Translations under genes and position numbers: made by a program | Origin: Carcharhinus longimanus | Lineage: Eukaryota | DNA: 62,252 bases | Assembly (NCBI GenBank): GCA_030264375.1 | Contig: JASCQW010000190.1 | Coordinates: 21,159,593-21,221,844 of the forward strand | Direction of reading: 5' to 3' | The notes under the pieces: generated by a model | Told to the model about the DNA's origin: nothing | What the model saw: only the letters and a program-made list of their open reading frames with translations | The model's database searches: none | Shown: one piece after another, positions 1 to 62,252 of the stretch | How positions within the stretch are numbered: the stretch's first letter is position 1 | Layout of the letters: each line of letters begins with the position of its first letter

Positions 1-212
1 GACATTCCCGATCCAAGCTGACAAGACGGGGCTCTCACTGCCTGTCTTGGGCTTGATCTACATGATCCAAGCTGATTGGAGTAGGCAGAGCTCCTCCTCC
101 GAGACTTGATCTCATTTGCATCTTAGCCAAAAGGCCGAGATGCTGCTTTTAAAAATAGCTTCAAATGAAGCTTAAATGTAACCTAATGACTTCAACCAAG
201 TGCAGCACATCG
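1..212 (-). mobile_element. 5' end of a probable U2-targeting non-LTR retrotransposon (Keno/Tx1-like); runs off the window start
   Basis: Follows the U2 fragment at about the known Keno insertion position and contains a second internal U2-like segment TCTCGGCCTTTTGGCTAAGAT (140-120). The ORFs are not in the window. Confidence 0.6.
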
Positions 213-250
213 ATATTATACTTGATCCTAGCCAAAAGGCCAAGAAGCGT
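211..250 (-). pseudogene. U2 snRNA 5' fragment (about nt 1-40)
   Basis: Minus strand reads ACGCTTCTTGGCCTTTTGGCTAGGATCAAGTATAATATC versus the U2 5' end ATCGCTTCTCGGCCTTTTGGCTAAGATCAAGTGTAGTATC. Similarity stops at about U2 nt 37-40. Confidence 0.9.
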
Positions 251-326
251 CGCTGTGTACCTAAAATGCACCATTGAATATATTCAACTTTGAAACATTG
301 TATTCATTAAAGTTAGGATTACATTC

Positions 327-735
327 ATTAGAGCTTAGAAGAGTGAAAAGAGATTTCATAGAAACTTATAAAATTCTAATAGGATTAGACAGATTCTGAA
401 AGAATGTTCCTAATGGCAGGCAAGTCCAAAACTAGGAATCATAGTTTGAGGATAAAGGGTAAACCTTTTAGGTTTGAGGTAAAGAGAAATTTCTTCACCC
501 AGAGAGTGGTGAACATGTGGAATTCACTACTACAGAAAGTAGTTGAGGCCAAAAGATTGTGTGATTTCAAGAAGAAATTAGATATAGTTCCTGGGCTAAA
601 GGAATCAAGGGATATGGGGGGAAGGGGGGAATCAGGATATTGAATTTGATGATCAGCTATAATCATAATGAATGATGGAGCAGGCCCAAAGGGCCAAATA
701 GCCGATTCCTGCTTCTTGTTTCTATGTTTCCATGA
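327..735 (+). mobile_element. CR1 (HER1-like) LINE 3' fragment
   Basis: ORF 404-643 has the CR1 ORF2 C-terminal motif RNFFTQRVVNMWNSL, followed by the typical tail ...GGAGCAGGCCCAAAGGGCCAAATAGCC...TTCTATGTTTC. Confidence 0.9.
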
Positions 736-1844
736 AAGACCGGATGAGAAAGATATGGTAAAAATATTGTGTGGCTGGAAAAAATGCTATCGAGATGCAA
801 TATATGCAGAAAATTAGTTTCTATCACCAATTATCCAAGGTGCAGAAGGAAAGCTGAATGTTCACTTCAAAGATGTAGAATGTGGTTTCTTTTCCTCCCT
901 CGCAGAATCACAAGAAAGCTTTTCCCAGCAGACTCGAACAACACCACAGTTCAAATCATTAATGAAGGAAACAAGTGATAAAAGAATTCGAGTCTGTCAC
1001 AATGGTTATTAAATGTACTGTCTAATCTATCTACAGCGGCAGAGTGATTTCAAGTACCCAATAATATATAGGTGACCTTTAGGTAGACAGGCGCATTTCT
1101 GATTTTAATAAACCACACACGTTTGCTGAAATGTGCCTGTTTATAATATATTACTGTGTGCGGAATTTCCTCACAATCTACTCTGCAGCTTTCTCTGTGG
1201 TAAATTGGCAGTAATGACATCACAGAGAAACCTAATATCATCCTGTGAATGTTATCTGGCACTGCATCGAGACACCAGAGTATTTCCACACACGGAAATA
1301 TACAAATAAACGAAAGTTTTTTTAAAAATTCATACACCGAATATATTTTATCAAATAGTAGGTACAAAAAAGGGGTGAGTTAAAGGCCGTAATCTAATCT
1401 TTGAGTTTCAGTTGACATTTATAAACCATTGAGCTTCACTCTCGCAGGTTATGATGTCATCTAAACCCCTCAATTAGGTTACAATCTTGTAACTCACTGC
1501 GAGAATCTACTATTCTATATTTATTTTGTGCAGCCGATTCAGAAACGATCAGGTTTTGTTATAATGTTGAATTCTCATGAAGCTCTTTCACCATCACATG
1601 TCCTTGACTGCATTTAAAACTCCAAAAATAGTGATAAATGCCACTTATCCTCCAATAATAAGGACCCAGGCTGGCTTGAACTGTACACATATCAATCATT
1701 ATTTCGTCAGAATGTTGCTGTTGGTATGAAGGATCTCAAAATATGTTTTAAAAAAAGAATGAAATCAGACTTTACTAAAATGCCTGTTCAGGACAAAGTG
1801 TGGGAAGGTACTTTTCCATTCTTTTATTTAACAAAAAATGTTTT

Positions 1845-1962
1845 TAGAAGGAGGCCATTCAGCCCATTGAGTGTGGGCCGATTCTCTGACAGAGGATCTT
1901 ACTCGGACCTTCTCCCCACCCCACCCGCATAACCCCACACGTTTACCATGGCTAATCCATCT
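1845..1962 (-). mobile_element. HE1/V-SINE 3' fragment (CR1-type tail)
   Basis: GAAGGAGGCCATTCAGCCCATTGAGT...ACCATGGCTAATCCA matches the full copies in this window. Confidence 0.7.
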
Positions 1963-4900
1963 ATGATAGAATGCAATAATAGTAATTTAAACAAGATGAT
2001 CTGAGTTACATTCATAGTTCAACATAGTATCTGCTTTCAGGTTTCCCAGTATTACTGTGTTTCCTCACCAACGAGAGATCATTGCCCAGAGAGAACTGTA
2101 CTCCAGAGCATCTCTTGCTGAGTCCTTTAGGAAGCAGCATGGAAGACATGGGCCATTGTGGGCTGTAAACCAAATGACTAGACTCATAAATTAGAACATT
2201 GTGCCATTGGCAGTATTCCCACCCCACGCCCCCTCCGCCAACCAGTCCACTGACCCACCCCTGGCTTGTTCCACAATTATACAGATGACTGAGGAGATGT
2301 TGATGGATCACCCAGCCATGGACCAATTAATCCTTAATTTATGGCCTTATCGTACCACTGATCCAATATAATGGGCAGCACGAGAAACCTTTGCACAATG
2401 CGAAGCCTTGAAGTTGTAACCCCATAAGCTACTGAATTCCACCTCAGGACTTTGTAGTCAAGAAAGCTGTATTGTTAATGTGGCCAACCAGGCTGAGTGA
2501 ATCCTTCCAATGCATCCCAATGGCGGGCTGTAAAAGTGGGAGAGATTCCTGGTCAACCATGTGGTCGAAAAAAACATTGGCGTCTCTACCATCACTATCC
2601 GTACCTCCAAACTACAGTGCGCACATGTTACTACAATGAGTCAGATTACCTGAGTAAACAAAAGGGAAAATCCTAACTTTCCAATGTATCAGAAAGATGT
2701 TACAATGCAAAGACAGACCAAAAATAAATGACCATTAGGTCAAATCACATGCAGGTTTAGCTAAATGAGAAAAATCCATGCAAAATTAGTTGATGAAGGA
2801 GAGTTAGTTTCTGTTGATAAATAAGCATTCCATATCTTTGCCTTGTGCTAGATTCCTAGATTAAATTTTAGACACCGTTACCAGATGATAGCTGAGTCAA
2901 AAGTGGGTTTGAATTTTGAGAAATCTGGAACCACTTTGAAACATTGTGAGGGGCAACTGCTATTATAAATTTGGCAGTGCCATGTAACCTTTGAAAATGC
3001 TGCTGAAGGAGTACTCCCGCCTTCTTACTTTGTTGCATATTTTATTGATAACATATTTCCACTAATTTTGAATAAGTAACCGTGGCTTTAGTAAAATCTC
3101 TTTAATTTGGAAAACGTGTAGCGAGCAGACTTCAAGGTGAATTTTAAAGGGTTTTTTAAAGTCACAGATTTTAGTTGTGCAATAACAGAAGAGGCCTAAA
3201 TAATGATTGATCAAAACCCTCACAGGATTTTGATTATCTGCACTGGATAGAGTGTCAAAATGCACGATTCTTGAACCAGAAATGAGGTTAACTAACAAGC
3301 CCTGCTTCTTCTGATGACACCATATCCATTTCCTATACGTTGAAGCTAACAGTGCTACCTCCTGGTAAAATGGGAATAAAAAAGCGCAGACCATGCTTAT
3401 TTTCCCAGTTTCCTTTTCCCCCCGGGGAACAGGAGAGTAAGTGATTTAATAACTGGCTTGAGCTTTAAGGCTGGAGTATATATTGGAAATTAATATTTTA
3501 GACCTCCTAGCACAAACACAACAATCTCTGCTGTTTATCTATAATTATTTTTAAAGTACATATTTTTTTGCACAAGTGACAGAGGCCTGCAAGGTAATTC
3601 AGCTAATGGCACCTGCTACTTTTCAGTTTGTATCAGCATTTAGTGGTAAAGATTAACCTTAAAAAAAAGTAAGTGGATTAGACGTGAATATTTTCTGCTC
3701 AATAGATGTCACTTGCACGAGCTTGCCAATCATGGAGCGACTTGGCTTGGGAAGTTTTGTCACTCTCTTTGCATTGCCCCTCACATTGTGAAGGCAAGAC
3801 GATACGCCACTCGCACAGAATAAGGCTGCTTAAGAAGGAAAGCATTGCAGGTATGCATTGATAAACAGGCTGACCTTGAATTAAAAGGGTTTTTTCAGGA
3901 GATAAAGTTGAACGGTTGAAGATTTAACTATTGTATGATGGGTAATAATCTATTATAGAAATCCCAGAAGCCATTGTAGCCAAATGCATTGCAAAAATCT
4001 GATCTCTTGTCCTCAAGAAAACAATTGTGCGAACTGAATTAAAAAAAACCTTCTCCTAAAGAATCTGACAGTGAAATGAAAGAAAAAGTATTGCGGGAAG
4101 CCGAATAAATGTTCTTCCAAAACCTCAACCTTTGAGTCTATTTTATAATATGATAAAAGACTTTTTTTTTACTTTGGACAGAAACTGTTCTAATGTTCTA
4201 ATGGAGCTTTATGTCAGTTAGGTTTTGGCAGCCACAGACCCCAGTAGACCAAGAACACATCTGCACCAGGTCAAAATCATCTTAAAAGCAAAGGAAAAAA
4301 TATCCCTTCACACAGAAAAATTCCCTAACCGGCTGATGTTTATATGTTGTATCCCACAGTTCCTATAGGGGATATAAGAAAATTTATGGAAGACAGGCAA
4401 TTCATATTATCTGGAAAATCAATACAATTTAATAAAGAACATATGGAGAAATTATAGTCAAAACGCAAAATTGAAGAGCAAAACGTCAAAACAACAGAGA
4501 AATTAATGTAAAATATATCTTTAAAAAGACAGAACAAAGACAGGAAGAAGATAAGAGAATCTTATCTGTTCAAAGTGCAGAGGACCCATGAAATGGCAGT
4601 TCACAGAAGTCCTTTGAGAAATACCAATTTAAAGGAAAGTATCACTCGTGTGCAAAGGTAAGAATTAGCTATTGTCTTTGTTCTGTTACGAAAATATATT
4701 CCTAACCTGTAAATTTCAGTTTCTCTATTGTAATCTTCTAATCCATACTGTTACTAAAGTGCCAGTAATAGAAGGAACTGGAGCATCCAGACTCTGCAAT
4801 CCTTAAGTGCTGGGTGAACATCAATTTTAAGAGTAGGCAAGATCTAGGTTAAAAAATAGATGCATTTTACCCAGTCTAACCATTTACCCTTAAATCACTC

Positions 4901-7900
4901 TTCATATTGTTTCTTGTCCTTAACCTAAAAGAGTTATAATATATTCTACAAGAATATCTTGAAGCAGAAACAAAGAATTTCAGTTAACTTTCGTTGGAGA
5001 AATGCACACATATGAATAAAAGAAACATTGAACGCACAAAATTCCTTTCACTCCAAATGTATCAACATAGCAATGCATGTCTGTGACAGATGTAGCACAA
5101 CTCTCTTCCATTTGAAAAAATTGCACATTTTAAACAATCTTTGAATTTAAATCAAATCTTTGTCATTTATTGAGACCCCCCCAAAAGACTATTATTACAA
5201 TTTACAACATAAATTAAACTCTCAAACTATAAATTAAGTATGGTCTATTAATTTCATGAATATATTTTTGATTGCTAATCATGATGTGAACTAAGTAAAG
5301 CATCATACTGAAAAGTATCTGGCAAGCAGGTTGTTTTCTTTCAAACACGAACACTTGGCATTGGTTGTCTGAGTGACTACTCTGCTTAGCATGGTTTGTA
5401 ACACAGTGCTCAGGTGGACACAAATGATACAAGTAATTCTCACCTGTACTGATCTTTATTCATTATTCCTCTTTACCAAAATCTCCAAGAGATTTTTACA
5501 GTATTAAATTCATAATTGATGCTAAGTTTTACTTCTTTCCTCACTTGCATATTGTTTCAATATTACAAATGCTTCAGAAAAGCTACGTGTTGAGATTTGG
5601 ATTTTTCTACAGTTTCGAGCTAATCCTATCCTCTGGTCACATAGCACTTCTGAGGAACGCAGTAAAGACTGTAATAACTTTAAAGAAAACATGCGAGAGG
5701 TTATTTAATAGGCTTATTTAACATCAACCTGAAAATATAAATTTATCAAATCTACAAAAACATCAAAATTAAAGTGCTCCGATTGTGCCTTTTATTAGAC
5801 TTTAAATCAGGCTAACACTGGTATGCAGACACACTGGAACCTGGGTCACGGAGCAGTAATTTACACTGCCAGCCAGCTTCTGTGTTAAATTAAGAATGCT
5901 AGCATTTTGGTCGGTTATCAGTGCTCTATAACAAATACAGGACAATTTTTTTTGATATATTAATTTTTGACCAAATGTCCCCCGCTTGACTGCTGTAACG
6001 AGGTATGATATATTGAGCTCAGGCGGTTGCCTAGGAGACCTGGGTCCCCTGTTACTTGTCATTACAGTGCAAACAAGTCCTGGCATATAATGTCATTCCA
6101 GTCATCATAGAGAAATAAGGCAATGCTGGCCCATAGTTAATTGCATGCAGACACATCACAACCACTAAAAAGTCCCATTTTGTTTGCAAATAAGAACAAG
6201 AGGTTTCTGAATAGTTAGGATCAGAAACATGCTGTAATTGCATTTGAACACTTAATTCCACAAAAAGCAATATAGCCCACATTGAAGCACGGGCTTTTTG
6301 TGAATAACTGGAAATTGCACCACGAAAATGGAAGGCATGGATTTGGATGGTACATTGTAGACTAATGCATTTTATGGGAGAAGAGTGGATACATGGTGGT
6401 CGCTTTTCCTTTCCTTTCAGTGAAGATATGGTGGTCACGTCTGTTCGGTTGTTTCTTTTCTTTCATCTTCCTTTTTTATTTTCAAAGGAGACAGGGCAAT
6501 GGCTAAATAATGAGCTGTAATTTTCAATTGTAAAGTGCACCTTCCATAGGCTTTCTATTTGGATCTGATATTTTTTGATTTACCATTGCAATAAGGTGGA
6601 AAGATCAAAGCACAGGCCTTTTTTTTACTTCCCCTTTTATTTTAAACTTAGAAGAGGTGGATGATTTAGCAATTTATATTCTAAATGGAAATTACAGCTG
6701 CTTTTGGTTCCTGAAGATGGTAAAAATATAACTTCTATTAACGTGCAAACAAAGGCCTCTAAATAAAATGTATTCAGCGAAATTACCTTTCGTAAAAATT
6801 TCCAATAGTGTAAATTATGTTTTTTTCCCTTGAATACCGGCATAAGTAAGGGTGTTTTCCAGTAAATAATGCACCATCCATTTGATATTTTGAGATGGGG
6901 CATATTATTCAGATATGGTACTTACAATGGACTGGACTAAAAACAGTCTAGACTCAGACGGAACCAACACACAGAAAAATATTACGTCAAATCTATTGTA
7001 ACTTGCAAAGTCCTAGCGGATCCTCTAAGATTGTAAAAATCCTATTTGACTTATAATNNNNNNNNNNNNNNNNNNNNNNNNNNNNNNNNNNNNNNNNNNN
7101 NNATGTAGGGTTTTTCAGTGAGCAATCCTATGGAATATTTTGACAGGGAAATAAAAAATTTTTAAACCACACTTGAATTTGCAGTACTGTACAGTGAAGA
7201 TTGTTTCCAATTCTGAATGTTCCATCTGTGGGGTGTCTGCTTTTTTATTTAACTTGTTATGAAAATTATAAATAAATTGGCTGCTTTGCAAGGAAGTACT
7301 TAATATTTTTCAAATCTAAAATTGAGAGTAGACAAATGGCCTTATGTCACTGAAGGGACAGGACTTTCTAGAAAAAGTTTTTTACATTTAAAGCAAACAC
7401 CGCAATCAGAACAAAGCTGACTCACTCTCAATGCCCATGATGGTTATTTCCAAACACAGGCATGAATGCTAACAGCAAGATGCTCAACTATATTCTATAG
7501 CCATACAGATATATTTGTTTGTAGTTCTGTGCCTCACTTAATTTGTGCAGCATATCAACGCAAAACCAGACTAAGCCATAAAATACAGGTACACACTGGT
7601 GAACCCTGGTGGGCAGTTTCTGATACTGTTTCGAGCGTCGGGGAAACTCCAAAGAAAAGCTGATCATTTGCCAAGGGGATCTCGAGATGCTCTTGCGTAC
7701 CTCTCGACGACCTGTCACAAAACGAGGCGAGACTGAGACGTGGGAGCAAGCCACCTTTTACATTTCGATGTGAGGGAACAGGACATCTCCTGGGAAACTG
7801 AGGAAGAATGAAACAAATAATAAAGGATAGGAATTGAACGAATGATTAACCCATTCTTAGTCATCTTAGCAGCTAAGTTTAAGAAGCAAATTAAATATTG

Positions 7901-7969
7901 CCAACAATAATAAAAACAAATTTCTAACCAAAAGCTTTCTTTCAACAGGACGTGTTACAAGATGATTCT

Positions 7970-8821
7970 TAGGGGATGCCTGATTTCTCACCTCTCGCAG
8001 TCTTACTGGCACTGGTTTCCCGGTGAGATCAGCCTCACGCGCTTTTATAATGTTTAAATTCTATGATAACGAAAATTTGCATATTACAATTGAGCCTGAG
8101 GCACAAACATCTAGAATCATTTGCCTTAGCAGCCTCTGGACAAGCTTCTAACCTGCAAAGTTCATGCATGATCCCCATCAACGCAGACCTATGGAGATAG
8201 CCTCACCAGTAGGATTGGAGGCCCTCTCAGGAGGTTGGGAGCAGTCAAGGCAGTGCTCCTTCATTGATGGCAAGGGATCTCATGGGGGTGAGGCTGGAGG
8301 GGGCATAGCCAACTGGGAAGGATGGAGTCTGAAGGGACGAAGCCTAAGGGGAGGTGAGTGGGGGGGTCGGGACAAACTCTGCAACCGGGATCAGGACAGG
8401 TGGAGGGGAGAAATGCTGTGCATCCTGCAACCAGGATTGGTGAGTTGTGCACTCTAAAACTGGCAATCGACCAGGATAGGCTGGGGAGGAGGGAGGGGGC
8501 CAATCAGCAGCTCTATGCAGGCCGCACAGCCCAACAATAGCTGGGGTGGGGGAATCAGAGACAGATCCCTGTGGTCCGTGCTGTTGCACACAGCACAAGA
8601 GAGATCTGCGCATGCAAAATAGTGCCTTCCACTGTAAGCTGCCAGCTTTCAGGCAAGCTTAGGCCCTGTCCCCTCCCCCTGCTGGTAGGAAACAGGTCTT
8701 GCTTAACATTTTTCCTCAGAGTGTGGAAAGATTGGATTTTTAACTCACCCAAAAATCAACGAGATTCTCTCCCATTTTCATGCTCATTTGGCACTTCAAA
8801 TTATTTTGGTGAGATCGCCCC
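7970..8821. mobile_element. GC-rich non-autonomous DNA transposon (Harbinger-like, GGGGCG-type TIR)
   Basis: The reverse complement of the right end (GGGGCGATCTCACCAAAATAATTTGAAGTGCCAAATGAGC) is homologous to the left end of the 34864-35901 element. Confidence 0.6.
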
Positions 8822-9775
8822 GCCCCCCCCTTAGAGATAAGATATTGTACATGCATATTTTTCACATAAAGTAGACATAGGCCTTTAATCTGGAAAGATC
8901 TTTCCATAAACATCTGTTGACTGCACTCTGGTGAAACCCTAGCATAAGGCTCTTGAAAAAAATGAACGGTGCAGATTTACTGTAAGGAACAAAATGAGGA
9001 GGGTTTCTCTTTGAGCAGAGTTTCATCATGACAAGGTGAATTAAATGGTGGTCAGGTAACTGATGGCTCCAGGATACAGGGAGATAATGTAGTATGAAAA
9101 TAATGGCATATGGAGATTTTAAATCTGAAGACTTCTGATACCAATTTACTCCTGTAGGATTCAGTTGTCGATCCCACTGTGAGCTGAAACTGGATTTCAT
9201 ATTCTTCTGTGGAAAAAAGTGACAGCCTTGACTGGTGAGGTGTATCGCGGGTAAATTATAGATGTAAGACGGAAGCTGCACACAGAGCTAGTCAGACAGG
9301 AGTTATCAATTTCACAGAACAAAAAGTTTTAACAATTTTCCTGTGATGGCTGCAGGAGAGCGTTAGTAACAGCGTTACAGGTCAGCTAATGAAATAAGAA
9401 AACAAAGATTTCTTAAAAAGAGCTGCATTTCATATACAGCCTTTGTACAAGCTGCTATAAGAGCCATACATAATTTAACTGACACGGTGGAACTTTTTCA
9501 ACAGTTCACATCAATAGCAGGCTGATATTGTGAAATAAAATAGAACACAGGAGAACGGCCAACACTTCTGATCTGAGGATGGGAGTGATTATAATCCTCT
9601 TTGGGCTGAGTTATAATGGTGCCTACTTACTTGAAGCTTTTCACTGTGACTTATTGTCTGCGATGTTGCAGTCAAGAAGTGGAAGCTATAACCTTATGCA
9701 ATTTTTTATTCAACTTTATTTTTCTGCCTCTACATGTTTTTTAAGGATTGTTGCATTTCTCCTATTTTGATTCAT

Positions 9776-9850
9776 AAAGTTTAAAAATTATTTATTAGTC
9801 ACAAGTAGGCTTACATTAACACTGCAATGAAGTCACTGTGAAAATCCCCT
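9776..9850 (-). mobile_element. V-SINE 3' tail fragment (alternative, Rex1-like tail)
   Basis: TTTATTAGTCACAAGTAGGCTTACATTAACACTGCAATGAAGTCACTGTGAAAATCCCCT is the reverse complement of the tail of the copies at 13628 and 41440. Confidence 0.85.
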
Positions 9851-9970
9851 TGGAGACAAATGATGAGTTCAGCCCATGGACATATCTATCTAGCGCCCAG
9901 CAAAAGACACACTTCAAAAGCGTGGAAAAGAGATCGTTTCCAGTTAGCCGTCACTCCCCCAATCCAATAA

Positions 9971-10465
9971 TTTGATCTGATTTTATTATTGTACAATCAT
10001 ATGTATTGGGATACAGTGAAAAGTATTGTTTCTTGCACGCTATACAGACAAAACATACCATTCATAGAGCAAATAGGGGAGAAGGAAAGGAGAGGGTGCG
10101 GGACGTACTGTTACAGTCACAGCTTGGGTAGAGAAAGATCAGCTTAATATATATTGGTTCCATTCAAAAGTCTGATGGAAGCAGGGAAGAAGATGTTCTT
10201 GAGTCGATTGATGTGTGACCTCAGACTTTTGTATCTTTTTCCTGACGGAAGAAAGTGGAATTTTACTGCCCCACCTGCCNNNNNNNNNNGGGCAGGGGGT
10301 GGGTGGGGGGGTCGGTACCATGCAAAGGTCTGTTGACCTCAGGTGGGATTTTCTGGATTTGGGGAGAGCATGGCTCAAAAATCCCACCCTATGTCTGGGG
10401 TGCGTAGGGACCTTGATAACGCTGGCTGCTTTTCTGAGGCAGCGGGACAGTGTAGATGGAGTCAA
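9971..10465 (-). mobile_element. Rex1/Babar LINE 3' fragment interrupted by a MITE
   Basis: Translation SRCLRKAASVIKVPTHP resembles the Rex1 ORF C-terminus. The tail CTTTTCACTGTATCCCAATACATATGA...AATAATAAAATCAGATCAAA matches the Rex1 tails at 45900 and 48480. Confidence 0.8.
10254..10389. mobile_element. About 125-bp MITE
   Basis: GTGGAATTTT...CATGCAAAGGTCTGTTGACCTC...AAAAATCCCACCC; same family as 24897, 49008 and 52479. Confidence 0.75.
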
Positions 10466-11589
10466 AACATAATACGGAAAATGCTAATTTATAAGCATTG
10501 TGGAAAGAAGGAGCTCAGCTGGAAGACATGTTCAAAAAGGGGAGAGATGTCTAGCATACACGCTCTCCAATAACTATCCCTAAGATTCATCGAGCTGATT
10601 TCCAGAAAAGAATAGGAAATGTAAGTAATTCAAATTGAGACTCTGGTTAAGGTTTAGTTTTCCCAGCTGATGGCCTAATATGTAACACTTATAACCATCT
10701 GGTTACTGGCTATCAATACTTAAGGTAAGCATTTACGGTTTTCCAATAACAGTAGTGAGACATGAATGCATAAAAGGAAGTCAATTTTGAATGGGAAAAG
10801 CAGATATTATCTGCACGTGTCCCTGCAAGGTTTCTGTAAATGACAGAGTGGATGTTATTTGGAATGGCTTCAACTGAAGTGTGAACCCAAAGCGAATTTT
10901 GCTTACTAATATGAGCCATCAGTAATATTGCTTGCCATTCATAAACTGCATCATGGAAATTAACTGAGGCAAAAAAGGCAATTGTTTTTCAATAATGGGG
11001 AATTGTCACTAAGTTGATGACTGTGACTTAAATAATCACTACAAACTGAGCTGTACTGATTATTATAAGAACTGAATTAACAGGATATCAGATTTGTCAT
11101 TTTGGGAACAGATTTTGATCATTATGTGCAACTGGTGATCAATATAAAAGAGTTTCACTGTGTAACAGATTCCCCTACAAGCCCATTATCCTCTGCACGC
11201 ACAAATCTTCAATGTATATAGCTGATGTTGTATTGATTTTGTGCCCTGCTAGTATTGCTGGCTTTGCAACATGTGGCTCTTGCTTAGCTGGTGGCAATCT
11301 CAAAGTTGGTTTGCAAGACTTGTTAAAGCTGATTGGCAGCAAGACATCCTGAAATCAGTCACCTACTTCTGCATAAGCCACAAGCAATTCTACACAGTGA
11401 CATGTGGAGAGCCATGGAGAGTACATCTTCTGATCCACGTTCACTTATTCAGTTGAAGTTGGTAATGAAGATATGTTTCTTCATGATCACAGTTGGATAT
11501 ATCTTTGTATTTGTAAGCCATGTTTCCTTTAATCGACCCTTTGGGATGTCATTCCAACCAGCACCTCCCCCCCTCCCCTCCCCATCCAT

Positions 11590-11872
11590 CACGATGGCAC
11601 AGTGGTTAGGACTGCTGCCACACAGTGCCACAGGTTCAATTCCGGTCTTCGGTCACTATCTGTGAGGAGTCTGCATGTCCTCCCCTGTCTACGTGTGTTT
11701 CCTCCGGGTGTTCCGGTTTTGTCTCACAGTCTGAAAGATGTGCCGGTTAGGTGCTTTGGCAACGTTAAATTCACCCTCAGTGTACCTGAACAGGCACTGC
11801 AGCGTGGCGACTAGGGGATTTTCACTGTAACTTTATTGCAGTGTGAATGTAAACTTACTTGTGACACTAATA
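11590..11872 (+). mobile_element. tRNA-headed V-SINE (HE1 head, alternative tail)
   Basis: A box TGGCACAGTGG, B box GGTTCAATTCC, V domain, tail GGCGACTAGGGGATTTTCACTGTAAC...GTGACACTAATA. Confidence 0.9.
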
Positions 11873-12029
11873 CCCCCCCCATCCCCAACTTGTCAATTCT
11901 CATGTATCCAGAAGATTGGTTTGGGTCACAAACTAGTCAATGGTCTCGAACCCCGACTAGCTTCAGAAAATATAGTTCAGAAAGAAAATAAGTGAGAATG
12001 TGAATGTATCGCTCTGTCCAGCAACCATG

Positions 12030-12191
12030 ATGTGCAGATGCCGGTGTTGGACAGGGGGTGGGCACAGTAAGAAGTCACACAACACCAGGTTAAATTCCAA
12101 CAGGATTATCTGGAATCACCAGCTTTCGGAGCGCTGCTTCTTCATCAGANNNNNNNNNAGATTGACTCACCTGGTGCTGTGTGACTTCTTA
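12030..12191. mobile_element. Short Penelope-derived element (inverted pseudo-LTR) with a degenerate hammerhead motif
   Basis: Homologous to the Penelope 3' end at 53090-53215. Inverted repeat AAGAAGTCACACAACACCAGG / CCTGGTGCTGTGTGACTTCTT. Minus strand carries CTGATGA...GAAA. Confidence 0.8.
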
Positions 12192-12602
12192 TATGGAGGC
12201 GTGGTTGATTTTCAGTCAGTGTGCTTGCTGACTTCCAGGCCAGGTTATGCTGCTCAGCCCTTAAAATCACTTCCAACGACCCGGGGTGTCCCGGGCTGGG
12301 ATGGGTATGAGGTTTCATAGTGAAACCTTGAGGAGCATTCCTGCCAGAAAACCTACTTCTTTTAACAAAGTAGTTACCTTACTGAAAGTCACTATTATGC
12401 TCCCTGTCAGGCCTCAGGTTATAATAGCATACCATTGGTGCTTAATCTATACAGTTTGGGTCAGATCAAGCAAGAAAGGAGAGGGGAAAGTTACACATTC
12501 CGTTTTAATTGCCAAATCCATCTGCTCTTTTTCTATTTTCTGAGGAGTGTTACAATTGACCCTCACTGTGGCTTATTCTACAGAGATCTCTCCAAACAGA
12601 AA

Positions 12603-13074
12603 GGGGGCAATTCTCCCTCCCTGCTGCACTGCTCGAGCAATGCACCAGGCTGTGAAACATCAGCGGATGCTGTTTAGTGAGCTTCCCACTGGATGCCATG
12701 CCTCCACACGTCTCTGGGCCCTGAGTTTCTGGCATTGTCAGGTCTGCATCAGAAATCGACACGGGGCTGATTTGAATATTAAAATCTTCATTTGAATCCC
12801 ATTAGTGGGCCTGGAACTGAAGCCCAACCCAACTGAAGTGAAGAGGGGGCCCCCCTCCCCGGGAGGTAAGGGATAAGTGGGATTGCCCCTGGGTATTGCC
12901 AGCTTGGCATTGCCAGCCTGGCCCCATGGCAATGTCCCCAAGGGGCAAAATGGCAATGCTCAAGGGGCACGTGGCACTACCCGCCAGGCATCGGTCAGTA
13001 CCGGCGGGGAGGTAGGAGTGGGGGGCCACCCGGAGGTTCAGGGCTGCTGGGGGGGTGGTGGAGGGGGTCGGGAC
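12603..13074. mobile_element. Non-autonomous Harbinger-like element, truncated
   Basis: Starts GGGGGCAATTCTCCC, matching the TIR at 35887-35901. The GC-rich body with TGGCA/TGCCA repeats resembles 35400-35600. Confidence 0.65.
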
Positions 13075-13290
13075 TGTGGTGATTGTCCCTTTAAGGATCA
13101 GTCTGCAGAGTGAGGGTCACATGATCCAGAAACCAATCAGGGAGAGGGTGGCAGGTCACCCTTGGAAACACAGGCTTCTGGGCTTGGAGTCACCTTGGGA
13201 GCTGATTGCAGCCACAAGGCTACAAGCCTCTGTATAGTTTTAACCAGGAAATAAACAAGTTGTGCTTCCCCTAAACTGGTGAATGAACAT
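13075..13290 (+). mobile_element. Probable solo LTR related to the Gypsy LTRs
   Basis: Starts TGTGGTGATTGTCCCTTTAAGG, nearly identical to the LTR starts at 24164 and 29198, and has CCAAT and AATAAA. The 3' end is uncertain. Confidence 0.6.
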
Positions 13291-13379
13291 CTTTAGAACT
13301 ATGTATGGGCATTGCAAGCTTCAAGCTAAAAGCAGAGGATTGGCCTTACGAAAACAAGAATGCAACAAAATAAAAAATG

Positions 13380-13610
13380 GGAAGAGGAATAGGTTATTTG
13401 TCTCCTTGAGCCTGTGTCACCATTCAATACTGTCAGGATTGATCCTCTACCTCAGTTGTACCTTCTCACAATAGCTCCATATCCTTAATATCCCTTAATA
13501 TCCAAAAGTCCATCATTATTTGAATTGAATATATTCAACAGAGCCTCCATGGTTCTCTGAGGAAGAGAATTCAAAAGAAGGTTTCCTTGTCCTCAAGAAG
13601 CCATTCTCTG
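13380..13610 (-). mobile_element. Old CR1 3' fragment
   Basis: Degenerate match to the CR1 tail (CACCATTCAATA...GATCCTCTACCTCA...GAAGAGAATTC). Confidence 0.55.
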
Positions 13611-13627
13611 GTATGCTAAGCTAAGTA

Positions 13628-13925
13628 CATGGCACAATGGTTAGTATTGCTGCCTCACAACTCCAGGGACCCTGATTCAAACCTGGCTTGGGTCACTGTC
13701 TGTGTGGAGTTTTCACATTCTCCCCATGTCAATGTGGGTTTCCTCCAGGTGCTAAGGTTTCCTCCCACAATCCGAAAGACATGCTGGTTAGGTGTATTGG
13801 CCTTGCTAAATTCTCCCTCAGTGTACCCAAACAGGCGCCAGAGCATGGCGACTAGGGGATTTTCACAGTAACTTCATTGCGCTGTTAATGTGAGCCTGTT
13901 TGTGACTAATAAATAAACTTCTTTA
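13628..13925 (+). mobile_element. V-SINE, alternative tail
   Basis: Full tRNA head, V domain and tail ending TGTGACTAATAAATAAACTT. Confidence 0.9.
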
Positions 13926-14182
13926 AGTACGATAGATTGGTGCAGTGCAAAAGGCAATGTGATAACTGCACCAGTCACAGAGGGAGGGCTACATGTGTTG
14001 GTGGTGCTGGTCACTCACCAGCTGAACAATGAAAACCCTGCCTGTTTACGAAGGCTGGAAGGCACTCCTGTGGCTACAGTGGTACAGTCAATAACAGACT
14101 GCGCTGGTGTCAAGCCTGCCACTGAACAAAAGCCACCATCCTTCAGTGCTCACTGCTGGCATCCATGGAACTGGAATGTAAT

Positions 14183-14302
14183 CATAGAATCTATACAGTG
14201 CAGAAGGAGGCCATTTGATCTATTGAGCCTGTACTGACAACAATCTGACCCAGGCACTATTCCCGTAACTCCACATATTTACCCTGCTAATCCCCCTGAC
14301 AC
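14183..14302 (-). mobile_element. HE1 SINE 3' fragment (CR1-type tail)
   Basis: CATAGAATCTATACAGTGCAGAAGGAGGCCATT...CCCCCTGACAC. Confidence 0.8.
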
Positions 14303-14344
14303 CGTGCCACCTATTGACATGTTAATACAATACAAAGAGCGTGG

Positions 14345-14525
14345 CATTTTTGGAAGTGCCATCTTTCAAAGGACAATATTCAGTATCCTTATTATAAAGC
14401 ACTATCTGCTTCTTCAGTTGCACTCAAAATATCTCAAGTCATTATTTGAAAGAAAAGGACATTCTTATGGCGTCCTTGCTAATGTTCTTTTGTCAATCAA
14501 CACCACCAAAAACAGATTAACTGCA
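14345..14525 (+). mobile_element. SacSINE1-like DeuSINE fragment
   Basis: Degenerate reverse complement of the 49420-49780 copy (GTGCCATCTTTC...CAATCAACACCACCAAAAACAGATTA). Confidence 0.55.
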
Positions 14526-15409
14526 GTGTGAACCACATCATCTTGGCAAAGATGATATCAGTCACTTGCCTCATGGTCATAAGACTGACTTATGCAATTA
14601 ATGTCTCCAGCTGCCGCCTGGAACAAGCCCAAGGCAATTAAGGGCTGATGTCTAATGCAGTGAGAGAGGGGATATGAGAAGAGACACTACCTTGTATTGT
14701 CTGATGTTCTAAAGTACTTTTTTTCTGCACATTAGTCTTTTGAAGTGACAGTAGGGGTCAGCTGGGAGATTGTATTGCTGGGTCACCTGGGAGATGCAGT
14801 GGCAGGGGTTGTGATAAGGGACTTCGCAAGTCCAGGGAAGAGCAGCAACCTGATTCATTGCTCCTGAGAAGGCCGGATGCGATTGGGGCCTATGGGCTCC
14901 GTAAGCTTTGTGAGGATGATTGTGAGTAGCTCTCCTTATGTGTGGTCTCCAGAGAGGCCCATCTACAATTTCCTGAGGTCCCATTTGATGCTGTTGCTGC
15001 TTCTTTTGTTCTCATTTCATCTCTTCCTCCCTCCGCGTCAGCACGGATGGTGTGCAGCTTGGGTGCGGTGTTTTTTGAAGATCTCAAAGTAAAATATTAA
15101 TGAATGCAAAGACTTCTGAAGAAATCCAGCCAACTCAATTCCACATGGATGCCAATGTTCTGAGCACTTTAAATGTAGCCAAATTGTTGTTTCAAGTCTG
15201 CAGTAATGGGTGAAGTCAGTACAGTGTGTTATTTCCACCACATAATCATGCACCAGGGTCAGATTGATATTACTGGATGTCAATTTACATACTTTAATAA
15301 AGCTCCCATCAGTTTCAGGTGAGTGGCTGGGCCATCCTGATGTAAAGACTGCACTAAAAGTTGGTGGATGGGAAGCAGGAATGGGACGATAAATGTAACA
15401 CTCTAATTT

Positions 15410-15690
15410 TAGTTTAAAGTTTATTTATTATTGTCACAAGTAAGGCTTATATTAACACTGCAATGAAGTTACTGTGAAATTCCCCTAGTCGCCTCACTCC
15501 AGCGCCTGTTCAGGTCAATGCACCTAACCAGCACGTCCTTCAGACTGTGGGAGGAAACCAGAGGAAACCCACATAGACACGGGGAGAATGTGCAAACCCC
15601 ACACAGACAGTGACCCAAGCCAGGACTCGAACCCAGGTTTCCGGTGCTGTGAGACAGCAGTGCTAACCACTGTGCCACCGTGCCACCCAC
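15410..15690 (-). mobile_element. V-SINE, alternative tail
   Basis: Head reverse complement CAGTGCTAACCACTGTGCCACCGTGCCACCC; tail AAAGTTTATTTATTATTGTCACAAGTAAGGCTT. Confidence 0.9.
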
Positions 15691-16814
15691 CACAGCCCTG
15701 GGGATCTCACAGTCCATTCCTGCTGCTTGGGAGTAGCTTACATTCCTTTTTTTAAAATCGTTTCAGGCATCAGACCCACGAGATGAAATGTGGTATCCAA
15801 ACCAGTCATGTCTTTGCACAGGGATAGAATGACAATAGCTTATCAGTACGCGCCACGTATAGGGGTTCTTTCATGAATGTAAAAGACTCATAACTCATGG
15901 GTACTACATGTTTGTTTGGAATGCAGTTGATTGAAATTTTGTTGATGCGCCTATGTCTTTGAATTTTAATTCCTTTTGTCCTTTCCAATTTTGGATTTGT
16001 TTTGTGATTTTTTTTTCCCGAGCTAACTGATCTCAACATATCAGAAATATTCACATATCTGGAATACCCTCCGTCCCAAGGGGTTTAGTTGAATAATGTG
16101 CTTTTGAAGTGAAGCTGTCTATGATGAACAGCACTCCAGCCCATTGATACTCAAGTTAAAGTTTCTGAAACAACAATTCCAGGCACAGCACAGTTATTCT
16201 CCCAGCCCAGTGCTGCATGCCTGTGTCTCAGGAAGCAGACAATCTAAATGCTAATCATTTTGGGGTTTTTACCTAGGCTATATTTTAAATCATCAAAAAA
16301 ATCACATGTATACCAGCACTTGATGAGAATGCTTAATATTTTTCACAAACCGCTCCATAGCTTTTTTTAGTTATTTAGCTCAGAGGTGTTTGTATGCATC
16401 ACTCAATCCCCAGAAAAATCCTATGATATGCTCAATTTAAAATAAATTGTTATTCGTTCTGTACAACCATTCTGTTTTGATCAGTCCTTCATAATTTTAA
16501 GTAATTACAACATGTATAACAGTGTTGCATTTATTCCATTGTTTAGTCCCATGTTGTTTTGAAATGACCTCATTCTTCCTCTTACACTGGATTAGTAGCA
16601 GCCAGAAACCATTATGGCAATGATATAATTTTTCACAAATTATTTTAGCATTTCAACTGTGTGAACGTAGGCATTCATAGTTTAAACATATGCAATGCCA
16701 TTCTCACTATGTTCACCGTGTGTTAATTTTATACAGTTCTCTGTCATTTAGTATGATGTTATTCAAAGGGCAACTTGTTGCACACCTGAAAAACAAAAAT
16801 ACATTGGGTTTTGT

Positions 16815-17422
16815 TTCATGGAATCGCGCAGTGCAAAAGAGGCCCTTTGGCCCATTGAGTCTGCACCAACACATGTGAAATACCTGACACCCACCTAGTC
16901 CCATCGCCCTGAACTTTAGGATGTGCCACGTGCTCGTCCAGGTACTTTTTAAAGGACGTGTGACAACTCGTCTCTACCACCCTCTCAGACAGCGTGTTCC
17001 AGACTGTCACCACCCTCTGGGTAAACCTCCTGCACTTCATCGTGAACCTATGTCCCCTCATGACTGACCTTTTAACTAAAGGGAATAGCTCCTCTTTATC
17101 CACTCTGTCCATGCCACTCATAATCTTGTACACCGTGATCAGGTCATCCCTCAGTTTTCTCTGCTCCAAAGCAAACAATCAAGGCCTTTCCAACCTCTCT
17201 TCATAACTTAAATGTTCCATCCCAGGCAGCATCCTGGTGAATCTCCTCTGCACCCTCTCCAGTACAATCACATCCTTCCTACAATGTGGTGACCAGAACT
17301 GCATACAGTACTCCAGCTGTGGCCTCACCAAAGTTCTATACGAGTCCAACATGACTTGCCTGCTTTTGTGATCTATACCTCGACTGATAAAGACAAGTGT
17401 CCCATTTGCCTTTTTCACCACC
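16815..17422 (-). mobile_element. CR1 (HER1-like) LINE 3' fragment
   Basis: Translations YRTLVRPQLEYCMQFWSPH...LERVQRRFTRMLPG and FTQRVVTVWNTL. Its tail is shared with HE1 SINEs. Confidence 0.95.
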
Positions 17423-17581
17423 CTACAATCAAATCAACAGCACCGCAGGTTTTTTGCAAGTGACATTTTTTTTGCAACTGCTGATACATATACCTTATCT
17501 TCCTGAAACCGCAAAATGTACATAAAACTGCAACCTCGTTTCACATAATATTGCCTTGCAGCATGCATGCCAGACACTGAC

Positions 17582-17883
17582 CATAGAACCATAGAATCCT
17601 TACAGTACAGAAAGAAGCCATTCGGCTTATCAAGTCTGCACTGACTCTCAGAAAGAGCATTCTGCCCAACCCCTCCTTTCTGCTCAATCCCCACAACCAG
17701 GTGCATTTACCTTGGTCAATCCACCTAACTTGCACATCTTTGCACTGTGGGAGGAAACCAGAACACTTGAAGGAAACCCATGCAGACATTGGAAGAACAT
17801 ATGAATTCCACACAGTCACTCAAGTCTAGAATTGAACCTGGGTCCTTGCGCTGTGAGGTAGCAATGCTAATCATTGTGCCACC
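17582..17883 (-). mobile_element. HE1 SINE (CR1-type tail)
   Basis: Complete head, V domain and tail CATAGAACCATAGAATCCTTACAGTACAGAAAGAAGCCATTCGGC. Confidence 0.9.
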
Positions 17884-17889
17884 TCATCT

Positions 17890-18460
17890 CCAACAAAAGA
17901 GAATCTAACCATCTCCCCATGACATGACCATTACTGAATCACCACCATTAACATTCTGGAAGTTACCATTGACCAGAAACTAAACTGGACTAGCCATACA
18001 AATATTAGGGTTACAAGAGCAGGTCAGCGGCTGGGAATTCTGTAGTGAGTAAATCACCTCCTGACTCCCCAAAGCTTGTCTACCATCTACAAGTCAGAAA
18101 TGTAATGGAATATTCTCCACTTGCCTGGATCAGTGCAGCACCAACACGCAAGAAGTTTGACACCATTCAGGACAAAGCAGCTCACTTGACTGGCACTCCA
18201 TCTAGCACCCTAAATATTCACTCCCTCCACTAACAACACACAATGGCAGCAGTGTGTACACCGTCTACAAGAAGAACTGTAGCAACTCAGCAATGTTCAG
18301 CAGCAACTTTCAAACCTGCAATCTCTACTGCCTAGAAGAACAAGGGGAGTAGATGCAACAGAACACTATCATTTGCAAGTCACGCACAATCCCGACTGGC
18401 AACCATTGCTTCAATATTTTAGGGCAAAATCCTGGAATGCCTTTCCCAATAGCATTGTGT
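17890..18460 (+). mobile_element. CR1/L2-group LINE (non-HER1) 3' fragment; tail resumes at about 19625-19730
   Basis: Translation QVRNVMEYSPLAWISAAPT..KKFDTIQDKAAHLTG. Tail CACCTTCTCAAG...CAATAAATGTTGGCC...CACATCCCA. Confidence 0.8.
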
Positions 18461-18580
18461 ATTACATCACATTGGGTGTGATCTTGCGTCTTGCTGGGTG
18501 TACAGGTGGATTTATTGGGGTGGGACCTGCCACCTTCCACCTCCATGTTGAGTAAGTCTGAAGTGGGAAAGACTGTAACG

Positions 18581-19030
18581 GGATGGCATGACGGCACACT
18601 GCTTAGCAGTGCTGCCTCACAGCATAAGGGACCCAGGTTCAATTCTGGCCTTGAGTGACTTTCTCCATCTCTGTATGGGTTTTCTCCGGTGCTGTGGTTT
18701 CCTCCCACAATCCAAAGATGTGCCGGTTAGATTGATTGGCCAAGCTGAATTGTCCCTTCATGTCCCAAGATGTAAAGGCTAAAGAAATTAGCAGGGTAAA
18801 TAGGTGGTGTTATGGGCATAGGGTCTTNNNNNNNNNNNNNNNNNNNNNNNNNNNNNNNNNNNNNNNNNNNNNNNNNNNNNNNNNNNNNNNNNNNNNNNNN
18901 NNNNNNNNNNNNNNNNNNNNNNNNNNNTTATGGGCATAGGTCCTTGGAGAGATGCTCTGCCACAGAGTCAATGCAGACTCAATGGGCTGATTGGCCTCCT
19001 TCTGCACTGCAGGGATTCTATAATTCTACC
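18581..19030 (+). mobile_element. HE1 SINE (CR1-type tail), spans a gap
   Basis: Head, V domain and tail GGCCTCCTTCTGCACTGCAGGGATTCTA. Confidence 0.85.
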
Positions 19031-20144
19031 ATCTTATAGCCTTCCCCGTCTCCAGTTGAGGCCCTGAAGTCAGCATTAGTGCCTGCTTAAGAGCCTCATT
19101 CTACCACCATTAACCCAGCTCACCAAATAGGGAAAGCAATGTACAAACCCTACCACAATTGGTTGCAGGGTCCCAGGATGGTCCCTCATTCAAAGGCATT
19201 CAACAGTGCTAACCAATAGGCACAGAATTGGGAGAGGCCAATCCTCTGCCCTCATTGCTGACCCCTTCCCCTTCCCTGTGAGCCCTTTCCTGCAACCCAT
19301 TCCTGCCATCACTAACCTCTGCTGTCCTCGACATGTGCCTCAGGAGGCTGAAATATCAGCATTAGCCACCGCCTCCCCAGCGTCACTGCTGAGTACAGAA
19401 GTTGCTGGCTTCAGATTGAATGGCAGCTCTCAGCATATGGGATGTCCACCCGCTGGCGCCCTGACCCCAGGAGAAGGTCTGTCACTGGCCTGTTAAGTAC
19501 AGGAGTGGCACAAGCTGCAGTGTACTTTCCCAAAAAGAGGCAACATGGGGATCTCACCAGCTCACCAGCCAGCAACTCCTGTTGCCTCCACAAGATTCTA
19601 CTTATGCATCGATGCAAGAAGGGAACTCCCCATCACCTTCTCAAGTTCAGTTCAGGATTCTATTATTTTAAGGCCAATAAATGTTGGCCGTGCTCGCATG
19701 TCCACATCCCAAGTGTGAAAATTAATTAATTAATGTTTACATGAGAAAATAGCTAATTAGGCATTGGTAGGAGAAGGCAGTGATGTCCCTCCAAAAATAA
19801 TTTTTTTGGCCAGGGAGATATCAAAGTTATTAATTGGAAAATATGCCAACATCAGTTCCAATCGTTAGTCTATATTGGCTACTGGGTTCTTAGTGGGTAC
19901 TAGCTTCAGCGTAGATACAAGCCACTGTAATCGTACTGAAAAATCACAATGGCACCTTGGTCTTTCTTGCCTCTAGTCATTTTTCAATAGCAGTGAAGTT
20001 CTAATGAGGATGATCTTGTGCGCTAAAACTGTGGCCTTGAGGCTCTCTCCCACAGTTCTGAATTCTTATATGTTAAATGGAAGAACTTTCTAGTGTTCCA
20101 AGGTATGGTCAAGCATACCTCTTCCTTCACAAACAAAAAAGAAA

Positions 20145-20645
20145 GAACAAAAAAGAACACAGCATAGGAACAGGCCCTTTGGCTCTCCAAGCCTGTGCCC
20201 ATCATGATGCCCCAACTAAACTACAAGAGAAACGTTCTGCCCTTGCTCGTTCCATTTCCTCTATTTGCTCCCTATTCATGCCTCTTAAATTTTGTTAATG
20301 TGCCTGCTTCCACCATATCCTCTGGCAATACGTTCCCGGCACCCACCACTTTCTGTGTGAAAAACATCCCCCACAACATCTCCCTTAAATTTACCCCCTC
20401 TCACCTTGAACCTATGCCCCTTGTAATTGACACTCCCACACTGGGAAAAAGCCTCTGATTATCCACCCTGTCTATGCCTCTCATAATTTTGTAGTCTTCT
20501 CTCAGTTTTCCCCTCAGCCTCTGTCCTTCCAGTGAAAACAATCCTAGTTTATTCAACCTTTCCTCATAGCTAACACCCTCAGGCAACATCCTGGTGAACC
20601 TTCTTTGCACTCTCTCCAAAGCTCCCATATCATTTTGGTAGTATA
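20145..20645 (-). mobile_element. CR1 LINE 3' fragment
   Basis: ALERVQRRFTRMLP..SYEERLNKLGLFSLE plus tail AAAGAACAAAAAAGAACACAGCATAGGAACAGGCCCTTTGGC. Confidence 0.9.
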
Positions 20646-21375
20646 TTCTGAGAGGTAGTCAGAGATTTTTATATCATGACTCTGCCAGCCTGAAACTATG
20701 TTTCCTTGACTTCAATAATGGGATGGATACTTACAGGAAGTGCCAACCAAACAAAAACCCCACAGATGGGTATAGATGCAACAATTCCTTGACTGGGAGA
20801 CCTTTAAGCATGATAACAATCTGTGCACATGTTAGACATCCAGCTTAGTACTAAGAAAAACATTGCCCTCTTTAAATGGGCATGCTTTTGACTTTACCTG
20901 TGGAAAATTAAATGACTTTTGATGAGTCATCTGGAATTAATAAATTGGATATTCAACATAGATGACCAAACACGATTAAATAGTTCGAAACATTACAAAA
21001 AGGTCATTTTTATTAGCAACAGTCCAGTGACATTGTGATTGTAAAACTTTCTGTATTTGAAATTTAATCTTTATCTAATCTTGGCCAGGATAAGTTCAGA
21101 GCATATTATGGCTGTCCTCTGACTCAGAAATACTTAAATATGCACATCACAGTAATATTGTAATGATTGGTCCTGTAAAATCCTGCCAGACTTAGTTGTG
21201 AAATAGAAACTGGAGCCCAGCCATGATCTCACATTTGTCATTGAAAAAAGGTAAAGAATACTAATTGTTAATAGGTTGGATTTTGCTTGGAATTAGAGAA
21301 GATTTTATCAAAAATGGAGTTTCATCTGGTCCTACACTTCTAGATCACCTTCCAAAATCAGAAAGGAAGAAATAG

Positions 21376-21666
21376 GGGCAGCGCAGTCGCACAATGGTTA
21401 GCACTGCTGTCTCACAGCACCAGAGACCTGGGTTTGATTCTTGGCTTGGGTCACTGTCTGTGAGGAGTTTGCACGTTCTCTCCGTGTCTGTGTGGGTTTC
21501 CTCCAGGTGCTCCGGTTTCCTCCCACTAAAGATGTGCAGGTTAGGTGAATTGGTCATGCTAAGTTCTACAGATGGTGAAGTATGGCAACTAGGGAATTTT
21601 CATAGTAACTTCATTGCAGTGTTAATGTAAGCCTACTTGTGACTAATAAATAAATAAACTTTAACT
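21376..21666 (+). mobile_element. V-SINE, alternative tail
   Basis: Head plus tail GCCTACTTGTGACTAATAAATAAATAAACTTTAAC. Confidence 0.9.
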
Positions 21667-22435
21667 TGCACTTATCAAGTGTCTTTCATGATCTCACAGC
21701 TTCCTAAAATGTTTTACAGTCACTAAAGTATTTTACAGTTCAGTCACTCTTGTAACATGGGAAATGTTTTGTGCACAGTGAGGTCCCACAGTAATGTGAA
21801 AATTATCAGATCATTTGTTTTAGCACATCAGATGAGGAATGAATATTAATCAGGAGAATTATCCTGCTTTCTTTCCCTAAATATTGCCATCAGAACTTTG
21901 ATAGTGACCTTACCAAAAAAATTCTGAATGCTGAACAAGCGATAAAATGGGAGAGTCATTTTTACTACGAGTTGAAAGAAGGAATTTTATGGCGCTTGGT
22001 TAAAAAATAGCGCCAGGATGTGATTCTCGCCAGTAGGGGGTGGAGCCTAATCTTGCCGATGAAGCCAGCTGCTGAGCTTTAGGGGCACCATTGCACATGT
22101 GCCCCAATCTCCCAGAATACTGTATACGCACAGTGCACACCATGTCATGAAAGATCTCCTATCAGACCTCCCCATCCGACCCACCACATTGGGACCCACT
22201 GCCAATCGCTCCCTGTGCCAGGGTCCCCCCCACTGGATATCAATCGAACAACATAAAGAGCCGATAAGATCACCCCCTTTATCACCAGCTGAAAGTGGTT
22301 TACATCTCAGCTAAAAGAAGACACCTGCAACTGTGCAGCATCCTTATTAAATCCTCAGATTTTATGCTCAAGAATTTGGAGCTGGATGTAACTCCACATT
22401 GTCTGACTCAGAGAAGGGTGTACCTCTGAGCTGAG
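21665..22435 (-). mobile_element. SacSINE1-like DeuSINE split by a Harbinger-like insertion (about 21903-22290)
   Basis: 21665-21900 matches the 3' half and 22290-22435 the tRNA-head half (TTATGCTCAAG...CTGACTCAGAG) of the same SINE. The insert begins like the 34864 element. Confidence 0.65.
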
Positions 22436-24163
22436 GAAACTAGTCCATTTTGACCTGCAGCAAGTATCTAGAATGATATTGACAAAATTGTCAACCAGAA
22501 CGCACTCCTACCCAGAAGGAAATGAAATCTAGATGGTTTTAGATGTCTGGAATTAGACGTTTTTGACAAGGCCTTTGATAGGTTAGGTTGATAGATTAAT
22601 AATCAATAACACCTTGGAGTCCTACAAACCTGCCTTATTCAGGCAAGAGGCCACCAAATCTGCTATTAAGATACAATTTGGTTCCAATCTTCCATCTTCA
22701 GATAGATCAAGTCAAACCCAAAGTAACACCCTCATTCTACTGAAAAGCAAATGGTGCAGAGAATATTCTGGACAGAATTATGTATAATAAGGTACGAGGA
22801 TGAACTAGAGCTGGCGTGCAATGCCTACATTCGCTGTACTATAGACTGAGGTCTGAATTTTTGCCACAACAGAGAGCTTCTCTGTTGTGGCAGAAATACT
22901 GGAAGTGCCCGAAAATTGTAAACTCCACTACCAAACATGGTACCTCCCATTTATACAGGGGCAGAAATGGATACTCGGTTCATACAGGCAACTGGCCATT
23001 TAAATCATCAGCTGCCTTCACTCAAATTGGATTCTTGAATCCCGGAGTATGCAGCGTAGATTTCGTAAGAGCAGCTCTGATCTTTGTGCATTTCTTTGGA
23101 TAGCCAGGATACCCATTTAGAGACAGTGCCCCATGGATCTTGTCCTGGGATACCTTTGGGGAAGGACAGGTGCCTTTTTGGTGAAGTAAGGGGTCCTTTG
23201 GGGGAGGTCAGATGCATTTTGGAATTATTAAAAGTAGATATGAATGTGTGTAAAAAGTGCATAAGCCTATTCACTGTTATCTGAATTGTCAACTTGTCAA
23301 AATCAACTAATAGAACTGTCAAAATCAACTATTAGAACTGTTAAGAGGACCTTTCAAAAGGACCTGTCAAAGCTGTCAAGTCATTTAAAAGTCTTGACAC
23401 TGAGTAATATCCACTTCAATAGTTCAATTATCACTTTTAGGGAACTGGAGAGTTTTGGAACAGCAGTTGGAGCAAAAGGGTCTGGCACCTACAGGGTCAA
23501 TATAGGACTAAGTACAGTACCACCTACACACAGTGATGTAAGAAGGCACATGACCCAGATCCAGGGGTCTATGTGCCATTGAGCAGGGATGGGTTAAGAC
23601 ATAAGAAATGGAGATAGCTCTTAGTCTGTACCTTTTAGTGAACATATGGAAATAGTTCTACTTGTTAATGTAGACTTATAATTAACTTACTGAAGACTAT
23701 GAAGACTTTTTTAAGAGACACAGTCTGTAACCAACATCCTCCCAACAGTGGTGACTTTAGATTTTTTCTGCTATTTTAATGATTTGTTGTCAGTCATTTG
23801 TTATTCTCATCAAACTCAGTGGCTGAAATGCTCATGCACTCATAGACCTGCCCAGATACACATGGACATGATCATTTAAGCCATTACCAAAAGGCTGATA
23901 ATGGGAGTGAGAAAATATGTTGAGTACAATGTTATTCATGTTACTACCAGCACCAATCCATTCTATTGAAACAATCACAGAATTGGTTTGTCTGCTGTTC
24001 TGAATCAAGGCAAAAGATGAAGTGCAATGAATAGTTTCAGCCTCCTAGGATCAAGAACCCACTGATTGCTTATCTTGAGAGGCTCTTGCTGGAAATTGCA
24101 CATCCGTGGCTTTCAGATAAGATCTCAGTTGCTATACCTCTCCAAGCCTGACAAAACTCACTG

Positions 24164-24379
24164 TGTGGTGATCGTCCCTTTAAAGGAAATACAGCAGAGT
24201 AAGGTTCACTTAGCCTGGGTGACCAACCTGGACGCAGATCAGGGAATGACCCAAGGGGGAGGAGTTGTCCTATGGCAGAGGTATTTTAGAATTAGCTGTA
24301 AACATGCAGTTGCTCTACATGATTTGTTAATAAATCCCCTTTGTTTGACTAATGAAGTCTCTGAAAGTGCATCATTACA
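24164..24379 (+). repeat. Gypsy 5' LTR
   Basis: TGTGGTGATCGTCCCTTTAA...TAATAAATCCC...CTAATGAAGTCTCTGAAAGTGCATCATTACA. Confidence 0.9.
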
Positions 24380-24448
24380 TCTGCCAACAAAGATAAATTA
24401 TCCTGGCACTGGCGCTAGCCCAACATCCATGAAGACCCTGTTTTAAAG

Positions 24449-24769
24449 TCATAGAATCCTACAGTGCAGAAGGAGGCCATTCAGCCCATCGAGGTTACGC
24501 CAAACACAATCCCACCCAGGCCCTATCCCCAATAACCCCATGCATCTACCCTAACTAGTCCCCCTGATACTAAGGGGTAATTTAGCTTGGCCAATCCACC
24601 TAACCTGCATCTTTGGACTGTGGCAGGAAACCGGAGCATCTGGAGGAAACCCACCCAGACATTGGAGAATGTGTAAACTCCACACAGACATTGACTCAAG
24701 TCGGGAATCGAACACAGGTCTCTGGTGCTGTGAGGCAGCAACGCTAACCACTATGCCACCGTGCCACCC
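24449..24769 (-). mobile_element. HE1 SINE nested in the Gypsy 5' UTR
   Basis: Complete copy, CATAGAATCCTACAGTGCAGAAGG...GCCACCGTGCCACCC. Confidence 0.92.
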
Positions 24770-24896
24770 AAAAGCAACTTCCCTGACCGGGAAGTTTAAT
24801 CGAAACCTGAGAGAAAGAAAGAAATATACTCACCAGAATGCTGGTTATTGAGTGAAGAGACTGATTTGATTCTTCAATGGGAGACTGGACACAATG

Positions 24897-25020
24897 GCTG
24901 GAATTTTACAGCTTATCCTCCCCAGAATCAGGGTGAGCAAGACTCACAGTATGGCATTTTCCATTGGCCTCGGGTGGAATCTTACGAGCCTCAGGCAGGC
25001 AAGACAGTAGAATTCTGGCA
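24897..25020. mobile_element. About 125-bp MITE nested in Gypsy gag
   Basis: GGCTGGAATTTTAC...GTAGAATTCTGGC inverted ends, interrupting the gag codons GAC TGG ACA CAA. Confidence 0.7.
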
Positions 25021-25624
25021 CGTGTGTCAAGCGCCTCTGTATTATTTCCAAGCGGAAAAGAAACAAAATGCAAAGCAATTCTCCTAAATGTTTGTGGAAC
25101 TCAGGCATATAACCTTATTTACAGTCGTCTTAGAACCCCAAATGTGCCCAGCTCCGAAACATTCAGCGATGTTCAATTCTCAATTGCAACCTTAACCTTC
25201 AATCATACTCCAGAGATTGAAATATAATGTGAGGTTGAGAGCCCAAACTGAATCGATCATGACTTGCATGGCTTAACTGAAGCAATTATTGGACAGTCAT
25301 GATTTTGGAGTGATTATAATGGCATGTTATGGGATTGGTTAGTCGGCAGCATGAACAACACAGTTCAATGCAGAAGTTGATGTGAATTTTAAATGAGCAA
25401 TGGAGATCGAGCTGGCCATGGAAAGTGCTAAGAAAGGTGCACAAGATCTACAGAAAGCACAAAATGACACTGTCCACCAGTGGGGTGCCAAAACCATTGA
25501 AGTAGCCACGAAGCGGGGAACAATTTCAGCTTCCAACAACAGAAATGATACAGCAGAGGCAATCAGACAGTGATACTTAGAGTGGAATGTTATCGCTGTG
25601 TGGGTAACCACACTCCTGAATCAT

Positions 25625-25932
25625 GGTAGCACGATGGCACAGCGGTTAGCACTGCTGTCTCACAGCACTGGGGACCCGGGTTCGATTCCCGGCTTGGGTC
25701 ACTGTCCGCACATTCTCCCCATGTCTGTGTGGGTTTCCTCTGGGTGCTCCAGTTTCCTCCCACAGTCCAAAGATTTGCAGGTTAGATGGATAGGCAATGC
25801 TAATTTGCCCCTTGGTGTCAGGGGGACAAGAAAGGGTAAATGCATGGGGTTATGGGAATAGGGTCTGGGTGGAATTATAGTCGTGCAGACTTGATGGGCC
25901 AAATGGCCTCCTTCTGGAAGGATTATATGATT
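25625..25932 (+). mobile_element. HE1 SINE nested in Gypsy gag
   Basis: Head TGGCACAGCGGTTAGC...GGTTCGATTCC with a CR1-type tail. Confidence 0.9.
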
Positions 25933-26148
25933 CTTATATGATATCGGTTTAAGGAGGCTGAGTATTTTTATTGTTACAACAGAAGACATTTGAAAAAGCT
26001 GTGCAGAGCTAACTCAGACTGCAGAGTAATTGATCAAGCAAGATGTTACAGGTACACAATGTGGGAGCACCTGGTACCAGTGATTCTGGTATTCACTTTC
26101 CTTTTAATCTGAAAATGCACAAGCCAGATCCTACTACTTTAACGCATA

Positions 26149-28854
26149 ATGCTCTGGGTAAATGGGAAGCCTGTTAAGATGAAGATGGATACAGGGGAAT
26201 CAGCTACAGTAATGGGCAAACATACATTTCAGTACCAGAAAGAGGAAGTCCAACCTTTGAATTTGAAGAGCACTTCTGTCAGATTGAAAACCTATATGGG
26301 TACAATAATAAAAATAAAAGGCACCCCAGTGGTACCTGTAAGCCATGGACAACAGTTTACCCAACTCCCGGTGATAATAATGACTGGTGGAGGACCAAGT
26401 CTCCTCAGCCATGATTGACTGAAAGAAATTAAGTTGAATTGACCTGAGTTCCTTCAAGTGAGGGAAGGGGATTGTGAGAATTGTTGAGGAAATATAAAAA
26501 TATCTTTTGTGATTAATTAGGCAAAATCAAACGGCTACAAGCTAAAATTTACACTGATCCAGAGACAACTCCCTGATTCTTTTGCTGGGCTGGGGGGGGT
26601 GGGGGAACAGATACTATATACCTTACTAGAAAAAGTAGAAGCTGAGTTAAACAGACTGGAAGAACCAGGCATTATCCAATGAGTTCAGTAGTAGGATCTG
26701 CACCTGTAGTTCCCGTGCTGAAAGTGGACAAAACTATCTGCATTTGTGGTGATTATAAGCTAACAGTTAATCAGGATGCTAAGCTGAATTAATATCCAAT
26801 CTCAAGAGTTGAAAACCTGTATGCTAAGCTGGCAGGAGGTCAATCTTACACAAAGTTGAATATGAGTTAGACATACCAACAACTTGAATTAGATGATGCT
26901 TCCTGGGATATGGGGTCATGATAAACACACACAAAAGGCCTATTGCAGTGCACTTTTAACATGTTTTTGGCATGTGCAATATTTCAAAGGACAATGGAGA
27001 GTCCACTACAGGGAATACCATTGGCTGTAGTATATCTTGATGATGTCCATATAACTGGATCAACAGAGGCCAAGCATCCAGCAAACTTAGAAGGGATGTT
27101 AAAGGGATTCCAGGAGGCTGGAGTTCAGCTCAAGAAAGAGAAATACATCTTTCAAGCCACAAGGGTGACCTACCTAGGGCAAGGATTACACCCTGTGAAA
27201 GACAACGTAAGGGTGATCCTCTTACAGACACAATCAAAATCAAATTATTTTGGAGGATAATAGATTACTATGGATGCCTTTTTACTAAACTTATCAAAGA
27301 TGTTGCCCCCCACTCCCGCATCTTCTGCTAAAGAATCATTGGTCTTGGAAGGCTCCCCAGGAGAAAGGTTTCAACAAGCAATTGCTGTCAGTGTAATCCG
27401 ATCCAGCTAAAGAATGGATATTGACTTTTCCATATGATGTTGGTGAGATTTGGGTGCAATGAGTTGGATGATGACTCTGAAAGGCTGATATATTATGTNN
27501 NNNNNNNNNNNNNNNNNNNNNNNNNNNNNNNNNNNNNNNNNNNNNNNNNNNNNNNNNNNNNNNNNNNNNNNNNNNNNNNNNNNNNNNNNNNNNNNNNNNN
27601 NNNNNNNNNNNNNNTTGTTTCTGAGCACTAACCGCGCTTGGCTCTCTTCGAAGAAGACAAGACTATCCCACTGATTGCCTCAGCAAAAATTCAGTGATGG
27701 ACATTAATTCTGAGCACCTATGAATATATTTTCAAACACTGATCTGGAACACACATAATGAATGCAGCCCCTCTATCTAAACACCCTTGCAAAAGGGATT
27801 ATCTGCACTCCAGTGCCACAAGAAATCATTATGTCATTAAATTTTTAGATACATTGCCAGTCTGCAAAGCAGATCAGGAACTGAATCAATCAAGATCCAT
27901 TTCTATCCAAAGTGAGAGACAAAATACTTATCGGATTGGTAAATGAACCAGTTTCTGAGGAACTGAAACCATTACCCACACAAATGAGTTGAGGTGTCAG
28001 GATTGCATCATACTTCAGAGCGCAAACGTAGTTGTTTCTGTACCAGGCAGAGATCTGCACCTAACTGAATTACACAGCACTCATCCTGGCATCTCTAAGA
28101 TGAAGATGCTTGCCAGGGGTTATGTGTTATGGCCAGCTATTGATGCTGTATCAAGAAACTAATCAAACATTGTCAACAGTGCCAAATGCAGTGATGGTTG
28201 CCTGCTGCAGCTCCTCTGCACCCTTGGGAATGGCCTGACCAACTACGGGTATGAACACATATTGATTAGGTTGATCCATTCCTGGGCACTCTGATATTAC
28301 CAATGAAAGATTACACCAGTGCTTTCCAACTCAGTTTGGCTGAAGTCATGATATCAGAAGATGGAGCCGTATTCACACGTGCAGAATTTTAAAACTTCAC
28401 CACTCTCAACGGTATTAAAATATTAGAACTGCGCCTTACCACCCAACATCAAATGGATTGGCTGAGAGAGCTGTCCAAACTTTCAGGAAAGAAAATATCT
28501 GGAGGAATCTTGGAAACCAAAATCTCACAATTCCTCCTTAGCTATCGTACAATTCCATATGCAACAACAGGAGTTCCACCAGCAGAACTGCTAATGAAAT
28601 GCTGTTTCAGAACAAGATTGAGCCTCGTGTTTCCAAATTTACCAGGGAGGATAGAAGCTAGCCAAAGCAATCAGAAAGTAAGCCATGATTCACATAACAT
28701 AGCACATTCAGTTGTGATAAATAAAGATATATATGTGAGAAACTTCAGTAGTAGATCAAGTTGGATGCCGGAATTATTGTCTCTAAGGCCAGACCTCTTC
28801 TATACCACATGGACGTGGAGGGATGGATCATTTGTAAACATATGGATCACTTGA
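26149..28854 (+). pseudogene. pol: Gypsy pol pseudogene (protease, RT, RNase H, integrase) with many stops and frameshifts
   Basis: Protease MDTGESATV (26149-26418). RT FQRTMESPLQGIPLAVVYLDDVHITG (26943-27260). Integrase HSTHPGISKMKMLARGYV (about 28070) and FLLSYRTIPYATTGVPPAELLM (28453-28854). Confidence 0.92.
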
Positions 28855-29197
28855 GGATTAGAGAGATGCTCCAGCAGTCAGTGTTGCCATCGTTAAATGT
28901 TTCCGAATCTGTGAAAACCAAAGTACCTTACTGATCTATTATAGGATAACTGATGCCTCCTTAGCATCAAATAGTGATGAATTACTTGTATTAGAAGAGG
29001 TACTCATTATTGCAGTCAAGGTCAATCCTCAGAAAGGATCCCCAACAACAGAATTGTGCCACTCAATAAGTATCAGGAAACACCCTCCAAGACTGAATTT
29101 ATAAATATTTGAGTCATGTATATAATGTTTATTTAGGATTGAGGGCTAAGTGATTTAGTTATTGAAGATTGTATAAAGGAGATAAAAAGCTGAGCAG

Positions 29198-29417
29198 TGT
29201 GGCGATTGTCCTTTTAAGGGCAACACAGCAGAGTAAGTGTCATCTGACTGGTGTGACCAATCAGAACTCAGAGCAGAGGATCACCTAAGGAGGAGGAATT
29301 CTCCTAGTACAAAGTAATTAAGAACTAGTTGCATTCATAATGGTTCTACAACTACATGACTTGCTAATAAATCCCTTTTTATTCTACTAATGAAGTCTCT
29401 GAATGTGCATCATTGCA
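29198..29417 (+). repeat. Gypsy 3' LTR
   Basis: TGTGGCGATTGTCCTTTTAA...TAATAAATCCC...CTAATGAAGTCTCTGAATGTGCATCATTGCA. Confidence 0.9.
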
Positions 29418-32084
29418 ATGTGTAAGCTCAGAAACGAAAGACAGTCATAATGGTGAGGGTGCCAGAAGTTGCCAATGTCTATCAAACCTAGAAAGAGACA
29501 GCACATTCACAAGGAGTGAACTTTGGGGGTGAAAAGGTTTTAGTGCTATTGAGGAATCTAGTAGCACAGCAGTTAAAATATTGTCTGCAACTATTGCACT
29601 TGCAGGTTCCAGTCTCAATAATAACAAAGCTGAATCTGCTGAGCTTATGAACAGATTGTTACCTTAATTTGCAATGTTAGAACAGTGACTACATTTTAAA
29701 AGTACAGTGCTTTCGAACATTCTGAGGTCATGAAAGGCACTGGATAAAATCAGCTAATTGCCAGGATTTGCATGGCATCTACATTGAGTGAAAACAGTAG
29801 GCACTCCTCTTTCGCTCAGGCATCGCATAAATCCTGTCAGCTGCACAATAGAATGGGAACTGTGTTCGAGTCAATGGCCTATTTGCTTACCCTTCAATTA
29901 TTGGAGTAAATGTGGGTGCGAGGGGGGACAAGGTGGTGGTTGGATATAACCTAACTACAATAATGCATATTTCTTCTGTAAGAATCATTTTGCATGGTCG
30001 TTGGGATGCAATATAGAAACCACTTTGTACACAATTTCAACTTCAGAATTTAAGTGGAGAAATGTTACATTGAGCTTCATAAGTAGGTTTACGGGTGTAA
30101 AAAGTATGTGCATATTTGATTTTTGATGGTCTTGAATTGTAGCATTAGATGAGAAAACAAAGACACAGCACGGTTATAAGACCATCAGAAGTAGCCAGCG
30201 ATTTCTGAACAAAGCCACCTACCATTTTCCACTCAGCAGGGAAATACATTATATAAATGACTGTCTTGTTTTTTTGTGTCTTGTGATTAGAGGACTGTGA
30301 TTGTGAGTGATAGAGATGAGTTTCCTGGTGTGCCGGAATAGAAGGAGAAACAAGAGTCATCTTCTGATACAAAGACAGCAATTCTCCCAATGGCTGGCTG
30401 AATTATCCAAGCTAAGAACCATCATTACTCTCTTCCCAAACACCTTAGGAGTTTTTTTTTAACAAAGGTAATTATCTTTTATAATTGGTGTGATATTTTT
30501 CAATAGCAAAATTTTCAACTTGAAAGTGCAGATGTTGTTAGCAAAAATTGACAGTGCATCTTTTTGTATGTGTATTTGTGGCTATGATCACTGAATTTAA
30601 AATACAGATTCTTGGGCAGCAATACGTTTCCAGTTGTCAAGATCCTAATACTTATTAGACAATGACAGACATAGTCTAACTATGTTTAGTTCACAGCACA
30701 CTTCTTGATGAAGAAATTACATTTATTTTATATACAATTTTTGTAGAATGAACTGTAACACTAATACTGAATTACTGGGTGGTCAAGGTGTTTACTCCTG
30801 CAGATGTGGTCGGTCGTGGTTGTGTGTGACACTGGAATTTGGTCACAATGCCCAGTGAACTTTGTCACCTCTCCATTGGGTGCTTGGTAGGAAATCTCCC
30901 CTCAGGGAAAAGCAGTCTCGCCAAGTCAATGGCCTGTTGACTTCCCTTTTCCTTTGGTTGAAGCATGAAGATACCTTACACTGGGAGGTCACACACCATC
31001 CCACAGCCCTCATACCAGTAGGGCAGAAACTGATTCATATGAGAGGCAGGAGGTTGATTATAAATTGATGGGATTAAATAACTTTGTGTTATGAGCCTAT
31101 AAAGACCTTCTTCGCAGACCTTCTGTCCTTCTTTTCGAGATATTTCATTTTCCAGTTGAAAGGTGATGAGACAACTTGCTCTTTGACTCTCCCAAAGCTG
31201 CTTTTGATCCAGCCGCAAACAGCTTAAGCCACAATGCCAGAAGCGGGCAGTCACACATTTCTCAAACCCTGATACAACTCTTTCCCAGGCAACATCATTA
31301 CCTGGAACTTAATCCCTCATGCACAAGAGGTGAAATGCAGAGGTAAATGTGACTTGCTGCACTGGAATTACTGGAGAATATATCAAAATAGGAATACATG
31401 ACTTGCCACCCTTGTTAAACTTATTCTCAGTCTTTCTTTACTCCCAGCAACCATCAGGGTCAAATGCAGCCAAATTTTCCCTTGTTGCAGTAGTCTCTGG
31501 CTGTCACCAAATAGACAATAAGTAGGAAAATCAGGATAAATTGCAAACTGATTGTTCCCTTACTGCCTGAGGGGATGTTTCTGCCACTGCAACTCCTGTT
31601 GGCTCAGTCAGTTTCAGGGATTTGTCGTGTGGTATGTTGGGTATTGCAGGCATAAACCTGTGAACAATTATTCCATTGTAAACTGCATTGAACATCAACA
31701 CATTGCCTCACTCAACAAACCCTCTATTTTTTGTAGAGCCCAGTGAACTTGTTTAAGTGCACAGACCCTTTACTTCCTTTTGCATCAATGCACGTGGGTG
31801 GTAACTTAAAGGTACCAATTTACGCATGGCCTGTGCACAGGCTTTAAAGTGCTGCAGCTATGACGTCTAGAGGGGACATTGGCCTCAATCCCACAATCTT
31901 TTGTGAATGAATTTTAAAACCTAACAAATTAATCTAAGAATACGAGTCTGGGTAAAGAGAACAAAATATTTTTGATAGCTTCCTCTCCCTATTCCAGTTC
32001 TGAAAGATTACAAAATTATTCATGCTTTGTAATTGACAAAAATGGGATATTCTTCAATGAAGGCTTTGTGGAAAATTAAAAGCC

Positions 32085-32180
32085 GGATTAGGCTATTGAA
32101 TGATCAGCCAATGAATGGCGGAACAGGCTCGAAAGGCCAAATGGCCTCCTCCTGCTCCTATCTTCTGTGTTTCTATGTTT
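32085..32180 (+). mobile_element. CR1 3' tail fragment
   Basis: GATCAGCCAATGAATGGCGGAACAGGCTCGAAAGGCCAAATGGCCTCCTCCTGCTCCTATCTTCTGTGTTTCTATG. Confidence 0.85.
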
Positions 32181-32605
32181 CATTTGTGGCACAGAGAAAT
32201 TTATAACTGACTTTCTAATCAGTGGTAGAACATCAAAAAGGGAGGGGGAGTGTAGGAGAGTGTTGTGGGGTTGGCTGGAATCGCAGGGAGCGGGGAGGTT
32301 GGGCGGTGGAATCCTGTTATCACTCTTGAGCACTTCAGCATGGAAACCCAATCAGATAGTTTTAACTTTGACAAATTTCACTTCAAAATAATTAACTCTT
32401 GATCTAACCAAATATAGTGATATTCTCAGAACTCAAGTAATGTTTCACAACTTCCTTAACAAGTTGGAAATTCAGACTATTATCAAGACGATATGGTAAG
32501 TTATGTTAGTCACACCACATGTAGGAAACTTAGAAGGACAAAAGCATCCCTCAGTGATGATAATTTTGGAATACTGGTATATATTCCAACATATATATTG
32601 TCACT

Positions 32606-32705
32606 AAAACAGAAAGTGCTGGGAAATCTCAGCAAGTCTGACAGCATCTATGGAGAGAGAATAGAGCCAATGTTTTGAATGAGGATGACTCTTATTTCAG
32701 AGCGA
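32606..32705 (-). mobile_element. Penelope-derived short repeat (second family), degenerate
   Basis: Reverse complement of the 41010-41112 end (GACCTGCTGAGATTTTCCAGCATTTTC). Confidence 0.6.
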
Positions 32706-33424
32706 ATGAGATGTACATAACTCCCAGTTTTATAACTGTATGGATNNNNNNNNNNNNNNNNNNNNNNNNNNNNNNNNNNNNNNNNNNNNNNNNNNNNNNN
32801 NNNNNNNNNNNNNNNNNNNNNNNNNNNNNNNNNNNNNNNNNNNNNNNNNNNNNNNNNNNNNNNNNNNNNNNNNNNNNNNNNNNNNNNNNNNNNNNNNNNN
32901 NNNNNNNNNNNNNNNNNNNNNNNNNNNNNNNNNNNNNNNNNNNNNNNNNNNNNNNNNNNNNNNNNNNNNNNNNNNNNNNNNNNNNNNNNNNNNNNNNNNN
33001 NNNNNNNNNNNNNNNNNNNNNNNNNNNNNNNNNNNNNNNNNNNNNNNNNNNNNNNNNNNNNNNNNNNNNNNNNNNNNNNNNNNNNNNNNNNNNNNNNNNN
33101 NNNNNNNNNNNNNNNNNNNNNNNNNNNNNNNNNNNNNNNNNNNNNNNNNNNNNNNNNNNNNNNNNNNNNNNNNNNNNNNNNNNNNNNNNNNNNNNNNNNN
33201 NNNNNNNNNNNNNNNNNNNNNNNNNNNNNNNNNNNNNNNNNNNNNNNNNNNNNNNNNNNNNNNNNNNNNNNNNNNNNNNNNNNNNNNNNNNNNNNNNNNN
33301 NNNNNNNNNNNNNNNNNNNNNNNNNNNNNNNNNNNNNNNNNNNNNNNNNNNNNNNNNNNNNNNNNNNNNNNNNNNNNNNNNNNNNNNNNNNNNNNNNNNN
33401 NNNNNNNNNNNNNNNNNNNNNNNN

Positions 33425-33730
33425 TTCTATAATAGGGTGACCAGAATTGCACACAGTATTCCAAGTGTGGCCTTACCAATGTTTTGTACAACTTCAACAA
33501 GGCGTCCCAACTCCTGTATTTAACATTCTGACTGATGAAGCCAAGCATTCCGAATGCCTCCTTCACCACTCTGTTCATCTATGATTCCACTTTCAAGGAG
33601 CTATGAACCTGTACCCCTAGATCTCTTTGTTCTGTAACTCTCCCGAACACCCTACAATTAACTGAGTAAGTCCTGAGGTGGTTCAATCTACTAAAATGCA
33701 TCACCCCACATCTGTCTAAATTAAACTCCA
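33425..33730 (-). mobile_element. CR1 LINE fragment (continues into the gap)
   Basis: LKLYKTLVRPHLEYCVQFWSPYYR. Confidence 0.9.
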
Positions 33731-33786
33731 GGGACGTGGGTTAGGGAAGGGGTGGAGAGCAGTCAGAGATGTTTAAAACAGACAGG

Positions 33787-33832
33787 AAATGTACAGACTG
33801 GTCTTACACAAATGTACAGACTGGTCTTACAC
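33787..33832 (+). repeat. Perfect 23-bp tandem duplication
   Basis: AAATGTACAGACTGGTCTTACAC x2. Confidence 0.9.
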
Positions 33833-33865
33833 AAGATATACCCATTCACAATGCAGCATTTGAAT

Positions 33866-34166
33866 GGGTGGCAGGGCGGCACAGTGGTTAGCACTGCTGC
33901 CTCACAACTCCAGGGATCCAGATTCAATTCCCAGCTTGTCTGTGCAAAGTCTGCACATTCTCCCTGTGTCTGTGTGGGCTTCCTCTGGGTGCTCCGGTTT
34001 CTTCCCACAGTCTGAACGACGTGTTGGTTAGGTGTATTAGCCATGCTAAATTCTCTCTCAGTGTACCCAAACAGGTGCCGGAGTGTGGCAACTAGGGCAT
34101 TTTCACAGTAACTTCATTGCAATATTAATATAAGCCTACTTGTGGCACGAATAGATAAACTTAAAC
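33866..34166 (+). mobile_element. V-SINE, alternative tail
   Basis: Complete copy with tail TTTTCACAGTAACTTCATTGC...CCTACTTGTGGCACGAATAGATAAACTTAAAC. Confidence 0.9.
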
Positions 34167-34863
34167 TGAATATGGATAATGCTCTAACTTGAGCCATTAC
34201 TAGAGAGGGACAAATTGTTGGCCATGACACCTTAAATCTGTTCACCCAGATAAGAAAGTTAGATCTGATTGTGCAAAAATGAGGAAGCAAGTATCACTGG
34301 AGCCAGAACATAATGATTCACGTTAACTAATGGGTTTTAATATTAGCCTGAAACTGTAGTTCAGTGTTATGAACACAAAGCATTTATTTGAGTTTTTTAT
34401 TTATTTCCAATGGACTGTGAAATCATCTCATATATAAAGTCATTGAAACTTTAATAATAACACATATTTTAAAATTTAAACATGAACAGAAGTACAGTAC
34501 ATACAAAAATAATCAACCATTTTAAAGAACTGTTCTCTGTCAATCTGAAGTATTATCGAAATGGCTTTACTTTTAACTATGGAACATTGAAAGATAAGTC
34601 AAGATTCTATGTTTTGCTACTGTTGCACTGAAAGCAGTATTTTTAACCTGATTTTAAGATGTCACTCAAAGCATTTGACTTGCACATAAAGCAGCATTAT
34701 CCGATGATCACATGCTAGACTTAGTTTTTATATCGCAATCCCTTTGTAAATGATGGGGGTGTGGGAGTTTGGGGCAGTGAATCTGATGGTGGGAACTAGA
34801 GGCGAGGTGAATTGATATATTTTTGTATCAATATAACATCTTTGTAAATCCTAATGTATATCA

Positions 34864-35901
34864 GGCCAGGATTCCCCCCAAAATATTCCAAGTGTCGAAT
34901 TTGCGTGGGAACAGGAGTAACATGCTGGTTTTTTAAGTGGGACTTCAGAGAAGAATGTCCCACACTTTGTGCACTGCTGAGTGCACAATATGATTCACTC
35001 TAGAATTCAGTGGGCAGGGCCAGTCAGAATTCAGTGTCAGCGCCAAGATGGGCACATGTGCAGTGGCCCCGGTCTGCCGGCCTCCCGATTGCTGGCCGGA
35101 TTGATTGCTGACCTGAGCCCTGTGACCTTGCAACGTTTCCCCACTGATGCCCCCATGACTAGATTGCTGGCCCACCCAAACATTCCTGGGCCAGCCCCGA
35201 ACCCCCGGTCCGCCCCCATCTCCAGCCCTCCAACAGTCCCAACCACTCTCCTCCGCCCTCCACCCCCCACTCCACTCCCCTCTCCCCCCCTTCACACCCC
35301 GCCCCCCCATCCCCAACCCTGAGCCCAAATGGCCAGCCCCGATCATTGGCCTCCCTCCCTCCCCACTGATCCCAAATGCAGAGTGGCAGTGGGACCCCCA
35401 ACCCCAACTGATTAGCCTACCAGGCCCCACCCCCATTAGGCTCTGCCCCCTTGACACTGCCCCCGGTCTGACGGGCAGTGCCAAGGTGCCCCCTGGGCAT
35501 TGGTTCTTTGCCCCTTGGGCAGTGCCAGGGGTCCAGGGGGTTCAGGCAGTTCAGGCAACCGTTCCAACAGCGTGACCTCCCCCTGGGAGGCCCCAATTGC
35601 CCCCCTTCACTCCAGTGAGGTCGGGCCACCAGCTCCCCAAAAGTGGGGAGCTACTTTAAACCCCACTGGAATGAAATACTCCTGGCAAGGATGGGAGATG
35701 GTAGTGGGCCCAGAGATTTCAGTCCTGGGGCCCGCTAATAGCATTAAAATCACATTTAAATTGGAATTTATATGAACTGATGGTGCTGGGAGATATGCTC
35801 AAGACCAGACACCCAGTGCGGATACCACGGATCAGGTGCTGCCTAAATCTCCCAGCCCACTGCACTAAACAATTAGCACAGCAGGGTGGGAGAATTGTCC
35901 C
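34864..35901. mobile_element. About 1-kb non-autonomous DNA transposon (Harbinger-like)
   Basis: Imperfect TIRs GGCCAGGATTCCCC / TGGGAGAATTGTCCC with a GC-rich, C-skewed non-coding interior. Confidence 0.7.
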
Positions 35902-38194
35902 ACCTCTGCACAAAACTGTCCCCCATTTTACTGTTGCACTTTTGCTGAAGTGGCTCCTACATTCTTCATTTAAAGGATGTTCATAAAACTTGGATTGAGG
36001 TGCAATTTATACACGAGATCTTGCGTCAATGAAACTAGCTATACTTAAAATAGTGAAATTTTAATTCTATTTAAATGGCAATGCAACAACTTCTGTGACA
36101 TCATATTGGCAGTAGTAATTGACTTAACCTGCTTGGATAATCTGATTGCGTATCAGACAGATTGTTCATTTTCAGCAGATAGACAGCAGCAACACAGCAT
36201 GATTGAAGTCACATGCATAGGGATGTGACACATGAGAATAAAAGACTGCAGTAACATGGAATTATAGAGAGGTGCTGGTCGACATTATTACTATTTCTTC
36301 CCTGTGCTTGGAGTCTCTTTGCTACTATTATTGGAGCAGGAACTGTATTCACTATTAATTAAAATTAGACATGTCTTAGCAGTAAAGTATAAAGGAATAA
36401 AGGAATATTGTCATTCAGAATTCTATTTTTCTAACTTCATTATGTGTTTGCTTTAAATAAAACTGCATTCTACAGAAAGAAACAAAGCATCTCATTGTCA
36501 GAATCCTAATTCAGGTTAGTTGGAATTGCATTAATTGAGTCTCATTTTGAATTACATCAAAGGCGAATATATTTACTTGAATAGATTAGTACTTTTGGCC
36601 TTGTTTTATCTTCACACTATATTTTGCTTAATATTTATGTCTCTTATTTCCTTTGTCTCACATGCTAGGAAACAGTTCATTTTAAATATTCCTGTGAATT
36701 AATGTTTAATAAAGTCATACTACGACATCTATAAATAATTAATAGTTTAATAAAATATTATTGCATTGCTATGAATAACCAAGAAATGTTGAATGTGACA
36801 AAAAAATGCCGTGTCATTTTCTGATTCATTACTTGTGTTTAGACAGAAACCTTCAGTGTCACAACCTCCAGATGTTTTGTCATATGCTTGCTTACATATT
36901 GTTAGTTGTGTACGGTAGAAGCATTTTGTTATTAAAATTTGTAATTCAACTCAACAAATCAACAGCATATGTTAAAAACATATATGTAATAATATATACT
37001 TCACCTACAATGAAGTACTATTCATCAAAGGTTTGACAACAGTTACATTTGTCCAGATGCAATGCTTCCCTCTCCACATGACAATTTTCCAGTATTCGAG
37101 TAATGGCTTTAAAACACGAGTACATCACAAACCAGGAAGCTGTAACAATCTTGAGAAACAGACAAAGGAAAACGCTTGCCTTGATTCGTCTAATCTCTCT
37201 CGAACCTAGAGTTTCCAATACTTTGTACTGTTTCGCCAGCACGATTTGTCTGAATTCGGCCAAAATAAAGCATCAGAGATCAAGGAATTTTAAACACAAG
37301 TCAGTTAAGCATAAATAGGAATTCCACAATCTTTTATACAAGTTTTTTTTTTAAAAAATCATGTGGGAAGCCAGCCATAGCCATAAAACTGTCCCTGCCA
37401 AAATTAATTACATAGCATCTTCTCACTAATTGCTCTCATTGTAGTCCTTCAAGGAAATTAAGCTTTATTTTCACAAAGTTTTTTAAAATGCAAGAAACTG
37501 TCTATGGTGCACACCAATGAAACTAAAGGTTTTGCTTTGTTTTCATTAAAAGGCATTTTCAAATCTTTAAAATCAGGTTACTCACACAGGGAACTTATTA
37601 AGATGCTTATGTTGTTTTGTGATAAATTAATTTTTAACTGTATTGATAAAACAACACTTGGTGCTTAAATGTATCGAGGAACATGTTTTACTGCAAAGGA
37701 AAAAGTAAACTATTATCCTCTATGATACTGTTTGATAGCATTCATTCATGGAAGATGTTACATTCAGCCATATGCAAATAGGTTTTAGCTATATTACTCA
37801 ATTCAGGACAGCTGGCACAATTTCAACAGTATTTTGCGTCAGGATTGCTGATGTGTGCAATGTGGAAACTCCATCCTGATTTGAAAGAACAACATTGGGA
37901 TTCACATCACATTTAAAAATATGTAAGTTAATAAAAGAATGTAAATATCTAGAAGGAAAAAAAGCACCCTTCTTATGGTATAAAGCATTTGGACAATTAC
38001 TATGTGTCTGTTTCTAAGCTATCTGCCAGTATAGGGGGTGCAAACTTTCCCCACTGGGTAGGAAAGGATTGCTTCAGAGGCTAATCTAGAGTGGCTCCTT
38101 TATTTGTTCCCTTCTCGCCAATCACTGATCTTACAGTTGTTGGTTTTGGTGGTATCTGAGGTAAATACACAAATGATAACCTCATTCATGAAGG

Positions 38195-38598
38195 GTAGCA
38201 TGGTATAATGGGTACTGTAGTATCATGGTTACTGGATGAGTAATGCAGATACCATGACATGAATTCCAATCCACCATGGTCACTGGGGAATTTAAAATTC
38301 AATTAATCAAATAAATTTGGAATAAAAACTTGTATCTGTCATAGTAAGCATGACATTACTGGATTGTGGTTAAAAAAACATCTGGTTCACTAATATCATT
38401 TAGGGAAGGAAATCCACCACCCTTGACTAGCCTACGAGATATGTGGCTCCAGATCCACAGCAAAGTGGTTGACTCTTAACTGCCCTCAATAAGCCATTCA
38501 GTGGTATTCATCACAAGCTTCTCAGGGGAAATTAGGGATGGACAATAAATGCTGACCTTAGCAGTGATGCTCTCATTGTGTGAATGAATAATAAAAAT
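38195..38598 (+). mobile_element. tRNA-derived SINE with a tail from the non-HER1 CR1/L2-group LINE
   Basis: Core TTTAGGGAAGGAAATC...CTCCAGATCCACAGCAA and tail TTCTCAGGGGAAATTAGGGATGGACAATAAATGCTG...TGAATGAAT, shared with 54850 and the LINE tail at 48660. Confidence 0.8.
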
Positions 38599-39199
38599 CT
38601 TATGACATCAATAGGCCTCGAAAGACATTTTAACCGGGACCTGAAGGGACAGTCCATTCACTTGCCAGACTGCAATATGGCAGCAGCTGGTGGAAAGAAC
38701 AAAGAGGTCCACCAGTGAAAGTGAAGATATTTCCCCTCTGGGGCCTCAAGGAACAGAGTGCTCCTCTACGTCCCCCAAAGAAAGTCACAACCTCCACCAG
38801 TCCATTCTCTCCGAGCCTCCGTCCCCCTGAGACCTGTTCAAAAACCCCACCCATTATCTGCGAGTCTAATGATGCCCTACTGGCAACTGTTCTCTGCCTT
38901 CTTCCCACCCAGAAAGGGAAGTAAAATGAAGGGTGAAATTTCCCTGAATTTCACTAAGTGCAATAATGGCAGTGAAATTGGCACTGATCCCACCAGCTGC
39001 AATGGTGGGTTTTTGCACCATGTCATCCCATCCTGCCTCATTGTTATGAATTCCCTTAAAATCCACCAGACTGCTGGTGGTGGTCTCCGGTTCGCTAGCC
39101 CTGATGTGAACTCACCGTTTCCTCAGTTGGGGCGGCCTATTTAAAAGGGCACAGTGCACACATTTCTAAATGCTTGTAGTGCACAATCACTCCACTGAA

Positions 39200-40140
39200 C
39201 AGATGGCCCCAAAGGAAGAGTGCTGCCCCTGATTTTGTGATGCCTCATTTGTGAGCCTGATGGACACTGTGGAGACCCACTGTGATGTCCTTCACCTCCA
39301 CTCTGGCCGCAAGAAGGGCAGCACTGTGACAAATTTGCCTTGGATAGTGGTGACAGCCGCGGTGAGTGCAAATGTTGCCAGAGGAGATCTGCTACCCAAT
39401 GCCAGAAGAGGATGAATGATTGCGTCCATTCTGCCAGGATAAGTTAACCATCTCATCACTCTCAGCTCACACAATTACAAGCCCACCACACATCAACAGG
39501 GATCTCGCTCAACTTTCAGCTCAATGGACATCATCACTCACTCTGTCAGATATACCTTCTCTATTGGGTCCCATTCCCTCTGCTCATCATGTCCTCGTTC
39601 CTTCCATGGCTCCATTAATGACCCTGAAATGCCTGCCATCCTTCCCAATTGCCTTGCCATCATCTTGCTTACACCTTCACCATTTCACTTTATGTAGGAC
39701 AAGATCACACGCAATAAAAGGTGGAAGTCACAGACCAGGGGTTGTGTGATGGACTTCACTGGCCTTTGCAACTTTGAAAACAGAGCCATCGCACCGGCCA
39801 GAGGTTATGTTGACCGTTCCTGTTGCAATGGTGAAGCCAGCAGCAAGCATCCATGTGAGGATCTTGCACCAGATCATCACTCTGGCAATGCTACTCTGAG
39901 TTAGCTGTTCTGTGTGTTACACAGCTGGCGCGTACTAATAATTGCCACTTTCTCTCCTAGGCACATCGACAATGAGCCGGACATCCTCAGGCAACCTGGG
40001 CCTCCGCTCCAAAGAAAGACAAGAGCAAATCGGATGAGGATCCTGAGGACCTGTCACCTTTCTCACCCACATCCTCCACCAATGCCCTGACACACACCTT
40101 AGTCAGACTGAGATGTAGAACAGGTTGAGGATACCAACCT
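39200..40140 (+). pseudogene. Harbinger Myb/SANT-like accessory gene remnant with introns
   Basis: Degenerate translation FCDASFVSLMDTVETHCDVL...W..VTAAVSAN...RSATQCQKRMND, then TTATGTAG|DKITRNKRWKSQTRG. This resembles trihelix Myb/SANT proteins of Harbinger elements. Possible TIR GGGTGAAATT at about 38931. Confidence 0.65.
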
Positions 40141-40152
40141 GATGAGCACAGA

Positions 40153-40468
40153 GGGGTGGCACGGTGGTTAGCACTGTTCCCTCACAGCACCGGAGACCTG
40201 GGTTCAATTCCCTGCTTGGGTCACTGTCTATATGGAGTTTGCACATTCTCCACGTATCTGCGTGGATTTCCTCCGGGTGTTCTGGTTTCCTCCCACAGTC
40301 AAAAGATGTGCAGGTTAGGTAGACTGGCCATGCTAACTTGCCCCTTAGTGTCAGGGGGACTAGCTAGAGTAAATGCATTAAAGCTATGGGCATAGGGTCT
40401 GGGTGGGATTGTTGGTGTGGACTTGCTGGGCCGTATGGCTGCCTTCTGCACTGTAGGATTCTATGATC
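40153..40468 (+). mobile_element. HE1 SINE (CR1-type tail)
   Basis: Complete copy ending CTGCACTGTAGGATTCTATGAT. Confidence 0.92.
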
Positions 40469-40894
40469 CTGAAATATAAAGTGGGGCCCATGTGATCTTC
40501 TGGAGTAGTTTTGATTGATGAAAGATGTCAGAGAGGGCTTTCTAGATCTTTACCTTGAATTGGCGTGGATTTTGAACCTCTCTCAAGACATTACATGAAT
40601 GTAATGTAGATATTGTGATGCACTCAGTATCCTAACTACATGGGACAGGTTACGTGGACCAGCAAGCCTTCTCCTCTCCCATGATTTTTCATATGTTTGA
40701 GGGCATGTAAATATATATAACTGCTTCTGCCAACCAAACATCAGTTTAACTTTACAACACAATCTTATATATAGTGGAATAAAGAGCCTTTATCAGCAAA
40801 ATTCACATCAAACCTTAAAACTGCATCAGAATTCTGCATTTGACAAACATAGCAATGGGACAAGACAAGGTCTTCAGGTGAAATAATTGTTTGA

Positions 40895-41112
40895 CCATTC
40901 ACACCTTCTATTCTCTCAATGGACCGCCATTAGCACCTCTTAGTCTTTCCCCTCATTTTTGCGGCTATGACCCATCTTTCATTCCTTCACCCTAAGTATA
41001 AATATCTCCCACTTTTAGCTTTGATAAAGGGTCATCTGGACTTGAAACATCAGCTCTCTTCTCTCCTTACTGATGTGCCAGACCTGCTGAGATTTTCCAG
41101 CATTTTCTCTTA
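40895..41112 (+). mobile_element. Penelope-derived short repeat with a degenerate hammerhead
   Basis: AGCT-TTGATAA-A-GGGTC-ATCTG-GACTT-GAAA-CATC-AGCT followed by GCCAGACCTGCTGAGATTTTCCAGCATTTTCT. Confidence 0.65.
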
Positions 41113-41439
41113 AGGTATCCAGGTGTACGCACTGCGTGCCAAACTGAGAGACTACATCATAAAACAAAAGAAGAACGAAGGACAGATTCATCGCTATAGT
41201 GACGACAACTGGAAATGATTTGCTTGAAAAATTAACTTATGCCCATCCTCAAGAAAATTGGAAGTGTGCCTCTGTGGAGGGAGTCATTTTGTGTATGTGT
41301 CCACTGGCAGAAGGCCCTTTACTGCTATCTCAAACTATAACCACTGCTGCGTTTTTACTGTTTGTTTCACTAATAACTTTATTCAAGTGGTGAAATCTCC
41401 CAGTGATTCAGAATTCGCAAACACATCCAAATCCGATTC

Positions 41440-41716
41440 CCAGCACCAGGGACCCAGGTTCGATTCCTGGCTTGGGTCACTGTCTGTTTGGAGTCTGCGC
41501 ATTCTCCCCGTGTCTGCATGGGTTTCTCCCGGCGCTCTGGTTTTCTTCCACAATCCAAAAGACATGCTGGTTAAATGCATTAGCCATGCTAACTTCTCCC
41601 ACAGTGTACCTGAATAGACATCGATGTGTGGCGACTAGGGAATTTTCGCGGCAACTTCATTGCAGTGTGAATGTAAGCCTACTTGTGACACTAATAAATA
41701 AACTTAAACTTTAAAC
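41440..41716 (+). mobile_element. V-SINE, alternative tail, 5' truncated
   Basis: Begins before the B box GGTTCGATTCC; tail GTGACACTAATAAATAAACTTAAACTTTAAAC. Confidence 0.9.
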
Positions 41717-42120
41717 GTGTGATGGAGAGGCTTTTGTGGAGTCAGGAGATGAGTAATTTGCTTCAGAAGACCGCAGCCTCTGAGCTGCTCTTGCAGACCA
41801 CAGTATGTGGCTGGATCAGTTCTATTTCTGGTAAATAGTAATAGATGCTGTTGGATCAACAATGATAACGCAGTTCAGTGTCAAGGGAAGATGGTTTGAC
41901 TTGTTTTTTTTGGGGGGTAGTAATTGCTTGGCCCATGTGTGGCAAGAATGTTATTTAGCACTTACCAGCTCAAGCTCGAAGGTTACCTAGATCTTGCTGT
42001 ATGCAGGAATAGACTGCTTTATTACCTGAGGAGCTGCGAGCGGTACTGAACAATGTGCAATAAACAGCCTGACCTCTGACTTTATGATGCAGTGGAGATC
42101 ATTGATGAAATTACAAGAAT
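41717..42120 (-). mobile_element. CR1/L2-group LINE RT fragment
   Basis: FINDLHCIIKSEVRLF (degenerate RT region), homologous to the 56500-56800 segment. Confidence 0.7.
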
Positions 42121-43465
42121 GCATGGGCCGAGAACACAGCCCTGAACCTTTCCTGCCGTGGTGTCTTGCTGCAGGCATGGAGGGCTGCCTTAATGAGTTA
42201 ATGACCACAGTACTAGGGAAGATTCAACTGCATTGTACTTCCAGTGTTGTTGCTGCATCGCATTTATATCCTCATTTAGCTTGCAGGATCCATTAAAAAA
42301 ACACTTACTTCACTGCCTCTCTCAACATCTTTCCTACACCTTTCACTGAGCCTGTGCACTCCTCCTTCACTGTCGCAGTTCAACCATCCTGCAACATTAA
42401 GACCTCCACTCCACAGTGAACGAAGTCATCCCAATAAATATTCGAGGCCTCTAGTCACCTAGAACATCTAGGATTGTGGAGCATGCAAAGGTCTGTTGAC
42501 CTCCGGCAGGAATATCCGGCCTTGGGGTGAGCGCGGCTGGAGAATCCCATTCTATGACTCTGACTCTATGTTCTTCCTCCTCCCCCTAGTTCCACTGCAT
42601 TGAAAGACACTGCAGTCTCCTACACTAACTTCCAGATCTCCAGAAATGTGGGATTCTTTATCAGCTTCGGCCTTTCCTGCCTGCTACAAATTCTCTTACA
42701 CTGATTTCTAATCTCCCATTTTAAATAGGGCGATATCCTGCGATGTAGACTGCACTTCTTCAATAACGTTCTCAGTTTTAACTACACAGAAATACTGACA
42801 TGCAGCTTTGACACAACCAAGGTATCTCATGTCCCATCACACCACCAAGAGGCAGTAGCCTCGCAGTTACTCGGCAAATCTTCCTTCATTAATCTTACCT
42901 CATCAGTCCTTTCAGTCACATGTGACAAAACAAAGCCTCTCACTGACAGACTGATAAGGAGAAATATAACTGCCCTATTCATTCCTGAATATCACACTAT
43001 CCCAGTTAATCTTTAATAAACCCATTTTGTCCCTGCTAAGACTCACTATCATAATAATACTGTGCTGGTTTTGTCTGACTGCCGGGGAACTGAGTGACAT
43101 CTTACAATGAACAGTGAGCGTTTACTGTCAGGTTACATGTTGCCTTTCGGGCCATGATCCCAATGTCCTGCACACTTTGGGGTGTCACATGGTCCAGCAC
43201 CAGCCAAGGCTGGCCCATGGGTGAGAAATGCAGGCAACCGCCCAGGGCACATTGGGGTGAAAGATAACATGAAGGGAAACTCTCAAATGATGGTGAAAAA
43301 ACAAGCAGCGAATTCAGACTAACCCCCATCCCCACACCCTTCAACAGGGCATTGAAAAAGGAGGCTGATGGCTTGACAAATGTGCAGAAGAATCAGCATC
43401 CCCATTGGGAATGCGGATCAGACAGGTAAGTGAATGAGCAGCAACTGGAGGCTAGTTTAAAAGGA

Positions 43466-43540
43466 ACATAGAACATTACAGCGCAGAACAGGCCCTTCGG
43501 CCCACGATGTTGCGCCGACCAGTTACAAAAACAATGACCN
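43466..43540 (-). mobile_element. Young CR1 3' tail running into a gap
   Basis: AACATAGAACATTACAGCGCAGAACAGGCCCTTCGGCCCACGATGTTGCGCCGACC with CpGs retained. Confidence 0.8.
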
Positions 43541-43639
43541 NNNNNNNNNNNNNNNNNNNNNNNNNNNNNNNNNNNNNNNNNNNNNNNNNNNNNNNNNNNN
43601 NNNNNNNNNNNNNNNNNNNNNNNNNNNNNNNNNNNNNNN

Positions 43640-43890
43640 ACTGTCTATATGGAGTTTGCACATTCTCCCCGTGTCTGCATGGGTTTCCTCCGGCTGCTTT
43701 GGTTTCCTCCCACAGTCCAAACATGCACAGGTTAGGTGGATTGGCCATGCCAAATTATCCCTTAGTGCCACCAACTAAGGGGGACCAACTAGGGTAAATA
43801 CATGGGGGTTATGGGGATAGGGCCTGGGTGGAATTGTGGTCAGGGCAGACTCGATGGGCTAAGTGGCCTCCTTCTGCACTGTATGATTCA
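43640..43890 (+). mobile_element. HE1 SINE (head in gap)
   Basis: V domain and CR1-type tail. Confidence 0.88.
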
Positions 43891-43959
43891 ATGGTGTTAT
43901 AGAATCATCCCCCCTTACTCCAGTAACTGACCCCGAATTAATAATCCAACACAACCTCC

Positions 43960-44700
43960 CTGTCTCCCCTGAAGATCTTATAGCCCAGAATGTTGAGTTG
44001 CCAATCCTGCCCCTCCTCAACTTCAGCTCTGTGACGGCAATAATATCCCATTTCCAAGTGTCAATCCACGCCCTAACTCATCAGTCTTATCTATAATACT
44101 ACTAGCATTAAAGTAGAGGCTATCCAGTTCACCTTGCTCCCTTGGAACTTGACACTGTTGGTATCTCTCTGTCTTGTTTCCTTTACTATAGTATGCTGTG
44201 ACCCCGTTGTACTAATGATCCATGCTCCCTCCCCCACCAGACTAGTTTAAGTTTCTTTGAGCAGCACTAGCAAACCCACCACAAGGATGTTGGTCCCACT
44301 CTGGTTCACGGGCTGATCNNNNNNNNNNNNNNNNNNNNNNNNNNNNNNNNNNNNNNNNNNNNNNNNNNNNNNNNNNNNNNNNNNNNNNNNNNNNNNNNNN
44401 NNNNNNNNNNNNNNNNNNAAGAATCTAAAACCCTTCCTCCTGCACCAACTCTTGAACCACACATTCATCTGCCCTATTCTCCTATTTCTGTACTCACCAG
44501 CATGTGGCACCGGGAAGAATCCAGAGGTTACAACCTTTGAGATACTGTTTTTTAGTCTACTGTCGAGCTCCCTGAATTCTTGATTCAAGGCCTCATCTTT
44601 CATTCCACCAACATGTTCCATGACCTCTGACCCCTTTAGGAAGCCGTGCAGCCATTCAGTGACATGTCTGACCCCCAGGGAGACAACACAGCTTCCCGGA
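43960..44700 (-). mobile_element. CR1 ORF1 (SGNH esterase-like) and start of ORF2
   Basis: EFRELDSRLKNSISKVVTSGFFPVPHAGEYRNRRIGQMNVWFKSWCRRKGFRF is typical of the CR1 ORF1 esterase domain. Confidence 0.8.
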
Positions 44701-44701
44701 G

Positions 44702-46200
44702 TCATGCCTGCTTATTATGGTCGCACTCCAGCCATACACTGAGGGAATGGAAGCTTTTCTGTTTATGTACTGTAGTGCCTGCTGCCAGCGAGCTTTGATA
44801 GCCACATGGGCAGTCGATGGAAACCCGAAAATCACAGCAAAGGCCTATACTCTGACGTCCTGGTGTACCTGATCTTTGTTGAAGTTGATGTGATGTGACT
44901 GTGGGCCTTGGCAAAAAGGCCTCTGTGACTTCATGCATGTACTTGTGTGTAGATGCCTGAGAGATCCTGCAGAGGTCCCCGGTGTAACCCTGGAAGGAAC
45001 CAGCAGTGTAGATGTTAAGTGTGGCTATTGCTTTCACAGCCACTGGCAACGGATGCCCTCTGCATCCACATGACACCAACTTGTGCAGAATATGGCAAAT
45101 GTGAGTTACAAGATCAGACAAGACTGCAGGAATGAGATAGAGAATCTGGTAAACTGGTGCAATGACAATAATCTCTCCCGTAATGTCAATAAAGCAAAGG
45201 AGATTGTCATCAACTTCAGGAAGCATAGTGGAGAAGATATCCTTACCTAAAGCAAAGAGGAGAAAGTAGAAATCATTGAGAGCTTCAGGTTTTTAGGTGT
45301 CTAAATCACCAACAACCTATCCTGGTCCCCCCTTGCCATTACTATAGTTAAGAAAGCCCACCAATGCCTCTACTTTCTTCGAAGACTAAGAAAATTTGGA
45401 ATGTCAGCTACAACTCCTGTCAACTTTTACAGATGTACCATAGAAAGCATTCTTTCTAATTGTATCACAGCTTGGTATGGCTTCTGCTCTGCCCAGGACC
45501 GCAAGAAACTACAAAAGGTTATGAATGTAGCCCAATNNNNNNNNNNNNNNNNNNNNNNNNNNNNNNNNNNNNNNNNNNNNNNNNNNNNNNNNNNNNNNNN
45601 NNNNNNNNNNNNNNNNNNNNNNNNNNNNNNNNNNNNNNNNNNNNNNNNNNNNNNNNNNNNNNNNNNNNNNNNNNNNNNNNNNNNNNNNNNNNNNNNNNNN
45701 NNNNNNNNNNNNNNNNNNNNNNNNNNNNNNNNNNNNNNNNNNNNNNNNNNNNNNNNNNNNNNNNNNNNNNNNNNNNNNNNNNNNNNNNNNNNNNNNNNNN
45801 NNNNNNNNNNNNNNNNNNNNNNNNNNNNNNNNNNNNNNNNNNNNNNNNNNNNNNNNNNNNNNNNNNNNNNNNNNNNNNNNNNNNNNNNATATATGTGATA
45901 ATAATAAATCAAATCAAATCAGATTAGATCATTGAGTATGCAGAAATGTTGGCAAAACTGTTTCTCCTGCAGATAAAACATGTGACGTCGGTACACCCTC
46001 ACTGCAGTAAGACACCGACGCACAACATTTCTGTTTTCCTGGACCACCCCGTCCAGAGTGTGCACCGCTTGGCCTTGGTCTTCCAGGTTTTACTCCTGCC
46101 TTTGGTGCGCCAGCCTTCTCCTTCGCAGTTGTCTCCTTCTCCCATTTCTGTCTGCTGTTATGCAGGCATCAATGAATGCAGTCTTCATTTGCTTTTTGAC
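44702..46200 (-). pseudogene. Harbinger (HARBI1-like DDE) transposase remnant split by a Rex1 insertion at about 45113-45925
   Basis: GHPLPVAVKAIATLNIYTAGSFQGYTGDLCRISQASTHKYMHEVTEAF and KSFHSLSVWLECDH (44702-45112). N-terminal RVYRRHMFYLQ lies at about 45960-46000. Confidence 0.85.
45113..45925 (+). mobile_element. Rex1/Babar LINE 3' part
   Basis: NFYRCTIESILSNCITAWYG.CSAQDRKKLQKV with tail AATAATAAATCAAATCAAATC. Confidence 0.9.
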
Positions 46201-46334
46201 CAGCTCTCTGCAGGATGAATAAGAAACTGACAGGAGTTAGAACTCATCTGCAATACTAACTTGCCTCATGAGTGACTGTAGGCTAACAGCCCTGGCTCCC
46301 ATGTCACAAAATGCAATTATTTATCAATCTACAC

Positions 46335-46826
46335 TGTGATGTGTGCATCCCTCCACCCGTATGATCTCTCTACCTGTCTGATTCCTTCACCNNNNNNNNN
46401 NNNNNNNNNNNNNNNNNNNNNNNNNNNNNNNNNNNNNNNNNNNNNNNNNNNNNNNNNNNNNNNNNNNNNNNNNNNNNNNNNNNNNNNNNNNNNNNNNNNN
46501 NNNNNNNNNNNNNNNNNNNNNNNNNNNNNNNNNNNNNNNNNNNNNNNNNNNNNNNNNNNNNNNNNNNNNNNNNNNNNNNNNNNNNNNNNNNNNNNNNNNN
46601 NNNNNNNNNNNNNNNNNNNNNNNNNNNNNNNNNNNNNNNNNNNNNNNNTGTGATCCCTCCATCCCTGTGATTCCTCCACCCGTGTGATCCCTCCACCCCT
46701 CTGATCCTTCCAACAGTCTGATCTCTCCACCCGTGTGATCCCTCCACCCATGTGATCCCTCCACCCTGTGATCCCTCTACCTGTCTGATCCCTCCACCTG
46801 TCTGATCTCTCCACTCGTGTGATCCC
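46335..46826 (+). repeat. Minisatellite, unit about 16 bp (TGTGATCCCTCCACCC), partly in a gap
   Basis: About 11 visible degenerate units at 46649-46826 and about 3 before the gap. Confidence 0.9.
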
Positions 46827-46849
46827 GCAAAATGCCAAAGCTTGTCTTC

Positions 46850-47400
46850 TTGAAACTGTTCAGCACCGCACGTGTCAAAAGCTTATCTGGCTGCTAAATT
46901 ACACTTAACTTGATCATCACTGTGGGGAAATGCTTTACTGCATGCATGTTGTCCGTTCCTTGTTACTTCCTAATTTCACCCAGACTGATTCTGCATTTAG
47001 ATTCTCTGAGCTAATATCCTCTCTCGCACTGACTTCATCCTTGACTAACAACTGCACCCCATGCCCTTTCCTTTTTGTGTGTCCTTCCTGAATATTGAGT
47101 TCTCTTGGATATTTAGTTCTCAGCCTTGGGCACTCTGCAGCTATGTCTCCGGAATCGCAATCATTTTGTACCCAATTAATTCAATTTGCATTGTTAATTT
47201 GTCTACCTTGTTGTAAATCCTCCCTGCGTACAGAAGCAGTGTCTCTAGACTTGTCTTTTTAACATTAAGTTATTTCTACGTACTATGGCCCAACTTGCTG
47301 TGAGCTTTTGTTTCCTGTGCCTTCCAATTTTCCTTTCTACTTTTCTGTCTTTCATTTCTTTGTTTCCTCTCTTGTGTCTCCCCATTCAGATTCTCATCCC
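46850..47400 (-). mobile_element. CR1 ORF2 N-terminal (APE endonuclease) fragment
   Basis: Minus translation near 47100-47240 approximates IYNKVDKLTMQIELIGYKMIAIPET...WELNI. Confidence 0.7.
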
Positions 47401-47619
47401 TCTGCTACTCCAATTTTCACAAGTAAATTTACTTAAAAAAAATCAAGCCTTTTTTATCTCAAAATTGATATTGCATTGATGCTTAAGATTATATTGACTT
47501 TTGTGGGGCTAGAGGAAGGTGTGACTAACTTTTAACTGGTTAGTGCTATTTAGGGACACCTGCTACTGGACCTCACAGCTACCTATGATAGAGTGGGGGC
47601 ACACTTGCCTTCTCCCAGC

Positions 47620-48532
47620 TCCATACTATGCCCCTTATACACCTATGACTATGTGACCACATTCCCCTCCAAATCGATTTTCACATTTGATGACAACACC
47701 AACGTAGCGGGTCAGATTTCAAACAATGATGAGACAGAGTACAGGAATAAGATAGAGAATCTGGTGAACTGGTACGTCAACAATAATCTCTCCTTCAATG
47801 TCAACAAAATGAAGGAGATTGTCATCAATTTCAGGAAGCATAGAGGAAAACATACCCCTGTCTATGTCAATGAGCATGAAGTAGAAATGGTCGAAAGCTT
47901 CAAGTTTTTAGGTGCCCATATCACCAACAACCCGTCCTGGTCCCCCCATGCCAATACATGCCAAGAAAGTCCATCAATGCCTCTACTTTCTCAGAAAACT
48001 AAGGAAATTTGGCANNNNNNNNNNNNNNNNNNNNNNNNNNNNNNNNNNNNNNNNNNNNNNNNNNNNNNNNNNNNNNNNNNNNNNNNNNNNNNNNNNNNNN
48101 NNNNNNNNNNNNNNNNNNNNNNNNNNNNNNNNNNNNNNNNNNNNNNNNNNNNNNNNNNNNNNNNNNNNNNNNNNNNNNNNNNNNNNNNNNNNNNNNNNNN
48201 NNNNNNNNNNNNNNNNNNNNNNNNNNNNNNNNNNNNNNNNNNNNNNNNNNNNNNNNNNNNNNNNNNNNNNNNNNNNNNNNNNNNNNNNNNNNNNNNNNNN
48301 NNNNNNNNNNNNNNNNNNNNNNNNNNNNNNNNNNNNNNNNNNNNNNNNNNNNNNNNNNNNNNNNNTGATCTTATTGAATGGCGGGGCAGGCTCGAAGGGC
48401 TAGGTGGCCTACTCCTGCTCCTATTTCTTATGTTCTTATGAACAGTATGATTTGTATGTATAGCGCACATGAAACAACACTTTTCGTTGTATCCCAATAA
48501 ATGTGACAATAATAAATCAAATCAAGTCAAAT
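47620..48532 (+). mobile_element. Rex1/Babar LINE (RT to tail), with a CR1 3' end (48366-48440) inserted
   Basis: FDDNTNVAGQISNNDETEYR...NNLSFNVNKMKEIVINFRK...VESFKFLG; tail TGTGACAATAATAAATCAAATCAAG. Confidence 0.9.
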
Positions 48533-48534
48533 CA

Positions 48535-48742
48535 TCTCGACTTGGAAATATGTTGTTGTTTTTTCACTGTCACTGTGTCGAAATCCTGGAATTCCCTCTG
48601 TAACAGCATGGTGTGTCTACACACCAGGGACTTTAGTGGTTTAAGAAGTCAGCTCACCATCACCTTCTCAAGGGCAAGTAGGGATGGACAATAAATGCTG
48701 GACTAATCAGCAATGCTCACATCCCATAAATGAATTTGAAAA
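48535..48742 (+). mobile_element. 3' tail of the non-HER1 CR1/L2-group LINE
   Basis: AAATCCTGGAATTCCCTC...CTCACCATCACCTTCTCAAGGGCAAGTAGGGATGGACAATAAATGCTGG...CACATCCCATAAATGAAT. Confidence 0.8.
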
Positions 48743-49007
48743 ACCCTCCCCTGGCTTTCTATCCTCACAAACATTACTCCCCAACACATCCACCAACTGA
48801 CAAAAACCCATAAACCAAACTTAAAATCCATGCTGCATCTCATTTAACACTCCATGATGACCTGTTCAATCCATTTACTGGCAGCTTTGATTTTGGCACA
48901 ATTTATGGAACACCTTTCCTGGGCACAATCTACTAGGAAAACACGCTTTAGATCAAGGAATGGGAAACAAGGGAAATCACTAACAAGTTCTGTGTTACAA
49001 ACACAAT

Positions 49008-49130
49008 GGGCGGGATTTCACGGGCTCGCTCGAGGGAGAACGGAAAATCCCGCATGAGGTCAATGGACATTTCCACTGTCCGTCCCTTGTCTCTCTGATT
49101 CCATAGTGGGCAGGGCAGTAGAATTCCGAC
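49008..49130. mobile_element. About 125-bp MITE
   Basis: GGGCGGGATTTC...GGAAAATCCCGCATGAGGTCAATGG...GTAGAATTCCGAC. Confidence 0.75.
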
Positions 49131-49419
49131 AAATCTATCAAATGGCTTTGAACTACCACAACAAGCATGGTCCCTGCTAAACAGGTTCTGGACAGGCCTA
49201 GGCCTCTGTGTAGTCAGACTTCACTGCTGGGGCCTCAGTGCAAATCCCTTATGCACTTGTGGAAAGATACAGATAATGCTGCACATTGCTGAGGAGTGTT
49301 CCCTCAACAGAGTAAGTGGCAGACTAATGACCTTAAACTCAGAAAATGAGATGGCTATTACATGCCTTCAGGGATTCACATGCAAAAAATAAAATATAGA
49401 GTGGATAAAAAGTAAAATA

Positions 49420-49780
49420 AGAATGACTTTCTTTTACAAGGTGCCTTTCACAAGCTCAGAATGCTTCAACATGCTTCATAATCATGAAATACTTTGGAAG
49501 TGTCGTACGTAGGAAACATAGCAGCCAATTGGCACACAGCAAAGTCTGACAAGCCATCTGATAATGACCAGATAATCTGTTTTATTGGTTGAGGGGTGAA
49601 TGTTGGTCAAGGCACTGGGATGAACTCAGTTGCTTTTCTTCAAATATTGCCATGGGATCTCCACCTGAGAGAGCAGACATGGCTTTGCTTTAATGTCTCG
49701 TCTGTAAAGTAACACCCTGGACAATGTAGCTGTTCCTGAGCATTGCACTGGAGCATCAGCCTAGATTTTGTGCTGAACTC
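49420..49780 (-). mobile_element. SacSINE1-like DeuSINE
   Basis: GCAGCCAATTGGCACACAGCAA...ATAATGACCAGATAATCTGTTT...TGCCATGGGATC...CACCTGAGAGAGCAGAC...TGCACTGGAGCATCAGCCTAGATTTTGTGCT. Confidence 0.8.
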
Positions 49781-50341
49781 AATGGTATCTGTTCCAAACA
49801 CAGCAGAAAAATGGCTTCCAATTTTTCACTGCATTTCTGCTAGCACTCATTCTACAGCACAAAATTGAACCACTACATTCAACTCAGTGTCCATTTCTAA
49901 AGTTACAAGCAAAAAGAACAGAAGTTATGTCCTGGAATTTATAATATGCAAGCTTTATTTTCAAAATGCAGTACTCCCCCAATTCCCTCTCCAGTTCCTA
50001 ACCGACCTTTGGCAGAAATCTGACTGTGTTCCCCAGTGGACACCTATTGATAATATGTTTGTGTTATGCCTAAAGCAAAATGTTTCTGGGAAGTGTTTAA
50101 TGGCCAACTCCTTCTCAATTCTTTGTGAAACTGTAAAATCTACTTTTTTTTTGAGTGTTATCAAACTGACAATCCTCAGCCCTTAGCACTGTTTTAATTT
50201 ATTCCTTTAAATACGGCCCATAGTGGAATATCAACCAACATCCTTCCACCAGACTTCCATGTGAAGAATAACCATCCAGGTGCAATTCTAGAGGGCTTCT
50301 GGTACCAGTGGGCCTTTCCTGAGCACCAGGCACAGCCTGCT

Positions 50342-50630
50342 AAAATCCCTACAGTGCAAAAAGAGGACATTCAGCCCATCCAGCCCGCACCAACAACAAT
50401 CCCATCCAGGTCCTATCCCCGTAACCCCATTATTTAATCCCCCTGACATTAAAGGGCAATCTAGCATGGCCAATCAACCTAATCTGCATATCTTTGGAGT
50501 ATGGGAGGAAACCGGTGCATCAGTAGGAAATCCACGCAGACAGGGGGACAACGTGCAGACCCCACAATCACCTGTGACTGGAATTGAACCCAGGTTCCTG
50601 GTGCTGTGAGGCTAACCATTGTGCCACCGT
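50342..50630 (-). mobile_element. HE1 SINE (CR1-type tail)
   Basis: Complete degenerate copy. Confidence 0.88.
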
Positions 50631-51959
50631 GTGAACGGTGTGGTGTCAAGGAAGGAAACCAAGGGAATAANNNNNNNNNNNNNNNNNNNNNNNNNNNNNN
50701 NNNNNNNNNNNNNNNNNNNNNNNNNNNNNNNNNNNNNNNNNNNNNNNNNNNNNNNNNNNNNNNNNNNNNNGGGCAATCCTCGACTGCGTGCAGGGGCTGC
50801 TGCATGTGGAGGCGGAGTAGGTGAAAGGCCTGCCTCAATGCACTGGCACTTTGTCAATGATTTGTGTTTTAGAAAAGCAATAAAACAAAAGACAGCATTT
50901 TTGTCCTTACCATTCACACACTCCCTATGCCACCTCATCCCCTCTGCATTCATCCATAACCCTCAGAATTCTCCATTACACCCCGTACCTCTAAACCCAA
51001 TCCCATAATCTTTCATAGATTCTTTGCCACAATCTCTCATACGTTCAATGCCAGCCTATGCCCCTCACCAATTTCTCAAACACTGCATGCCAACCTATCA
51101 TCGACCCAACCCCGTTGCCCATTATAGCCTCCATGGCAAATTTGTGGCAATTGATGCCAACACATTCCCCCCACATTTGAAAATACATATCATGTATTGT
51201 GTCTACACATAATTGAAATGTGCAATGCATAATTTTAGATTAAAAGCCAAGATGTAGTCAGCTGCTTAAAAAAAAGTCTTATTCCATTAAATGTGTTTAA
51301 ACTGCTTCAAGTGATTTCTCTTGGCTGTCTGACATTCAAAATATTTTCACAATAATGTCTGTCTGACATTTGTGGCTGGCTTTGCTGGAGTTAATTTTTA
51401 ACTACAATATTTCAGACAGATCTGCTAATCCTTTTTCTATGTGACTGCAGTTACAAGAAAGGGCTCAGAAATATTTTCTTTTTGCAAGAGTACCACATTT
51501 TCTCTTGTTTTAAATGAAATTGATTAACTGTATAGAGCTTGCCTGACCAATGTGCACACCATGACTCAAGCCCATTGCCAGTCTTGACATTAAATCTAAC
51601 AAGTTTCAAACAAGATTATCAGACTTTGAAGGGTTGGACTGCCATTAAGAAAAGCTTTTAGCCTCTCTAAGGATGCCACTGACAGGTTGTCTTCATGGCT
51701 GTTTCTCTTCTTTTGCTTATCTCCTTCTTTTATGTTTTTCACTGTTCATTCTTGTGTCTTTTACTTCTCTTTATTTCTCACTTTATTGCTTTGACTTTCT
51801 TTTTTTCTTTTCAACTCTTTTCCTTTGACTTTACTTTCTGCGGTGTTTGAATGCAAGATACTAGAGCTGGGTGGGCCTCCAGATTAGTTGGGCGGCGGGG
51901 GTGGGGGGGTGGTGTCGGTGTAAGGCTGCAAAACGGAATTTAAATTGAGCAGTTTACTG

Positions 51960-52205
51960 CAGCTGCGTGTGCAGAGTTGTCCTTGTCTTTGGCCAGTAAT
52001 CCTCCCTCAAACAACATCACCAAAATATTAATTAACTTGTCATTCATCGCGCAAGTGTTTGTGGGAAGTAGCTTAATGGGTGCCATGTTTGCTATGTAGC
52101 CGCAATAATTATACCTCAAAGTCTGATATTGTAGATGAAGTACTTTGAGATATTTCTGAGAGAAATGGTACCATGATGTTCAAATGTTCAGTTTGTTCTT
52201 TCTCT
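51960..52205 (+). mobile_element. Old DeuSINE fragment
   Basis: GTCTTTGGCCAGTAATCCTCCCTCAAACAACATCACCAAAA...GTTTGTGGGA. Confidence 0.6.
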
Positions 52206-52478
52206 TTCACCTCTCAGCTTAAGTTTCAGTTTTGTGGAGCCTGGCGTTTTGGTACTGTTTGATGCGTCATCTCATTTGAATTGACTTGGAACATCCCTTG
52301 GGCATAATGTAGAACAGTGCAATTCTGAATGGACTGTATACCTATGTCTGGTATTTTAAAAGAAATGTTTCTTAATGTTTGACACAAGATGAATCGTTAT
52401 CAAACACTGAATCAATTAATATTTTCATTTGACTCAAAAATGGCTACCTTGTATTTTCAGACTCTAAACTGACACATT

Positions 52479-52604
52479 GGGAGGAATTTCCCTGTCCCAC
52501 CCACCATGGGAATTGTAGTGGACGAGGGTAGACCATGCAAAGGTCCATTGACCTTGGGTGGAATTTTTTGGTTTTGGGGCTAGCATGGCTGAAAAATCCC
52601 ACCC
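52479..52604. mobile_element. About 125-bp MITE
   Basis: GGGAGGAATTTCC...CATGCAAAGGTCCATTGACC...AAAAATCCCACCC. Confidence 0.8.
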
Positions 52605-52724
52605 AACATTTTTGTTTCAATTAAATAATTAGTTCCTAGAATCATATGATCACGATTAAAACGGAAATAGATTGCACATCCTTGGCCAATAATTCCTACA
52701 TGTAATGATCTTCTGTAGAAGTAA

Positions 52725-53055
52725 GAAAGAACTTGCATCTAAATATTGCATTTTACATGCTCAAAATGCCTCAAAGAATTTCACAGCCAATAAATTAATT
52801 TGTAGTGTGGTCATTTTGTTTTATGTATTTACGTGTGTAATGAATTAGTGCGCAAGTACCTCATAAAGCTGTGAGATAAATAACCAGTTATTCTATTTTG
52901 ATTAATATGAAGACTTTGCCCAGGTCATTAGGAAAACTGTACTTGTATTTAAATGATGTCGTGGAATCTTTTACATCTACCTGAGCAAGCCTGGTACAAC
53001 ATCTCAGCCAAAAGACAGCATCTACAGCAGTTTAACAATCTCTCAATATCGAATT
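52725..53055 (-). mobile_element. SacSINE1-like DeuSINE
   Basis: AAGAAAGAACTTGCATCT...TTCACAGCCAAT...GGAATCTTTTACATCTACCTGAG. Confidence 0.7.
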
Positions 53056-53087
53056 ATATTAGGCATGCATGATAGCCAGTTATGATA

Positions 53088-53920
53088 CAGAGATGCTGGC
53101 GTTGGACTGGGGTAAACACACTAAGAAGTCTCACAACACCAGGTTTAAGTCCAACCAAGTTTATTTGATAGTAATCCCACAAGCTTTCGGAAACGGTGTT
53201 CCTTCGTCAGGTATGTGGAAGGTTCTGGTCAGAGAAAGGCATATAAAAACACACACAGTTTACAGAATACTGATTAGAATGCAAGTCTTTGCAGCTAACC
53301 TCCTATTCAAGTCTTAAAGATGCAGACAATGTGAGTGGAGATAGCATTAGCATAGGTTAAAGAGATGTGTATTATCTCCAGACAGGACAGTAAGTGAGAT
53401 TTTACAAGCCCAGGCAAGTCATGGGGGTTACAGATAGTGCGACATGATCCCCAGATCCCGGTAGAGGCCGTCCTCATGTGTGCGAAACTTGGCTATCAGT
53501 CTCTGCTCAGCGACTCTGCGCTGTGTGTCGTGAAGGCTGCCTTGGAGAATGCTTACCCGAAGATCAGAGACTAAATGCCCGTGACCGCTGAAGTGTTCGC
53601 CAACAGGGAGGGAACAGTTTTGCCTGGTGATTGTCGAGCGATATTCATTCATTGTCGTAGCATCTGCATGGTCTCCCCAGTGTACCATGCTTCGGGATAT
53701 CCTTTCCTGCAGCGTATTAGGTAGACAACGTTGGCTGAGTTGCAAGAGTATGTGCCGTGTACCTCGTGGATGGTGTCATCCATGTTGATGATCCGGCATG
53801 TCTTGCAGAGGTTGCTGTGGCAGGGTTGTGTGGTGTTGTGGTCACTGTTCTCCTGAAGTCTGGGTAGTTTGCTGCAAACAACGGTCTGTTTGAGGTTGCG
53901 CGGTTGTTTGAAGGCAAGTT
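53088..53920 (-). mobile_element. Penelope-like element 3' part: GIY-YIG endonuclease remnant plus pseudo-LTR
   Basis: EYRSTITRQNCSLPVGEHFSGHGHLVSDLRVSILQG...EQRLIAKFRTHEDGLYRDLG, with a CCHH-type linker upstream (PCHSNLCKTCRIIN). Confidence 0.92.
53175..53219 (-). ncRNA. Minimal type-I hammerhead ribozyme motif in the Penelope pseudo-LTR
   Basis: CACATAC-CTGACGA-A-GGAA-CACCGT-TTCC-GAAA-GC-TT-GTGG: both catalytic boxes, a 4-bp stem II and palindromic AAGCTT at stem III. Confidence 0.75.
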
Positions 53921-54849
53921 CTCTACACTGTGCCTCAATACAATGTTGGGCACGGATGGCAAATAAAAATGATGATGGGCAAAGCCACGAGACCTCTCAG
54001 AACAGAGGGGAGTCCCTTGCGTTGAGTCATTTGGAGAACTGTTCCACTTCAGCTCCCCTCTATTTTCTTGGCCCCCACCGCCTCTACATCTGGGGCTGGA
54101 AACATTCAGTCCTTTGATTCTCACCTACAATTTACAACTTAGCAAGTCTGCTGATCTTGGAGGTGCCAATAAAAGTGGGTATAGGCACTTACTCACAGGA
54201 GGAAATAAGAAACATTGAACTGATGTCTAGAACTTCCCAGCATTGGGCTCAGAGGTAATAGCCTTAATTTAGTGTTTTAAAAAAAAACAGATGATCCTAT
54301 TACATTTTTGATTCTGGCGAAGAAGTGCTGCAATTCGTTTAATTTTTGTGACAGAACTCGGCTAAAACATTATGGCATTGAAAGCTGATCAGGCCTGCAA
54401 ACAGGCGCACCCAGGGACCATGTGAAATTGGTGTTGGCAGCTCATTATAATGATTTAGGCGTGCAGCCAGCACTCCCCATTATTATTCATTGGCTGCGTG
54501 TCTGTTTCACTGGTCAGGAAATTGTGCATCTCTGACGCCATTTAAAGACAGCCAATGCCTCTGAAAGGGGGAGGTGCGCCCTGGCTGCAGACAAAGGGAA
54601 ATTTCTGAGACTGAAAGCAATGGCTGGAGTGATCACCCAGGCTCTCTGGTGTTGCATTAGAACCAGTTTGTCCAACTGGCAAGCCGCAGGCTAGATTGTG
54701 GCCCCCGGAGCCAGTTTACAAAATGCTGGTCCAACTGTTTAGGTGAATGTTCTGCAAGGAACTGTATCATAATTCTTGTTCACCAGTTAAGGTTAAAAAA
54801 TAATAATGGCATACTTATTTACAGGTAAAGGCTGTATCAGAACCTCCTC

Positions 54850-55120
54850 AGGAGTTCAGCTAATGATCTGAGGACGTGGGTTCGAATCCTGCCGCAGCAG
54901 ATGGTGAATTTGAATTCAATAAAAAATCTACTGATGACCATGAAGCCATTGTTGATTGTTGTAAAACCCATCTGGCTCACCAACGTCCTTTAGGGAAGGA
55001 AATCTACCTGGTCTGGACTATATGTTACTCCAGAGCCACAGCAATGTAGTTGACAATGTGGGATGGGCAATAAGTGCTGGCCAGCCAGCAATGCCCATGT
55101 CCCATGAATGAATTTAAAAA
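54850..55120 (+). mobile_element. tRNA-derived SINE, same family as 38195
   Basis: B box GGTTCGAATCC, core CCTTTAGGGAAGGAAATCT, tail GGGATGGGCAATAAGTGCTGGCCAGCCAGCAATGCCCATGTCCCATGAATGAAT. Confidence 0.85.
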
Positions 55121-55529
55121 CACCCTGTCGGAACAATGTGACAGGGATAAGGGTGCACAAGGAATTGCACAGTGATGATTCTTAATTACTCTTGCTCAAT
55201 ATTAGACAAGATTGCATTAAGCTGATGAATCGTCCTGGGTCTGGCATTGGTATTAACATTTGCACTGAGGTAGGGGCAAGACTGAAAACACAGGACTGGA
55301 GAAAGAGATGGTGATAACCAGATGAGAGTGGTAATGTTTGCGGAACTGTTGATTTATTTGTAATAAAAGGAATAATTCACATGAAGCGATCATGGAGGAA
55401 CTGCATCTATGAGCTCTGGCAGTAGAGGCCCTGGTGTTGTTGTCCATGCTCTTCTGGCACCTCTAGTTCCTGCTCCTCTTTCTCTTGCTGCACCACACTG
55501 CCCAACTATTGGTAGGAATGCAACCCCCT

Positions 55530-55801
55530 GACATCTGTCACACCATTGATCGCTAAGGTTGATTTGGCTGATCTGGCTGTCCCGCTTCCCTCACAGCTTC
55601 ATGTGCGTCCCTCCCAAAGCTCAGCGCTCGGTCGCAGAGGATGACCCCCTAGAAGAGGATCGCTCTGCCGGTCTACAGTAAATGATGTAGTTACACTCCC
55701 CTGCTAGGCTAAACCTCCAAGATCATTTGTAGGGATGATGTCGGGAAGTCAAGCTCCAAGACTTCATGATGATGAAGTTATGCAGCAGGCAACAAGTTTT
55801 T
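55530..55801 (+). pseudogene. RN7SK: 7SK snRNA pseudogene (5'-truncated, internal deletions)
   Basis: Collinear blocks match vertebrate 7SK: GACATCTGTCAC-CCATTGATCGC-GGTTGATT-GGCTGATCTGGCTG, CATGTGCGTCCCTCCC-AAGCT-GCGCTCGGTCG-AGAGGA, CTCCCCTGCTAG-AACCTCCAA, CATTTGTAGG, AGTCAAGCTCCAAGACT, then a T run. Confidence 0.9.
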
Positions 55802-56084
55802 ATAACTGGTCAGGGCCATGCTAAAAAGCTCCTCATGAACATGCTGACTCCTTGATGTCCCTCCTGGTAGCAGTATGGCTGTTGTTCCAGGACACCACAA
55901 AGAAATGAACCAATAGCCTAAAAGAACAACAAGTCACTAATATTTATGTGATGGATAAGTTTGTTAAATAGTGTCACTGGAGGGTCTTTGCTGCCTGCAG
56001 AGTTGCTGTTTAATCATGTGGTGAGTCAGGTGCTGGAGAGAACCAATTCTATATAAAAATATTACAACAATGACTCTTAATGAG

Positions 56085-57140
56085 ATTTTGATGGGTGTCC
56101 TGGCACAGCTAGCATTTGTTACCCATCTTGGATTGTCCTTCAGAAGGTGGTGGTGAACCACCTTCCTGAACTGATGTTTTCTGGGATGTAGTTGTCACTG
56201 GCTAGGCCAAGGACTGCACATCCCTAATTGCCCTCGAGAAGTGGTGACGAGCCGTGGTCTGGAATTGCTGCAGTCCAAGTCATGGAGGCACACCCACAGT
56301 GTTGTTAGCAAGGGATTTCCAGGATTCTGACCCAGGGTCAGTGAAGCAATGGTGATATAATTCCAAATCACAAGGTGAAGTTCCCATGCAACTGCTTCCC
56401 TGAACTGCGAGTGTTAGAGGTCATGTGTTGGAGAGAATAGGTCGTAAAAACTGCAGTGCATCTGGTAGATGGTACACACTGCAGCCATACTGTGTCGGCA
56501 TTGGAGGGAGTGAATGTTTAAAAAGTGCAGGGGATTTTGGCCCTTATTTGTGCCTCATAGGTGGTGCCTTGGGGAAGTAGAAAGACGACACACTCATTGC
56601 AGAATTCCTAACTCCTTTTGTAGCCATAGTATTTATATTGCTGGTCTAGTCAAATTTCTGGTCAATGTTCACATCCCCAGGATATTAGTAATAGGGGATA
56701 CAATGATGGTAATGTCATTGAAAGTCAGGAGATTCTCTTGTCAGAGATAGTCATTGCCTGGCAATAGTATGGTGCAAATGTTACCTGTCACTCATTATTC
56801 AGGCCTGGATGTTGTTCAAGCCTCAGTGCATGCAGCTGCGTACTACTTCATTATTCTCCGGGATTTGTCTTGCTTTTTGTGGAAATACCCAGGCAATTTT
56901 CCACTTTGTCGGGTAGCTGCCAGTGTTGTAGCTGTGCAGGGCAGGTTGACTAAGGATGCAGCTAGTTCTGGAACACATCCTCGGCATTACAGCTGGAGAG
57001 TTGCCAGAGTTTGTAGCCATTGTTGTATCCAGTGCGCTTGACTGTTTCTTGCTATCACATGGGATGAATTGAATTATTGCAGTGTTCTGTGATGGTGGGG
57101 ACCTTAACAGGAAGCCAGGATGAATTAATTACTCGCTCAG
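56085..57140 (-). mobile_element. Decayed CR1/L2-group LINE (non-HER1)
   Basis: Tail at about 56100-56260 and RT-proximal motif SYNTGSYPTKWKIAWVFP. Confidence 0.75.
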
Positions 57141-57637
57141 CATTTCTGGCCAAAATTAATTGCAAATGCGTCAGGCCTGGCTTCTCNNNNNNNNNNNNNN
57201 NNNNNNNNNNNNNNNNNNNNNNNNNNNNNNNNNNNNNNNNNNNNNNNNNNNNNNNNNNNNNNNNNNNNNNNNNNNNNNNNNNNNNNATTGCAAATTCGTC
57301 AGGCCTGGCTTCTCCACTCACATCTTGAGCTTTGACATCACTCGTTGGGGGGGGGTGGGGGGCTGGTAATATGGGACAGGGGAATTGGGACCCTGATCAA
57401 GGTAACTTCTCTTCCTACAGTTTGTGGTTTGATTGTCCACCACCTTACTGAGTGGATGAGATAGGATTGTAGAAATTTGATCTGATTAGTTGGTTGTGGT
57501 TTTGCTGAGCATGGTCTATCAGATGCAGTTCCTTCCACTGCTTGGCATGAATGTAGTCCTGTGTTGACTATTTTATTAATTCATAGGATATGAGTTGCCA
57601 GCATTCATTGGCAACTCAAATTTCCTTTGAGAAGGTA

Positions 57638-58195
57638 AGACCATAAGACATAGGAGCAGAGATAAATCATTGGGTCCATTGAGTCTGCTCCGCCATTTAA
57701 TGAGATCATGACTGATCTGATGTAATAATCCTCAATTCCACTTTCCCATTTTATCCCCATAACCCTTGGTTCCTTTACTGATCCAAAATCTATCTATCTC
57801 AGCCTTGAACATACTTAAATCCCCAATTTCCACAGCCCTTTGCGATAAACAATTCCAGAGATTCACCACTCTCTAAGAGAAGAAATTTCTCCTTATCTCT
57901 GTCTAAATGGGCAACTCATTACACTGCGATTGTACCCTTTGGTCTTAGACTCTCCCACAAAGGGGAAACAATCTCTCAGTATCTACCGTCAAACCTCCTG
58001 AGAATCCTATATGTCTCAATAAAGTCACCCCTCATTCTGCTAAACTCAGCAGAATACAGGCCCAGCTTACTCAATCTCTCCTTATAAGAAATTCCCTCCA
58101 TATTGAGGATCAACCTAATGAACATTCTCTGGACTGCCTTTAATGTCAAGATATCTTTCTTTAGATAAAAGGACTTACTGTTCACAGTATACCAG
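57638..58195 (-). mobile_element. CR1 (HER1-like) 3' fragment
   Basis: LKAVQRMFIRLI..MEGISYKERLSKLGLYS.EFSRMRGDFIETYRIL with tail AAGACCATAAGACATAGGAGCAGA. Confidence 0.9.
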
Positions 58196-58884
58196 ATAGT
58201 GGGGAGTCGCCTTCTTATAGTCCAGATGGTGTAGGAAAGGAGAGCAAATCCATTCACCCATAGTGGTGTTAAGAAGGAATTTCTAATTTTTGACCCAGTG
58301 ACATTGAGGTAATGGCTATTTAGTTCTAAGTCAGAATGGTATATGACTTGGAGAAACTTGCAAGTGGTGGTGTTCCCATGTGCCTTCTGTTCTTGTTCTT
58401 TGAGGCAGTGGAAGCCACAGCTTTAGAACATGCTGCTGGAGGAGCTTTTGTGAGTTGCTGTAGGTGATACAAATTGCTGCCACTGTGCACCGGTGTTGGA
58501 GGGAAGAAGTATTTAAGCAGATGAATGATCTACCAATCTAGTGGATTGCTTTGTCCTGGAAGGTGTCAAGCTCCTCAAGTGTTGCTGGAGATGCACTCAA
58601 TCAGGCAAGTGGACAGTATTCCATCACACTCCTGACTTATGACTTATAGATGACAGAAACACTTTGGGAATTCAGGAAGTATTCATTGCAGAATACTTAG
58701 CTTCTGACCTGTTCTTATAGCCACAGTATTTATTTGGCTGGTCCAGTTGATGGTAGGAGATCAAGCAATGGTACTGCAGTTGAATGTCAAGGAAAAACAA
58801 TTATATTCTCTCTAGTTGAAGATGGTCATTGCCTGGCATTTTTGTGGTATGAATGTCACTTGCCATTTATGAACACGATGTGGA

Positions 58885-58980
58885 GTTGCCAGCATTGGAC
58901 TGGGATAGACACAGTAAGAAGTCTCACAACACCAGGTTTATTTGGTAGCATGAGCTTTCGGAGTGCTGCCCATTCATCAT
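58885..58980 (-). mobile_element. Penelope 3'-end fragment with a partial hammerhead
   Basis: TTGGACTGGG...CACAGTAAGAAGTCTCACAACACCAGGTTT...AGCTTTCGGAGTGCTGCCCATTCATCA. Confidence 0.8.
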
Positions 58981-59299
58981 TTATTAAGACAAGTGTTCTC
59001 CAGGTCTTGCCGCATGTGGGCAAAAACTGCTTCAGTATTGGAGGAGTTGTGAATGGTACTGACATCATCAACAATAATCTCCACTTCTGATCATATGATG
59101 GAGGGATGGTGAATGATGAAATAGCTGAAGATATTAAGCTCCAGAATACAATCCTGAAGAATTTCTGCAGCAATGTCCTGGGGTTGAAATTTTTTTTTCA
59201 CTTACCTTCACACACACACTGTTTTTTGCTTTGTGGAATAGTGGGGAAGCGGTGGAAGGATTCCCAAGTTGATTATCAGCCCATTGAACTGCATTATGA

Positions 59300-59395
59300 A
59301 TGCTCCTTCCGTGGCCAACAAGTCCTGGTGTTCGACTCGAACCGGGAGTTTCTGGTCCAGAGGTAGGGGGTGCTACCATTGTGCTACAAGGCCCT
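59300..59395 (-). mobile_element. tRNA-derived SINE head fragment
   Basis: Minus strand TGTAGCACAATGGTAGC (A box) ... GGTTCGAGTCG (B box). Confidence 0.6.
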
Positions 59396-60842
59396 CTTGT
59401 TGAAATGATTGATTTTCAACAACCACCTTCCTTTATGCCAGGAATGACTCCAACCAGTGCAGAATTTTACCCCTGACTATCATTCCAATATTACTAGGAC
59501 TCCTTCTTGTCATATTTGTCAAATAATCCCTAGATGTTAAGGGCAATCATTCTCACCTCACCTCCAAAAATTCAGCTCTTCTCTCCATATTCGGACCTAA
59601 TGGAACAGATGGAAAGGGATAATTGGTTAGATTGCTATGGTCCTGCTTTTTGTGGATGAAATGTACCTGGGCAGTTTTTCACTTTGCCAGGTAGATGTCA
59701 GTGTTGTAGGTCTACTGGAACAGTTTGACTAGGTGCATGCTAGTTCTGGAGAGCACATTTTCAGTACTGTAGCATACTTTTTATTGTATTCAGTGACTTT
59801 GGCCTTTTCCTGATGTTACGCGGAGTGAATCAAATTGTCTGAAATAGACACCTGTGATGCTGGAGACCTCAAAAAGAGGCTGAACTGGATCATCCACACG
59901 GCACCTGTGGCTAAAGGAAGCCTTGTCTTTTACACTCGTATGCTGGCTCTCTAATCATTAAAGATAGGGAGATCTGTGGAAATTTGTTCTTTATTTAATT
60001 GTTCACCACCATTCACAACAGGATGGGGCAGGGGCTGCAGAGCTCAGATCTGATCCATTGTTTATACGATCGCTTAGTATTACAGATCACATGCTGCTTC
60101 TGCTGTTTAGCTTCATGCAGTCCTTTCTTATCTTAGCTTCACTAAGTTGGTACTTCATTTTTAATTATGTCTGGTGCATGCTTTTCTGAACTCCCCATTG
60201 AAGTAAGGTTGATCCCCTGGCTTGATGTTAATGATGAAGTAAGGGATATGTCAGGCCATGAGGTTACAAATTGTGGTAGAATACAATTCTGCTGCTGCAC
60301 CATTGGATACCTGGTTCTGAGCTCCTTGATCTCTCCTGAATCTGTCCCATTTAGCAAGGTGATACTGCCACATGACTTGAAGGGTGTATTTGGTTTGAAG
60401 ACAGGGCTTTATCTTCACACGTACTGTGTGATGATCACCTCTACCAAAACTGGCTTGGGCAGATACATGTGTAACAGATGGATTGGTGAGGATGAAGTCA
60501 AGTAGATTTTTCCCTCTTGTTGGTTCTCACATTGGCTACCAATGACCCAGTCTAGCGTATATACAATTCAAGATTTGCCAACCAATTCTCTCTAGGTGAT
60601 CAACATTGAAATGTCCTATCAGAGAACATTCTGCATATTTGTTTCCTCACTGCTACTTCAAAGTGATGTTCAACATGGAAGAATGCTGATTTATCAGCTG
60701 AGGGGAGATGGGAACGCAGTGAGATCTTCCTAGACTGTGTTTGACCTGATACCATGAGAATTCATAATGTTGAGAGTCAATGTTGATTCGCTTATAATTG
60801 TGTAGTGCTGTGACACCACCTCTGGCACTTCTCTTGTTGGTT

Positions 60843-61170
60843 TCATAGATTCATTAAGTCACTATTGCACAGAAGGAAACTAATTGGTCCAGCAAATCTC
60901 GATAGAGACTCTTTATAGAGCAACCCAATCAATTCCATTCCTCTGTTCTATGCCCATGGTCCTTCAAATTTATTTAAAATTTTCTTTTGAAGTCATTCAA
61001 TGTTTTTGCTTCCATCACCCTGATGAGCAGTGAAATCCAGGTCATTGCCACTTGCTGCACAGAAAACATCTTCCTCACATCCTCTGAATCTCTTGCTCAA
61101 CCTTCAAATCTGTCTCCACTTGTCCCCTTGTACCATCAGCTTTTCTTTGTCCATTGAAACCTGTCACATC
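60843..61170 (-). mobile_element. Old CR1 3' fragment
   Basis: CATAGA...GCACAGAAGGAA tail and GCAGTGAAATCCAGGTCATTGCCACTTGCTGCACAGAAAACATCTTCCTCACAT. Confidence 0.6.
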
Positions 61171-61199
61171 CACACCATCACTAAGACTGCCTGTTTCTT

Positions 61200-61770
61200 G
61201 TGACAGGTCTAGATCAGTCAGAAGTCACTTTGTGAACAGTCTGGTTCAGCCTCAGGCAGAGGGGTGGAGTTGGTAGCTAGGGAATGGGATATGGAGCAAG
61301 AATGAAAACAATGGCTTCAAGTCTTCCCGATATTTAATTGGTAGAAATTCATTTTCACCCTGTACAGCATGTCTGATAATTTAGTAACAATGGTAATGTC
61401 AAGAGAGGTGATGGTGAGGTGGAGCTAGGTATAATATATGTGAAAACTAACGGTGTGTTTTAGATGATGTCTCTGAGTGGCAGCTTAGTAGATGAAAAAT
61501 AGAGGGCCAAGGATAAACCATTGTGATCATCGGAGATAATGGAAAAGGAACAGGAAAGTTAACTGCTGCAAGTGATCTTTAGCTACAACTGGATAGCTGA
61601 GCATGAAACCAGGCAAGTGCAGTCGCAGCCAGTTGGACAACCGAAGGGTGGTGTTAGAGAAGGATGATGTGGTCAACCTTGTCAATGGCTCCTCATCAAG
61701 AAGGATGAGGCGGGACAGTTTACCTTAGTTGCAGTTACACTGAATGTCATTTATGATTTTGGGACAGAGC
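61200..61770 (-). mobile_element. L2 LINE RT fragment
   Basis: Degenerate minus translation ILGPLFFIY..LPLRDII.KHTVSFHIY...QLNIGKT..AIVF. Confidence 0.7.
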
Positions 61771-62252
61771 ACACTGGGATGGTGATGGAGAAGCCCGGGA
61801 TGTTGCCTGAAGGGGATGATTTTGTGAGCAGGCGGAGAGCTGACGTGCATCATTAAAGATCCTATTAAGCGCCTTTTTCTGAGGCTGTAGAAATGTTGCT
61901 GTTAGTGGGGGGATTTCCCGTCACTTTGGAAGACTGCCAGCCTCATAGTGGCAGATTCCAGTCACAGATTCCATCCCTGCAAAGACCCTGGAGCTCCAAG
62001 CTGCACAGAGGAGTCCGCAAACAAAACAAGCAATTTCTGCAACCCAAAGGCCTTCCTGGAGGGGTTTACGGTGCAATCAGCTTTCCCTCTTGGCCATCCT
62101 GAATTTGAATTCATACTTACCTCAATGAAGGTGCCAGTATCTTGAGTTGCCCCTGAGGTCACAGACCTGCTTCAGCAATGCCCACCTCACCCAGTGGCTA
62201 TAGAGCTGCAGAGTTGCCAGCCCTCTGGCAGCACAAGGATCTGCTCGTCCCC

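What the first reader, a model, noticed from the sequence alone, without database searches (positions are those of the whole stretch)
11590..11872. V-SINE subfamily that appears to have swapped its CR1 tail for a Rex1/Babar-type tail
Seen: the same tRNA head and V domain occur with two unrelated 3' ends. Type 1 (17582, 18581, 24449, 25625, 40153, 43640, 50342) matches the CR1 tail at 16815, the known HE1/HER1 pair. Type 2 (9776, 11590, 13628, 15410, 21376, 33866, 41440) ends TTTTCAC(A/T)GTA...TACTTGTGACACTAATAAA. This parallels the Rex1 tails in this window, TTTTCACTGTA-TCCCAA-TACATATGA and TGTGACAATAATAAA (9971-10025, 48480-48520). Both fold as a TCAC-GTA/TAC-GTGA hairpin, with a longer stem in the SINE. 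The terminal repeats differ (AAACTT versus AAATC). Inference: partner-LINE switching to a different Rex1/Babar family, a SINE-LINE pairing that is rarely documented.
Basis: partly seen in the sequence, partly recalled or inferred. Interest (0 to 1): 0.7.

Follow-up and report, generated by a model that had tools for sequence, protein, structure and literature searches.

The report
Shark SINE with Rex1-type tail
This is a very abundant short jumping element in a likely shark genome whose front end is shared with a sister element carrying a CR1 retrotransposon tail, but whose own tail resembles that of the genome's main Rex1-type retrotransposon, which likely copies it: a further case of the known habit of such elements changing partners.

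Summary
Two V-SINE families share 187 of 197 head and body bases. Type 1 then ends like a CR1 LINE. Type 2 (40,077 exact tail 24-mers; estimated 120,000-270,000 copies) ends in a tail built like a Rex1-type LINE end. Against the dominant Rex1-type family, 10 of 11 bases match at the stem's 5' foot and 20 of 23 at the 3' end (7 of 20,000 shuffles; 1,425 without the AT-rich end). Both fold with the same basal stem and bulge. The dominant family is the same age (9.3% vs 9.3%) and nests mutually with the SINE, so it is the likely mobiliser; this is inferred, not shown. Against: the SINE hairpin is no more stable than shuffles, a 35-base linker has no source, and the direction of the swap is untested. 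Partner switching and a SINE-Rex1 pair are in print; this scan noted Rex1-tailed 5S SINEs in other genomes. Repbase, Dfam and SINEBase were not checkable.

The parts
11590..11872 (+). Type-2 V-SINE copy (the finding): tRNA-like head with A and B boxes, V domain, 35-base linker, Rex1-type tail; terminal repeat missing
11820..11872 (+). Rex1-type tail of this copy: T-run, basal stem with one bulged U, long upper stem-loop, 3' motif
13628..13920 (+). Type-2 V-SINE copy, full length
15417..15682 (-). Type-2 V-SINE copy of the subfamily with a deletion of about 25 bases after the V domain
21384..21655 (+). Type-2 V-SINE copy
33872..34165 (+). Type-2 V-SINE copy
41438..41710 (+). Type-2 V-SINE copy, head truncated
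9788..9850 (-). Type-2 tail only (5'-truncated copy)
17582..17883 (-). Type-1 V-SINE copy with CR1-type tail
18587..19030 (+). Type-1 V-SINE copy, interrupted by an assembly gap
24449..24763 (-). Type-1 V-SINE copy
25630..25934 (+). Type-1 V-SINE copy
40153..40470 (+). Type-1 V-SINE copy
43640..43893 (+). Type-1 V-SINE copy, head in a gap
50348..50628 (-). Type-1 V-SINE copy
16815..17430 (-). 3' end of a CR1-type LINE (ORF2 C-terminus and tail) whose tail matches type 1
9974..10260 (-). 3' end of a copy of the dominant Rex1-type LINE (ORF2 end, 3' UTR, short hairpin tail)
47660..48523 (+). Copy of the dominant Rex1-type LINE, broken by a gap and by a nested CR1 tail; tail at 48480-48523
45188..45534 (+). 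Further coding fragment of the dominant Rex1-type LINE

Best explanation
Type 2 is a tRNA-headed V-SINE family whose tail is likely derived from a Rex1-type LINE and which was likely copied in trans by the reverse transcriptase of the one dominant Rex1-type family in this genome. Shown: shared head and body with type 1, a distinct tail, sequence and fold similarity to the Rex1-type end, equal age, mutual nesting, and no long target-site duplications. Inferred: Pol III transcription from the A/B boxes; capture of the RNA by the Rex1 ORF2 protein through the basal stem, bulge and 3' motif, with the upper stem-loop ignored; target-primed reverse transcription. Also inferred: an HE1-like CR1-tailed ancestor acquired the tail once by template switching just behind the V domain. 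The donor was probably an older Rex1-type end rather than today's dominant family unchanged, since the linker and upper stem have no counterpart there.
For: Tail match 10 of 11 and 20 of 23 bases in the right order at both 3' termini, with 7 of 20,000 shuffles as good. Same basal stem and single-U bulge, with one pair reversed (T-A vs A-T). The Rex1 loop varies among 66 copies (CCCA 15, GTTA 10, ACTA 8, ACCA 6) while each stem pair is intact in 43-56 of 66. A second Rex family has the same plan with a longer upper part. Of 30 loci with the SINE's last 19 bases behind a non-SINE flank, 21 are the dominant Rex1 family, 6 SINE variants and 3 truncated SINE ends. Of 73 weak hits of a SINE-tail profile, 50 are Rex1 ends; the reversed control gave 4 hits (loci were enriched for Rex1 by design). 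Non-CpG divergence: type 2 9.3% (n=48), Rex1 9.3% (n=28), type 1 10.7% (n=58). Rex1 sits inside type 2 in 4 of 5 junction loci, and type-2 tails sit inside the Rex1 ORF in 2 loci. Duplications of 8 bases or more flank 2 of 37 full-length copies against 1.6% in controls. About 100,000 or more Rex1 copies. In another organism the SINE has C before the T-run, as both Rex families here do.
Against: No LINE with the type-2 tail was found: 0 of 115 distinct flank loci and 0 of 90 non-SINE-flanked strong tails. Published pairs can be nearly identical over about 100 bases (PMC3747384 section 1.4); this pair is not. Without the AT-rich last bases the alignment is not significant (1,425 of 20,000), and the 5' arm is partly implied by pairing with the 3' arm. 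The SINE hairpin is no more stable than shuffles. Only one compensated pair, and no covariation among copies or among the organisms laid. The 35-base linker matches neither the Rex1 3' UTR nor the type-1 tail. Equal age and lack of duplications fit CR1-type machinery equally well: type 1 has 0 of 20, and CR1 also nests in type 2. The Rex1/Babar label rests on domain architecture and recall; a literature search for the link found nothing.
Confidence: 0.55

Rival explanations
1. The tail came from, and was served by, a separate Rex1-type family that is rare, extinct or poorly assembled here and whose end equals the type-2 tail including the 35-base linker.
For: Linker, upper stem and terminal repeat differ from the dominant family. 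Minor Rex families exist and hide behind about 100,000 main-family copies: one with 219 candidates was found only by a side survey. Only the top 138-150 candidates are scored per search.
Against: Negative-flank patterns found only truncated or indel SINE copies. Loci examined from four divergent protein queries: 22 of 22, 26 of 26, 22 of 25 and 23 of 23 were the dominant family, and the other 3 were the minor family. The minor family's tail matches worse. The terminal repeat varies between organisms with the same hairpin. A very rare LINE would have had to drive more than 100,000 SINE copies.
Confidence: 0.25
2. The resemblance to Rex1 is convergent or chance: a hairpin plus an AT-rich end, with the SINE mobilised by CR1, L2 or another LINE through relaxed recognition.
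For: SINE hairpin not above shuffles; alignment not significant without the AT-rich end. CR1 was active in the same period and the insertion signature does not separate the clades.
Against: The 3' 23 bases match Rex1 at 20 positions. Both Rex families share the T-run, the GTA/TAC pair and the TGACA...TAAA end with the SINE. No CR1 or L2 end scored as a repeated class with the tail profile.
Confidence: 0.12
3. The swap ran the other way or from a third form: the Rex1-type tail is old, and the CR1-tailed form is derived or independent.
For: The tail is conserved in several organisms, and it has diverged far from any Rex1 end seen here, which suggests a long history.
Against: Type 1 is slightly more diverged (10.7% vs 9.3%, not tested for significance). 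HE1/HER1 is listed for both sharks and rays (PMC3747384 table).
Confidence: 0.08

Closest known systems
HE1 V-SINE / HER1 LINE of sharks and rays (listed in PMC3747384 Table 1; original papers not held)
   Same: tRNA head plus V domain. Type 1 here has a CR1-type tail as recalled for HE1/HER1, and type 2 shares 187 of 197 head and body bases with type 1.
   Different: Type 2 replaces the CR1-type tail with a 35-base linker and a Rex1-type tail. No HE1 reference sequence was available for direct comparison.
SINE2-5_NV / Rex1-24_NV of the sea anemone (PMC3747384 Table 1)
   Same: A tRNA SINE paired with a Rex1 LINE by a common 3' end.
   Different: Not listed as a V-SINE; invertebrate; sequence not seen. 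Here the match is discontinuous and no exact partner was found.
Salmonid SlmI, HpaI and OS-SINE1 / RSg-1 (PMC3747384 Table 1)
   Same: Several fish SINE bodies sharing one LINE tail. RSg-1 is recalled as possibly Rex1-type; not verified.
   Different: CORE, Deu or no conserved domain; not V-SINEs.
V-SINEs with other partners: SINE2-1_XT / L2, DANA / CR1-3DR-ZfL3, Lun1 / LfR1 (PMC3747384); BivaV-SINE2 / CR1 (PMC4824008); multi-partner HCD SINEs of bivalves (PMC11481361)
   Same: One conserved domain carried by tails from several LINE clades; partner switching as the survival model.
   Different: The word Rex occurs 0 times in the main text of PMC4824008, PMC11481361, PMC5804259, PMC5499810 and PMC6887750. 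Here two tails coexist on 95% identical heads in one genome.
CmiSINE / SacSINE1 / L2-2_CM of the elephant shark (PMC5499810, passages)
   Same: Tail exchange among chondrichthyan SINEs giving access to an active LINE.
   Different: CORE and Deu domains with an L2 tail.

Membership tests
tRNA-derived SINE | [quoted passage not shown] | tested here: met
   Both boxes visible in the majority of 34 full-length copies (box consensus recalled). ARAGORN found no tRNA and Rfam gave only a weak tRNA-like hit, E 2.6.
tRNA-derived SINE | Short, non-coding, dispersed, high copy, ends in a simple repeat | tested here: met
   About 300 bases; 40,077 exact tail 24-mers on both strands; unique flanks.
tRNA-derived SINE | Transcribed by Pol III | not testable with these tools
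   Runs holding it are contigs and RNA only by guess.
V-SINE superfamily | About 80-base V central domain (PMC4824008) | tested here: inconclusive
   A central segment is conserved in three other organisms that lack the tail and fits the V domain as recalled, but no V reference sequence was available to align.
HE1 family | 3' tail shared with the CR1-type LINE HER1 | tested here: not met
   Met by type 1 but not by type 2, whose sequence is unrelated after the shared body. Type 2 is a sister family, not HE1 proper.
SINE-LINE pair (stringent type) with a Rex1-type LINE | 3' end nearly identical to the partner LINE's 3' end | tested here: not met
   Two blocks match (10 of 11, 20 of 23) around an unmatched stretch of about 20 bases; no LINE with the full tail found.
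SINE-LINE pair (stringent type) with a Rex1-type LINE | Shared 3' stem-loop with compensatory changes | tested here: inconclusive
   Same basal stem and bulge, one compensated pair; SINE fold z -1.05, Rex1 z -2.8.
SINE-LINE pair (stringent type) with a Rex1-type LINE | Concurrent activity | tested here: met
   9.3% vs 9.3% divergence; mutual nesting.
SINE-LINE pair (stringent type) with a Rex1-type LINE | Mobilisation of the SINE by the LINE protein | not testable with these tools
   Needs a cell or in vitro assay.
Rex1/Babar clade (for the candidate partner) | ORF2 with endonuclease, RT and C-terminal PF09004 domain; RT groups with named Rex1/Babar elements | tested here: inconclusive
   PF09004 in the dominant family and all three domains in a relative. 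No named Rex1 reference in the tree. The link of PF09004 to Rex1/Babar is recalled; the search for it found 0 papers.
L1- or RTE-mobilised SINE | Long target-site duplications (recalled feature) | tested here: not met
   2 of 37 with 8 bases or more, control 1.6%.

The most novel reading that the evidence does not exclude
A V-SINE of well over 100,000 copies rides the dominant Rex1-type LINE by structural mimicry: it keeps only the basal stem, bulge and 3' motif, with its own upper stem and terminal repeat, while its 95% identical sister rides CR1 in the same genome and period. The SINE-LINE comparison would then define the minimal RNA element that a Rex1 reverse transcriptase reads, and this would be the first V-SINE/Rex1 pairing among the papers I could search.
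Probability: 0.35. Interest if true: 0.5.

Novelty: new variant of a known kind. Interest (0 to 1): 0.33.

Why it matters
If true, it adds Rex1/Babar to the LINE clades that V-SINEs have exploited and gives a clean natural comparison: near-identical SINE bodies with CR1-type and Rex1-type tails, active side by side (63 vs 55 of 135 unselected copies). It also proposes a testable recognition element for Rex1 reverse transcriptases (basal stem plus bulge plus 3' motif, free loop). For annotation, close to half of the V-SINE copies here should not be labelled as CR1-tailed. It does not change the general model, in which tail swapping is already standard.

Tried and rejected
1. Direct genome search with the last 96 bases: the 30 loci returned were SINEs or truncated SINEs; uninformative because SINE copies swamp the list. 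2. Pattern was mis-registered and forced only one mismatch; its 30 loci were SINE variants. 3. Template-jump idea from Rex1 tails directly followed by a type-2 tail: rejected as the main cause. In 4 of 5 loci the SINE's 5' half lies before the Rex1 copy, and at least 17 of 30 analogous CR1 junctions are nested insertions too, many others hidden by gaps. L060 and L074 show no 5' half and L128 could not be judged, so these stay unexplained. 4. A short-hairpin LINE with SINE-type stems: the 100 of 863 matches listed looked like SINE deletion variants (by eye). 5. Different terminal repeat as proof of a different partner: rejected. 6. Covariation among copies: none beyond neutral decay. 7. Divergent Rex1-type proteins on small contigs as partners: no V-SINE on 8 of 8 such loci; likely foreign DNA. 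8. Raw reads of three other organisms cover the central domain and part of the head but not the tail; the organisms are coded, so this says nothing firm about the direction of the swap. 9. Expression: contigs only, RNA by guess; not used. 10. The output was cut, so some of its loci were first examined in later scripts. Papers not held: Ogiwara 1999 and 2002, Kramerov and Vassetzky 2011. No supplements were read; the supplementary pair table of PMC3472496 may list further Rex1 pairs.

Full report
1. Setting. The window lies at G000:C190:21159593-21221844 in a 2.68 Gb assembly. That it is a shark is inferred from the HE1-like SINE and CR1/Rex1 content as recalled; no call names the organism.

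2. Observation. All 14 cited SINE places are present. Majority sequences of the two types agree at 187 of 197 bases through head and central domain and then part. Type 1 runs into a tail that aligns with the LINE end at 16815, preceded by a CR1-like ORF2 C-terminus. Type 2 runs into a 35-base linker and a tail of about 60 bases. Among 135 copies not at the centre of a selected locus, 63 were type 1, 55 type 2 and 17 unclassified, mostly interrupted (the profile was built from type 2). A tail 24-mer occurs exactly 40,077 times, reversed control 0. Exact-match fractions of 4 of 27 and 9 of 26 give about 120,000-270,000 copies. Corrections: 9776 is tail only; the A/T variation is private to the 11590 copy; 11590 lacks the terminal repeat.

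3. Is the tail Rex1-type? A PF09004 search returned 34,972 candidates, and a C-terminal protein query 103,326. The dominant family's tail aligns to the SINE tail in two blocks, 10 of 11 and 20 of 23 identical. 7 of 20,000 dinucleotide shuffles score as well, but 1,425 of 20,000 do when the AT-rich end is left out. Both majority tails fold with the same basal stem and one bulged U, and one pair is reversed. The Rex1 fold beats shuffles (z -2.8); the SINE fold does not (z -1.05), and 2 of 7 window copies adopt it alone. The Rex1 loop varies while its stem is kept. A minor second family keeps the same plan with a longer upper part, so the upper stem-loop looks free in this group (inference). Asking for the SINE's last 19 bases behind a non-SINE flank gave 663 matches; of the first 30 loci, 21 were dominant Rex1, 6 SINE variants and 3 truncated SINE ends. 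A SINE-tail profile over 336 de-duplicated loci (892 kb) gave 73 weak hits, 50 classed as Rex1 ends, against 4 hits on reversed sequence. The loci were enriched for Rex1, but CR1 ends were also plentiful and did not score. The name Rex1/Babar rests on endonuclease + RT + PF09004 in a relative and on recall; the tree has no named references, and one search found no paper linking the domain to Rex.

4. Search for an exact partner. Patterns demanding the tail with a non-SINE flank gave 199, 51, 55, 863 and 872 matches. I examined the flanks of 90 of the 199 and 30 of the 872, giving 115 distinct loci: 35 SINE variants, 72 with otherwise unassigned flanks, 8 nested, inverted or in gaps. Only two pairs shared a flank, both common repeats, and none was a LINE 3' UTR. 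Searches were judged from their listings, which looked like indel variants. Of 304 strong tails in 892 kb, 209 had SINE upstream, 90 did not and 5 lay at locus edges. Nine of the 90 had Rex-like coding upstream: 7 with the LINE's own tail in between and 2 with the SINE tail inserted into the ORF. With four divergent protein queries, the loci examined outside the divergent small contigs were the dominant family in 22 of 22, 26 of 26, 22 of 25 and 23 of 23 cases; the 3 others were the minor family. Limits: the flank patterns miss a LINE with G just before the T-run or with changes in the core; only 138-150 candidates are scored per search; the minor family was itself found only by a side survey. 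A rare or extinct exact partner is therefore not excluded.

5. Timing and insertion. Non-CpG divergence from the majority is 9.3% for type 2 (n=48), 9.3% for the Rex1 3' UTR (n=28) and 10.7% for type 1 (n=58). Rex1 lies inside type 2 in 4 of 5 junction loci, and type-2 tails lie inside the Rex1 ORF in L064 and L416, so their activity overlapped. CR1 also inserted into type 2 (at least 17 of 30 loci), so overlap is not specific to Rex1. Long target-site duplications are essentially absent (2 of 37; type 1 0 of 20), which argues against L1 or RTE machinery (recalled feature) but does not separate Rex1 from CR1 or L2.

6. Other organisms. 20 runs from 11 studies hold part of the element. Contigs of four runs from four coded organisms cover the tail. 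In one (X16) the hairpin is unchanged but the terminal repeat differs and a C precedes the T-run as in both Rex families here. Raw reads of three further organisms cover the central domain and part of the head but not the tail, and one contig run gave nothing. No covariation was seen.

7. Mechanism. Best reading (0.55): Pol III transcripts of type 2 are bound in trans by the ORF2 protein of the dominant Rex1-type family through the basal stem, bulge and 3' motif, and inserted by target-primed reverse transcription. The tail was gained once behind the shared body, probably from an older Rex1-type end. Shown are anatomy, similarity, age, nesting and signature; binding, mobilisation and direction are inferred. 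Rivals: a rare or extinct Rex1-type partner with the exact tail (0.25); convergence with another mobiliser (0.12); reverse direction (0.08). A Rex1-type origin of the tail in any form stands at about 0.85.

8. Known work. PMC3747384 (passages of Table 1 and section 1.4) lists 58 pairs, among them SINE2-5_NV with Rex1-24_NV, HE1 with HER1, a Xenopus V-SINE with L2, and three salmonid SINEs with RSg-1. PMC4824008 and PMC11481361 (abstracts and passages) state that conserved-domain SINEs survive by changing partner LINEs. PMC5499810 (passages) describes tail exchange in the elephant shark. PMC5804259, PMC6887750, PMC5786205 and PMC3531059 (passages) contain no Rex term in the main text; PMC3472496 (passages) likewise, with its pair table in supplements I did not read. 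PMC10468316 (passages) only uses HE1 in masking. Ten searches listed no paper whose title or shown text describes a V-SINE with a Rex1 tail. The original HE1 and V-SINE papers were not held, and Repbase, Dfam and SINEBase could not be queried. A family this abundant is likely to be in automated shark repeat libraries under some label (inference). Earlier notes of this scan report 5S-headed SINEs with Rex1 ends in two other windows of other genomes (unchecked), and none for this sequence.

9. Verdict. A real and very abundant SINE family with a probably Rex1-derived tail: a new variant of a well-known process. The claimed separate partner family was not found and the mechanism is untested. Interest 0.33.

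Noticed in passing
L031/L200 (G000:C1226), L035 (C945), L053 (C2833), L033 (C1478), L039 (C39108), L184 (C19738), L297, L300: Small contigs carry divergent Rex1-type elements, some with long open frames (up to about 1,030 residues), and no V-SINE was found on the 8 loci tested. They may be foreign DNA, for example from a bony fish, in the assembly.
   Followed up: partly
L043 and L442-L461: A second, minor Rex1-type family on chromosome scaffolds (219 candidates) with the same tail plan, a longer upper stem-loop and a different terminal repeat.
   Followed up: yes
window 15417-15682; L004, L010, L017, L026: Type 2 has at least two subfamilies; a deletion of about 25 bases after the V domain goes with two tail differences (16 of 166 copies carry all three).
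   Followed up: partly
L060, L074, L128: A Rex1 3' end directly followed by a truncated type-2 tail; no SINE 5' half seen in L060 and L074, and L128 could not be judged. Template jump or insertion at the tail.
   Followed up: partly
L236-L265; window 48367-48440: CR1-type elements, mostly with assembly gaps upstream, often sit inside type-2 SINEs and Rex1 copies, joined through short matches to their terminal repeat.
   Followed up: partly
L005:1049-1628: Tandem array of the type-2 3' half, three units and the start of a fourth.
   Followed up: no
run X16 (organism F) laid on L013:1495-1660: Same hairpin but an ATT-type terminal repeat and a C before the T-run, so the terminal repeat is species-variable.
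   Followed up: partly
window 17582-17883 and 18587-19030: Type-1 copies differ among themselves in the stretch before the CR1-type hairpin, suggesting several CR1-tailed subfamilies.
   Followed up: no
L081 and L406: Two independent truncated type-2 tails inserted at nearly the same end of another common repeat.
   Followed up: no
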